A DNA stretch of 63,108 nt, counting the filler, from Rhabdomonas costata (lineage: Eukaryota): NCBI GenBank assembly GCA_019059605.1. It is 52 parts of 52 records of this genome, joined end to end, with 100 filler letters (N's around TTAATTAATTAA, not from the genome) between each part and the next. Parts side by side here need not be neighbours in the genome. Positions count along the whole stretch, not along the records: positions 6,081 to 7,197 come from JAHMHO010027803.1; 51 more parts are not named here. The stretch is one strand, 5' to 3'. This document shows, in pieces, positions 1 to 63,108 of the stretch. The position numbers and the translations under genes are program-made. Each line of letters opens with the position of its first letter. The stretch's first letter is position 1. Below the pieces are notes generated by a model, which worked only from the letters and a program-made list of their open reading frames with translations, searched no databases and had not been told where the DNA came from.

Positions 1-1216
1 GGGGTGGGGGAGTCCCAGTCCCGTAGAATGCACCACAAGGGAAGAAACAACTCACTCAGCGCTCAGCAGAAAGTAGAAGATGGCTAAACGCGGGTCAAGT
101 GACCGAAACCCTGACCGCAGGGAATGCCATGATTATCGAGAAAGGGAGCCCCCACGCAACGTTGTGTTTGTCTGCGCGAACGCATGAGAGAACCACTGAT
201 TGCTTGGAAGCGGGCTGCGCCGCAAGCGACATCACCCTGTCGCGGGGAGGGAGAAGCATAATGTTCACCTGTGACCACTCCAGTCGACGGTAACAGGGGT
301 CACACCTCAAATCGACGAACTCAACTCTCCCCACTTGTATTACGCCGAAACGCTCTGCGAAGGAACGGGTGTGAGCCGTCCAACTGGTTTGCCAATGCAC
401 AAGAACACGCAGTCTCCATCTGGCGATGCGGGGGTGGGGTAGGGGCTGAAAGCCGCACACCACATGGACAGACATTGATTATGCGGCCATGGGTGCAGCG
501 TGCGCATAATAAGACACAAGTATGCGATGTAAATTGAAAGGGAAAGCGCCACACTACGGTTTAGTAACCGGCCACCCTCCGAAAGATTCACGGCGCGCCG
601 TGTAAGGTGAACAAGTGGAAGGATGCGCGTGGGGCAGTTTTCACATATTTGGAGAGACAGAAACAGTGTAAAACATATGAAAAGGTAAAGAAAAAACAAC
701 CACAAAATCACCCATCCCCCTTGCTCGCGGACTCGACTAGGCAGTGGGGCGGGGCAACATATCGCAGAGAGCCAACTCCCCAGTACAGCACAGTCCTCTC
801 GGTTCACCTGCACACACCTACCGCACTACTGCAGTGCGGGCGAGAAAGATTTGCCTCAACTCCATCTTCCAGAGCTGAGTGTACGCAACATGCTTGCATT
901 TTTCGCGGTCCTCACTTACTATCATCAGTCTATTAACTTAACTCTCTCAAGCCGTCAAACAGGTTTCAAGAACTTCACTTCATCGGAATGCAATAGAAGA
1001 CGTGAAACGAAACGCACGAAAAAGAAAGAGGCCGACCCAGGGACCCCTGTCCAATTACAGATGCAGAAAGATGAGGGTTCAAGGAGTCAGCCCCCCCCCC
1101 TCGAATCACCAAACCCNNNNNNNNNNNNNNNNNNNNNNNNNNNNNNNNNNNNNNNNNNNNTTAATTAATTAANNNNNNNNNNNNNNNNNNNNNNNNNNNN
1201 NNNNNNNNNNNNNNNN

Positions 1217-1393
1217 AAGTTCTCGTGTTCTCCGCCGATGCCTCTAGGCTCCACGGAGGAGAACACGAGAACTTCCAACTACGACTCCTTGGTCTCCCTG
1301 CACAAGCTGACCTCATGTTCACCTTTGGGGCTGTGGAGGAGGAGGAGGAGCACGCCGTGGCTTTTCGCTCACACGGGTTCTCCGCCAAGAAGC
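1217..1393 (+). CDS. Probable exon fragment of an unidentified protein
   Basis: GC-rich open frame (..HENFQLRLLGLPAQADLMFTFGAVEEEEEHAVAFRSHGFSAKK) ending at a GTGTGC donor. No family recognised. Confidence 0.35.
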
Positions 1394-2129
1394 GTGTGCC
1401 TCTTGCGGAGTGCAATTAGAACCTCACCCACCTGCTGCCGATTGCGATCTGACGTAGCCCGACGTCTTCTGGGAGCGGCAGGAGGCATTGAAAGCGAAAG
1501 AGGCGCATGCTGGGCAATGGGGGGTGGATCACACCCCCGTTGCGTTTTTATTCTTTCCTACTTTTCTTTCTTCCTGAACTCTTGTGCCGCAGTGCCGTGA
1601 CCTTTCGCATTCAAAACAAAACAAAACAAAGCGCGCGTGAGTGCTATTTACCTACCTTTTAATTCGAAAATATATAGCTGGTTAATTATTTTTAATCTCC
1701 ACCCATCTCCTGGTTTGGTTAAGAAAAGGTCTCCATGGGGCGCTTTTTTCCTCTTTTTTTGTGCTGTTGTCCTGGTGAGCTCGTACCTGATCCCGCCTCT
1801 CCGCTCGCCTGTTCCTAATCAAATTATTTATCAACCCCTATTTTATATTTTTGACCCCCCGAGCTTTATTTTCATAAAACTCAAAACCCATCATTCTAAC
1901 TCCCTAGAGGATTTTGGGCAGTGTAACCATTTAGTTCATTAGTGCGATGGAATTGGGATTCCCGGCCTTTGCTCGTTCTGGGTCATCTCCACTCCTTGAG
2001 AAGGCGTGGTCGCCCCATGGCTCCAGAACTGGCGTCCCAGCTGCTGGGACGGAAATCCTCCGGAGAGCCTCTCCTCAGGGCCCCACAGGCAGCTCACCAC
2101 CCACTAAAGCGCCGGCCAACACGGGCCGA

Positions 2130-2235
2130 CACGTCTGCCCTTTCGGCGACTGCGTCGAACACGAATGCCGTAGAACGGGTTGGACGGACCCGGAGGTCTA
2201 TTTCGTCACCTCAAGGGCCGCCACCTCGCTGCAGG
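2130..2235 (+). mobile_element. Frameshifted C2H2 zinc finger resembling the N-terminus of CRE-type non-LTR retrotransposons
   Basis: CPFGDC...GWT in one frame continues as GGLFRHLKGRHL in another, giving a CPxxxC..GW..LxxHLxxxH pattern. Other CRE pieces occur in this window. Confidence 0.4.
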
Positions 2236-3048
2236 GACCCGGAGGTTCCGTTTCTGTCCGTCTGCAACAATGACGCGTGTGAAACATATAGGCTCTTCTA
2301 ATCAAGAGAGAAGGCGGGGCAGTATTGACGCGNNNNNNNNNNNNNNNNNNNNNNNNNNNNNNNNNNNNNNNNNNNNTTAATTAATTAANNNNNNNNNNNN
2401 NNNNNNNNNNNNNNNNNNNNNNNNNNNNNNNNGTTTTGGGGTCACCGATATCAAAAGTGACCAATGTAATGTACAATAATGTGCATCGGACCCTTGGTGC
2501 AGTCGACTTTCCCTTTTTGATTGGGGGTGGAGGTGTGGGGGTGACCTTGTTGTCGAACAGCCGAAGGCTTCGCACGGGCTCCTGCTCACTGAGCACCTTG
2601 CGCCACACAATTGAGCCTGCGACAAATCCGGCACGTATATAGGTATCTGTGTTGTGAAAGGCAATGACGACGAGCCAATTATAAACCAAGGCGTGCTGAG
2701 CGCACAGCGCGCTGAAGAGGAGTTGAAGACCGAGTCTTCTGGAGTGTTCTGTCTTGTGCACTGGTGAGCCAGGTATGTGCCTGGTGTCCGACGCTGCTCT
2801 GTTACAAAATTGTTGCAAAATTAGTGAAGAGCCATAACCTTTTGAAAGAATCGGTTTGGTTTCAGATTTGGCAACAAAAGAAGTGAAAGAGAAAGGTACA
2901 CAAGTGCAGCGTCACAGTCGGACCACTGTATTGCAGCAGCAAACCATGTGCCGTCACCTCAAGTGCTACTGGCAGCAGGCCAGTTCGCAACCACACGCTG
3001 CGTGCCGCGCGGAGCAGAGCATTCGCGCACACACATACGCACACAGAC

Positions 3049-3326
3049 CTGCACGTCGCTGCGCATCATGTACACCATGGACATCACCTCATCGAAATCG
3101 GCCTCCCCGATCACCTTCTGCAGCACCGCCCCACAGGCGTTGCTGGTCTTGTCCCCACGTAGCCTCCGCAGCTGCACCAGGCTCAGCCCCTGCGCCGCGG
3201 CGGCCGCCAGGGGGCCGTCGTCGGGCTTCCCCTTCTTGGGGCCCTTCTTCTTTTTCTTGGGCTTCCCCTGCTCGTCCTCATCCTCGTCGCTCTCATCGTC
3301 CTCACTGTCGCTGCTCTCGTCTTCCT
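3049..3326 (-). CDS. Internal exon: acidic/Lys-rich segment followed by a helical region, protein unidentified
   Basis: Acceptor gcacAG, donor CAG|GTCTGT. Translates EEDESSDSEDDESDEDEDEQGKPKKKKKG...VIGEADFDEVMSMVYMMRSDVQ. Confidence 0.6.
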
Positions 3327-3782
3327 CTGTGCAGAGTATGCTGTGCCCTCTGGCCAATCACAACCCACAGACGAACTGTGGTGTGCGGGGAAAATATTGC
3401 CCGCGTTTGATCCATGTTTGTCGTCCTCTCCCTCTCTAGCTCCCTGCAAGACCAACATCTTCAGGAACCGCAGCTATCACCATCTAATTCCTGTGCAACC
3501 TAGAACAGGCCCAAACGTCTCCAAGACCTCGGCGAGGGACCACCAAAANNNNNNNNNNNNNNNNNNNNNNNNNNNNNNNNNNNNNNNNNNNNTTAATTAA
3601 TTAANNNNNNNNNNNNNNNNNNNNNNNNNNNNNNNNNNNNNNNNNNNNCTGAATTCCGAAGAAGAAAGAACTTCACAACAACAGCGCCACGTGCACGCAA
3701 TGCGTAGGTGTGTGTGTTTGTGTGCGCGCGCGAGTGCGAGTGTGCGTGTATGCGTGCATATGATGGTGTGCATGGCGCGAAC

Positions 3783-4031
3783 CCTTCGGGTGGCATGGCG
3801 CGGCGGCCGCGGTCTACAGCATGCCAGCAGCTCCTTTCGCAACAGACTGAGGTCCAGAGAGTCATCCCCGGTAAGCGCTGCAAAGCCTTCGCCCTCTCCA
3901 TCGCCGCCATCCTCTTCTTCCTCCTCGTCGTTGGGGGCCACGCTGGTGCACAAGTCCTGAATCGCGTCGAAGTTCGAGGGCCGGTACCGGCAGTCCACCT
4001 GCTCCTGCAGCTCATGCTCTGACAGAAGAAC
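3783..4031 (-). CDS. Internal exon (83 codons) with an acidic tract, protein unidentified
   Basis: ttcAG acceptor, AGG|GT donor, 249 nt in phase 0. Translates VLLSEHELQEQVDCRYRPSNFDAIQDLC...DEEEEEDGG...LLRKELLACC. Confidence 0.5.
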
Positions 4032-5133
4032 CTGAACATCACACACTCAAATACAGCGATATGTATGTGGGGGCAAGGCATGTGGTGTGTTTGTAGGAAG
4101 GGGTGGGATGAGGCGGAATTACGTTCACATTGCACGGGGTCCATCCGAAAGGCTGGTGGCGTTCACTGGAATCAGTGTAGAGGGGCAGGGACGAAACAAA
4201 ATGTCGGTGCTGCAGCAGGGATTATCATAGTGAGCAGTATCGGAGGATGGGAGGCGAGTAAACACCCCCACCCCCACTCCACCTCCGGAAATGAGAAAGA
4301 ATGATGTGCCTTTTCTGTACACCGTAAAGTAAGAACTTACGGTTGGACGGTAAAAACAGAATATCCAACGCCGAAAAAGGCCACCGTTTGAAAGGCACCC
4401 TGAAAAAACTTCATATCGGAATTGGTTCTCTTACTTTTGGGGTGTTACTTGCTTAATAATCCGACTCCCTCCTCCCATCCTTTGCATCATGAAAACGCCA
4501 GCTACTCTCACACGCGGGAGAGTGCGCTGCATCCGAACCCTTACCCCCTCTCCCCTCTCCCGGGAAGCCGGCCGGGCCCACCTTCGAGTAGCCCTTTATG
4601 CCCAAAAATTGCCCCTATTTTTCCACCCCTCTAACACACCGTAGGTCAAGAGGGATTGTTGAGCGCACAGCGCGCTGGCTGATGTGGAAGCTGATGTGTC
4701 GCTTTTCTGGTGATCCCTTGTCTTCTGCATTCGTGAGTGGGCTGACTGGTGGAGCACAAACACCNNNNNNNNNNNNNNNNNNNNNNNNNNNNNNNNNNNN
4801 NNNNNNNNTTAATTAATTAANNNNNNNNNNNNNNNNNNNNNNNNNNNNNNNNNNNNNNNNNNNNGTGTGTGTGGGGGGGGGCGAACATTTTGATATCAAG
4901 ACACTTAAGAACAAAATATATACTATTTATATATATTTTATTTTATTTTATATATTTATTATTTTATATATATTTTTACTATTTTTTTCAAAAGAATATA
5001 CTATATTCTTTAAATTGGTCGCTGTGGAGAGGACACCAAATATCAGCCCACGCTACTATACATCTCACAATGGGGTGGAATCATTCACGGCCGGACGAGG
5101 CTGGCGGTGGTGGTGGGTAGGAGCGGGTTGCAC

Positions 5134-5730
5134 CTGAATACCCTTCCTTCGAAGGGCCAGCTGGGCCGCAAGGTCGGACATTAGGTCAGCCGGAGGTGGG
5201 GACTTCGCAGTCCCTTGCCGGCCCACCCTGCGGGGAGATGGACAGTCCCGGGGAAGTCAGCACTCCCTCCCACACGTTTTTGATGGGCTTGCAACCGCCC
5301 TCCTAGCACAGAGACTCCGTCCGAAAGGTGAGGGTCAGTGACGGCGGAATAATGGAGGTGCCCCTTATCCCTCTAACATGCGCACACACACACACCCAAC
5401 CCGCTGTTCAGCAACTGACAGAGTCATGTGAGTTGGTCAAATATTTGCTCTACTCGGAGTGAACACACCTCTCCGAGATAAGCTTCAAAATAAAATACAG
5501 TGTTGAGGTCACCCATCCCAACAGCTAATTCTTGTGCAGCAGCTCCTGCACAAAAGCGGCGTTTGCAGGCCAATATGCATTAACGTCGTTTATTTGGAGA
5601 GAAAGTCAGGGCAAGGTGGGGTGGTGGCGTGTGCACCTGGCGCCAGTTTCCACGGTGCGCTTCCTCAGGATGGAGGTAGGGTTGTCCCGGAGCGCGTTGA
5701 TTGCATCAAGAAGCGCGGTGCGGCCCTCGG
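5134..5730 (-). CDS. WASHC1: WASH complex subunit 1 (WASH1/WASHC1), WH2 and central region; exons 5637-5730 and 5134-5227
   Basis: Two 94-nt exons join in frame over a GT-AG intron (5228-5636): EGRTALLDAINALRDNPTSILRKR (WH2-like) then ADLMSDLAAQLALRRKGIQ, which matches the WASH1 central motif DLMSDLxxxLxxRRKGIS. Confidence 0.75.
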
Positions 5731-6204
5731 CTGCGCACGTCAAGCACACAAACGGAAAGATATTGCGAGCACGCGTGGTGATGATGATCTCCCAAAAAAT
5801 GAGAAAGCGCGCACTCCCTCGAATGAGCAAGGAGAAATTGAGCGTAAAAATCTACTTTTTAGCAATGACGCAACCCCCCGCATCGAAATATTTGCGTACC
5901 CACCCTTACTTCAGTGCCAACCTGGGTACTTTTCGTGGTGTTCGAAGACAAGTTAGAAAACGACCAAAAACCCCAACAACNNNNNNNNNNNNNNNNNNNN
6001 NNNNNNNNNNNNNNNNNNNNNNNNTTAATTAATTAANNNNNNNNNNNNNNNNNNNNNNNNNNNNNNNNNNNNNNNNNNNNTTCGCTGAAAAATGGGGGGC
6101 GCAGTCTGCTGGTGCAACTAAAACATCGGAATGCACTGCCCCAATCCAAACAGCAAAACATGGTTTCACAATTGAACTAGAAAAGGAAAAGGGAACCACT
6201 ACAC

Positions 6205-7167
6205 GAGAAAACGTCCCCGAAACCGAAACCCATCCCCTCCATACCTCCTCGCCGGTAGGCTGTATTCCTCGCGTCCACCCTCGGCGAAACGTGAGAGAAG
6301 TCCGGCCGCTCATCCACAATCGCAACGCAACCTCCTGCATCAAGCACAGCGACTCTCTCACTCTCAAGAATGAACACGCGTCATGCCATGCCATGACACA
6401 GCATTTCCGGAAAACTCAAAGCAGAAGCCAACAACACCCTCGGCATGCCTGCAGGTTGGTGGGAGACGTTGTCCGCGTCGATGCGTGGCCTCACATGAGA
6501 GAAATCAGGCTTCTCATCAACAATGGCGACGCAGCCTCCTGCATGCAGGAAACAATCGCAGCACAACGAAAAATGCTCTCAAGCGCTCGCAAAAAACAAA
6601 AGAAGACAACAATAAAAGGCAGGACGCCTTCCCCTCCCCTCCCATCTACCATTGCGGGATGATGGTCACCCTTATCCTCGATACGATACGTGGTCATAAA
6701 ATCACGAAGAGAGGTTCTGAAACAATTGCAATCCACCCCGCTCTTCACGGGTCTGAATCTAATCTTGGCCAATGTTGATGCAATCATTTACCAGGGCTTC
6801 GCGTTCCAGTTAGATAAACTTGCGCATCACACTACGTCTAGCTTTCTCGCGAAAACATCGAAACGTTCCCCGAAACCGAAACCCATCCCCTCCATACCTC
6901 CTCGTCGGTAGGCTGAATTCCTCGCGTCCACCCTTGGCGAAACGTGAGAGAAGTCCGGCCGCTCATCCACAATCGCAACGCAACCTCCTGCATCAAGCAA
7001 AGCGACCTTTTCAGGCGGATGCACAGACATACACGGGAATTAAATGGCATCCCCGAAAAAAGCAAGGCGCGCCTGCGGGTTGGTGGGAGAGGTTATCTGC
7101 GTCGATACGTGGCCTCACATGAGAGAAATCAGGCTTCTCGTCAACAATGGCGACGCAGCCTCCTGCA
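6205..7167. repeat. Tandem duplication (~625-650 bp period) of a two-exon unit including flanking intron sequence
   Basis: 6218-6346 is nearly identical to 6871-6998, including intronic ccgaaaccgaaacccatcccctccatac. 6447-6543 is nearly identical to 7071-7167. Confidence 0.9.
6245..7162 (-). CDS. Protein with tandem 30-aa Tau/MAP2/MAP4-like repeats; exons 7073-7162, 6898-6987, 6449-6538, 6245-6334
   Basis: Four exons, each exactly 90 nt, phase 1-1, each with a CAG acceptor. Donors are GC, GT, GC, GT. Spliced product: GGCVAIVDEKPDFSHVRPRIDADNLSHQPA / GGCVAIVDERPDFSHVSPRVDARNSAYRRG / GGCVAIVDEKPDFSHVRPRIDADNVSHQPA / GGCVAIVDERPDFSHVSPRVDARNTAYRRG. The exon structure is strong. The Tau-like assignment is by-eye alignment. 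Confidence 0.7.
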
Positions 7168-9742
7168 AAAGATAGCGATGCTTGCAATGTGACGGAGNNN
7201 NNNNNNNNNNNNNNNNNNNNNNNNNNNNNNNNNNNNNNNNNTTAATTAATTAANNNNNNNNNNNNNNNNNNNNNNNNNNNNNNNNNNNNNNNNNNNNGGG
7301 GGTTGTGTTCCTCCAAAAGCACAACAGAGGTCGCCACCGGAGATTCCTCCTGACACAGGCGAGCAAGCATCATCCGGCGCAGGAAATGGTCGAATCATCG
7401 CCAGGTTAGGGCGCGGATATTGCACGTGCGAGTGTATGCACTGATACACCAGGCCGGGGGGGGGGGGACTGTGACTCTACCTCTCCTTCCCTTCAGGAGC
7501 GTACTGGTTTTGTTTATCTTATTGTGTATGTGCAGCGCTGGCTACTGTATCAATCAATCAATCATTTGCCAATTCCTCGACTTTAGGGCCTGTAACACAT
7601 AACTTCATTGATGACCGAGATGCTTTGAAAGGGCCCTCTGTGAAATTCTTGGGCCTCTGGGAGTCTTCCCCAAAGGTCCTCTGGCGGGTTCCTGATCAAG
7701 GGTGCTTTGGGGGTACCTTTGGGGGTTCCGGGGGCGGCCGGCCATCCCAGCCCATGGGGGCTGCCTGCGACGCCGAGCCCAAGTGCTCGGGGCGACCCTG
7801 AGCCTCCACCGCAGCGTCCAGGGCGTCACGGACCTCCCTTTCCCTCAGCAACTCACCCAGGTCACACCTGAGGCGACAGTGAGTAGTGCCGTGGCGAGAA
7901 AGGAGAGAAAACCAGAAAGAGAAGAGGGGGGGAGGGATGCTGGCAAGTATTCTGTGACCAATTCGGGAAGGATCGCTTCGACATCCTTTGGCTTGTCTTT
8001 CACCCAACCACTGTACGTTATGATCAGTGAGGTACAGCTATTTTCACACGAAAGGAAAAAGGAACGAACGAATGCTTTCGCTGCAGGTACCCGCCAATGC
8101 GGGGACCCCAGAAAACGGAAATCTTATCCCCCACCCCACACCACTCGAGGGAAGGACACAAGGATGCAAAAATCCTTATGTGATAATTTTCTTCTTTGAT
8201 GCATATGGCCACCTGTGATTGTTTGTTCGCGTTCGAGTGTGTTCGTGCGACAAAAAGGAAACACACGCGAACAAGGTGAGCGTGGAAGAAATGGAAAGCT
8301 GTCCCCACCCAGACGCGTGCAGCCGGGGTGCTTGAGAGAGAGAGAGAGCAGGAGGAAGCACCAGCACCAACCACCCCCGAAACCAATGCGTCCAGTGACC
8401 AAACATACGCACCCACANNNNNNNNNNNNNNNNNNNNNNNNNNNNNNNNNNNNNNNNNNNNTTAATTAATTAANNNNNNNNNNNNNNNNNNNNNNNNNNN
8501 NNNNNNNNNNNNNNNNNGGTGTTGGGGCACAATAATTCCCGGAAGTGAACTACGTTGGCAGATTTAAGAAAAAGTAGCAGTCTAGGTGAAGCGGCTTATT
8601 TTTGGTGCTGAATGAGCACAAAGAAGAAGCTTGCACTGTTTGCCAGAGTAAATTGTCCGCCGCGATATGGCTGCTGGTTTTGCGGGTTGATTGGTCTCCT
8701 TTTGTGGCCGATGCCAATCTGATTCAACTGCTTTCCGATGGACGATGGGGAATGGTACCGAATGGTACACCTCCATCTCTGGCGTAACCGATTGCTGCCG
8801 TTGTGTTTGAGCAGCTAACCGATGGGTGTTTAGCCTGGTTTTTGACCGGTGTACACCAAGCGGTTAGCGGGAGGGAACGGTTTTCAACCTTGTGCTGCAT
8901 TTTGGATTTTGGCCTCCCTTCTCCCATTGCCTTTCAGGGGTTCGGCTACTTCACCTGTCGGATATGCGGCGCCAGATGGAAGACATTAAGCCACAGGCGT
9001 TAAGTCTAGGGTACGGAACTGTCAGCTGCTTCCGCTTATGTGCCATTGAACCACCGACCCTGTCATGTGCGCCTGTTTTTTTGCGTACAGGACTTCCTTG
9101 AAGTGTGCGAGTGGTTCGTTTTAGGTGCGCACATGTGTTTCGCAGCTGTTTTTGCCGCCCGCGTCTCACACCAACCGCCACCGGAGGGCTTGTTCTCTTG
9201 TTGCTTTTCTCTCACTGCCCGTTCTCTTCTATGCTCCATCTCTCCGCTATCCTTTTCCCTTATGGATCAAAAGGGTAATCGGGATATGTTGCGGCCAAGT
9301 GTGCTTCTAGGTTTCTTTCGTTATTTCAATGTCCTCATTTTTTATCGTGCGCTCAGAGATTTGGGTCATGAACTGCACATATCATGCACTCAGAGATTTG
9401 TGTCATACATTGCACGAAAGGGTGTATGTCTCTGTGTTTGTGACCGGGGGCTGGCGTGTGTTGATTTATTTTTCTAGCAGCCTGGCTTAGCCTCTCGCTG
9501 AGCCGAAACATTCGTGTGTGTTGTCTATGTTGTGTCGCCCTGCTCCGGAAGCGTTGTCACAGCACGGCTGAGAGGTTCTGTTCCATTGCCAGGCGAAGAG
9601 CTGCGATTTCGGGGGACAATGGAACACCACCCNNNNNNNNNNNNNNNNNNNNNNNNNNNNNNNNNNNNNNNNNNNNTTAATTAATTAANNNNNNNNNNNN
9701 NNNNNNNNNNNNNNNNNNNNNNNNNNNNNNNNTTGTTGTGGT

Positions 9743-10129
9743 GAGGAGTACCCATACCACATCGTGAGGTACCACGAGTTCGGCACCTTGGAGCCCACCC
9801 AGAAGCTCGGAGGAGTGATCATGAGCCGCCTGGTGAACGCGCAGGAGACCTGTAGCCACATGATGGACTTCAAAGAGTCTGTCGGCGACATCATCATGCA
9901 CGCCATGTGGAGCGGATATCACCGGCGGCTCGTGCAGACAGTGTGGAGCCGATTTGTATTCCACAGCTGGCACTCCACGGAAATCCGTGTCAAGGAGCTG
10001 CGGGTTTGGTTTTCGAAGGTCTGTGGCTTCCTTCTCAAGACGGGTGGAGCCCATCGGCCGGACCCTTCTCGAGCGTACACATCAGTGGGCTCCTCTCCAG
10101 CTACGAGCGGTTTCCTGCGTATTTTTTGA
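9743..10129 (+). mobile_element. Probable C-terminal (thumb/post-thumb) region of a Penelope-like retroelement reverse transcriptase
   Basis: EYPYHIVRYHEFGTLEPTQKLGGVIMSRLVNAQETCSHMMDFKESVGDIIMHAMWSGY resembles the PLE pattern FxIVxFPxxxSxxPxxxxxGVxxSxLxRxxxxCSxxxDF...GY. Intronless. Confidence 0.5.
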
Positions 10130-13100
10130 GTCGCTGCCTCCCGAGTTCAGCAGCAGGAGCCACCTCTGGCTAAAGATGAGGTTTGCAGTGAAGGCTCCAC
10201 AGAGCCCATGACGGAACACAAATTGGGTCATTCCAATCCAGCTGCAGTTCGTGATCAGCAGGAGCCAGCCGAAACCAGCGGCATTCCATCTCGATTACCT
10301 CCAGCTGAGACAGCTTTCAGTCTTCAGGAACCAGCTACGGATTCGGAACCTCAGCCGCCGGCATGGGCGAGGACGACACAACAAGGAGAACGCTCCGGTA
10401 ACCTGTATTCCCTGGAATTCCACACGTGGCGGCCAACATGGAGGAAGACTCCAGCGCCAACCCCTAGGCATTCCCGAACACTCATCCACAACACACAGCC
10501 AGAGTTGACCTCTCCTAGTAGGTGGATGTTCGGCACACCGTGCTTTTGGACGCCACCGGGAAGGCTGTCGCTCGCTGCAGCCAGCTGAGAGTCGAGCAAG
10601 CCGTGGATCTGACGGAAGGCTCGCAGAGTCTCCGCCTATCAAGTAGTGATACCTACAGCGTACTGCAGGAGATGGGACTTGGAGAACTTCCTGCCGACCC
10701 AGATGATCAAGCGGTAGCTGACAAGGACGAGATGGTGCAGCCCTCCCTGAATCTGAAAGGAACCTCTCGCCTTGCAGTCCAACCAGCAGTCCTGCAGCTC
10801 CGAGCACCGCCCTGCATGGCCTTGGAGGTGCGCGACGAAGACAGCCTGNNNNNNNNNNNNNNNNNNNNNNNNNNNNNNNNNNNNNNNNNNNNTTAATTAA
10901 TTAANNNNNNNNNNNNNNNNNNNNNNNNNNNNNNNNNNNNNNNNNNNNGTTTTTTTTTCCTATCCAGCGAAATTGGTAGGGCAACCACACAAGGTAAGAA
11001 AAGACGACCAACCACAACATCTCGAGGGAATGGTGGTGGAAGTGGTAGAAAGAACCTACACTGAGACGCATCCACCAAGAGGGAGCATACACGTACCGGG
11101 ACAGGCGCACGGAGGCGCTGTGCACACGCACTGGTACACCACCCGAACTTAGCTGCGCTGGGAGGGCCCTGCTCAGCAATAGCAATAATTCTGTATCTTC
11201 TCTCTCCCCTCTTTCTCTTTCCCTCGTGGGACAATTTTGGAACAAAATGCCCATACAATTTCGCTGGATAGGAAAACAAAATTGAAGACCCAGATGTTAA
11301 TTTATGAGCAAGTTTTGGCTATGTTGCGTATTTTTGGGCTATGTTTACACACTCCTCATATACTCAAGATGAGTACGAAGTAAGTTGTTGCGATGCGATG
11401 CGAATTAGCGGGTGACTTTAGAAATTCTGCACTGCAACAATCCTTTTCCCAGCAAAAGGGATAGGAAAAGCACGCTTCATCGCACATGTGTAATCACCAA
11501 TCTCCCGCATAAATAAAGCAATCACTGTGTGACGGCTCTGAAAAAAAGCGGCGAGGTGGGAACCGATGAACATGGGACACAAAGGAAAAGGCAAATATCG
11601 GATAACCAAACAAAAAGCCGTGTGACAGCTAGTTTGGGGTTGCGCACGTGCGGGCAACGTACAGGCTGAAAAAGCACCGGCATTCTCCAATGAGCGCCCT
11701 GGACCGGGCATGAAGGATGAGACGGAAAAAACCAACAGCGCACACAGAAACGTTGAACGTCATCTTTGTGCATTCACATACACGCGTGCGCACAACCCCA
11801 AAAGACGATTGTGTGAAACACAAACACAAACAGAGAGGGCACGTGAAGGCAAAACGCCATACACTTACGAGAATGAACCTCATGTAAAAAGCCACAGTAA
11901 AATCGAATCGAAGTTTTCAACAGCCCGGATTCCGCACTTCCCTTCCGCCGCACAAGGGACATTGACATTACCAGGCCACTGACCACGTGCGACGAGCAGG
12001 CAGTGTTTGCATTCGTCCTCGTAGCCTCACAGCACGAAACCATGAAACGAGTCTAAAAAAAAACNNNNNNNNNNNNNNNNNNNNNNNNNNNNNNNNNNNN
12101 NNNNNNNNTTAATTAATTAANNNNNNNNNNNNNNNNNNNNNNNNNNNNNNNNNNNNNNNNNNNNTGGTTTTTCAATCAACAGTACCGCAATCAACACCAG
12201 TTACTGTTTGTCCATTGAAATGAGCGTTACTGTTGATTGAAAATCCACCATTACTAGCAGCAGCAAAAATTGCTGTTGGCGTGGGACCAGGTGGACAGCG
12301 TGCGTTCAGTTCCCTGTTGAGGGAAGGTAGGGCTCAGACGTTTGCAGGGCCTCAAATGCTGGGACCCTTGAGAAACAAACCCGAAAAGGCCCTCAACGAA
12401 AAAGATAAAGAACCTTGTAGAGGTCATATCTCGGTATAGTGAAGGAATCGAAGGCCTAGAGGTCAACCAACTCATCTGAGAACTACGATATATTAAATAA
12501 GAGCCCCAGCCCGCCACTCGAGGATATTAAATCAGTGTTAGGTCACCAGTCGGGTCCAATTCTTTCAGGGAGTGATAATGGGGAACGTCAACCAGCTAAT
12601 AGGGTGACGAACAGGGCAATCGCTCCAAACACATTCTTTCAAAAAAAATTCGGTCGGACCGCTGCACGCACAGCGTTGGTTGTAGGTACCCGCACAAGGA
12701 AGTGCCCGGCGATGCCCGGTTTTAGGCGCTGAGCTTGGGGGGGGGTATGCTCACGGTCCCGCCACGACTATTGGTGAAGGTCGGGAGCTGAAGAGGCAAG
12801 GTAGGCCCACCTGAAAGGGCCCCCACAACACCGATCAACAAAAGCTGTAGATTTTGCATCTAGCAGACGCAACGATACAATCCTGACGACGACAAACAGT
12901 CAGTAAAAAACTGATGTCAAACAACACCTCGGATCTGCCTCAGCTTTTTCCAGCATCGCCGCCTCACAGGGGTGGAAGGTCCAGCGGTCAACCAGCAGAA
13001 GAGGAGGGAAGTTGTATCGCTCGTAGCGACACCCCGTGATGCACATAATCTACCCCATGGGGGAAAAATCAAAATCTTCCCAGTAGCACATCCACTCTCT

Positions 13101-14955
13101 ACCTCCCTCAAAGCGACATCGGTATCCGTGCAAACGTTCACGTGTACGCGACAATAGCCAATGAGCTTTCGCTCCTGGGCTCGCCCTTCTGCACTTCACT
13201 TCTTGGCAAATAAAAAAAGCAATTCTGGAAAGAAGCACGAGCTGAGAAGGGGTCACCCAATCCAACCAAAGTTACCCCACNNNNNNNNNNNNNNNNNNNN
13301 NNNNNNNNNNNNNNNNNNNNNNNNTTAATTAATTAANNNNNNNNNNNNNNNNNNNNNNNNNNNNNNNNNNNNNNNNNNNNCCTGCGAAGGCCCCCCAGAC
13401 ACACGCCCTGCCAATGCAGCCCCTTGCAGGAGTTCATACAACTGGAATGTTCAGCGCAACTTTTTCAAGTGGCAGGCTGTGCGGCCAACCATTCTGGCTG
13501 GAGTTTTCGTTCTATCGTGTTCGTTAACCACTTTTTATCCGAGAGCTCGACTTCGTGCAGTCCAGTGGTGCTACCGTGTCCACCACTGCATTGCTGTCTG
13601 AAGGGAACCCAGGGAACTCCTCCCATGGTAGGACACCAGCAAAGACAATGTCCAAGTTCAGTGTCCAAAGTCCGGCACAGCACCGAAGACTAGCAAAGTT
13701 GTGCACACCTAGCCACACAATGCACCCTATGAGGAGACAGGCCAATACACCAAATCACCTTCACAGGCAGTTTCAAAGCTCCCCTATCTCTCACGTCTAA
13801 CCTTGAACCAAGCCGTTCATCACCACCTGACGAAATATGTTGGCAACACATAGGAACCACCAAATAAGGTGAGTATCACCGAATCACACACCTTCAGCCA
13901 AAAAGAAGGACTCGCGCTCAAGGTTCTGGTGGCGCTGTAGCGGTTCGAAGCGATCCTGAAGTTCGGGGTCCTCTGAGCCCTGGACGTGCTCCCGAACCAC
14001 CGCCACAATGGCGTTCCATTTGCTTCCCTTTGAGAAAGACGCAAAGTTATTCAGAACGATCTATCCCGAGACCACCGTTCAGGGATCCTTCTGGTATGAA
14101 GTCCTCCCAAATCACGATGGTCGGTACCGCTACCGCACCTAACCCCGACAAAAGAGTTCTTGGTGTCCAGGGAACGATGGTGTCACCGTGGGTCGTGAGT
14201 GGCCAAGAACGTCTCCTGATGAGTGGGAGGGGGGGGTTGTGTGCATTGACTGGGTGTGCAACGAGTTCCACCGGCACATTCAAAACATAACAAAAGGCAT
14301 ACCGCATTAAGCAGCTTCATGGCAAATGCCAGGGAGTCGGACTTCTTCATTTTACTCACCAGAAGCCCAATTATCGTGTTGAGCTCAGCGGAAGCGGGGT
14401 CGTCCGAGCCCTCGATAAGAGGCTTGTACCCACCCAGAAGGTCTCCGATTTCTGTCTCGGAATGCACCGTGATGATATCCAGCTTCTGCCGGTACANNNN
14501 NNNNNNNNNNNNNNNNNNNNNNNNNNNNNNNNNNNNNNNNTTAATTAATTAANNNNNNNNNNNNNNNNNNNNNNNNNNNNNNNNNNNNNNNNNNNNGTGT
14601 TGGGTGTGGTTGGGTTTGGGTGTATGTGACCCACATCCTTCCTTCAGAACCTGCTCTGGTAGTGAGGAAAGCCACAATTCGTTCAGAAACGCTTCAATGA
14701 TTCATTAAAAGCAAAAAGACGAAAGCAGTCCTGACACGTGCCAAGCCGCCGACACGTCTCACGAGACGAGCTGAGACGCGACGCCCGCGAATACGCAACA
14801 CAATACTGTCGAAGAAGATTCCTCGCAGTGTGACCAGGCAAAAGGACAAGGATCTTCCACAGAAGTGCCCCAAGCCTTAATTCACTGAAGTAGTCCATTC
14901 CCCATCCAATCTCTCCAATCCAACATCCACATCCACACGATGCACGCAGACAGAC

Positions 14956-15354
14956 CGAGGTTCACGGCACAGCCAAAGCCGCAGCGGCGGCGCAGAGCCG
15001 GCCCGAGCCCAGAGCTCCCGCAGCCCACCACCAGCACCGCTGCCTGGGAGCGCTCCTCAGCGGTGGTAGGAAAGTATGGCTGCAGCCCCACCCCTTCCCA
15101 ATCACACCCGCTCACGACTGCAGCGTGCTTAACGATCTCCTTAGCAACGTTTCCTTTCATTCATTCCTATCGTCACAGCGATAACCAACCAAATCGTGTG
15201 AAAGGCTTACCACTATACGTCACTAACAGGCACTGCCAGTTCCAGACACCTCCAGGAGGGGCAGACACTCGTCGGCTTCAAAGTACCAGTCCTGGCTCTT
15301 GGACATCGACTCGCTCTGGTACAAGGCCTCCCAGTACTCCCTACGGTGGTACAT
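14956..15354 (-). CDS. Class I SAM-dependent methyltransferase, METTL13/EEF1AKMT4-like N-terminal region; exons ~15250-15354 and 14956-15139
   Basis: YHRREYWEALYQSESMSKSQDWYF (YWxxxY...DWY motif) splices in phase 0 to ...VLVVGCGSSGLGPALRRRCGFGCAVNL (motif I, VxGCGxS). GT-AG intron at 15140-15249. The 5' boundary is uncertain. Confidence 0.75.
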
Positions 15355-18300
15355 CTCTTGGCTGCTCTTCTCGAAACGCTCACTTTCACCATAACAGCAA
15401 TACCATCGGCATCCCAAGAAACAGAGACCACTGAAAGACAAAAGTGTCAAAAGGGTAAGAAAATGGAAAGGCAGCAGACGAGATCGGGGATAGTTGCAGG
15501 TCCTGGGTTCATCAAGTTATAAAGAAGGCAGTAATGTGTCTCTTTTCCACCAAAAACAGCTTTGGACCGCCCAAAAACGAACGAAAATTTTTTTAAAAAT
15601 CCGGTTTCAGGTCTGATTTCTGTACTCCAAAATGTGCACGAGGCAGGGAACCACAAAGAGGAAGTGAACTACTCCCCCATTTCTGCAGCAGAGCCTTTCC
15701 CCCACAAAAAANNNNNNNNNNNNNNNNNNNNNNNNNNNNNNNNNNNNNNNNNNNNTTAATTAATTAANNNNNNNNNNNNNNNNNNNNNNNNNNNNNNNNN
15801 NNNNNNNNNNNGGGTGGGTTTAACGCTGAAGGTTTAAAAAGCCCTGCTGAGCGGTTTTTGTCTCTTGTAGATTTTTGGAACTGCCTTTGCCCCCTAAAAA
15901 TACAAGAGTGCCCTTTTCAGGGAGTCACAGCTTTGGTCTTGGGGTTTAGGTTCACACGAGTCCTCTACTTGGTTTGGCGATTCACCTGCTTTTTCTATGT
16001 TAATTGCCAAAGGCTAGTGAGGCGCGCCTTCTCTACTGCAAACTGATTGTCGTTCTCGTGGAATAAGTCCTTACTGCCCCCCCCCCCATCCCAATGTTCC
16101 CCAGCTTGTTTTTGTTAACATGAAGCCTGCCTACACTCCGGCGAGAGAGAGAGAGAGAGAGAGAGGGAAAGGGTGCAGAAGGGATCCCGTGTGCAGGACT
16201 TTAGGGAATTCTGGAGACAAAATGATGGAAAGGGGTTTTCCTTTCTGGAAAGGTGGTCATTTCTGTTCTTATTTCATTTTGATTTCAATCACCGGCGGCC
16301 TAATTGCTGAATTAGAAAGAAAGGATATACCTTCGCCACAAGATTCTATATCTTCTACTTCAGTGCAATTTTGTGTCACAGTTGCGAATTCCTGCATTAC
16401 CAGAAGGTCCCGGAGGTCACCCTGGGAGGACATCTCAGCTTCTCACAGCGGCTTTGGAGGAGCCTCGGACCTCTCCGTGAAATCCTCAGCACGACGGGTT
16501 CTTTCCACACGTGGCTTTGGCTACTCTACCGGGAGCATCCCCTTTCCCTCGTACACCGCTTGACCCTCGTTTTCTCACTGGACCTTTTGCGCCGTCGCGA
16601 TGTACCCCATGCCAATGATTTGATGTCGTTTCTTCCTTGGTTGTTGCTTTTGTCTTTGTTCTCACACGCCCTCTTCTCAGCTTTTTTTTGCGGTGGTTTA
16701 AGATCCAGCTGTGCCGTAGGTCAAAGTGTGTGCCCTCCCGAGGCTGTGATTTTTGTTCAGAAACCTCAGTCTTTGGGCAATGCAGGCCTAGACGTTGAGA
16801 AGGTTAGCCTTTTCTCACTGGGCACTTTGCCCCTCACCCTTTATCCACCTTCCCAACCACCCATCGACCACACTCACTGTTTCATCTTTGTCAATAGGTT
16901 GTCACCCCCACCCCCAAACACACAACCNNNNNNNNNNNNNNNNNNNNNNNNNNNNNNNNNNNNNNNNNNNNTTAATTAATTAANNNNNNNNNNNNNNNNN
17001 NNNNNNNNNNNNNNNNNNNNNNNNNNNTTTTGTGTGAATAGTTGCGAACGAGGTCCGCGCAACTCCTCACGGCGAGAGTCCTTCGGCGATTTCTTGGGAA
17101 GGTACTGTCTTTTTTATACAGAAGCCCCACATTGGGATCAGTTTTCTTTCCCAAAGAGGATGAGTGGTCTTGATAACCTGTGGCGGTTCCTTTCATCTCC
17201 AGTTACTGCGCTAGGCTTAGTGCATTGGGGAGCTCCTGGGGAGAAGCCTGTCGGCGAAAAGTGTCAGGTGACGCACGAGTCAAGGCGGCACAAGTGCGAA
17301 AGCCGTGAAAGCCGTGCGAAGACGCCCCCTCCATCCTCTGTGGAAGAAGGTCGTTTTTGGCCGATGAAATACTTGATTCCACGGACCAGCGTGATGAAGG
17401 CAGGTGTGGTATTTGAATTCGAATTGCAGCTCTTTCCCAACAACAATTGGGCAATAGCAAAGTGCTTTTGGGAATCCCCTTTTCAGTCGCACCATTAAAG
17501 CTGAAAGTGATCCCTGAAGAAGACAATACAACACTCATGTGTTTCGCGTGGAGATTTCGGGGCAATCTCGGTCGGGTGCGGTGGCGGTGCTGCCCAGGGC
17601 GTGACCCAGTGGATCGGCAGCTGTTGGGGGCGGCGCAGTGCGCGGCCCAGGTGCTGCTGCGGGATCAGCGATCCTCCCCGGGAAGCCGCAGCCTAAATGT
17701 CTTTCTGGCTCTCAGCGGCGGCGATGGAGAGACCGAGGCCGGGGGACAGAGGGAGACGGGCAACGCCCCTTCGTCGCGCTTTGTCACGGGTAACGTCCCC
17801 ACCACCAGCACCACCACCTCGACCACCACAAAGGCCAAATAGCACAAAAAAAGGGGGGGGGGGTAAAGTAAGGCACAGTTTCCACAAGTCGGCAGCCAAA
17901 AGATGATTAAACTCAGCACCAATCCCGGATGATGACCATCTTGCATTTACCCCCTCCCTCATTCTCCCTGGCCGACTTTTGGAACTGCTCATATCAGATA
18001 TATCTATGCATTCCTTTTGGTGTCGCGGCAGTTGGGGGCTTTTTTTGCTAGCCTTTTCGATTGAGCTGCAGCTGATGTTTTAGGGCAGCGGCGCGAAGGC
18101 CCTATCCCGGTCCCAAGCTGTAAACTTGAAACAACCCCCCCCNNNNNNNNNNNNNNNNNNNNNNNNNNNNNNNNNNNNNNNNNNNNTTAATTAATTAANN
18201 NNNNNNNNNNNNNNNNNNNNNNNNNNNNNNNNNNNNNNNNNNGTGGGGTGGGGCAACGGTGTGGAATTCCAGCGAATGGGACTCGGACAAGCGGCCAGCT

Positions 18301-18751
18301 TGGAAGTCACAAGGAGAATCCCGCTCTGTTCTGAGGCCAGGACCCAGCTCCAGGCGTAAAGGATCTCCAAATAGAAGGGACGTGATAGTCACTTAGAAAA
18401 TTGGGGTGTTTTTGAAAATAGAATGTCCTCAATACTCAGCTCCCTTTTGGGGAATTGATGAATCGGACTTGAACGGTGAGAGAATCAAGATTTAGGATGA
18501 GTGTCTGAAGTTGTCGGGGAAGGTAAATAAAAGTACAGGGGTGCCCATTGCCTGTCATAAAGAACAAACCACCACCATCACTGGTCGATTAATTAATGTC
18601 CTGTGGGCAATGTCCTGTGTGTAATTAATGTCCTGTGGGTGTCACGTCTGGCGCTCCTTGAGCCCCTCCTTCACTGCTGGTAGTTCACCGGAGATCAGGA
18701 TATTTAACTGAGGGAGAGAACTCTTTCAAACCGGGGGCCACCCACTCACAC

Positions 18752-18952
18752 CTGGTATTTCTGCTCGTCGAAGGGCACCTTGTCCTCGCCTCTGCGCACC
18801 GCCCCGGCGCCCAGAGCGCCCAGCACCAGCACGTCCGCCTTGAGGGAGGTGCAGGCGTCGACGATGGCGCGGCGGCGGTTCTCGCTGGCGGGAAGCTCCT
18901 TCACCTCAAACGCCGCCTTGGCGGAGTACGTGCCCTTGGCGTCAGAGGCCAC
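18752..18952 (-). CDS. Exon encoding the C-terminal half of a universal stress protein (USP/UspA) domain
   Basis: 201-nt phase 0-0 exon (tacAG acceptor, CAG|GTGTGA donor). AIVDACTSLKADVLVLGALGAGAVRR matches the USP IxxxAxxxxADLIVxGxxGxG motif. Confidence 0.65.
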
Positions 18953-19218
18953 CTGTACCGCATAGCACACCAACAACCACCAACAGTTCTTGTTCCCTCA
19001 ATGCTGTAAAAAAAGGGGGGGGGGCCGAAAACTACCACCGCTGCTACTGCTTAAACACCAGTTGGGCTGAAGATGTCACGTTACGAACCAACGCAAGAAT
19101 CGGCCCACAGAGCCAAACAAAGCCAGCCTGTGCCTGTGGGGGAACAGGGGCAGCGGGGAGGCGGGTGACTCTGAGAGGATGCGGAGGGGGCGGATGCGGC
19201 CAGAGTATAGGCACACAC

Positions 19219-19358
19219 CACATCGCCATCTCCGACAGCAGCGGGGGCTGGCTCCGGTTTAGGTAGTACCGCCGTGTGGCGTTGGGCATGAACCCGTAGC
19301 GCTGCACCAGGCTTACCAGGTTCCGGATCAGCCCCAGAGCCAGCTCCTCCATCCCGCA
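19219..19358 (-). CDS. Trehalase (glycoside hydrolase family 37) exon fragment
   Basis: LIRNLVSLVQRYGFMPNATRRYYLNRSQPPLLSEM contains the GH37 signature PNxxRxYYLNRSQPP. It is followed by a GTGTGT donor. Confidence 0.9.
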
Positions 19359-19713
19359 NNNNNNNNNNNNNNNNNNNNNNNNNNNNNNNNNNNNNNNNNN
19401 NNTTAATTAATTAANNNNNNNNNNNNNNNNNNNNNNNNNNNNNNNNNNNNNNNNNNNNGGTTGTTGGTGGGAGCAGACGCTGCGGCAATATCCGAGTAAA
19501 ACGTAAACGCAAACGAAACGGAACTGCTACACACAGAAGAACCAAGAACAAAAAGCTTTTTTCTTTCGAAATGGCCTACCCATCATTGGGGCGGCGTCTC
19601 CCTCCGTGTCGCTCTACTTTTTTCTTTTGTTTTCGCTAGTGCTGAGCTTTCTTTGCGCTGAAAATTCAGTCCACGGTGGAGACCCTTCATAACTGCTTCG
19701 GCGCCGACTGGGA

Positions 19714-20062
19714 TGGTACCATGACGGCGGTGTCCTTGTGGGCGACGCCAAAACTCTGATGGCCATGTTGGAGTTCGAATCATTTTCCTCGCTGGGGCTG
19801 CACGTGAACCTGTCCAAATGCAAATTGTGGAGCCCCAGTGGTTTGCGTGAGGAGACAGCCCTGCTCAACCGTGCTGACTGGTCAACGCCACAGTCGTGCT
19901 AGAGCAGCAGAGAAATGGTGCTCCTCCAGCAAGTTCACACCAAGCATCACGGGGCACTGGAGTTGCTGCCAAAGTTCCCGGATCCTCATGTTGCCGTTGC
20001 CCTATTGCGTTACTGTCTAGGCGCACAAAAGGTGAACCACCTGCTTCGGGTCCTATGGTCTC
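19714..20062 (+). mobile_element. Degenerate reverse transcriptase and thumb of a CRE-clade (RLE-type) non-LTR retrotransposon
   Basis: WYHDGGVLVG (decayed WYxDDG)...LGLHVNLSKCKLWSP, then DPHVAVALLRYCLGAQKVNHLLR. Both are typical CRE/SLACS-like motifs. The reading frame is interrupted. Confidence 0.8.
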
Positions 20063-22092
20063 CAGATTTCAGGGACGTTGTCGACCAGACCACGGAGGAC
20101 AAACCTCGCATGCGCACAGAGTTTTTTCCCTTTCTGCAAGAGCCTTCTTCCCTCGCGGGGACCAAGTGCCATGTTTAGAGTGCGCGGTGCTCAACAAGCA
20201 GGTTTGATTCATTCAAACAAACCCGCAACATCGATACAGAATGCCGGTGGTTTTTCCCAGACTCCCTAATTTAAACAACACACCACCTTTTTCAGCAGTT
20301 GTTGAAGCAAAAGGAACGGGGCGGGTGGCGGGGGGGGGGAGGACCAACTGGCCTACAAACATGCCGTGGACCTCCCTCCAGGCATTCCGGCAGGCCAGTA
20401 TGTCACCTGTGAGGTGACGGCAGAGGTCGCACGGCGCCTCAGCTCTCGTCGGAACTTCCCCTAGCACAGCAAGTCCAAGCTGAGCTTGGCCTGGGAGCCC
20501 ATGTTCCCTGGCAAAAACCGACGCATATCCTTTGTTTCTGACACAAACAATCACCGCGTGACGTTCCCAACACCNNNNNNNNNNNNNNNNNNNNNNNNNN
20601 NNNNNNNNNNNNNNNNNNTTAATTAATTAANNNNNNNNNNNNNNNNNNNNNNNNNNNNNNNNNNNNNNNNNNNNGTTGGGGGGGTGCGGAGTGTTGTTAG
20701 GCGATGTGTGGAATAACAAGTGTAACAACGTTTTACGGTTTTGGGCGAAAAAACTTGATTTCTTTTTCCAATTTCTTGGTCGTTCCCACGGAGTATTTTC
20801 CACTGGCTAAAATTGTTCCTTGCTGTGGGCGCTGAGGCGCTGAGGCTGCCTGGGCGGGACTTCGGGTCTTCCGTGACATTACTCCAAAAAAAAAACACGC
20901 AGTTTGGACCTGCGGTGGCGGAGTCCTCAACACTGATCACTGATTTCACTTGGCGTATAACGACGGTATCCGGTATAGCATCTTTGCACCGAACGCTAAC
21001 GAACGCTATTCCGTTTAACACCCCTCCGCCTCAAAAGTGCCCCGAACCCCAATGGGGAGGGTGAGAATGGTGACAAGTAACAGGCGATATACTTAACGTA
21101 TGTTGGTGGGCCAGTCGCATACTGCGCACTCATGAGAGGAGTGGCACGCAGGCGGCGCTTTTCTGCGGGAGAAAATCCTTTGAGTAAAGGCTCTGTGTGT
21201 GTATGTCTGTGTTTGATAGGGCTCAGAATACTGTCGCCGTGACTCTGCGGGCGAGCGTGACCACTGTAGGGGAGTCGCGGTACAGCTTCTGCTATCTCCA
21301 CCAGTCGGTCGTTTCGAAGATTGCGGAGCTGGTGGTTGGGAACCCAGCCTATCGTACGCCCCCCCCCCACTGCCCTCTCCCGAGTTATGGGCCTCCCTCT
21401 CTATTTCACTCTACTATATTTGTCTAATTCCTCTTTCAGATGGTCGTTGTTGGTGGACATATGGACGGCTTTTCCGGCTACCCACCGAAATGAAGGATCT
21501 GTATTCCATTCTTCCCTCCACCAAACCCGAATTGATGCCCTAATTCTGTTGCGGGACACCCGTCATTTTTTCTTGTCTGTCTGGATATGCTACCTATGTA
21601 ACCCTCCTGCCATGGTCGTGTGCACCCGCATATTTTGTGGTGGTCACTTGCGTGTTAACAGCCCGTCACTCCCCTCTGCACTCCATTCGTTTCGTTTTAA
21701 ATGTTTGGCATTACTTTACTATTGTGCCCAAAGGGTATAGGCAAGTTCCCGGGGGGAACCCCCTCCTGGTTTAAGTCTCCCAAACCCCCANNNNNNNNNN
21801 NNNNNNNNNNNNNNNNNNNNNNNNNNNNNNNNNNTTAATTAATTAANNNNNNNNNNNNNNNNNNNNNNNNNNNNNNNNNNNNNNNNNNNNGGGTTGGGTT
21901 GTCACCGGGTATGATGGTCTATGGCCAGTGGTCTTTTAGATTTGAATTGTAGATTGTAGTGTGCCAGTACGCATCTGTGTCTTTGGGTGTGTGATTTGGC
22001 GTCTCTGCAACCTTTGTGTGTGTTACATCTGTCATTAAGAACCCTTTTAGTCCTTTGGGTCGTCCTGGACTCGCCGCGTCTGCAGCATATAG

Positions 22093-22835
22093 CAGTGCTG
22101 CTGGCTTTGGGTGGGTGAGGGCGTCGGTGACTGCGCAGACATGTCGGTGGTGGTCGATCTGCTGCTCTCGCTGACCCTGTACTCCTCCGACGCGCGCACC
22201 AAATGGCACCGCTCCCCTCTGTGCCTGCGACTGCTTCAGATGGTGTGCCCCTTCTTTTCCTTTCCCTGTTGTTTGCTTTCCCTTTTTGTCTGTTGTGGGC
22301 CATTCTGCGTCTTGTTCCCAAGCGAAAAGGGCTGGTGAAGAATCATCAATTTGAAACTTCATCAGAGGATAAGAGATAACTGGTTGGAACTGGACTTTGG
22401 TGGTCGAATCGCAGCAGTTATGGTTTGGACTTGTGCTGGATCCCTTCAGGAGGTGTCCGCAGTCTTGTAGTTTACATGGAAATAAATGGCGTGCGTGGCA
22501 TTTCACGACCCTTCAGCCTTTTTGACTCCCTTAAACCCTTGTTAAACCGATAAATCCGATAAAACCGATAAACCCCACCCCAAGACAAACGGAAACTCAT
22601 GCAGAATATGGTTGATTTCGAAACACATAGCAACATTTCAGCGGAGTCCAATTCCGCCTTTCCCAGTGTGTATTTGGTGCGTAGCGTTTGTGCTGAGGTG
22701 GGTATCGCTTTTCTGGGCTGCAGTCGTCGTGGCACCTCTTCCGAAAAGTGTCCCCACACCTCACCGAGGACACCGTGAAGCCCATCCTGGACCTCCTCAA
22801 GGAGCCCCTCAGTGCCCTCGCTGTGGGAGACAACG
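22093..22835 (+). CDS. MYBBP1A / DNA polymerase phi (Pol5)-like protein; exons ~22093-22242 and 22724-22835
   Basis: SVVVDLLLSL...LRLLQM|SSWHLFRKVSPHLTEDTVKPILDLLKEP joins in phase 0 over a GT-AG intron. It resembles MYBBP1A VLVEILLxLL...LMRxVAxxVFxxICxHLTxxALQLILDVL. Confidence 0.6.
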
Positions 22836-23613
22836 GTGTGCGCAGTTGTGTGTGTGTGTGTGTTCTTGGGTTGTTTTATATGTTGTACTTATGCTCCCAC
22901 TGCGCACACATACCAGCGGAGAACGAAGTACCCGCCCCATATTGATATGTCCACCCAAGAAACCCGGGTTCTCGCAGCTTTGTCTTTGACCCACCACANN
23001 NNNNNNNNNNNNNNNNNNNNNNNNNNNNNNNNNNNNNNNNNNTTAATTAATTAANNNNNNNNNNNNNNNNNNNNNNNNNNNNNNNNNNNNNNNNNNNNGT
23101 TTGTGGGGATGAAGCGAAGCTTCGGGAATGGCTAAGGAGTTATATATTTCTGAGCTTCCTTTAGTGAGTCAGAGTTAGGTCAACTGGACACCTCCCCCTA
23201 GGATTCAGTTATTCAAAGAGTCAGGGTTAGGTAAACTGGCCTCCTCCCAGAAAAAGGAACACTGCCGAAGGTATGCCAGTTATTTTAACCAGTCAAGTTA
23301 GTTTTTTTCCTGGTGAAAATGCCGTCACACCATAATTGAACCTGCGGAAAGTTTTATGCCCCGAGGCGATTCAGGAGATGTGGCTGCTGGTGGAGCTTTG
23401 AACTTTTTTCCATGGCAGCTCGGTGCGCGGCCGCGCTATGCCAGATAGACAAGATGATTCAATGCGCATAAGAGCGACTGAAGCGCGCTGAAGGGGAAAC
23501 TCTGTACTATGCTGCTGTGGGATGCGTTTGGCCCGGTAGACAGAATAAATTCCATGGGCATAAGTAGAGAGAAATTGTGAAGTGGCAGGAATGGGAAATC
23601 AGAGCGAGGCAAC

Positions 23614-23760
23614 CTGTCCAGTAGCCCGTGGAGTGGGACGCCATGCAGAGGCACGTGCCATCTGGCTGGCAAATCCCGTGACCACTGCACGTGCACAGGT
23701 GCTGACACAACTCCCCGTAGTACATCAGTGGGGTGGTGATGCAGCTGCAAGTGCCATCGC
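23614..23760 (-). CDS. EGF-like (tenascin/laminin-type) repeat exon of a probable surface protein
   Basis: 147-nt phase 1-1 exon: DGTCSCITTPLMYYGELCQHLCTCSGHGICQPDGTCLCMASHSTGYWTG (CSGHGxC..GxCxC...GxWxG). Confidence 0.8.
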
Positions 23761-24513
23761 CTGAATTGCAAACGGATCTTTTCTTCTTTTGGACCTTTCC
23801 ATCGCAACTTGTCCGGAAAGCATGGTATGCGTGCAGGAGTGTGTTGGGCGCATAGCGCGCTAAAGGTTGCCTGACGGGCTGCTGGTGACAGGTGTGGACT
23901 AAAGGGCACACGCCCTGTTGGACACGCCGGTGATTCGCGGGAGGTTTACCTTCGGAGTGAACGGTGCCGCGGGGTACCATTTCACCGCACAGTGCTCAAC
24001 GGGCAGTGACCTTCCTACTTCGAAACGGGTCGGCTTTTGTCCTGCAACCACCTTTCCCTCCGGCTGCACGCGTCACACCATTGCAGCTGTGTGTTGTAGA
24101 AGCGACGGGTCATTTTGCCGCCAACTTGAAAAAAGCAGCCTTCCTGAACTGGCAGGCCGTGTAAGGTATGGAAAGGTTGGGGTGTGGTCTGCCCCCTGCC
24201 CATGAATTCTGCACNNNNNNNNNNNNNNNNNNNNNNNNNNNNNNNNNNNNNNNNNNNNTTAATTAATTAANNNNNNNNNNNNNNNNNNNNNNNNNNNNNN
24301 NNNNNNNNNNNNNNTGTGGTGTGGTGGAAAAGGCAACTCGTCATCAGCTCGAGCTGTGCGTCACGACTTGCCTTTTCCACCACGCCGCAGGAAAACTATG
24401 TCAAACCCTCACAAAAGGCCGGCCCTAAGGCGGGCAAACGTGGTGAACCCCACACACCTGCACCAAGAATCTATGTTATAACGATGCGATAGCAAAGGCC
24501 CCCATGAAGGCAC

Positions 24514-25086
24514 CAGTGCAGCAGTCGTCCAGGGAGCAGGTCGCTGAAGAGCATGCGGTACTTGCAGCCTTCGCCGCGATGTAACCCCCGGGGCAGGTAT
24601 ATGTGCCGCAGGTTGGGAAGGCTGTGCGCGACACAGTAAGAGAAAGCCCAAGCTCTTGGCATTCTGAAACAATGCCAGTGCAAGACGATTTTCAGAATTG
24701 CAGGTGGCCTCGAAGATTTTAACCGAAACAATGACCTTTGACAGTTTTAAACATTCCACTCTCGAGCCGAAGCCTCCTTGTGCACGACCAAATCCACCGG
24801 ACGAAAGCATCTTCATCGGGTATGGTCTTTTAGCGGGGGGGGGGGCAAATCGCATCGTTCAATTTTTCAACTCAGCTCTGCAGCTCAGGTTTAACCTCAG
24901 CCCCTCCCCTTCTTTCCTTGCCCTCCTCCCTCGCCCTGAACAATGCCATGCGAAAGAATCCCAGGACGCTCAGCCAGGCACCTGTGCAGCACTCGTTGCG
25001 GGTGCAGCTTAGGGAGGAGCAGGTGGAGCTCGCAGCCTTCGCTGTGTAGCCCCCGGGGCAGGCGTAGCTGGTGCACTTCGGATTGG
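24514..25086 (-). CDS. Cys-rich tandem-repeat protein, one 6-Cys repeat per exon; exons 24982-25086 and 24514-24621
   Basis: Exons of 105 and 108 nt, phase 1-1, CAG acceptors and GTGCCT donors: NPKCTSYACPGGYTAKAASSTCSSLSCTRNECCT and FPTCGTYTCPGGYIAAKAASTACSSATCSLDDCCT. Confidence 0.8.
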
Positions 25087-26182
25087 CTGCGGATCAACAA
25101 AGGCAGGACAGAGGCAAGATGTGCAACCCAACCACCACATTTTACAGGAAAGGCAGGGGTGTAAACCTTTGCCGTACTTCTGCGCGGTTTCCCGTTCACT
25201 CGACCCTCACAACTGACCCTCACAACTCGGCACCAGCATTGACATCAGAGCTGGAACATCGAGGCAAGAAAGTCAGCGCAACAAACCATTCGAGAGAGAG
25301 AGAGAGAGAGACTGTGTAATAAGTGTGCGTATCTGATGTGCACTCGAAGTCCAGTCTCCCTCAGTAAATCAGATTGCAGCAGACAACGCTGGGGCCCATA
25401 AGGGGACAAACCCAACCAAACACACCCACANNNNNNNNNNNNNNNNNNNNNNNNNNNNNNNNNNNNNNNNNNNNTTAATTAATTAANNNNNNNNNNNNNN
25501 NNNNNNNNNNNNNNNNNNNNNNNNNNNNNNTGTGTTAGGGTGTTTGGGTTTGGTGGTTGTGGTTTTGGTTGTGGTGTTGGTGCTGGTGGGGTTGTGGGCC
25601 AAGGTGCTGTGGTGCTGTGGTGTCTCCTGAGGCTGTGGGTGCAAAGGGAATGGTGCGAGCAGCGTATGAGAGTTTGCATGCGCCTAGGCAGTAGCGGAGC
25701 AGGGTCAGAGCTGTCTGTGGGCATTGAACAGGTGTTTGGGTAGATCACGAAGATCACAGCGGAACACAGAAGGAGAAGGAGTGTACAGTTGGGGGCAAGC
25801 ATTCGTGGGGGTGCTGTGCTTGTATTTTTTTCAGGAGAGCCCGTTCTCATCCGGAATACCCGGGGGCTAAGCCGGAATGGCTTCCACTGTGGAATACCAT
25901 GAACAAAGAAAATCGTAAACTGAGGCAAAAGGTGCTTCAGATGAAGTGTGTTTTGCAATTGCGGGGGCAGCCTTGGCTTTTTGTCGGAATGGGTACCTCG
26001 TTACACCCGGAAATCGAGAGCTTAGTGGGAGACATTTTGAACTGAAGTTTTTGGCATGTTTTTATGACGCTGGGCTTGAGTAGCATATGCTCTCTCTTGG
26101 TGAATACGCAAGGTTTAAACTCTCGATTCACGTTGTAGCTGCTATAGCTGCTGCGGAAGCAATGAATATTTCCATCTATCAG

Positions 26183-26497
26183 AAATGTTCACGACGCCCA
26201 GTTGAAAGCTGTGCAAGAGGACTATTGGAAGGAACTTCAATCACAGCGATTAGCAGAAAAGGTTTTCGTTCTCGTTTACACCTCATTTTGTTTTACATCA
26301 AAACTTCTCTCTGATTACACATTCCTTCCTTCTCTTTTTTCACTTCTTTTCAGGATGCGGAAGTTATCGCTCTGCACAAGTTGAAGCAAGCACGAAGGAG
26401 AGATCCTTGGTTTCGCGATCAACTGAAAGATTTAGCTGACCAGAAGGAGAGGGACGAAGCTCTTCGTGTTATTGCCGTGGAAGAGCGGGAAAAGGAG
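26183..26497 (+). CDS. Coiled-coil protein fragment; exons 26183-26261 and 26354-26497
   Basis: In-frame join over a 92-nt GT-AG intron: HDAQLKAVQEDYWKELQSQRLAEK|DAEVIALHKLKQARRRDPWFRDQLKDLADQKERDEALRVIAVEEREKE. Confidence 0.55.
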
Positions 26498-27596
26498 GTT
26501 TCCAGCTTCCAAGCACAGGCATGCTTTGTTCTTAGGCCCGTTTGTATTTTTTCCAGTCCCGGCACTTGGGAGTAGTTGTCTGATAACAATTCCGCTTGGT
26601 ACTTGTGGTGCAGTTGGGGAGGGGGAGAGTTTTCAGACAAACACCCNNNNNNNNNNNNNNNNNNNNNNNNNNNNNNNNNNNNNNNNNNNNTTAATTAATT
26701 AANNNNNNNNNNNNNNNNNNNNNNNNNNNNNNNNNNNNNNNNNNNNTGTGTGTGTGTGTATGTGTTTGACAAACTCCCTGGTCAACTCTGCGAAAGGATG
26801 CCGTTCAATCCACAAATCAGCCTGTCTTGTTTTCTGTTTTTCATTTCTTTTCAGCCATGTTTTATCGTTGGACTGCGATTTCAGATGCAATTTGTAAGGT
26901 CAGGTGAAGCAACAACAACAACAACAGTTTGATGCTCACATGGGGGCATGTCTCGAATTTTACTGCGATCAAGGGCGGAAAAATTCGGCCCTGTTGTGGT
27001 GAGCTGTTATTTCTGGCCTGGTCTGGTGATCATGGCACCGCAAATTGTTGATAAGTTTTATCGATAGTGGGTATTTCTTTCCCTGTCCGATAAGCTGCGG
27101 TTTCAGTGGGATTTTGCCTGCCTAAAAATCTAAGGTTGCTTACACATGCTTACACATGACAAAAGGGATCCTCTCCAAAGTTAAAAATGGCAAATAATGC
27201 CCAAACTTTCTGGCACTCACTGCCCTTTTTTGACCCGAAGACATAGTTTTGCAGTTTCTGAATCTACAGGAGCCCCAAAAAAGTTCAAATTTGACCTAAA
27301 CGACCATAAAATGCTCGAAATGAGCCAAAATCAGGCCAAAAATTAGCCGAAAATAGACAGCAATAGCCCAAAATAGGCTAACATAGGCAAAGACAGCCTT
27401 TTTGCTCATAAAATACCATCTGGGTCTTCAATTTAGTCCCCTTTCCCCCGAAAAGCCCTGCTGAGTAGGCGCAGTTTTTGTCCCAACACTGACCCACGAG
27501 AAGAAGAGGGGACAAAGATGCTGAATCATTTGCCTTTTTAGGTTCCTTTTCAGAGTTTTGTCACATCTGGATCCAACTCGGGTTATTCTGCCTCAG

Positions 27597-27862
27597 GTCA
27601 AGGATTCCAAGTCAAGGCATTCTGTCCGTCGCTCCGGCTCCAATGACGACAGCTCGGTCGCCTCCGAGAAGCGGTCGAAAAAGAAGGACAGGGACAGGGA
27701 GAAGGGAAAGGGAAAGGATAAGCACAAACACAAGTCGAAGAAGCACAAGCACAAGAAGGACAAGGACCCCGAGAGAAAGAAAGATAAAGGGGACAAGGAA
27801 AAGAAGGAGAAAAAGGAGCACCGCAGCAAAGCGGAGCCCCCTGCTTCACGACCCGCCAACAA
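27597..27862 (+). CDS. Lys/Asp/His-rich low-complexity exon (probable nuclear protein)
   Basis: cctcAG acceptor, then KRSKKKDRDREKGKGKDKHKHKSKKHKHKKDKD... open to the contig end. Confidence 0.6.
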
Positions 27863-30800
27863 NNNNNNNNNNNNNNNNNNNNNNNNNNNNNNNNNNNNNN
27901 NNNNNNTTAATTAATTAANNNNNNNNNNNNNNNNNNNNNNNNNNNNNNNNNNNNNNNNNNNNGGGTTTTTGTTTGAACTCGCTCCTATTTTTTCGGTTGC
28001 TGAGCATCGCTAATTCCAGCCGTAGAAGTACCCTTCGGGCTTTCCTATATGTAATCAGAATGGAATGTTTTGCGGGGCTTGAATAATGGCAGAACGTGGA
28101 AAACTGGGAAAAGGTGCGGCGCCCAGGTAAACAGCATTGCCGCACTGACACGTGTAAGGCCACGTCCCAAACGCCTCCGACGGACGGCAGTAGCTATAAA
28201 TGTTTGTTTAGGCAAATGGAATCACTCCAGTTCCCGTTCTACAAATGTCCACGTTCGCTCCTGATAAAGTGGCCCCTATTTCCCACATCGGAAGTGGTGG
28301 TTGATTGACTTCAATTGCTTTAAAATGGAGCAACGGCCCAGCAACACCACGTGGGGTCTTGTTCCCATCACAGGTCCACAGTGAGCATTTACACCAGAGC
28401 AGCAAAGAAGACAAAACACAACGGCAGCAAACGGGAACCCAACGAGCGGAATGCCGCGGTGGGACAAAAAGTGTTTCCCCACCGCGGGACGCATGTCGCG
28501 AGCCCCAGCTCACCGAGTAATAGGCTCAAAAGGGCGCAGACGTGGGGAGGGGGCACGCATACGACAAACTGTACTCTTTGGCTTTTTACAGGGCAGCGCC
28601 ATAGGAAAAGAGGCGCCCGGAGCGGCTGCTCGGCAGAGACTTTCCCTTGGCGCACAGTGTCTCGAAAAGACGGTACATCGAGGGCAACGATAGAGATACA
28701 GCAGAAGAAGGGAGTGGAAAAGTAGGCAAGAGGCCCGAACGACGGAAATCACTGCGGGGGTAAAATGACGGAGTCGCTGCACCGTCGACTGAAAAAAGCA
28801 GCGGTCGTCGGCATGCGCGCAGTGCGGAGGGGAGGAGATGCGATCTGGAGAGCTCATAACCTTGGGGTAACTTCGATATCTTCGTAGGGTGCAGGTTGCC
28901 GCACGCCGACCACATTGTTGTTCTTCAATGCCTATGCAAACAAACATACATACAGAGAAACCCAGAGAAACGGTTTCCACAAGGCACAAGGCACAAGGCG
29001 TTCTCGACGCCTAATTGAAATGGAGCACAGGACCAGACCCCCTCCGCCAGAATTGAAGGAGGCAGGGCAACACAAACANNNNNNNNNNNNNNNNNNNNNN
29101 NNNNNNNNNNNNNNNNNNNNNNTTAATTAATTAANNNNNNNNNNNNNNNNNNNNNNNNNNNNNNNNNNNNNNNNNNNNTGGGGTGGACTGGCTGGCCAAC
29201 TCTGCCAACATGACGGTCAGTGGGGCCCCCTACAACGCCACGATGCGGGTGCGTTCTGAAATTCTTGTGATGCACATGCGATGCAATCCTGTAGAGCTTC
29301 CCTAGCCACGGTTCCGGGCTGGGTATGGAGGTGTCCTGTCATAACTTGTTCTTTGTTGTGTCATTCTTGTTCTTTGCTGTTAGGTTGCACACCTAGTGCT
29401 TTTTTACAGGTTAGGTACCAGAGGGATGTACAGGGTAGCCAATTTGGCCTTTTTTACTTTCGTAAAATAACGTAGAAAAAACGTGGAAGCGTAAAATCCA
29501 GGGTTCCCCAAAAACCAAAAAATCGTAAACTATCATTATAAATAAACGTAAATATAAAGTTTTCGTAAGATGATGCAGTAGAAATCGATCTTGGTCTCAT
29601 ATGGGGTGTGGGGGGTGGACATGGTCAGGAAAGCTTTTTTTTCAGGTTTTTGGACTCTTCGCTCATCTTGTTAGTAAAATTTTGTTTTGTGTTCATGTAA
29701 AACTGGGTCCTGTGTGGTGTCCTGTTTGGTTCATAGTGTTGGCGTTCTTGCATTTGCAACGCTGCAACAGTAGTGGTGTCTTGAGCTTGAATCACCAAGA
29801 ACTGGAGCACCACCAGCACCACCTAGGACGATGCAATACTCCGTAGACGCAATAAGACCAAAGCCAACCCAGTCAGCTCACTCACATACCCAGACACAAG
29901 GTCGGATTCGCTTTCCGACAGTTTAGAAGGAATACGAAAACCCTCAAGCACACCCAACGGCAACGGCACCAGTGAACCATGGCCTCCCACACAACAGGCT
30001 GCCTACACCCATGCACCAAAGAAGAACTCGTGGACCTTCCTTTGCACGAATGTGGAAACACTGGAAACACTGTGTGGGCCATGTGCCTCTGACGGTCGTG
30101 ATAGAACGCTTTTTATCGGTATCCCATTTTGATTTTTGTTTCCACGTGGTTTAATTAGCCTTGTTTTAACTTTGCTGGAAAATCGTCAAAGTCAAACCGC
30201 AAAAAAAAAAAGTAAAATTCGTCAAAAAAAAATCGCAAAAAAAAAATCGTAAAAGTTGTATAAAAAAATTTCCCAAAAACGATCCCAAAAAACCNNNNNN
30301 NNNNNNNNNNNNNNNNNNNNNNNNNNNNNNNNNNNNNNTTAATTAATTAANNNNNNNNNNNNNNNNNNNNNNNNNNNNNNNNNNNNNNNNNNNNGTTTTT
30401 TTGTGTCCACTTCCCATCCCTTATAAATGAAAAGGGTCGCAGCTTTGTTGCTGGCTCCCAACTCGCCTTTCTTAATGGCTCTGCGCACTTAGGATATGGA
30501 GTCGTACCTCATCCCTCGCACGTCCGAGATCAACTTCCAGCAGCTTCTGGTCTGCCTTTCCTTCGGTTCCTCGTTCTCTGAATTGATGTAGTTCTGGGGC
30601 AGAGTTGGGTTGGGCTTGGGGCAGAGTAACGAGCAGTCGCACACACCCACACCCGTGCATTACGTACATCTGCCGCGGCGCGAGCAGCGAGAGGCTCACC
30701 CCCACCCTCATCGGTCAACCCAAACCGTGCCCGCGGCATTCGCACCAGCAGTGACGGTAGCCAACTAGCTCCAACGAACGCAGTGATTCATGGTAAAAAC

Positions 30801-32268
30801 TGTTTTTGCCCCCACCCTCCCCTGCAAAAAGGCGGAATTTTATATGCGTAGCAGTTCCGCTGCGCTCCTTGGCCCAAGACATCCTACGAAAACGCCTGGG
30901 ATAATGTGTATCGCCTCTTAACCCTTGCGAAAGGTTCTGGAATCCCGGGGCGTGGGCGTCGTTACCTACCCCCCTGTCAGTGTGCTATCGGCTCTAACTC
31001 CCTGTGAATCTTCTTGTGGAACCGCAGAGGGCTTCTGCATCGCCCTCTAATCCCTGCCACTCTTTTGTCGGTCAGAATTACAGGGGAAATGTGCACCCCA
31101 AAAAAAACATTTGAGAGGGGGCCCAAAAAATACTTGACCCCCATTTCTTCGTGTTCCTCTTTCAGGAGCAGCAAGCCGACCTTCTGATTGGCGCCACCCG
31201 CGCCTTCCTGAAGCAAATCCCCCGATCCATCACCTCCTCAGCCAAGACCAACAAGACACTCCAAATGAAGGTGCCCCCCTCCTCCAAAGTACCCACATGC
31301 CACCCACCTCCCTGGCCTGTATGCGGTAGGCCGTAAAACGTTTGGCAAGCGTACGTTAAAGAGTGGTAAACAGTCCACCCTGTGGACGTCCCATCCTGTC
31401 CGCCCGCTCCACCCGCGCCGGCTGCGGCGCTGGCCTTCACACCCAAAGTAATATTGTCCCATTTATCGCCCAAGACCAGAAACGACAATTCCCAACATTC
31501 ACAAAACCCCNNNNNNNNNNNNNNNNNNNNNNNNNNNNNNNNNNNNNNNNNNNNTTAATTAATTAANNNNNNNNNNNNNNNNNNNNNNNNNNNNNNNNNN
31601 NNNNNNNNNNTGTGGGGTTGAAGTAGAACTGGTTTCGCTTCTGTGGAGGGCAAAGTGGTTTCTTTTCGGTTTCCTGGTGTGCACGGATTAGGGGAGCTTA
31701 CGGAAGGGCCTCCGCAGGCTCGGAGGCCGATGTGGCCCTGCTTTCCGCCACTCTGTTCATCGGGGGAACTTTATTGCCTGTCTTGAAGTGGTCATGGCTG
31801 GAGACTGGTTCGTGCTGTTTCCTTTCCCATTCCCTTCCCTTCCCTTCTCTTCGTCCCGTTCCCCTTCAAGTGTCGAATGGTCGGCAGATATCTGTCTTCA
31901 GCTTTGTTGTGGTGGGGCTTTGACCCTCCGCGTGGTCGCAGTATGGCCAAGTCCAAGGTTCTCAATGTCCTGAGCTTGTCTGATAAAAAATAGTTCGTGA
32001 CCTTTTCCAGGTGATAAACCTGTCTTTGTTTGAATGAGTGGTTGGGTGTTTGGTTCTTCTGGTTATTTCACATCATCGAACGGGGGACGAAGAGATCAAA
32101 ATGAGGTGGGCCTTTATTCATTCACAGGAGAGGCTTCAGCCTTTCACTGGGCTCTGCCTCAGCCGATGCACAGCCAAAACCACACAAGGCACAGACAGCG
32201 ACCATATATACCACTTACTCAGGGTGATCTCATGTACTTGCACACCGCGTGCATATCTGTATGTGCAG

Positions 32269-32385
32269 GGAGGGCTTCCCTGACCTTCCAGCCCCAGACC
32301 CAGGGCACTCTCACAGTGCAGGTGCAGTACAACAGCACCAACATCACCAACGCCTTTTCCGGAGGGCTAACTGTGGCCGGCACAG
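32269..32385 (+). CDS. Filamin/Ig-like repeat exon
   Basis: 117-nt phase 1-1 exon: RASLTFQPQTQGTLTVQVQYNSTNITNAFSGGLTVAG, similar to the filamin repeat pattern xFxPxxxGxxxVxVxYxxxxI. Confidence 0.45.
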
Positions 32386-32857
32386 GTGTGTGGTTGTTGC
32401 CTGTGGGGCAGCAGAGATGCAGGTGCAAAGGCCAAAGCATCCTCACCTTTCAGGTGCCAAGTGTTGAGTTGGTTCGTTGTATGGTAGAAACACTATACCA
32501 AAACCAGGCAAATGTGATTCCAATTCTGAAAGACAAATGCCGCTGCAGCCGTCAAGGTTTTAACAGAAACCTCAAGCCTTTACAACGCTCATGCCGTGCT
32601 TATTTGTATAATTTTTCAAAAGAAGCACAGAGCCGATCTCTGTTGCCGGTCTCCACAAACTTGTCGCTCGTCACACCTATTTCCCCAACCTCGACGTATT
32701 CACTGCACTAAAATTGCCCACAACAANNNNNNNNNNNNNNNNNNNNNNNNNNNNNNNNNNNNNNNNNNNNTTAATTAATTAANNNNNNNNNNNNNNNNNN
32801 NNNNNNNNNNNNNNNNNNNNNNNNNNGGTTTGTGTGGAACAAACTTCGGTTTTGCAG

Positions 32858-33177
32858 TCTCCACGCTGGAGCCCTTTGAGGTCATTCTGAGCACCGACAC
32901 AGTGTACGCCCCTCGTGCGGTGCAGGCCCTAATGCGGATTCTGCTCGCCCTATTGGCTCCTCCTTCATCCCATGCGGTGGCCTACCTCGCCGCACAGACA
33001 TGCTACTTTGGCTGCGGCGGGGGAGCGGCGGTGTTTCGCGAGGCGGCACGGGTGGACGGGCGACTGGAGGTTCGGCAGGAGAGGAAGTCCTCCGAGGGGC
33101 TTCCTCGGGAAGTGGTGTCTGTCCGCTGGAAAAGCGAGAGTCCTCGCACAGACACAGCTACTGCGTACACAACATAG
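32858..33177 (+). CDS. METTL18: Histidine protein methyltransferase METTL18/HPM1, terminal exon
   Basis: FEVILSTDTVY...AYLAAQTCYFGCGGG...EGLPREVV matches the METTL18 C-terminal motifs (ILxSETxY; LAAKxxYFGxGGG; GxxRE). Stop at 33175-33177. Confidence 0.8.
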
Positions 33178-33759
33178 AACCCCGCCCATTGTGCGGTGGC
33201 TCGCCGGGAAGGCGTCATCACCAGCGTTGCTGCTTGGGTGGGGTGGGTGCCTTCAGTCTTTTTTTAAAGAACAACCTCCGTTGGCTTTCGGAGTTAGGGA
33301 GCTTTGCAGTGATGAATGAGTAGCAGACTATCAACTAAGGTCGCAGCGAAGGGTGTGGGAGTGCTGCGAAGATGAAAAGGTGGAAGGATTGGGAACGCTT
33401 TTGCGAGTAATTGTGTGTCACGAACTTTTCCAACACGCTTCATTCAGCTCTCTCGTAAAGGACCCCGAAGATTGTGGGGCGCAGGTTGCTGCGGTGGTAC
33501 ATGTATCCCAACCACCACCCCGTTCCAGATCCAGACTGGCCATCCCAGCCACCCAATTTCTTTTCGTGCCCAATTGGTTGTTTTTTTTACAACGCATATC
33601 CCCAAGTGCCTTTTACCATGCACAAAACAGCAAGAATCGCTTCACAGCGGTCTCGTCTTTTCCTGTCCGTTTGTGCAGAGCCCAGCGTGCAGCTGCAGCT
33701 GGTTACTTTTTTTGTTCTAGACTTCACACACAGAACTAGAGTGGCGCCGAAGCCTTTGC

Positions 33760-33807
33760 ACTAACCCTTCTCCTGTCGCCCCACCTTCTCTTTCATCTCC
33801 CCCTTAG
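33760..33807 (+). promoter_or_regulatory. Branch point, polypyrimidine tract and AG acceptor upstream of an ATG (candidate trans-splice site)
   Basis: CACTAAC is followed by ~40 nt of mostly pyrimidines ending TAG at 33807. An in-frame TAA lies between it and the ATG at 33841. Confidence 0.5.
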
Positions 33808-33840
33808 ATAGGCTAACATAAGCGGTGTGCAGTCGAAACG

Positions 33841-33942
33841 ATGCCTGGGGAGTTTTCGCAGCGCTTCTCCAGGCGCCAGACCCAGAAGATGGTGGCCTGC
33901 CTGCTGTACTGGTCCGTGGTGTGGCTGTACTGCACCTACCAG
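33841..33942 (+). CDS. N-terminus of a protein with a hydrophobic (signal-anchor-like) segment
   Basis: MPGEFSQRFSRRQTQKMVACLLYWSVVWLYCTYQ with GC-rich third positions, open to the contig end. Confidence 0.45.
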
Positions 33943-34042
33943 NNNNNNNNNNNNNNNNNNNNNNNNNNNNNNNNNNNNNNNNNNNNTTAATTAATTAANN
34001 NNNNNNNNNNNNNNNNNNNNNNNNNNNNNNNNNNNNNNNNNN

Positions 34043-34380
34043 TCAAGTCTGCTGGGCAAGTGCCGGGGCTGATGTACTTTTTGGGGGTAGTTATTAAAAA
34101 ATGGGCATCTTGGGGGGGGTTGTGAGGGGCAGCGGTGCACGGTGTTTTTTGCGGACTCCACACGTCACAGGGCAAATTCTTGGGCTGTGTCGACCCCGCC
34201 CCCGCTATTCACCCGTGAACGGGGTTGACGGGGTTGCGTTTGCTTCTGGGCGGTGAGCCTTCGCCATGCAACAAACTTCGGAACGGACCCAACGGCAGCA
34301 GAGCCCCCCCCAAGATGCCCATTTTTTAATAACTACCCCCAAAAAGTACATCAGCCCCGGCACTTGCCCAGCAGACTTGA
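34043..34380. repeat. Perfect ~77-bp inverted repeat anchored at the contig start (probable amplification fold-back chimera)
   Basis: 34043-~34118 is the reverse complement of ~34304-34380. Confidence 0.85.
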
Positions 34381-36680
34381 GCGAAAGATCAGGGAGACAC
34401 CAGAAAAGCGACACATCCGCTCCACCATAGTCCGCGCCCCACACTCGCACACGCTCAAACACAGACTCGCAGCCGTTGGATTGCTGGGGTTTTCGTCGGC
34501 TCCTACGGACACAGGAAGGACGAAGGAAAGGCTCGCAGGTGCGTTTCAACGAGATAAGCCCCCCTCCATCCCAAAAAGTAGTGGTCGAGGCTCACAGAGC
34601 AGTGCAGCAATGGAAAACCGCCGTTAGCCGATGGAAAAGGTAGCTGTGCGACAAAGGCCCGGGACCGGTGGGGAAGAAGGGAGGTAACTCCATTTGGAAC
34701 GCTTGGCGTGAAACCACGGCGCTTACCAACAGTCAACCAGGCAATCCGCCAGCGCGCTAACTCGCGCAGTTTCATACAGGGTCACTGACTTCTTCTTCCC
34801 TTACTTGGACTCAGGTCTACAGCACGGTCAACGGGGCGCAGCGGGTCCTGCACCCGGCAACCCCCCAGCCTTCCCTGGTCTCGGGCGCGCTGGTGTCTCT
34901 GGGGGGGTTCCTGTGGTGCTTCGGCGGGTTGTCCTCCATGCAGGGCTGCCTCTTGTCCTCGGATGGGGTGTCTTGGGGATCCTGCCCGCAGACTGTGCCT
35001 GGTCCTATCAAGGGTTTCGGTGTCGGGGCTTTGGGTTCCGGGATTCTCACCACTGGGGGAGCCAGGAACGAAGACGACCGGTTGGCGGATGCGGCGTACG
35101 CGTTGGTCGGTGTGGCCACCCACCCACATATACATGTACGCAGTCTTTAAGTCCGAAGNNNNNNNNNNNNNNNNNNNNNNNNNNNNNNNNNNNNNNNNNN
35201 NNTTAATTAATTAANNNNNNNNNNNNNNNNNNNNNNNNNNNNNNNNNNNNNNNNNNNNCTGTATTGTCCAAGTTTGCGTATCAGGCTGAAAAAGTATGAA
35301 CAAAAAACTTTGGTACAAAGTTGACATACTCTAAAAAGGCCTGCAGCAACAGTTCATCGACAGGTTTGAATCCTGCGGGATAAAAATAATGACACGCTTC
35401 CCGAAATGGACGAAACATCGCATCGCCAAGCGGATTTCGAGACAAAGACCCGTTCTGTTTTGCGAAAGATAAAAGGTCATAAAACAAAGCTAAAGTCCGC
35501 CACTGGTACTGGTTCGCTTTTCGGCTGTTTTCTGGCTGGTGAGGGTACCAGAAATAAGGCGAGCATTACGCCTAGAAATCAACCACAACAAATCGGTGCG
35601 TGGCGTTTGCAGCTTGCGTTGTTGGATTGCCTGCGGTTTGGCGGTCAGGTTCAGGCGTACTCCGCCTGACACACAGACTCCTGGAGTCAAATAGAGCACA
35701 TGTCCGCAACCCACGAGCCCATCTCGATGACCCTATAAGCGCATTCCACATACTACTCTACCTCGTGGCCACAGTCCCCCTTGTGTGAAGGCTAGGTATC
35801 CCCATTATTGGGTGCTGGGATGTCTAAGCAACGAGGGTGAGCACACTCACCTGCAGCCGCATCGATGACAAGAAAAAGGTGCTTCAGATTCTTGCGACCC
35901 ACGTAGCTCATCATCTGCGAGAAAAAAGATCAAAACGTAAGCACCAGGAGGAAACAGACGGAAGAATACACGTTTGCTATTTGGGACGGCAGCAGCAAAA
36001 ACCATGGAAAAAGGAAACAGTGTGCCAATATGGCGACGAAGGAAGGCGGACCCAACAGAACAGCACCAGGTTCATCGGAGGAAAGATCTTCTCTCGATTC
36101 CACGGGTCGTCATCATACCGGTACCCTGAGCACAACATGCATAACGGCGGGGAACCGCGCCAGTCAAAAAGCCTCCAGCGCAACGGGCTTGGACTGTTCC
36201 AAAGGTGCAGCAACGGCAAGTGTCCGAAATTCCATGCACACCAGTTAATTCCCTTTAACTCCATTTAAAATCCAAGCTACAAGAAGGGTTTGGTTCAGAA
36301 ATCGGTGCCCACTTCATTTAACTCCATTTAACTCCATCCATAACCTGTAAAACAGACACCGCCCAAAACACAACNNNNNNNNNNNNNNNNNNNNNNNNNN
36401 NNNNNNNNNNNNNNNNNNTTAATTAATTAANNNNNNNNNNNNNNNNNNNNNNNNNNNNNNNNNNNNNNNNNNNNGTTTTTTGTGCAGACTTCCGTGTTGC
36501 TTTGACGCTTGGGAGAGTCTATGATGAGTCAAAATTCCGTTCCATATTTTGCCGTCTGAAATTTTCCGTTTCAGGTCCTTTTGCATTTAATTTTCAGACT
36601 CGTGCCCCAAGCAAAGGTTGGATGAGGGTTTTTTTTACCCCAGAAAAGGGTGGAGGGGCTTTCTCCATTCTCTCTCACAG

Positions 36681-36917
36681 GCTGTGCTCTCAAAGGTGGG
36701 GCTGAAGGTGCTGGTTTTGGAGCAGCACTACGTTGCGGGGGGCTTTACCCATGCTTTCGAAGATCAGGGCTTTGAGTTTGAGACAGGCATTCACTACATC
36801 GGCCAGTCGATCTCTAGTGGCCGCACGATGCTTGACTTGGCAGTCTCGAAGAAAGTGGAATGGGCCCCCATGGCCGGCCCTGGGCAGACCTTTGACCGCT
36901 TCCTTTTCGGCGAAAAG
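36681..36917 (+). CDS. FAD-dependent oxidoreductase, RETSAT (retinol saturase)/CrtI phytoene desaturase family exon
   Basis: 237-nt phase 0 exon: LSKVGLKVLVLEQHYVAGGFTHAFEDQGFEFETGIHYIG, matching RETSAT VLVLEQHxxAGGxxHxF..GxEFDTGIHYIG. Donor appears to be GC (AAG|GCACGC). Confidence 0.85.
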
Positions 36918-39900
36918 GCACGCTGTTTCGTGTGATGCTGGTTGTGATGAGAGATACAAGGAATAAGAACCTTTGCCAATAAGGGAATGTGCGGTTGTGT
37001 GGCTAAGCGTCCGCAACCTAGCAGGGAAAAAGGACAACTCCAGTAGACTCGCGTTAGCGACAACTGGTTGGTTGTGATTTTAGTGAGTACTGGACATGTA
37101 CCCTGTTGCCAAACACTTTGATGAAAGATTTTGTTTAGGTGGGGATGTGGTGGTGTCCGCCCACTTGTGTCTGCCTACCAATAAGAAACAGGAAAATCGT
37201 TGCTGGCACGGACAGTGTGCCAGCCTACAGTTTTCTCTCTTATCAAAGCCCAAGCCCTGATGTACAGCCAGCACAAAGAAAAAAGGAAAAATTTCCTTCC
37301 AAGCCTGTATAAAGGCAGAAAGGGCCCCCAAAAGCACCCCAAAATGGCCCTTAAATGGCCTCTAGCGTGGCCGGAAACATTCCGGCCCACTCCGGACTAG
37401 CATGAAGTACTCCTGGGTTCTACCCTTAGGTATGCCAAGCAGGCCCGGCCGAAAGTTAGGCTCAGCATGCAGGCCCAGGAGCTTGAAAAGGGTACTAAAA
37501 AGGGCCCTGGAAGGGGCCATATCTCGGCGTAGAGGAGTTCGAGGCCGGGAAGCGGCCAACCAACCCATTTCATGAGTACCACCCCCCAACNNNNNNNNNN
37601 NNNNNNNNNNNNNNNNNNNNNNNNNNNNNNNNNNTTAATTAATTAANNNNNNNNNNNNNNNNNNNNNNNNNNNNNNNNNNNNNNNNNNNNAGAGGGATTT
37701 GTGTTGGGACACAGGGCTGCCATTGAAGAAGAAGAGGAGGAGGACCGGGAGCGGAGAGTTGGGCTGAGACAGCACTGGAGTGGTGGTTCCAGACGGGATG
37801 AATCCTGGAACCACCTGCGAACCAACGATCGCGAGCTATGTCGCGGAAACAACGGTGCACGACAGGTGCAGGGAACAAAAACAACACACTGTACTGCACT
37901 GCACTACACTACTGCACGAAAACCCAGCGGTTAACGGATGCAGGCAAACTTGGGCGATGTTGACCCATACGCGGTGATCAGATCGGGAGGAGGGGGATCC
38001 CTGAGGGGTCCCCTGCGATCGCGCCGCCCAAGACAGTGTCTGAGAGGCGGGCGATGGGAACCGCTCAACGGGAAAATCGAGAGTGGTTTGTGTAGGACGG
38101 GAGCATTTGGTGATGAAAGGAGGGAGTGGGGAGAACAAAGTTTGTCGGAGGGAGGGAACAATGCTTCCCAGGGGCAGCGACGGCGCACTCTGGGAAGATC
38201 ATCGGCGCATCTGACGCCAGAAAAACGCAGGGAATGGGGCACGTCCATGAGCGTGCTTGAAGGGCAGGGGACTTCAGAAGGGGAGCGCCTTCGCAGCAAA
38301 GCAAAAAAAAATATCTTGGGACGGATGGGGTGCCTGTCAACAAGCACCCACTGGCCAAACCGGCGGATCGAATAGTGCAGAAACTATCCGCTCTACTGCA
38401 CGCACGGTAGGCAGGCGAAGGGGCGAATGGATGAACGGTAAGGGTCTGTGGAACAACAGGGAAGGGGAGTCGGTCCGTGACCGGTGACGAGTCCTGTCCT
38501 TCCCCCAGCATAGAGCATTTCACATACGAGCCAAAGCGACAGGCGGAGGTCGCTGATGCCAGCGAAAAAAAAAGACCAAAGGAAAACTTGCTGCATGCTT
38601 CAGAAAATCGTTTTCGGAGGGAGCTGCTGTTACCCGCTTCACCGTGAGAGACATCCAGTTAGCTTCTTCATCGTCGCTCGAATTCGAGCAAGAAGGGGTC
38701 CTTTCTTTGACCTGGAGAACAGAGTCAACAGGGAATGAAACGAGACTGACAAACAACTAAGAACCGAAAGCAGCCACAAAAAAACGAAAAGAGCCAAAAG
38801 GTACCNNNNNNNNNNNNNNNNNNNNNNNNNNNNNNNNNNNNNNNNNNNNTTAATTAATTAANNNNNNNNNNNNNNNNNNNNNNNNNNNNNNNNNNNNNNN
38901 NNNNNGGTTGTGTTGGGGTAACGCCCACAACAAAAGACAGAGCGAAATATAGAGGGCGGAACTTTTGTAGATGTGCAAACCCAGTACGACAGGTTCGAAA
39001 AAAGTGAGGACTGCAGGTCTGCAGCTAAAAAAGTGGAGAAGAACACAAACGCAAGCCACACACTCCAGGTATGAGGAAGAAATTTGCGATAACCAAGCCG
39101 ATCCTCAAGAAATGTTGTCCCACTCCAGTGGATTGGGCTTTAAAAGCAACACAAGCTTCCAGCCGGCACAAAAAGGTCGTTCACTTCAAAGCAGTGAGTG
39201 CGGGGAGGGGAAGGTGGCGGTTTCAAATTTTTTTTGGGGACGAAATCACAGCACTGCGTCACATCAGTTCTGGTTCCACAGACGCAAAAATCACCGACAA
39301 AAGTGGGAACGGAACGGGCACCGGAAGAGGGCAACGGCAACAGCAACGGAAGAGGGCAATCAATTTCGGGCAGGAAAGGAAAGGGCTGACACAGGATCGA
39401 AATACACCAGTGCATTCCCGGAACCGCTGGGTGTGAAGCTGCTGCTGAGTCATCGTGTTGAGCCAACGGGTGTACCGCTCCATTGAGCCCACGGGCTGAA
39501 AAGGAGGAACACAGATGCTCACGCCCATAACAGTCAACATGGGATAGTTCACATCCTGAGAGTTGTGGTGCGATAGGCAAGGTGCAACAGTGGAAACCAG
39601 CGACACCCCGGACACTCGTCCGTCCAGTACAAAAAACTGTCCAAAGCTCACAGGGGCATGTATCAACACCCAAGCCACTCTACAAAGTCTCGAAGACAAG
39701 GGCTGCAGGGCACGGCACCTGCGCAGCACACGACCCAACTAAGAGCTATTTTACAGTTTTGGAAGGGGGTGTTGAACGTTCGTTCAACATTGCATTATAT
39801 TGAAGTATCCCAGAGTATTATAGAGCATTATATTGGAGTAACCCGAACCCCTTCCGGGTTGCTAAATTGCTGGGCTACATGCCGCCTCTGACGGATTGTC

Positions 39901-42900
39901 CGCTGCGCGCTGAACTAGATTGAGCTATTCCGCTATTCCCTTCCATTTCCCATGCGAGGACCTCGCGGGTAATTTGGCAGCCGAGCAGAAGCAGCACAGG
40001 CTCCTTTCCTTTGCTCTGAAGCNNNNNNNNNNNNNNNNNNNNNNNNNNNNNNNNNNNNNNNNNNNNTTAATTAATTAANNNNNNNNNNNNNNNNNNNNNN
40101 NNNNNNNNNNNNNNNNNNNNNNTTTTTTGGTGTATTGTTTTGAGCGGCTCAGAGCGTTGCAGTGGCAATCTTAGCTTCAACTTTTCCCTCCACCCCGCGG
40201 CCGCAGCCTTAAGATTATTCACAATGTCTCTTCTCTGTCTGCATCTGCGTTTCTGCGTCCTGCGGTTCCTGGGCTGTTACATCATTTTCATTTTCACCTT
40301 GTCACAACAAAGCGCAGAATCCGGAGCTCTGCGTTTGCAGTGTGGTGGGAACCAGCGGTGGAGCTGTGTGGAGTGAATCTTTGGGATTTGGGGATACGGA
40401 CAGATCACCTGCTGAAATTAGGGAAGATATATTTTGAGCAATTTTTGGGGTGTACTCTTCTCTGCACGCTTGTTCCGGTTCCAGCGTTGCCCGGGGCTCG
40501 CTGTATTCCCTGAAACAGGAACTGTCCTGCATATTCTTGTGGATTGATCTTCCCCTGTGTTCTCTTCAGCCTTTTCCACCTGCGGGAAGCAGAGGAAGCC
40601 TCCGCAGAACAGTTTACTCGTTGGCTCCCTTCCAACCCACACCGAGCTGACGTGTCTTGGAAGGTTGTTGTGGTGCAACGGACAAGAAATGCTCCGCCCA
40701 AGAAGAGATGTGCCTGGGGAAAAACCAAAGTTAGGGGGGTCAAACTCAAGACATTTCCCCGCCAACCAACTGCTGCCCTCAACGAACGACCTGAAGTGCT
40801 GCCATATTGTGCAATATGGAGTTGGTGAAGGCGACAAAAACAGCGGAGAAGACAAACATTGTGCCCACCTGCCCACGCGGGAACAGAAGCAGAACGGCCC
40901 GACGGACAAGGATCCGGAGAGTTCCGTAAGAGCTCCGAAAGGGGCCCGTTTACACCGGGACAGCATCGCCGCAGAGGCCAGGGCCAGGGCGAGGCTGAGC
41001 TGACCCCAGAGAGGAAGAAACCACCGCAGTTTTAAATTCAGTGGCCCGGGCCTGTTAACGCATCAAGGTGCTTGTGAAACCTTGAGCTTTGTGACCCCAA
41101 GCGCCTGTCGTCTCGGTCACCAGTGGTGCAAGGTCCCAACCTGCCGCAGAGCAGCCACCACTGTACCTCTTCAGCTTCGCTAGCTCTCTGTCCTCCGTGG
41201 TGGTGAGCGGTGCCGAGATTGTGCACGACCAAAAACCCNNNNNNNNNNNNNNNNNNNNNNNNNNNNNNNNNNNNNNNNNNNNTTAATTAATTAANNNNNN
41301 NNNNNNNNNNNNNNNNNNNNNNNNNNNNNNNNNNNNNNAACTTCGGGGTGAGATGAGACGTGCCGTATTGTAATGACCGTGCCATCCAAATAGTTATCGC
41401 CGGTTTTGAATGGAGGGAGGGGCGGCGGATGTTGGCGGGTTCGAATTAAGTGGTCGCGGAGTATGTATAAGTTTAAATGCTCATAACATTCTGCGCTTTC
41501 CTCTGCGTCGGGTGGCAGCACCAAAACCCATTCTGAACACGTGAACAAAATACCGCCAATCGCCAAAACCCCATTTGGAGGTACCCACTTTCCGAAGGCA
41601 TGCCCCAACTCCAACATGAGCCTGTGGCAGTGCAGAAAACCACACCTGGAAAGACGAGGGTGGACAGGCACACTCCTATTCCGTGGAAAGAAACGCATCT
41701 GGGCCTTCCATCACTTCGAAACTATGACAAGAGTCTGTCCAATGGGAAGCTTAAACTTGGGGGAAATCCTCGCAGAAGGTAATCTGTGAGTCTCGTGAAA
41801 GCAGAGATTCGTCTGTGAGAAAAGAGCCTTCAATCCCCTTTTGAGTCTCCGAATAAAAAAGACGCAGAGCCACGAGAAAGGCCACGTCCGGTCAGTATTC
41901 GGTGACGAAAACACAACAAGAGGGAAGACAGCAATAGAGAAAGGTGCGCAAGTAATTCCGTGCAGGACACATAGACAATGTTTTTTTCGAGTACGCCTTT
42001 GAATAACGCATGTGTGCATTCCACAGGGTGGTGCGCTGCCCAATATGCACCGAGAAGGCCATGGGCGTTCTCAGGTCACAAGAGTTAAGGTACAGGAACG
42101 GGCGACGGAAAAATCTCATGCTCATTCCAGAAGCGGGAAAGGAAGTGACAAACTGGAGTGGCATCATTCGTCCGTACCTGCAATAGTAATGGTGAGAGGG
42201 AGAGAATATGGGGGGGGGGATGATGTTGGAAAGACCGAGAAAAAAAGAGGAGGGGAACACGGGCGAACCCCTTGGTGTACCCTAACCCCTTGGGGTACCT
42301 TGGGGCCAAGGGAAACGCAAGAAAAAACCAGATGACCACCTTGCAGCGTGCACAATCTGATGTGCAAAACAAAAACATTGCCGTGAGTATAAAAAGCGCC
42401 TCACCTCGACCCACTCCCGGGCACTCCACCACCACCCCCAAACACACCAACACNNNNNNNNNNNNNNNNNNNNNNNNNNNNNNNNNNNNNNNNNNNNTTA
42501 ATTAATTAANNNNNNNNNNNNNNNNNNNNNNNNNNNNNNNNNNNNNNNNNNNNGTTGGTTGGTAAACCGCGTGGATTCCGCGACGTTTTGGTCGAGCCTC
42601 GCAGTTTTGCTTGTGGGTTTCACATTTTAATGTAGCTCGGTGCTGGGCCATTCTGCTTTCTACTGCACGAAATTCTTTCTACCTCGTCATGGCGGTTAAT
42701 CATTGGGATGTCGTCGGGGTGTGCGCGGACTCCTATGATGAGGCCTGCTGGCTCTGCGAGGGGCTCGAGGGGTTGCGGGGTGGAGTCCTGCCAGGGGTCA
42801 CTGTGGGCACTCTACTGCTTCCTGTTCCGGAATTTTCCATAGAGGGAGGGTGTGCCAGCCCCTTGCCTTGTTCGTGTGCCTGAATTTTGTCTAAATGTCG

Positions 42901-43568
42901 TGTTGGTTCCCGTTGTTATAACACAGACTGGATGCTGTTTTTCTTGTGCAGCCGTGGGTAGAGATGCCTTTTTCAGAATCTGTTGAATTTCTTTCTCTCA
43001 CTGTGTGTGGTGATGTTCTTGTTTTTCAGGGGCATAAGCGCATTTTTGCCCCCACCCCCTTCCCACTTGCTGGAACCCGCACATGCATGTCAAACAAATG
43101 AAAGCCCCTTGGATCGTGTGCTCCGCCGTCAGTCAGGCGTATTTAGACAGTTCATTTGCATGTGTTCTCGCGTCTGAACTTTTTTATTTCCTGCCGTTTT
43201 TTAATAGGATGGGGTCCGGCGTGGCCGCTGCCAACGCACTCCTGTTTATCGCAGAACAAATCTGCATACGCCAGGGTAAAGCATCGATAGAGGGCTCTAC
43301 TGCGCTTGAGACTATCCGGGGTGTCGTTTTGCTAAACCGGAGGTCCATGAGCTTGGGTGGGCTGCCGCCGTGGATCACACCGCTCACTGAGTTGCCTGTC
43401 AAGATGGAGTCAGGTGCTCCACCTCCCACCTCTGCTGCTAAAATGGAAATGCAGACTTTTACATGGCATTTGAATATATATGGTATTAACGGATGCAACC
43501 TGCCTGTCCTTGTGGCTGTGGTGTCTTGGGTCCACCTCACTCCAGGGGATTTCGGTCTGATTTTTTTT

Positions 43569-43660
43569 GTGAAGTCTTCCGGCTTCTGAATTGTTTGCGC
43601 CGAATTGGCTGCGGGACCCCCAATCATTGCGCAAACAATTCAGAAGCCGGAAGACTTCAC
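43569..43660. repeat. Inverted repeat (~32-bp arms) at the contig end, probable fold-back artefact
   Basis: gtgaagtcttccggcttctgaattgtttgcgc ... gcgcaaacaattcagaagccggaagacttcac, followed directly by the A/C tail. Confidence 0.8.
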
Positions 43661-45373
43661 CAAACAAANNNNNNNNNNNNNNNNNNNNNNNNNNNNNNNN
43701 NNNNNNNNNNNNTTAATTAATTAANNNNNNNNNNNNNNNNNNNNNNNNNNNNNNNNNNNNNNNNNNNNGTGTGCGTGTGCGTGTGCGTGTGCATGAGCGT
43801 GTGCGTGTCCAGGGGAGGCGGTAGCAGTGCGGAGCTCAGCGCAGAGAGGGGGGACAGTGATGCCGTGTGCAGCAGCAAAGGAGCGAAGTGGGAGCCAGCA
43901 GAGGAAAGAAGGGGCACCAGAGAAAGGACAGAGGCCAAGCAAAGGGGAAAAGGGAGAGGAAAAAGGACATACGAAGGAGGGGGAAAGGAGGGGAAGAGGG
44001 AAAGAGGAAAAAAAAGGAAAAATAAAGTAAAGAGGGCCTAAAAAGAACAAGTGAGAAAGGTGAAATTAATGTTGACGGAGGTGGAGAAGATGGTACTCAA
44101 GGAGAGAAGGAGTGATCTGACGGGCGGTCTCGGGGACAATAAAGGGGGAAACCCTGGCGCGGGTGCAGGGCCTGACAAAGAGAGTGTTCAAAGAGGCAAT
44201 AAACAACAACAACAACAACAAGAAAGCAGTGCGGGTGCTACGAACGCTGGAATTGGCAAGTAACGAATGCTGTGTGCTTCACGCGAGTACTTTCCCCCTC
44301 CTAGTCGTTCCAACCCGGTGTTATTCGACCCAACCTGGACCCTTTCCCTGACCAGCTCGTCTCCATCCTCCCTGCCCCATTTAAGCTCGATCCTAATTAT
44401 GCCCTTTCTCCCTAACTTACCATATTCCCACTGACACTTCATGGTTGGTATTCATGATATATTCATGAGTGGTCTAAAACACGACATGTTCTACCTGCGC
44501 AGGTCTCGTCGCGCGTGAAGGGATGTTCTAAAAAAGAGGGCTCGTCCATGTCTCTCTTCCTTTTGTTTTTGCGTGTGGGTTCTTTTTTTTCGGGGTGGGG
44601 GGGAGGCGGCCATTTTCGTATTCTACGGTCCTCACCTCTGGCTGAAGTCATGATTAACGGAGCTTGTGAGATGCGCTTCACTTGTTAGGTTGACGAGGAT
44701 CGATTGGTGTCTTCTTCGATATATTTTGCCCGTCGGCGTGCTGCTGCAGCTTCCACCTCCGATCTTCTCATTCGGTTCCATCTTTTTCGATCATGCCTTT
44801 CAGGCGCAGGCACAGTTTCCAGCCTCTGTGGGGAGTCCTACGCGCTTATCTCCGAGGACAACGGGGACGCTGCCCCAACCCACCNNNNNNNNNNNNNNNN
44901 NNNNNNNNNNNNNNNNNNNNNNNNNNNNTTAATTAATTAANNNNNNNNNNNNNNNNNNNNNNNNNNNNNNNNNNNNNNNNNNNNGTTGTTGTGGGGCAAG
45001 GAAAGGGAAGCATTTATCGCCAAGGCGGCATTAACAGAGCGAGCAGAGCTCATTGTGAGCTTTTTAGAGGATTGGAGGACTTGCACGGGCTGATGATCAA
45101 AGCCTCTTCACCAACACCACTAGGTAGCATCCGAACCCGTTGTTAGTGTGACAATGCAGGAGATAAGAACCTCGGGGGCGAGGGGTACCACATCAATCTG
45201 CGAAGACGAACATCCAAATCCGTCTGCAGACTAATTCTACTGAACAAATGAAATTAATTTTCCGAGGCGAAAGCCGAAGCAGGCCCGGGGTCTTTTCTAG
45301 GTATGTAGAGTGGGTCCCGAAACGCTGCGCGGGCTCCCACCCTCAATGAAGTTCAGGGCAGACACGCAGGAAC

Positions 45374-46038
45374 CTTCCACTCGGATCCCAGCGTGGTGAC
45401 GGTCTGAGTATGGGGAATCAGCGAGACCCGGAACTTGCGCTCCTCGGTGACCAGCTCGGCGACGGTCAGGCTGACCCCGTCCAGGCACACCGAGCCCTTG
45501 TTGACCATGGGCAGCGGCACGGGCACCCCAGGGCCGCTGAGGTCGAACCACACCGAGAGACTGCCGTCGGAGTGCCGCTGCAGCAGGAGGATCCGCACGG
45601 TGGTGTCCACGTGGCCCGAGACCAGGTGTCCCCCGATGCGGTCCCCGACCCGCATCGAGCACTCCAGGTTCACCCGCACGGACTGCGCGCGCATCCGCTC
45701 GAACTACGAAGCAAACGCCTGCACCGCTTTTCAGATTCCCAAAACCTAATCCTCCACAAACACAACCAGAAACGAAAGGGTGACCAAAAAGAAAAAGAAA
45801 ACGAATGGGAGGGGGGCGGGAGACAGACGGTGAAGTTCGCCTTCGTGCGGGTTTCCTCCATGACGTCAAATTCGGCACAATCCGAGGTGAAACTGATAAC
45901 GGTGAGGCAGCACCCGTTGACACAAATGGAGTCTCCGATGCTGACGTCCCGGAAAAATCCATCGCACTGCACCCGTAGCCGGCCACGGTCGTCCAAAAAC
46001 TGGGCAAGCCCGACGGCCTGCACGAGCCCCGTGAACAT
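45374..46038 (-). CDS. RIB5: Riboflavin synthase (alpha type); exons 45829-46038 and 45374-45703, 3' end missing
   Basis: Starts with the invariant MFTG, then GDSICVNGCCLTV, VNLE..GDRIGGHLVSGHVD, KGSVCLDGVSLTV, SLIPHT. The 210- and 330-nt exons join in phase 0 over a GTCTGT...TAG intron. Confidence 0.95.
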
Positions 46039-47418
46039 CGTGAAACCCACCGAGTACCAACCGGCAAACAACCTCTGCTAACCAACCCCCCACCAACCCN
46101 NNNNNNNNNNNNNNNNNNNNNNNNNNNNNNNNNNNNNNNNNNNTTAATTAATTAANNNNNNNNNNNNNNNNNNNNNNNNNNNNNNNNNNNNNNNNNNNNG
46201 GGGTGGAAACCGTGGAAACCGCCGGAAACCAGCCGGAAACCAATGGAAACGAAGGCACGATTTTATATTTGTCGCAGAAGACAGGCGTGGGGTAAGGTTG
46301 CGATGCACCCATCCCCTGGGATTGCAATAGAAGCCATCAAAGGGGGTCAGGTGGCGAAGCACGGGTCTCCTGAGACTCCAACATCATTTGCAGGGGGTCA
46401 GGGTTGCTCACCAAGTGAAAAAGAAAGAAGTTGAGTGCTTGAACTTCCCCAAAAACGTAGTGCGCATTTCAACCCACAAAGAGGAAAGCAAACAAGCAAG
46501 CTAGAGGAAAGCTTGGTTCTACTGTCGCTGTGGAAACCTTTATTTGGATTGCTGCGGAATGCACGCAAGCTGTGCCAAATCTGGAACGATTATTACCTTA
46601 ATAGTATTGGGGGGGGGGGATATGAATGAAATTACATCATTCTATTTAAGACTTGGGCTTTTTATGGCAAGTGCTGCCTCCCTAACAGATCGAGAAGGAT
46701 AATGTTCTGTGAGGGTTGTTAAGTGCTAATTCTGACGAACAGTCATACTGAAAATTGAGTTAGTTTGTCTGAAAATTCAATAATAGGCCATTTGCTTTTC
46801 CTGTTATTCTAGGAGTTACAACATTTTTTGAGTCAGGTTTCTGGTTATCCAAATAAACGTTCCCTGGCAATATTTCCGGGCATGGTAAGCCCCCCACTTC
46901 ACCCGCACATACACATCATACCACAACCAAGATCTGTCGATGCCTGTCCCGAAGTTCAGAAATTAATGAATGTGCGTCGTGCACTGGCCCAAGCCCAAAG
47001 GAACTAGACCAAGGAAAATCAGGTCACCTTCCGACGAATCCAGCACCAAGGAGGCGATCATCGGGATTGAGGCAAACGAGTCCGGAGCTGACTTGCGGAC
47101 GCTGTCCACCCGCGAAGCTTTTGCGAGCTTGTTCATCGCCGTGCTCATCTTCTTCAGGATGTGCAGCGACTTGGACCGCTGCACTGGGTCACCACTCCCT
47201 GCAGCGGTAAAGCCACCACACCCTTTCTCCCAGACCATATCCGCAAGGCGAGCAAGGCAACCAGTTCACACTCTCAACAGAACCTGTGGTTGACAGCCAA
47301 CCTCACCACACAAANNNNNNNNNNNNNNNNNNNNNNNNNNNNNNNNNNNNNNNNNNNNTTAATTAATTAANNNNNNNNNNNNNNNNNNNNNNNNNNNNNN
47401 NNNNNNNNNNNNNNTGTG

Positions 47419-47537
47419 GGTAGGAGGTGCGACCACTGAGGGTCGCGAAGTATGCCGCAATGGATTCAGCAATCTGTGCTTAATTACTGAATCCATTGCG
47501 GCATACTTCGCGACCCTCAGTGGTCGCACCTCCTACC
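47419..47537. repeat. Hairpin with ~50-bp arms at the contig start, probable fold-back artefact
   Basis: ggtaggaggtgcgacc...ggattcag / short loop / ctgaatcc...gcacctcctacc. Confidence 0.85.
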
Positions 47538-48846
47538 GTCGCCACTCTTTCTTGCACATCATCCGTCGCATATGGCGAACCACACACCAGTATCGCCTTA
47601 GTATTGTCCTGGCTCTTGTTTTTTTATGAAAGATAACGCAGCACATGCGGCTTCTCGCATACATCTAATCTTTTCTCATGCTCAGATTGTCCGGAGCTCA
47701 TCCAATACTCACGCTTCCATTCAATGTGTGCAATGTCATAGCCAGCTTCTGTCACATGGCAGGTTTCCATCTCGAAGTTCTTTCTTGAGTCGTTGTTTCC
47801 AGTGCGGTCCTGGAAGAATAATGTTTGTGTGTCTGCATTCTCTTGCCTTGCGTAAATTTCCAAAAAAAACACCTGACGCTTCCTCCAACCGCCTACTTAG
47901 CGGCTGTCAATATAGAGACCTTTCACTATTTATAAAATACTTCTTTCCGACATTTTTCACCACTCTGAAACGGCAGCATTTCTCCGCCACAGCCCTGTGC
48001 TGTACCTCACCAACTGATACCACGCGTAGTCGTGGAAACAACAATTATGTATTTTTATTTTCAATCTCTATTTGGAGTCATTAATCGCCCAAATCATCTA
48101 AGGCTGTGTGCCGTTTACCAGACAAGCACGTCCAATTGGATAAGATATTACATATGCTTCTGAGTGTTGGTACATCCTCACACATTTGGGTTGCTTGGGA
48201 TCAATTGTTGTTGGTGTTTTTCTGAATTGGCTTTGAGCTTTCATGTCTTTTCTTAAAGCGAATATTCTGTTTCTGAAAGTCCTCGGTGCTGGCATGGTGA
48301 CATCTATGAGTGTGGTTTGAATTGCGGAACGAAGTGAAAACAACCGGCTACAACCGTCCACTTGGAGAACATATTCTTTGACTTAGGCACAGCTGCGCCT
48401 GTGCAAGTTATTGCCATAGAATTGTAGAGCTCCAAATGTGGTACCTTAGCCATTCCATCACCTGTATGTCCAGAAAACCATAGCGCGCATCACGGAGGAC
48501 GCGGAACAGGATCAGTTCCAGAATACCATGNNNNNNNNNNNNNNNNNNNNNNNNNNNNNNNNNNNNNNNNNNNNTTAATTAATTAANNNNNNNNNNNNNN
48601 NNNNNNNNNNNNNNNNNNNNNNNNNNNNNNGGGGTTGTTTCAGTTCCCCCCCCCAAAAAAAAAACTGTGCCAGAGCAGTGAGCCAATTCTATCTCCTCCC
48701 TGCAGGAGGGTCTTGTGTGCCCAGATGCCACAGATGACACAGAGCAGTGGGAGAAGAACGGTATATTGACTGGAAGACAGGAAAACACAAAATTAAATAC
48801 CGGCCCACGAACAGCCCCGGGGGGGTCGGTGGCGCAGGGGGTGCCT

Positions 48847-49044
48847 TCAGTGCTGGCGTTCGCGGGGCGGGCCTGGGAGAGCAGCCATTGCAGCAGGGCG
48901 GGTCCGGAGCGGGCGGTGAGGCGGTTATGCATCAGGTCGAGGACGCGCAGCGCGGGGAGGGCCTGGCTGAATTGCAGCAAGGCGGGGATCTGCTCGTCAG
49001 TGAGCTCCCCGTGGATGTAGCTCAGGGCGTGAACCTTCGAGTGC
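48847..49044 (-). CDS. Leucine-rich repeat (ribonuclease-inhibitor-like) protein exon; boundaries approximate
   Basis: LTDEQIPALLQFSQALPALRVLDLMHNRLTARSGPALLQWL fits LxxLxLxxNxL with RI-type spacing. Confidence 0.7.
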
Positions 49045-49845
49045 TAGAGGCAGATCCCCCACCCTTCCCCTGCAAGCTCACTGGCGCTTGCAACTGCAAC
49101 TGCAAGTGTATGGATAAGTTAGGCCCGAGCGGAATACAACAGGATACAAGTTCTTTGGGCCCAATGGAAGTTTTTTATTCAGTTGGAAGTTTATTTAGGA
49201 GGGGGAATGGTGTTAACGGTTCCAGTGGTAACTTTTATCAGTGGTAACAGTTACTTACAGAAAATTGCCTTAAGCTTTTGATAAACTAATTAGAAAACGG
49301 TTAGGTAAAAACACGCCGGAAATCTCGAAATGATCTTTGTGTAAGGGGGTTAGGTGTACTTTGCCAGTGCCCCCCCGATGAATGTTTTTGCTTAGAAGCT
49401 GAAAACTACTGCTGGCTAAGGGCTCGCCAATGGCTGGGACATGGCCGGAACAGGACAACATTAGTTAGGGGCAAATGTCAGCGGTGCGGAGGCCAGTCCG
49501 CGACGCGGCCGGAGCGGATGCGAACCTGGGGGGCCTTTTACGACCCAACTTCCAGAGAACCTGTTCTTTGAAATTCACAATACAGGTTTCCATGCGGACG
49601 ATTACCAACAAAAACCCACATACACACCCATCATACCCATAAACACATTTCACTTCCCAAGACTGGAAAGCTTGCTCGTGCGCGACAGTTTTCCATGGAT
49701 GCCAATGAAATGTATGCCCAACACCAACGGCTTAAATCTTAGCGCNNNNNNNNNNNNNNNNNNNNNNNNNNNNNNNNNNNNNNNNNNNNTTAATTAATTA
49801 ANNNNNNNNNNNNNNNNNNNNNNNNNNNNNNNNNNNNNNNNNNNN

Positions 49846-50959
49846 TTTGTTTTTGATATTGTAATAATAAACTATCGAAATAACATATGTCAATATTTTT
49901 ATCAACTGATATTGTTACAGATACTTTATTATCTGCCCAATATTTTTGTAATAATGCTGTTATTTCTAGTTGTTCTTCAATCGTTAAATCTACTTTAACA
50001 CCTTTAATTTCTATTGGAAATTCAATAATCATATTTTCTTTAACAACTTGATCTTCCTCAACATGATATCCTAACGCAATATATTTATTAATCAATTCAT
50101 TATTTTTATTAATTCTAACTCTTCTGATGTAATGATTTGCAATAGGAAAATGAACACCGGGTGTTGCACCTGCTAATAAAGAGATTGTACCAGATGGTTT
50201 AACAGATGTAATTTTTATGCTTTCATTAATGTTTAAGATTTTTGATAATTTTTTATCATATTCTTTTAAAAATTTATATCCTTCTTGTAACCATTTTACT
50301 AACGTTGTTTTGTCATATTTTTCTAAAAATTGTGCTATTCCTGATAATGATAGACCAATACGTCTGTTTTTCTCTATTATCTTATCAGTAATATCATAAC
50401 CTGTTTTAACAAGTGTGACAATTTTAGCATATAGAAAAGCATATTTTAATGCTTTCAAAAACTCGTCAAAATCTTTAATTCTATTTAGAAATATTTCTAC
50501 TAAATTACATACTTCATCACTTTCTAATGATTGTTCTGCACAAGGATTATTACCTGCAGCTAATATATCTTTATCATCACGTGGATCACACATACGTGAA
50601 TATTGTTTGATATTATCAAGCCATATTAAACCCGGTTCACCATTATTCAATATTCTCTTACATATATCGACATAAGATGTTTCTTCAGTTGACACAAATA
50701 CAGAGTTATTTGCTGTCCATCCAAACTCTAATCTTTCTGGATTTTTTTCATAATCTTTTAAATCCATAAATTCTACATCTTTTCTATCACCAATCGATAT
50801 TGTTGCACTTCTTCTATTAAAACTACATGTACAACGTGCTAATATACACATAATATCTGTTATATTTCGCGATGTCATATATGTATTTGTTATTGTATTT
50901 AGAATTTTTGTAATATCATCATGTGCTAATTTTAATACATCACTACCAGCCGATACTCC
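49846..50959 (-). CDS. nrdJ: Adenosylcobalamin-dependent class II ribonucleotide reductase, monomeric RTPR type (partial, open at both ends)
   Basis: Uninterrupted ~370-codon frame with NRRSA, GWTANNS, NGEPG, catalytic NPCAEQSL..EVCNLVE, NRRIG, TSVKPSGTISLLAG and YWADNKVSVT. Contig is roughly 25% GC with no introns. Confidence 0.93.
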
Positions 50960-51126
50960 ANNNNNNNNNNNNNNNNNNNNNNNNNNNNNNNNNNNNNNNN
51001 NNNNTTAATTAATTAANNNNNNNNNNNNNNNNNNNNNNNNNNNNNNNNNNNNNNNNNNNNGGGTTTTTTGTGTATGCATACATAGAAATGCATACATAGA
51101 AAACGCAAAGACAAGTGATGCCTCAC

Positions 51127-51412
51127 CTCCATGCGAGCCGCCAGGTTGACGGTCTTGCCCCAGGCGTCGAACATCGGGCGCTCCCCCGGAAGCACCCCCA
51201 TCGTCACAGGGCCCACACTGATTCCATACCGCATCGCGCACCGGAAAAGGGAGCCCTTGGTCACCGAGGGCTGTGTGGTGGTGCCCGTGACGACGCTGCT
51301 GTGGATCGAGGGCCTCTTCTTTTTCTTTTTCGCGTTGGCGTCTCGAGCAATGATGGCGCTGCGCTCTGCCATGGCCTTCACACACGCCCCGGCGTCGGGA
51401 TGCTCATACCGT
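51127..51412 (-). CDS. Class III adenylate/guanylate cyclase catalytic domain exon
   Basis: MRYGISVGPVTMGVLPGERPMFDAWGKTVNLAARME then a GTGAGG donor. Catalytic N...R is present, and Asp in FDxWG suggests adenylyl specificity. Confidence 0.9.
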
Positions 51413-52695
51413 CTGCGGAGAATACAATGCCCCCAAATAACAAAAGATGCGGAAAAACAGAGTCCACAAAGGCACCAGACCCATCCAGGCTTTCACTTCG
51501 CCCAGAAGGGAAGCCGATTAAAAAATAGGGAGTATGGAAGGAAAAACAAGCCTCACAAGCTCGTCACTGCTTCGCGTCACACCAGCAAGTGGAAGGATAT
51601 AAATGATTAAAGAATCATCAGAAGGAGAGAGAATCATCAGCAGGAGAGAGAATCATCAGAAGGATAGTCACAGACATTCTTTCAGTGGGGTCCGACACGC
51701 CTGCACTGCTGATCACAACACAATCGTAAAATTAGGCATCCAAGGAAGCAGAAAGGTCACGGAAACGGCGTCTGCGCAAACAACTTGCACAGTTAGCGTG
51801 CACAGTTCACCGAAAAAATGACTGGCATAACTTCACCCGAGCCGGCCGTAAGGTTGGGAACAATGATGGCCAGTGACTGCTAGAAGCGTGCCTCAGCGAA
51901 GCTTACTTTTGGCAACGAGTGACGGACCATCGCCGTGCAAAATGTCTACGCATGCTCCCCAGATGGAGAACCCCGAATACCGAATACCGAAATCCAATCA
52001 GAACCCCAAACTCACATACCCCCCTACTCCCCCAAAGGGGACCATCTAGCCCAATTCGGAAGGACCCTAAGACCCTTAAGATTCCCCAACACCCAAACCT
52101 TGGCTTTATAGCCAGAGTCTAACCTGACGTTACACCTCTTTCATCGAGAAAACTCAGTGAAAAACCCCAAAACCCNNNNNNNNNNNNNNNNNNNNNNNNN
52201 NNNNNNNNNNNNNNNNNNNTTAATTAATTAANNNNNNNNNNNNNNNNNNNNNNNNNNNNNNNNNNNNNNNNNNNNCTCATTGCGCACTCTCACGAAACCG
52301 CATCGAATGGACCCAAATTCATGATATACCGTACACAACCCCGCGGCACTCGTCCATAATGATACGCGTGTAAATAGTAAAAATTCAAGATGCTGATATG
52401 GTGTGTGGGACAACCGGTAGATTTGTTCTTACGTGGAAGTTTAAGGAAATGGTGGGTGACGTTTTCTTTTATTGTACTTATGCAAGCAGACAAAGTGGAG
52501 TTTTACATGTGACCTACTTCCTTTTTACGTTGCTGACACAGTCTCACTTGGCCACCACTAGACCTTACCCTTAATTAGCGGTTGTCCCACGTTCACGAAA
52601 TTTGCCCTGTCCCGTGGAGATTCCTGTGCCCCCCTCCTCCCCCCGCGAATTCTTGTGAATGTGTGCTTGAATGTGCATATGTGATGTGTGTACAG

Positions 52696-53171
52696 GTTTG
52701 CCTTCAGCAAGGACATCCGCTCGTTCGAGTGGAACGACCAGCTTGCGGCCTGGGATGCCACAGTGCACCACTTCGCCACCAACGGATCCACCTCACCACA
52801 TACCGTGTTCCCGATTGAGTGCACTTCCACCCCAGTGCTCAATGGTGACTGGTGTGGCGTGCATTCTCTCTCTCCCTCCCTCCCTCTCTCTCTCACTCTC
52901 TCTCTCTAGAAATTCCAATCGTTAGTCGAAAATTGCTTACGCGAAGTTGAAACTTTTGGTCGATTAATCGCCTCTTTTGCCGATGTTTGATTTGCATTTT
53001 TTTCGCAGGGCGAAGCCAATGGCATGCTACACGTGGCATATGCACCGGCTGGGGTTACGGTCCGGACGCTCCGGTGGCTCGAGCACCCATAATCACCATG
53101 TGGAGTTCTGGCCACAATCTCGGTGGCCGCGAGGGTTCACCTTCTTCTTCGCCGAGCAGCGCACAACGTGG
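52696..53171 (+). CDS. Two-exon fragment of an unidentified protein; exons 52696-52851 and 53009-~53171
   Basis: Phase-2 compatible GT-AG join: FAFSKDIRSFEWNDQLAAWDATVHHF...NGD(W)AKPMACYTWHMHRLG...WPRGFTFFFAEQRT. Confidence 0.5.
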
Positions 53172-54167
53172 TGCAATGTCTTCCCTCTCCCACCGTCAGC
53201 GCAAACGTAAACGCCACATGCACACACGTGGGTGCATTGTGGACAGGTGGTAGCAGTGTGATACACGTTCACTGCCTTCCTCCAGATGCGTTAGTAGGCC
53301 TTCTCATTATAAAAAAGTGAAAACAGAAATACCGTACATTCCAAAGGCCCCAATAAAAGATTCTGACATGGTTGTGATGCAACAACACCCNNNNNNNNNN
53401 NNNNNNNNNNNNNNNNNNNNNNNNNNNNNNNNNNTTAATTAATTAANNNNNNNNNNNNNNNNNNNNNNNNNNNNNNNNNNNNNNNNNNNNTTGAGGGGGG
53501 CTCAGCCTGGCCATCTGCAGACACTCGGGCACAACCTAATGGCTGCAGATGGCCAGGCTGAGCCCCCACCGCTATGGGTGGAGTCCGCATGGTACCAACT
53601 GCATGTCGAGGCCACCCTCCACAAGATATTTCTCCCAACATTCCAAATCCATCGGAAAATTTAAGCTTTTAAAGAAGTTTGCATAGCAGTTTAGAGTATA
53701 AAACCACTGCTTACAGGCACGGTTCAAACGACTTTTTCGGAGTTATTTTTTAGTGGGGGAAGAGTTTCACAAAGCGGCTTGTTAACCGGCTAATTGGATT
53801 ATATATTGAATTGCAAGCCCCTTGGAGAAATGATTCCGGACCACCGTGGCATGGTGGGACATGCGCGTGAATTTCAATGTTAAACCTGCTCCTTTTTGAT
53901 CATTGGATTTGCTGTTGATTGCTCTCATGCTCTGTGGTATGATGTGCACCATTTCGCCTTTGCATTTGTACTTCTTAAGGCCCTTCCGTACCCAAATTAG
54001 CAAGAGAGAAGCGAAACCACGTGGCACAGCCCCAGAAATTGGCTTTTCCTTTATATTTTTGTGCGCTCTAAATAGGTTTGTGTTTCTGTTGATTTTGTCC
54101 TGAAACCAAATTGCATACTTTAACTGTTGATGTTTTCTTTGTGTTCACAATGGGCTGTTCGCTCAGA

Positions 54168-54605
54168 TCATCGCGAAAGCAACGGACGCTCCGTTGCAAG
54201 CAATGCAGCGAATGCAAGGTGAAGTACTGGAGGCACAGAAGATGTTTTCCGAGCGCAGTGCCCAAGCCCAGCAGCATCTCATCGAGCAGTTGGCAACCTC
54301 ATCACAGGCAGACCCGCTCAGGAATTTGAGGGAGAAAGACCCTCAGTTCCATGCCAACACAGGCAACACAGATCACTTCCTGCCTTGGATCCTGGAGTGC
54401 CAGATCAGGAAAGAGCAGCGGAATCTGCCTGATGCTTTTGACATCCAGTGTGCACCTATCGCTATGGGAGAACACGTCATCGGGCTGTTCCAGATTGACA
54501 GAGAGTTGTAGTCCTTGGAGATATTTTCCCGGGAACTAAAGCCCAAGTTTCTCCAGCACACGAATGAGTGGCTTCGGATTGAGGATACAGCCAACTGGAC
54601 CACAA
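54168..54605 (+). mobile_element. Degenerate LTR-retrotransposon Gag-like region
   Basis: A coiled-coil is followed by PQFHANTGNTDHFLPWILEC...A..AM...(stop)SLEIFSRELKPKF, resembling the retrotransposon gag PxFxG...W...A..L...WxxFxxxLxxxF pattern. Contains an in-frame stop. Confidence 0.45.
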
Positions 54606-56197
54606 NNNNNNNNNNNNNNNNNNNNNNNNNNNNNNNNNNNNNNNNNNNNTTAATTAATTAANNNNNNNNNNNNNNNNNNNNNNNNNNNNNNNNNNNNNNN
54701 NNNNNGTGTGTGGGTTGTTTGGTTTTTGGGGGCTGGTGCTAGCAGTTGCCTCCCTTGGAGTGGAAGCAGTCTCGGGAAGGCAGGTGTGTGTGTGACCATG
54801 GTATATGATATAGACTAGCGTGTTAGAGTCTATCTTCTAGCAGACGGTCTTTAAACTTATTAGCAGGGCCATTGTAGGGCCATTTCTTTGCCTCTGTTGG
54901 TTTGAAATTACCCGTTTCCTAATATGCGTTTGCCTGATACTTGATCCTGTCCGAAATCAAGAATTAAAGCGAATGCGCCTCCTTTGCCGACTTTTTGGGA
55001 GGTCAGGTCGGTGGAAAGAAAAATTGCTCCTTTCTGTCTTCGCTCTCTCTCCAGGACGCAGTTGATGATCCAGGCGGTGCGGCTGCCCTGCCAGCCGACC
55101 TTTTGTGGGGCCAGCGGAGACAGTGCGGCGTCAGCTCCTGCTGCTGTTGGAGTGGTGGAGGCCCCATCCTGCGCAGAAGCTCCGAGTCTCCGCGCTGTCC
55201 GTACTGGAGGAGCATTGGTCCACGTTGAGGTCACTGAAGTCCAGCGCGGAGTACGCGAAGTACGAGGGGCGCAGGCGGGATGCCGTTGCCTCGGCGTGCG
55301 CGGTGGACCGGGACGGCTGCGTGGTGCTGCATACCACGGCGCCTTACTTGGAGGCAGCTCTTGCGCAAGGAGGGCGAAGAGCCTCTGGGTTACAGGTGGG
55401 CGTTCGGGTGGTGTGCTGGGAATTGTTTACGGCAACGTGGTTGAGTAACGGAGAAAAATCACTGCTGCGTCGCGGAATTTTGGCCCATTGAAACTAGCTG
55501 TGATTGGCTTATAAATTCAGCGTCCTCTTTCGCGGCCGATGCTGTTTGTAGAAGGTAGAAGGTGGAATTTCAGGTTTCTCTGATAAAGTATTCGGCTTTA
55601 AATTGAAATGTCATAATAATCTGTTTCGGTGTGCAATAGTATGCGCGTGGTATCGAGTGGAAGGTTTTGCAGGTCGCAGGGATTTTGTTTAGAAGTCGTG
55701 TTTTAGGCCTCGCTTCAACTTGTCGCCGCACCCCGTCTTTGCGGTGACATTATCACAATTTTTGCCAACTCTTTGTTTGTGTGCTTGGCGGTGCACAGGC
55801 AGAACCCGAGTTCGATGTCNNNNNNNNNNNNNNNNNNNNNNNNNNNNNNNNNNNNNNNNNNNNTTAATTAATTAANNNNNNNNNNNNNNNNNNNNNNNNN
55901 NNNNNNNNNNNNNNNNNNNTGTGGGTGTGTTTGGGGCTGGTTGTCGTCTTCACGAGCAACACTCAGAATACCAGCAACAGCGGAAGGCGAATGAGAGGGT
56001 GAATCTTTGCGCCTGTCTTCTTCCCCCAATGGTCCCTAGTTCCCCTCTTTTCAGGGAGGAAAACTGCATACCGTCGGTGTGCCCTACGTTTCAGCACCGT
56101 CGGTGTGGTCACTAGTGGCCAGTAGACAGCGTTCCGAACCAAACGCGTCTGATTCTGAGGGCGGATGGCAATGCACTACAACTGCAACATAGAGCAC

Positions 56198-57034
56198 CGC
56201 GACTTTCGACCCCGCCTTGATTTTCATGCAGAGCTTGTCCAGCACTTTCACCGTGGGGCGGGAGGGGTAGCAGAACTCGACGCTGTCCAGCTCGATCTCC
56301 AGCTCGGAGCTCCGCTCGGCCTGGGGGCTGCCCACGGGCCCCAGGGGGTGCCCATCAATCACCGCGAAAGCCGGCCCCAGGTAGCTGACGGAGTCCTGGA
56401 CTCGCCGGGCAACGTCCAGCAGCCCTCGAACTCCAACCATCACCAGAAGAGACCTGGCGGACAAGGACAAAACGCGCTGCAGGGCAGAATACAAGGTTAC
56501 CAGCGTATCACAGAAAAAGAAGAAAAAGAAAAACGAGATCAAAGAGAAAGATAAATTAGAAATTTGCACTTCGAAATTCTGACCCTTCTTCTAACCCGAT
56601 ATATTTCTTTTCACTGCACTGCAGTTGTTGGAAGGGCCGGTCGAGGGTTCGGAAGCGATGTTGCTGACCGGGTGAGAGGAAATGAGCGAGAGAGAATGGA
56701 ACCCCCGTTAGAACGGGCATTACGTGAGACAAAGAACAAATGGCAACTGGTTGCTATCGACTTCTGATTAGAAAAACCTGTGATGGCAAAAGGGTGCTGC
56801 CCACCTACAACACACCGGGCAGCAAAGGCGATCAGGTTGCCCACGGTCAGCGTTCCCTCCGCGCACATCGCGCCACACACAAGCAGCACTCTTGCGACGG
56901 CCATGTAGCCCGCCATCTGGGTGGCGCAGGTCTGCAGCGACGCGAGCAGTCCAGCCCACCCCTGGGCCCCCGCCATCTCCGAGCATAGGCGCTCGTACAC
57001 CAGCGTGTCGGCGTGCTCCTGGGAGAAGGCCTGT
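56198..57034 (-). CDS. ABC transporter, B family (end of membrane domain and start of nucleotide-binding domain); exons 56816-57034 and 56198-56453
   Basis: GAMCAEGTLTVGNLIAF...IELDSVEFCYPSRPTVKVLDKLCMKIKAGSKVA. Phase-2 GT-AG join. Confidence 0.88.
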
Positions 57035-58377
57035 NNNNNNNNNNNNNNNNNNNNNNNNNNNNNNNNNNNNNNNNNNNNTTAATTAATTAANNNNNNNNNN
57101 NNNNNNNNNNNNNNNNNNNNNNNNNNNNNNNNNNACCAGGGACCAGGGACACCAATATCCGATACAAGCGAAGTGAGAAGTTCGGGAAGGGCTAACAGTA
57201 AAAAAAAAACATGCCGCAACATGAGAAAAACCGAGGGCAAAGACGAAAAAAGACGAAAAAAAGCTGCTTTGGACCCTGACCAAGTTTCGTTGCCATTTCA
57301 GGATTAATGTCAGGATCATTCTAGGATTATTACATTGGGGTCGACGAATCCACACTCAGTTGTATGCCCTGCATTGCTCGCAGTCCTCTGGCAGGATGAC
57401 GTTCATATAGATGAGGGAAGAAATTGGTTCACCGCAGAAACCGGAGTGTTCTGAAGCAGCCTGTAAGAAGAAGCCTTGTGGTGATGTGTTGGATTTCAAG
57501 GGATTTGGACATATGTGCAAGACCCGCATGTGTTCCCGAAGGGTATAAAAACGCCAGTGACCTCCTGAAGCCAGCCTGGCCAATATGGTGAGATACAGTT
57601 GTTGCTGTTGCGGTAGTCGCTGCATCAGAACAATGACGTAGTTGTTTCTATGTGTCATCCTCTCTTCCCCGCAAGAGAGCCCAAATTTCCCTTGTTCTTA
57701 CTTTCCGCCAAAAAGAACACGCATCGAGTTGCTGCAAAAAAAAAAGCTGCAGCGCCAATGAAGTCAACAAAGAACCCCAGACGCCGAAACAAAAGCAATG
57801 AGGCGAGGGCTGGTTTTCCGGGGGGAGAGGGGGTAACACAGCTGTCGTCTCCACGGACAAACCTTACTTTCCCATCCTCTGCTTTTTAAAGACTGCGAAA
57901 AGCCCAAGGAACAACTACCCGATGGTACTCCTCGTGAAGGCAAGTGAGTTTTGGTGGAGGTGCAGTCGTCAATCGCGCAAGTGCAGTTTCCACCACTAGC
58001 CAGGTGTGCGCTTGCCCGACATTTGCACGTAGGTGAGAGCGTGCGTGTGCACCTAGTGTATGGAGCACGGAATCCTGGGTCGAAAAATAAACGAAGGGCG
58101 ATCGACGGAAGCGGGGGGGGGGACTCAATGGGGCACATTAACCTGAACAAAAGTGCACCGCCCTCCCCGAAAAACGCCTCTCATCTTTTAATCACGCATG
58201 CGTGAACATGCACTTTTTTGAACCTGAGAAAAAAATGTGCCCCAAAAACNNNNNNNNNNNNNNNNNNNNNNNNNNNNNNNNNNNNNNNNNNNNTTAATTA
58301 ATTAANNNNNNNNNNNNNNNNNNNNNNNNNNNNNNNNNNNNNNNNNNNNGTGGTGGAGTGGGCGGTGTCCCACCTAG

Positions 58378-58891
58378 CAGACCAAGGCGCTGCAGCAGAC
58401 GCACAAGGACTACAAGGTGGGACACCGCCCACTCCACCACTCTCGCTCACCCACGCGCGTCCACACATTAGCCGAGTGTTCCCATCAGGGAACCGATTGG
58501 TACACCCATTCCTGAGCAAGAATGCCTTTGTGCTTGGAGACAAGAATGGCAACCACCTCAACAGGCAATGTGCAGGAAACGCGCGCACGCACACAAGCAC
58601 ACAAGCACACACATAAATGCCCAAATTCCTGCTCAGTCGCAAACAACACACATGCGCGCACGCGCGCACACATCAACGTAGCGGGGTCAAGTGTTCAGTT
58701 GGATAGCGGTGGATTATATTATTATTAGATATTAGATATTATTATCATGGTGATTGGTGTGTGTTGGGGGTGGCATTCAGATTGGCACGGCGAAGAAGAA
58801 GGGAACCTCCCAGGCCACGGAGATGCAGATCGATGCCCTGCAGGCCCAGATCGCGTCTCTGAAAGCCCAGCTGGAGCAGCAGATGCAGTAA
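58378..58891 (+). CDS. 3'-terminal exons of a coiled-coil protein (58378-58416 tentative; 58781-58891)
   Basis: ttcAG|IGTAKKKGTSQATEMQIDALQAQIASLKAQLEQQMQ-stop with heptad leucines and GC-rich third positions. Confidence 0.5.
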
Positions 58892-60029
58892 CCGCAGGGA
58901 GGGACCCACGAGAAGGGGGATTAGAGGACTACTCAGCCCCCTTCCCTCTTCAGCCCTTCCTCTTTCTCTTCCTCCAGCGCTTGCATTCTCCACTCACCCA
59001 CCAATTCCCGCCGTGAAGTGCCCCAGCGGTCCTCTCTTGCTTCGTTGCCCGGTTCTGTTCTCATTGGATCAGAACGTTGTGTATATACGCGGTGGGCTGC
59101 ATATTTGGGCTTTCCATGGATAGAGAAGGTAAAGTTCACCGAACCACGAAAACCCAGCGTTCACCCAGTGCAAAGCACTCCAGTGCCTTCGACAATAAAT
59201 TCGTGAAACGCACATTTCTCGAAGTCCCAGAGGTTGTTTTTCACAGGACGCGAATACCAGTTAAAAATAGCCTTTGAGGATAGTGATGTTGAAGATTCAC
59301 TGTCTGCAACGAAACGATCGGTATAAGGTTAATCGGGAACCTTCCCCCATGCGTTGTTTTTTCTTATTACATCCAATGTACTGAAAAGGAAAGCAACTCT
59401 TGCGAAGCTGTCTTAGCCTTCTTCTATATTTCATGTTTGTGATGGCTTCCTTTTAACAACACAANNNNNNNNNNNNNNNNNNNNNNNNNNNNNNNNNNNN
59501 NNNNNNNNTTAATTAATTAANNNNNNNNNNNNNNNNNNNNNNNNNNNNNNNNNNNNNNNNNNNNTGTTTTGGGGTAACGGAATTTTTCATTGGCCCGGGA
59601 GCAGCGACCCGCACAATCACGGGCCAGTAGCAAGTCGGCAGCTGCGGGGCCATGTCCTCCGAGAAGATCAGCTGACCGACGCTCGGCTCCAGCCCCACCA
59701 TCCATCTTGGTGCCACATTCAGGGATCAAAGGCGCGTACGTTGGTGTACGAAGGGCGGGTTCGCTGGCGGCGGTTCCTGGGCACTTGTCGCGCGTGCTCC
59801 TCCACAGGAGGCACGGGCTCCAAAGGTCTCCACGCCTGACAAGGAGTGAGGCACAGTGGAGAGGAGACAACGGCCGTTACCCGGGGAAAGGCTTTCGCGA
59901 GGTGGTGCGCAATGCACCGGTCTCGCAGAACTGCGAGTGCCCCAAGAAATTGTTCCTAGCGAGTCGGCAACCGAGCAGCACTCACGCTCATTCACCTTGC
60001 CCAGAGCTTCAAAAAAGGGCCGATAGAGG

Positions 60030-60678
60030 GGTGGTTTCGTAAACAGCTGGATGGAAGTGCCAACCTGCAGCAGCGCATACCCCCTGGTAATGGTCTACCT
60101 TCTGCTGTGCCCTATGGTGCGCCAGACTCCCTGGTTGAGCCGCCGCTTGTGGAAGACAGGACTGCAGCGGGTTAACCAGGAAAACATCCAGTGACACCGG
60201 GCAACCGACAGAGGTGTTGACAACCAGTACGTCTGCAGGACGCAGGGCTTCGGGACAGCGGGAAACCGGTGCTTCTGCGCACTTAAAAGCTGGAGTCCTG
60301 TAGAAGCATCAGTAAGTGATCCCCGTAAGGACAGACCGGGCAAATGCGCGGGATGCGGACTCGCCAAGCGGCATGCCCAGCTAAAAGTTGAAAATGAGGG
60401 GTCCTTCAGAGCCTTGGAGCAGGGGAACCTCTGCGGAAACATTGGGGGGAAGGCACAGCCAGTCATCGGCATGTGGTGCAGTCGACAATTGGCGGAGACC
60501 AATGAGACGTGTGCTGGCTTCCTGCTCACCATGAAGGATTCGACGTTGCAGAGCTTGGTCCATCCACCAGCTTTGCTTGAGCCACTCCTCATCCAAGTTC
60601 CGGACGGGCTGAAGGATGGGTCGAGCGTACTCCTCGCCATCCGGAGTAGGGGACCCCTCTTCCTCACCCACCCAACCC
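60030..60678 (-). mobile_element. Degenerate C-terminal region and restriction-like endonuclease (RLE) of a CRE-clade non-LTR retrotransposon
   Basis: RL..LRQLSTAPHADDWLCLPP, then LRPADVLV...SLDVFLVNP...KVDHYQGVCAAAGWHFHPAVYET (RPAD..D..K..Y..C..F.P...ET). Frameshifted. Confidence 0.8.
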
Positions 60679-60780
60679 NNNNNNNNNNNNNNNNNNNNNN
60701 NNNNNNNNNNNNNNNNNNNNNNTTAATTAATTAANNNNNNNNNNNNNNNNNNNNNNNNNNNNNNNNNNNNNNNNNNNNGT

Positions 60781-61100
60781 GTGGTCAAGTGGTAAATGAG
60801 ATTTTGAAGGTGACGGATAGAGCCAGACAGATAGATGCCAAGATGGTACGGTGACAACCTCCTCGACTGTATATCCAGAAATGTCATTGGCTCTTTCCAA
60901 AACAGCGACATGAAGATCGGATTTCTATCATTCACAATGCTCGGCAACCCATGATATCTATCTGACTAATTCCCACCAAAACAACTCCGCTATATCGTAA
61001 GCATTCATCGTATTGTGGCATGGAATCAACACCACCATCTTGGCATCTATCTGTCTGGCTCTATCCGTCACCTTCAAAATCTCATTTACCACTTGACCAC
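60781..61100. repeat. Perfect ~67-bp inverted repeat anchored at the contig start, probable fold-back chimera
   Basis: 60781-60847 is the reverse complement of ~61033-61100 and duplicates integrase coding sequence. Confidence 0.85.
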
Positions 61101-61893
61101 CTCCAGAGAACTTCAATTGCTCCTCTGGCATTTTGACGAAGTCCATGGAGATTGACTCCCACTTGTTCACTAGCACCTCCAGCACTTGCATTTGGCCTCT
61201 GGACAGATGATGATCCGCCTTGCAACGTTGAAATATATAACAAGTCCGCAAGTTTCTCTTGATGTTCTTAAACACAAACCTCCTCTTTATCATCGCTGAA
61301 GTTCTAGCCACTCCCCAATGTCTTGCAGCTGGGGAATCATGATAACGCGATATAACTTCTCGCTCCCGCTGTTATGGCACCACAATCTTCCCTTTATCCC
61401 ATATACGTCCATGATGACACTTCGTCGTGTCCAGCAGCTCTGCCGTCGTCACGTTGAAGTACTTTATCCGTATAGCTGTGTCGAGCCAGTAGTCCGTCTA
61501 CCAATCGTCTGGCTTCTCTTCTGGGCCAACGCGCATGGGCGCACACAGCGGTCCGTCGAAAACCACTGACACAAAACATTCACCTTCCTGTATCGCTCCA
61601 AGGCTCGTTTCATTTAGCGGGTGACGCGACAACGCGTCCGATGCCACATTTAGTCTTCCATGAACATGAGAAATATTCAGCGAATATCTCTGCAACTACA
61701 ACATCTAACGTGTCTTGGAGACGGTCGGGGGTTCTTCTGCAGGTAGCTCAACGCTGAGTTATCCGTGTGCACTCTAACTTCTGCCACCACAAGGTAATGT
61801 ATCCACTCCTCCAATGTATCCACAAACGCAAACATTTCCTTCTCGTGGACCGGGTAATTCTTTTCTGCAGTCGACAGCTTTCTAGACCGGTAT
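60849..61893 (-). mobile_element. Degenerate Ty3/gypsy LTR retrotransposon pol (end of RNase H and integrase)
   Basis: LQRYSLNISHVHGRLNVASDALSRHP; CYIFQRCK; KWESISMDFV; KMVVLIPC; PSIVNDRNPIFMSLFW. RNase H precedes integrase, as in gypsy. Many stops and frameshifts. Confidence 0.88.
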
Positions 61894-63108
61894 NNNNNNN
61901 NNNNNNNNNNNNNNNNNNNNNNNNNNNNNNNNNNNNNTTAATTAATTAANNNNNNNNNNNNNNNNNNNNNNNNNNNNNNNNNNNNNNNNNNNNGTTAATT
62001 ACGATTCAGCCCACCCACCTGGACTCCCGTGCATGAGCCCATTCACAGGACAGCTAGAGGGCCAAAACTTGAATCCTCTAGTTGGTCTCCAACCGTCGGA
62101 TGAATCGAGGTTACATTCCCTTTTGTCTGAAAGAATCTACAACCCATCTGGAAAAGTTATCCTTTCGCAGCCCCGCCTATGGCGGTTGGTGGGGAAATGT
62201 TTGCTGGGATCCTGGGATACACTTGTTCCAGTGCAGCTTGAAGTCGACTTGCCCTGCGAAATCACATCCCTCAAAAGGTGTTGGCTAGCATTGCGTGGGT
62301 TTAGGGGCATGAACGTTACCTCCCCCTCCCTCTCTGACAGAGCGTCCCACCTGTGGAAGCTTCAGCTGTCCTGCGGCGTACTTTACGAAGGGCTCTGGCA
62401 CGGTGTGCTCCTCGTTGAACTGCAGCCAAGCGGACTGCTGCACGGGTGTGGCCCTCCTCCCCTCCCCCCAAAATGCCCCTATTGAGCATGGGTGCACTTA
62501 AACATCGTTAATAATAATCATCGTGCAAAGAAAAGGGATCATTTTTCCTGCGGTATTCATCGTGCCTGAAATTTTATGGTGGTCACGCCAGAAAATTTAT
62601 GGTAGTCCGCGAAAACTAGAAATCGGAACACGGGTCTTGCGTCGCGCACGTGTTGTCTTCATGTGTCCTTGTCCGGGCTGTCATCAATGTTCCTACAATG
62701 CAGCACCGCACTCCCAACATTCGCGTGTGCAACACCCACCGCTACACTAGCCATGCCACCTCCACTTTCCAGCACGAATTAGGGGTTTGCCAGCTTGAAA
62801 GTTCCACCACGCCAATCTCCATACCATAGGGCATAGTCCATGTCAAATCAGTGTGGTCCTCTTCCGCCTCCACCTCCCTAGCTTATGCGGGTAGGTGCAT
62901 TCACACACAGTTTGCTAATAACATCACGCAAGCAAGAAAAGGATCCTACGGTTTTCGTTGTGCCGGAAATTTTTATGCCGGTCTTGTGCGCCAGAAAGTC
63001 GGAATGCTCAGCTTGTTCCATGCATTTGATGTCGTTCGTGCGGTACTGCCCGCGCTGTCATAAATATTTCCACAATGCTACCCCCCACCCCCCCAAACAC
63101 ACCCACAA

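Follow-up and report, generated by a model that had tools for sequence, protein, structure and literature searches.

The stretch of DNA analyzed here, referred to as the window, is 63,108 nt long and consists of 52 unrelated pieces, each of around 1.1 kb, with 51 identical linkers between them that are made of 44 N, TTAATTAATTAA, and another 44 N. A coding array of short repeats lies wholly within one of these pieces (positions 6081-7197; 1,117 nt; JAHMHO010027803.1). Since the window is built of unrelated pieces, the gene that contains this array is cut at both contig ends, and the neighboring pieces provide no genomic context for it. The array comprises 4 minus-strand exons, each exactly 90 nt long and all of phase 1-1, with 2 repeat types alternating in the order A, B, A', B' (Table 1). 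A previous sequence-only reading had proposed these exons, and their location, length, and phase all agree with that proposal.

Table 1. Features of the repeat array on contig JAHMHO010027803.1, in window coordinates and in order of transcription.
Feature	Position	Strand	Properties
Upstream intron, 3' end, cut by contig end	7163-7197	-	Flank ...ttttgcag, ends AG; 49% match to stretch before A'
Exon A, A-type repeat ending ...N-L-S-H-Q-P-A-G	7073-7162	-	90 nt; PF00418 24.9 bits, E 1.9e-5
Intron 1, GC...AG, G at +5	6988-7072	-	85 nt; matches intron 3 at 55% of aligned columns
Exon B, B-type repeat ending ...N-S-A-Y-R-R-G-G	6898-6987	-	90 nt; no Pfam match; animal-only profile 18.8 bits, E 2.8e-4
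Intron 2, GT...AG	6539-6897	-	359 nt
Exon A', A-type repeat	6449-6538	-	90 nt; 84/90 nt identical to exon A; PF00418 24.8 bits, E 2.1e-5
Intron 3, GC...AG, G at +5	6335-6448	-	114 nt
Exon B', B-type repeat	6245-6334	-	90 nt; 87/90 nt identical to exon B; animal-only profile 18.7 bits
Downstream intron, 5' part, starts GTATGG, cut by contig end	6081-6244	-	Read-through stops

All 4 exons are preceded by an AG acceptor and followed by a donor with G at +5, which is of the GC type after A and A' and of the GT type after B and B'; the introns begin with GTATG or GC and contain T-rich tracts. Every exon starts with GA and ends with G, so that any junction (including those created by skipping) rebuilds a GGA glycine codon, and because the exons are symmetric, any of them can be added or dropped and any subset stays in frame. 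Joined together, they form 360 nt, i.e., 119 codons without a stop, and give 4 contiguous head-to-tail units of 30 aa, the canonical length of the tau-type repeat minus one residue; an alignment of the 4 exon translations (30-31 aa) has 21 invariant columns out of 31. The unspliced DNA carries every repeat in a stop-to-stop ORF of its own (65-76 aa), which is why ORF lists miss the array and, as already remarked from the sequence, why the ORF track never assembles this product. In-frame read-through into an intron always meets a stop, e.g., within intron 1 for exon A (ORF 7011-7241) and after 21 codons of the downstream intron for exon B' (ORF 6177-6380). For Euglena gracilis, the available text of PMC11170887 describes introns with a GTGTG consensus, C-rich tracts, and GC-AG borders in 659 of 28,337 cases. 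The G at +5 of the array introns fits this description, but there is no clear fit for their GTATG or GC starts, their T-rich tracts, and a GC-AG share of 2 out of 3.

Duplication and conservation of the exons

The unit of A and B exons is tandemly duplicated together with its introns at a period of around 650 nt, which indicates that the array grew by exon duplication. Between the 2 units, the exons are identical at 84 of 90 nt (A/A') and 87 of 90 nt (B/B'), while only 49-59% of aligned columns match in the flanking and intron stretches: 49% in the stretch before A, 55% in the A-B intron, and 59% in the 150 nt after B, a value that includes the first 30 nt of intron 2 (6897-6868), a stretch that recurs unchanged where the intron following B' begins. 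The few codon differences are mostly silent, with 5 synonymous and 1 non-synonymous between A and A' and 2 synonymous and 1 non-synonymous between B and B'. The 2 repeat types are further apart, differing at 31 of 90 nt and in 22 codons, of which 12 are changed synonymously and 10 non-synonymously.

In having one repeat per symmetric exon, the array resembles the repeat-2 cassette of vertebrate MAPT, and the human MAPT cassette exon is 93 nt long. According to the available text of PMC4815063, the introns on either side of the vertebrate cassette exon are of phase 0, and duplications of it have given rise to 5-7 repeats in some teleosts. The introns of the window array are instead of phase 1 and lie inside the glycine run, so that the layout is analogous without the intron positions being common to both. 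Symmetric single-repeat exons with intron positions unlike those of MAPT would make this array a second, independent case of exon duplication setting the number of repeats.

When the whole window was scanned with a profile in all six frames, only the 4 repeat copies were detected (81.6-84.5 bits, with the next piece at 7.5 bits). Within intron 2, the profile scan found no further repeat-like piece (best 3.8 bits), and Pfam searches on both strands found no family. Other coding readings of the contig were dropped, given that no Pfam family fits its plus strand or the other minus-strand frames (best E 0.055). One of the closest relatives, P0002, is a read-through ORF from a 1.5-kb contig and shows 78% identity. 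Its A-type, B-type, and A-like blocks begin near residues 1, 71, and 144 and are separated by stretches unlike the family, and the read-through begins with G-M-P both after its A block and after A' in the window, which would fit a conserved GC donor. A spliced product of the array gene was not found in the protein collections searched.

Relationship to the tau/MAP2/MAP4 repeat family

Tau, MAP2, and MAP4 are usually regarded as animal proteins, and their repeat family (PF00418) is intrinsically disordered. PF00418, with a curated Pfam cut-off of 27 bits, is the sole Pfam family detected at E<=10 on the repeat-bearing reads of the contig, where it matches 3 of 7: exon A (24.9 bits), exon A' (24.8 bits), and the A' read-through (21.7 bits), with E values around 2e-5 for single A repeats. 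B repeats alone have no match in Pfam, and other families of microtubule-binding repeats (e.g., of the MAP6/STOP-SAXO type) gave no Pfam match on the contig reads. P0002 scores above the cut-off with 33.4 bits. A correct gene model of the array would receive the PF00418 label in Pfam; the array is thus a new addition to a family already known.

For the reverse search, we ran a profile of the 4 window repeats against 1.84 billion representatives and obtained 27 proteins at E<=1e-3; each of the 27 was looked up, and 15 carry an organism name. These are 5 animal tau/MAP2 proteins (tau of 3 fishes as well as tau-like and MAP2-like proteins of 2 echinoderms), 7 proteins of early-diverging fungi, 2 of Euglena longa, and 1 of a bacterium. 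The description of such repeats as known mainly from animals, given in the sequence-only reading, hence understates their range, given the 7 fungal and 2 Euglena proteins among the 15. The bacterial match, an LPXTG surface protein of Lacticaseibacillus (P0016), is without the tau-like columns and is regarded as a false positive.

A profile built solely from 32 repeats of the animal matches, which is not fully independent because its members came from the window's own profile search, scored the spliced array at 80.0 bits (E 2e-23) and detected all 4 repeats, with 31.4 bits for single A and 18.8 bits for single B repeats. As controls, none of 2,000 shuffles exceeded 6.1 bits, and 7.1 bits was the highest score among the other ORF pieces of the window. 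Alignment of the window repeats with the animal repeats using hhalign gave a probability of 97.0% (E 8.5e-11), and a profile search in the PDB had 4 matches at E<=1, every one of them a chain of tau or MAP2; the microtubule-bound tau models 6CVJ and 6CVN are among them, although the E-values are weak (0.027-0.8). Similarity to PF00418 at the level of profiles, which had been proposed as the check on a tau/MAP2/MAP4-type identity, was in this way found in both directions, with reciprocal searches that recover tau and MAP2. Together, these comparisons support the view that the window repeats are homologous to the tubulin-binding repeat of tau and its relatives.

The animal repeats and those of the window have a common order of columns, i.e., G-G, V-x-I-(V/I), D-(F/L)-S-x-V, a basic residue followed by I/V, D-N, and H-x-P-x-G-G. 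Animal repeats are 31-32 aa long and contain K-x-G-S, whereas the window repeats are 30 aa long with R-(I/V)-D-A in its place. The P-G-G-G of the animal repeats is weakened to P-A-G-G or R-R-G-G, and unlike the repeats of animal tau and MAP proteins, those of the window are non-basic and alternate strictly between the A and B types.

Among other collections, a metagenome scan with the repeat alignment for relatives with DNA context found none, and P0003 scans of metagenome, viral, and prokaryote-genome collections likewise found none. A search of the ESM Atlas returned bacterial rows only, all below 0.8.

The Asp-core repeat type and its relatives

The alignments place R-(I/V)-D-A of the window repeats opposite K-(I/C)-G-S of tau, with a one-residue gap at tau K294. 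This register, including the replacement of K-x-G-S, had been read from the sequence and is borne out by the alignment to 6CVJ and 6CVN. In tau, the serine of K-x-G-S is the site through which the protein is normally switched off; this Ser262-type MARK-site serine is absent from the window repeats, which read R-I-D-A in A and R-V-D-A in B. With residue roles as given in 10.1101/267153, the turn asparagine (tau N265/N296) is present in all 4 repeats, and the cleft histidine (H268/H299) is kept in A and A' and replaced by tyrosine in B and B'. At their ends, A repeats read H-Q-P-A-G-G and B repeats Y-R-R-G-G, with an invariant G-G and the proline in A only.

Across 881 repeats in 153 gathered proteins, mostly animal tau/MAP, 722 have a G-S core and 39 a D/E core. 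Most repeats have the D/E core in both E. longa proteins, in P0004 and P0008, and in the close relatives of the window repeats, as well as in a protein of the chytrid Irineochytrium annulatum (8 of 10 detected repeats). The nearest named bearers of this repeat type are the proteins of E. longa and the chytrid, neither of them close orthologues of the window array. In E. longa, 2 proteins (EukProt EP00668 P005448 and P011829; P0012 and P0026) combine the Asp core with the same one-residue deletion as in the window and read ...(V/A)-(R/K)-P-R-(I/V)-D-x-x-N-L-x-H-x-P-G-G-G. Both are above the PF00418 cut-off (46.6 and 56.0 bits). They differ from the window array in having only 2-4 repeats, placed C-terminally behind 2 WWE domains, and in being basic with a mean charge of +2.2 per repeat; their scores against the window profile are 46.2 and 37.7 bits, compared to 162.8 bits for P0002. 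The chytrid protein (P0036) shares the A-P-R-V-D-A-R core of the window B repeats in 8 of its 10 detected repeats, yet these are 28-29 aa long and fused to ankyrin repeats, unlike those of the window.

UniRef names PF00418 proteins of Glomeromycota and Mucoromycota "Microtubule-associated protein", and the repeats of both groups keep the canonical G-S core, unlike the window, although those of Glomeromycota have K-P-D-F-S-x-V in common with it. Within animal proteins, the C-terminal pseudorepeat of tau, MAP2, and MAP4 resembles the window repeats in being without K-x-G-S and having a basic-x-D core (e.g., ...A-K-A-R-T-D-H-G in a fish tau). This pseudorepeat is, however, truncated, occurs as one unit, and has no D-N...H-x-P-G-G tail, while the Asp core of the window sits in full-length, iterated repeats.

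The repeat region of the Asp-core protein P0008 matches 152 proteins. Among the 120 of these 152 matches that were listed, almost all besides the query bear PF00418, mostly as animal tau/MAP proteins; the best named match among them is the chytrid protein with its A-P-R-V-D-A-R repeats (E 1.8e-48), and a clam tau-like protein also appears there (E 1.8e-32). Through these matches, P0008 ties the Asp-core type firmly to the tau/MAP family. The sequence-only reading had left it undecided whether the array is an unrecognized family member or a convergent mimic. Because intermediate forms link the repeat type of the window to canonical repeats, homology appears more likely; of the 2 options, membership is favored and mimicry has become the less likely one. 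We found no published description of the Asp-core type or of its function in the literature.

Possible microtubule contacts, competing explanations, and origin of the repeat

On the microtubule, a tau repeat extends over around 80 Å along the protofilament, is centered on alpha-tubulin, and touches 3 tubulin monomers, with successive repeats binding in tandem, as the available part of the structural study (10.1101/267153) sets out. It names 14 microtubule-contact positions per repeat. In the register of 6CVJ and 6CVN, A repeats keep or conservatively replace 8 of these 14 positions (V275, I277, K281, L284 as F, K290 as R, C291/I260 as I, N296, and H299) and have lost the other 6 (K274, L282, S289, S293, K294, and K298); B repeats keep 7, with tyrosine in place of histidine. 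Both serines of tau that, in the same account, form hydrogen bonds to Glu434 of alpha-tubulin are lost (to proline and alanine), and the aspartate adjoins that site. Moreover, the repeats are not net basic, with a net charge of -2 for A and A' and +1 for B and B', whereas 638 repeats of the family average +2.48 and just 6.4% of them are at or below zero.

We consider it probable that the contig carries an inner part of a nuclear gene with introns that codes for a tau-type repeat array that would bind along protofilaments in an extended form. Given the contact positions that are kept, the spliced array would be expected to lie, like tau, extended along the protofilament with one repeat for each tubulin dimer, and the positions V-x-I, D-F, R-I/V, N, and H/Y, which are conserved, would make its contacts. 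Since the K-x-G-S serine is absent, there would be no Ser262-type switch, and phosphorylation of the MARK type at this site would not turn binding off. The low charge of the repeats speaks against simple binding in the manner of tau, because electrostatic attraction to the acidic surface of the microtubule would be weak unless flanks beyond the contig supply it. Combined with the loss of the Glu434-bonding serines, this means that binding may need such flanks or be weak, or that the array does something else.

An array that is related to tau or mimics it, yet does not bind microtubules and serves another filament or partner or a disordered spacer, would account for a charge of -2 or +1 per repeat against the family mean of +2.48, for the loss of both Glu434-bonding serines and 6 of 14 contact positions (as these are defined in the available part of 10.1101/267153), and for the fact that we found no Asp-core member with a described function in the literature. 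We nevertheless hold this to be unlikely: the contact positions that are kept are the hydrophobic and basic ones together with the turn asparagine and the cleft histidine, and strong purifying selection falls on exactly the conserved columns of the family. Furthermore, the pseudorepeat of tau itself is without K-x-G-S and strengthens binding, given that tau without the pseudorepeat region dissociates at a more than sixfold higher rate according to the available text of PMC5221586. Far more improbable, to a degree that we give it hardly any credit, is that the exons represent a relic, decaying or without expression (e.g., a pseudogene fragment or part of a repeated DNA unit), with frames that happen to be open. 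It would agree with the lack of a spliced protein in the protein collections, with a gene that is cut at both ends, and with the repetition of a 650-nt unit, but all 4 exons are free of stops and frameshifts and exact in length and phase, the splice signals are intact at 8 of 8 borders, and synonymous changes outnumber non-synonymous ones by 7:2 between the units, with another 12 synonymous changes between A and B across conserved residues.

A different concern is the source of the DNA, as the contig could stem from a eukaryote that is a contaminant or an associate (e.g., a chytrid or another fungus) and would then carry an ordinary fungal gene of the tau family instead of a protist one. The window strings together unrelated contigs of 1.1 kb, at least one of which (49846-50960; 38% GC, with an intronless class II ribonucleotide reductase) deviates in composition; 7 of the 15 named profile matches are fungal, and the B repeats and the Irineochytrium protein have an identical P-R-V-D-A-R core. 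Against such an origin, the GC content of 0.492 in the 2-kb interval around the contig (6001-8000) is typical of the window, and the closest relatives (P0002, P0006, and P0010) lie on similarly small contigs, with none from a named fungal genome. In addition, GC-AG borders occur in 2 of the 3 complete introns, and one of the 3 has a length of 359 nt; GC-AG introns and an intron of this length are unusual for fungi. We see contamination as improbable.

The repeat is now seen in at least one euglenid, in a chytrid and other early-diverging fungi, and in this intron-rich eukaryote, a spread that either dates the module's origin to well before animals or implies transfer between lineages. A homologue of the tau family in Rhizopus has already been mentioned in print (PMC4815063, available text). 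Our literature searches turned up no paper about repeats of the tau family in protists, euglenids included, although supplementary lists such as the species list of PMC4815063 might hold some. A more far-reaching proposal, which we put forward tentatively and regard as rather doubtful when all of its parts are taken jointly, is that the tau repeat is an old eukaryotic module with a hitherto undescribed Asp-core branch that was amplified here into a constitutive, unregulated lattice binder. The repeat would then be no invention of animals or opisthokonts, with its Asp-core branch found in euglenids, chytrids, and this organism. The serine of the phospho-switch would never have existed in this branch or would have become fixed as an acidic residue, and duplication of symmetric exons would have produced a long A/B array as a binder for stable cortical or flagellar microtubules.

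For tau biology, the Asp-core variant amounts to a natural experiment. It keeps hydrophobic, basic, asparagine, and histidine contact positions but is without the Ser262-type switch and could therefore show which contacts are sufficient for binding to the lattice, and it could also show when regulation of the MARK type arose.

The remainder of the window was surveyed as well. Rfam had 0 matches over its whole length, and in Pfam searches of 238 further ORF pieces (92 of at least 100 aa and 146 of 76-99 aa), a retro-element integrase and a DUF1467 below threshold were the sole matches. The tandem repeats of the window carried no taxonomic information. A search for relatives of a putative ABC-transporter ORF elsewhere in the window found none, and a cyclase exon on another piece resembles the membrane adenylyl cyclases of the animal type.

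Intron borders of the alternating repeat exons

Of the two alternating types of 90-nt repeat exons, A and B, each A+B pair of which forms one unit, the B exons are bordered by intron sequence that is shared between the units. The 30 nt directly 3' of each B exon, where the intron starts, are identical in both units, the 19–26 nt directly 5' of each B exon are likewise conserved between them, and in the introns flanking the A exons divergence starts exactly at the exon border. When read in frame, the conserved stretch behind the B exons extends the open reading frame by M-E-G-M-G-F-G-F-G. This stretch might serve as a signal for splicing, as an alternative donor or an extension of the exon, or it might be a tract of gene conversion.

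Features of the window
Feature	Position	Strand	Evidence
Conserved intron start after B exons	6868-6897 and 6215-6244	minus	30 nt identical between units
Class II ribonucleotide reductase frame	49846-50960	minus	371 aa read; 1L1L, E 1.3e-53; PF02867
Adenylate/guanylate cyclase catalytic domain, exon-sized match	51061-51492	minus	PF00211, 37.2 bits
Retro-element integrase zinc-binding domain	60961-61371	minus	PF17921, 33.7 bits

Relatives with tau-type repeats

Two relatives from Euglena longa (P0012 and P0026; EukProt EP00668) carry two WWE domains at the N-terminus and, behind these, 2–4 tau-type repeats in a C-terminal block, with an Asp in the core of the repeat that reads K-x-G-S in tau, an architecture of which we have seen no earlier description. 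The cluster of relatives around P0003 consists of short ORFs of 117–156 aa that are nearly all tau-like repeat with the core H-R-I-D-A-F-N and exceed the cut-off of PF00418, the Pfam tubulin-binding repeat, at 40.6 bits. These ORFs come from NCBI and JGI/IMG contigs of up to 49.8 kb, and scans of metagenome, viral, and prokaryote-genome collections recovered no genomic context for them. In the chytrid Irineochytrium annulatum, a single protein (P0036) combines around 10 tau-type repeats with ankyrin repeats at its C-terminus.

Other coding pieces and make-up of the window

The window (1-63108) is composed of 52 pieces of ca. 1,116 nt each and 51 artificial linkers (44 N + TTAATTAATTAA + 44 N), so that every gene in it is truncated and the order of neighboring pieces is meaningless. 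One piece is filled end to end by a single intronless frame that matches the class II ribonucleoside-triphosphate reductase of Lactobacillus leichmannii, a monomeric enzyme. It lies in the most AT-rich stretch of the window, where the 2-kb intervals covering it have a GC content of 0.379–0.426 compared to ca. 0.47–0.50 across most of the window, and may stem from contamination, from a phage or bacterium, or from gene transfer. For the cyclase match, comparison to PDB structures found animal-type membrane adenylyl cyclases to be most similar, specifically in their C2 domain.
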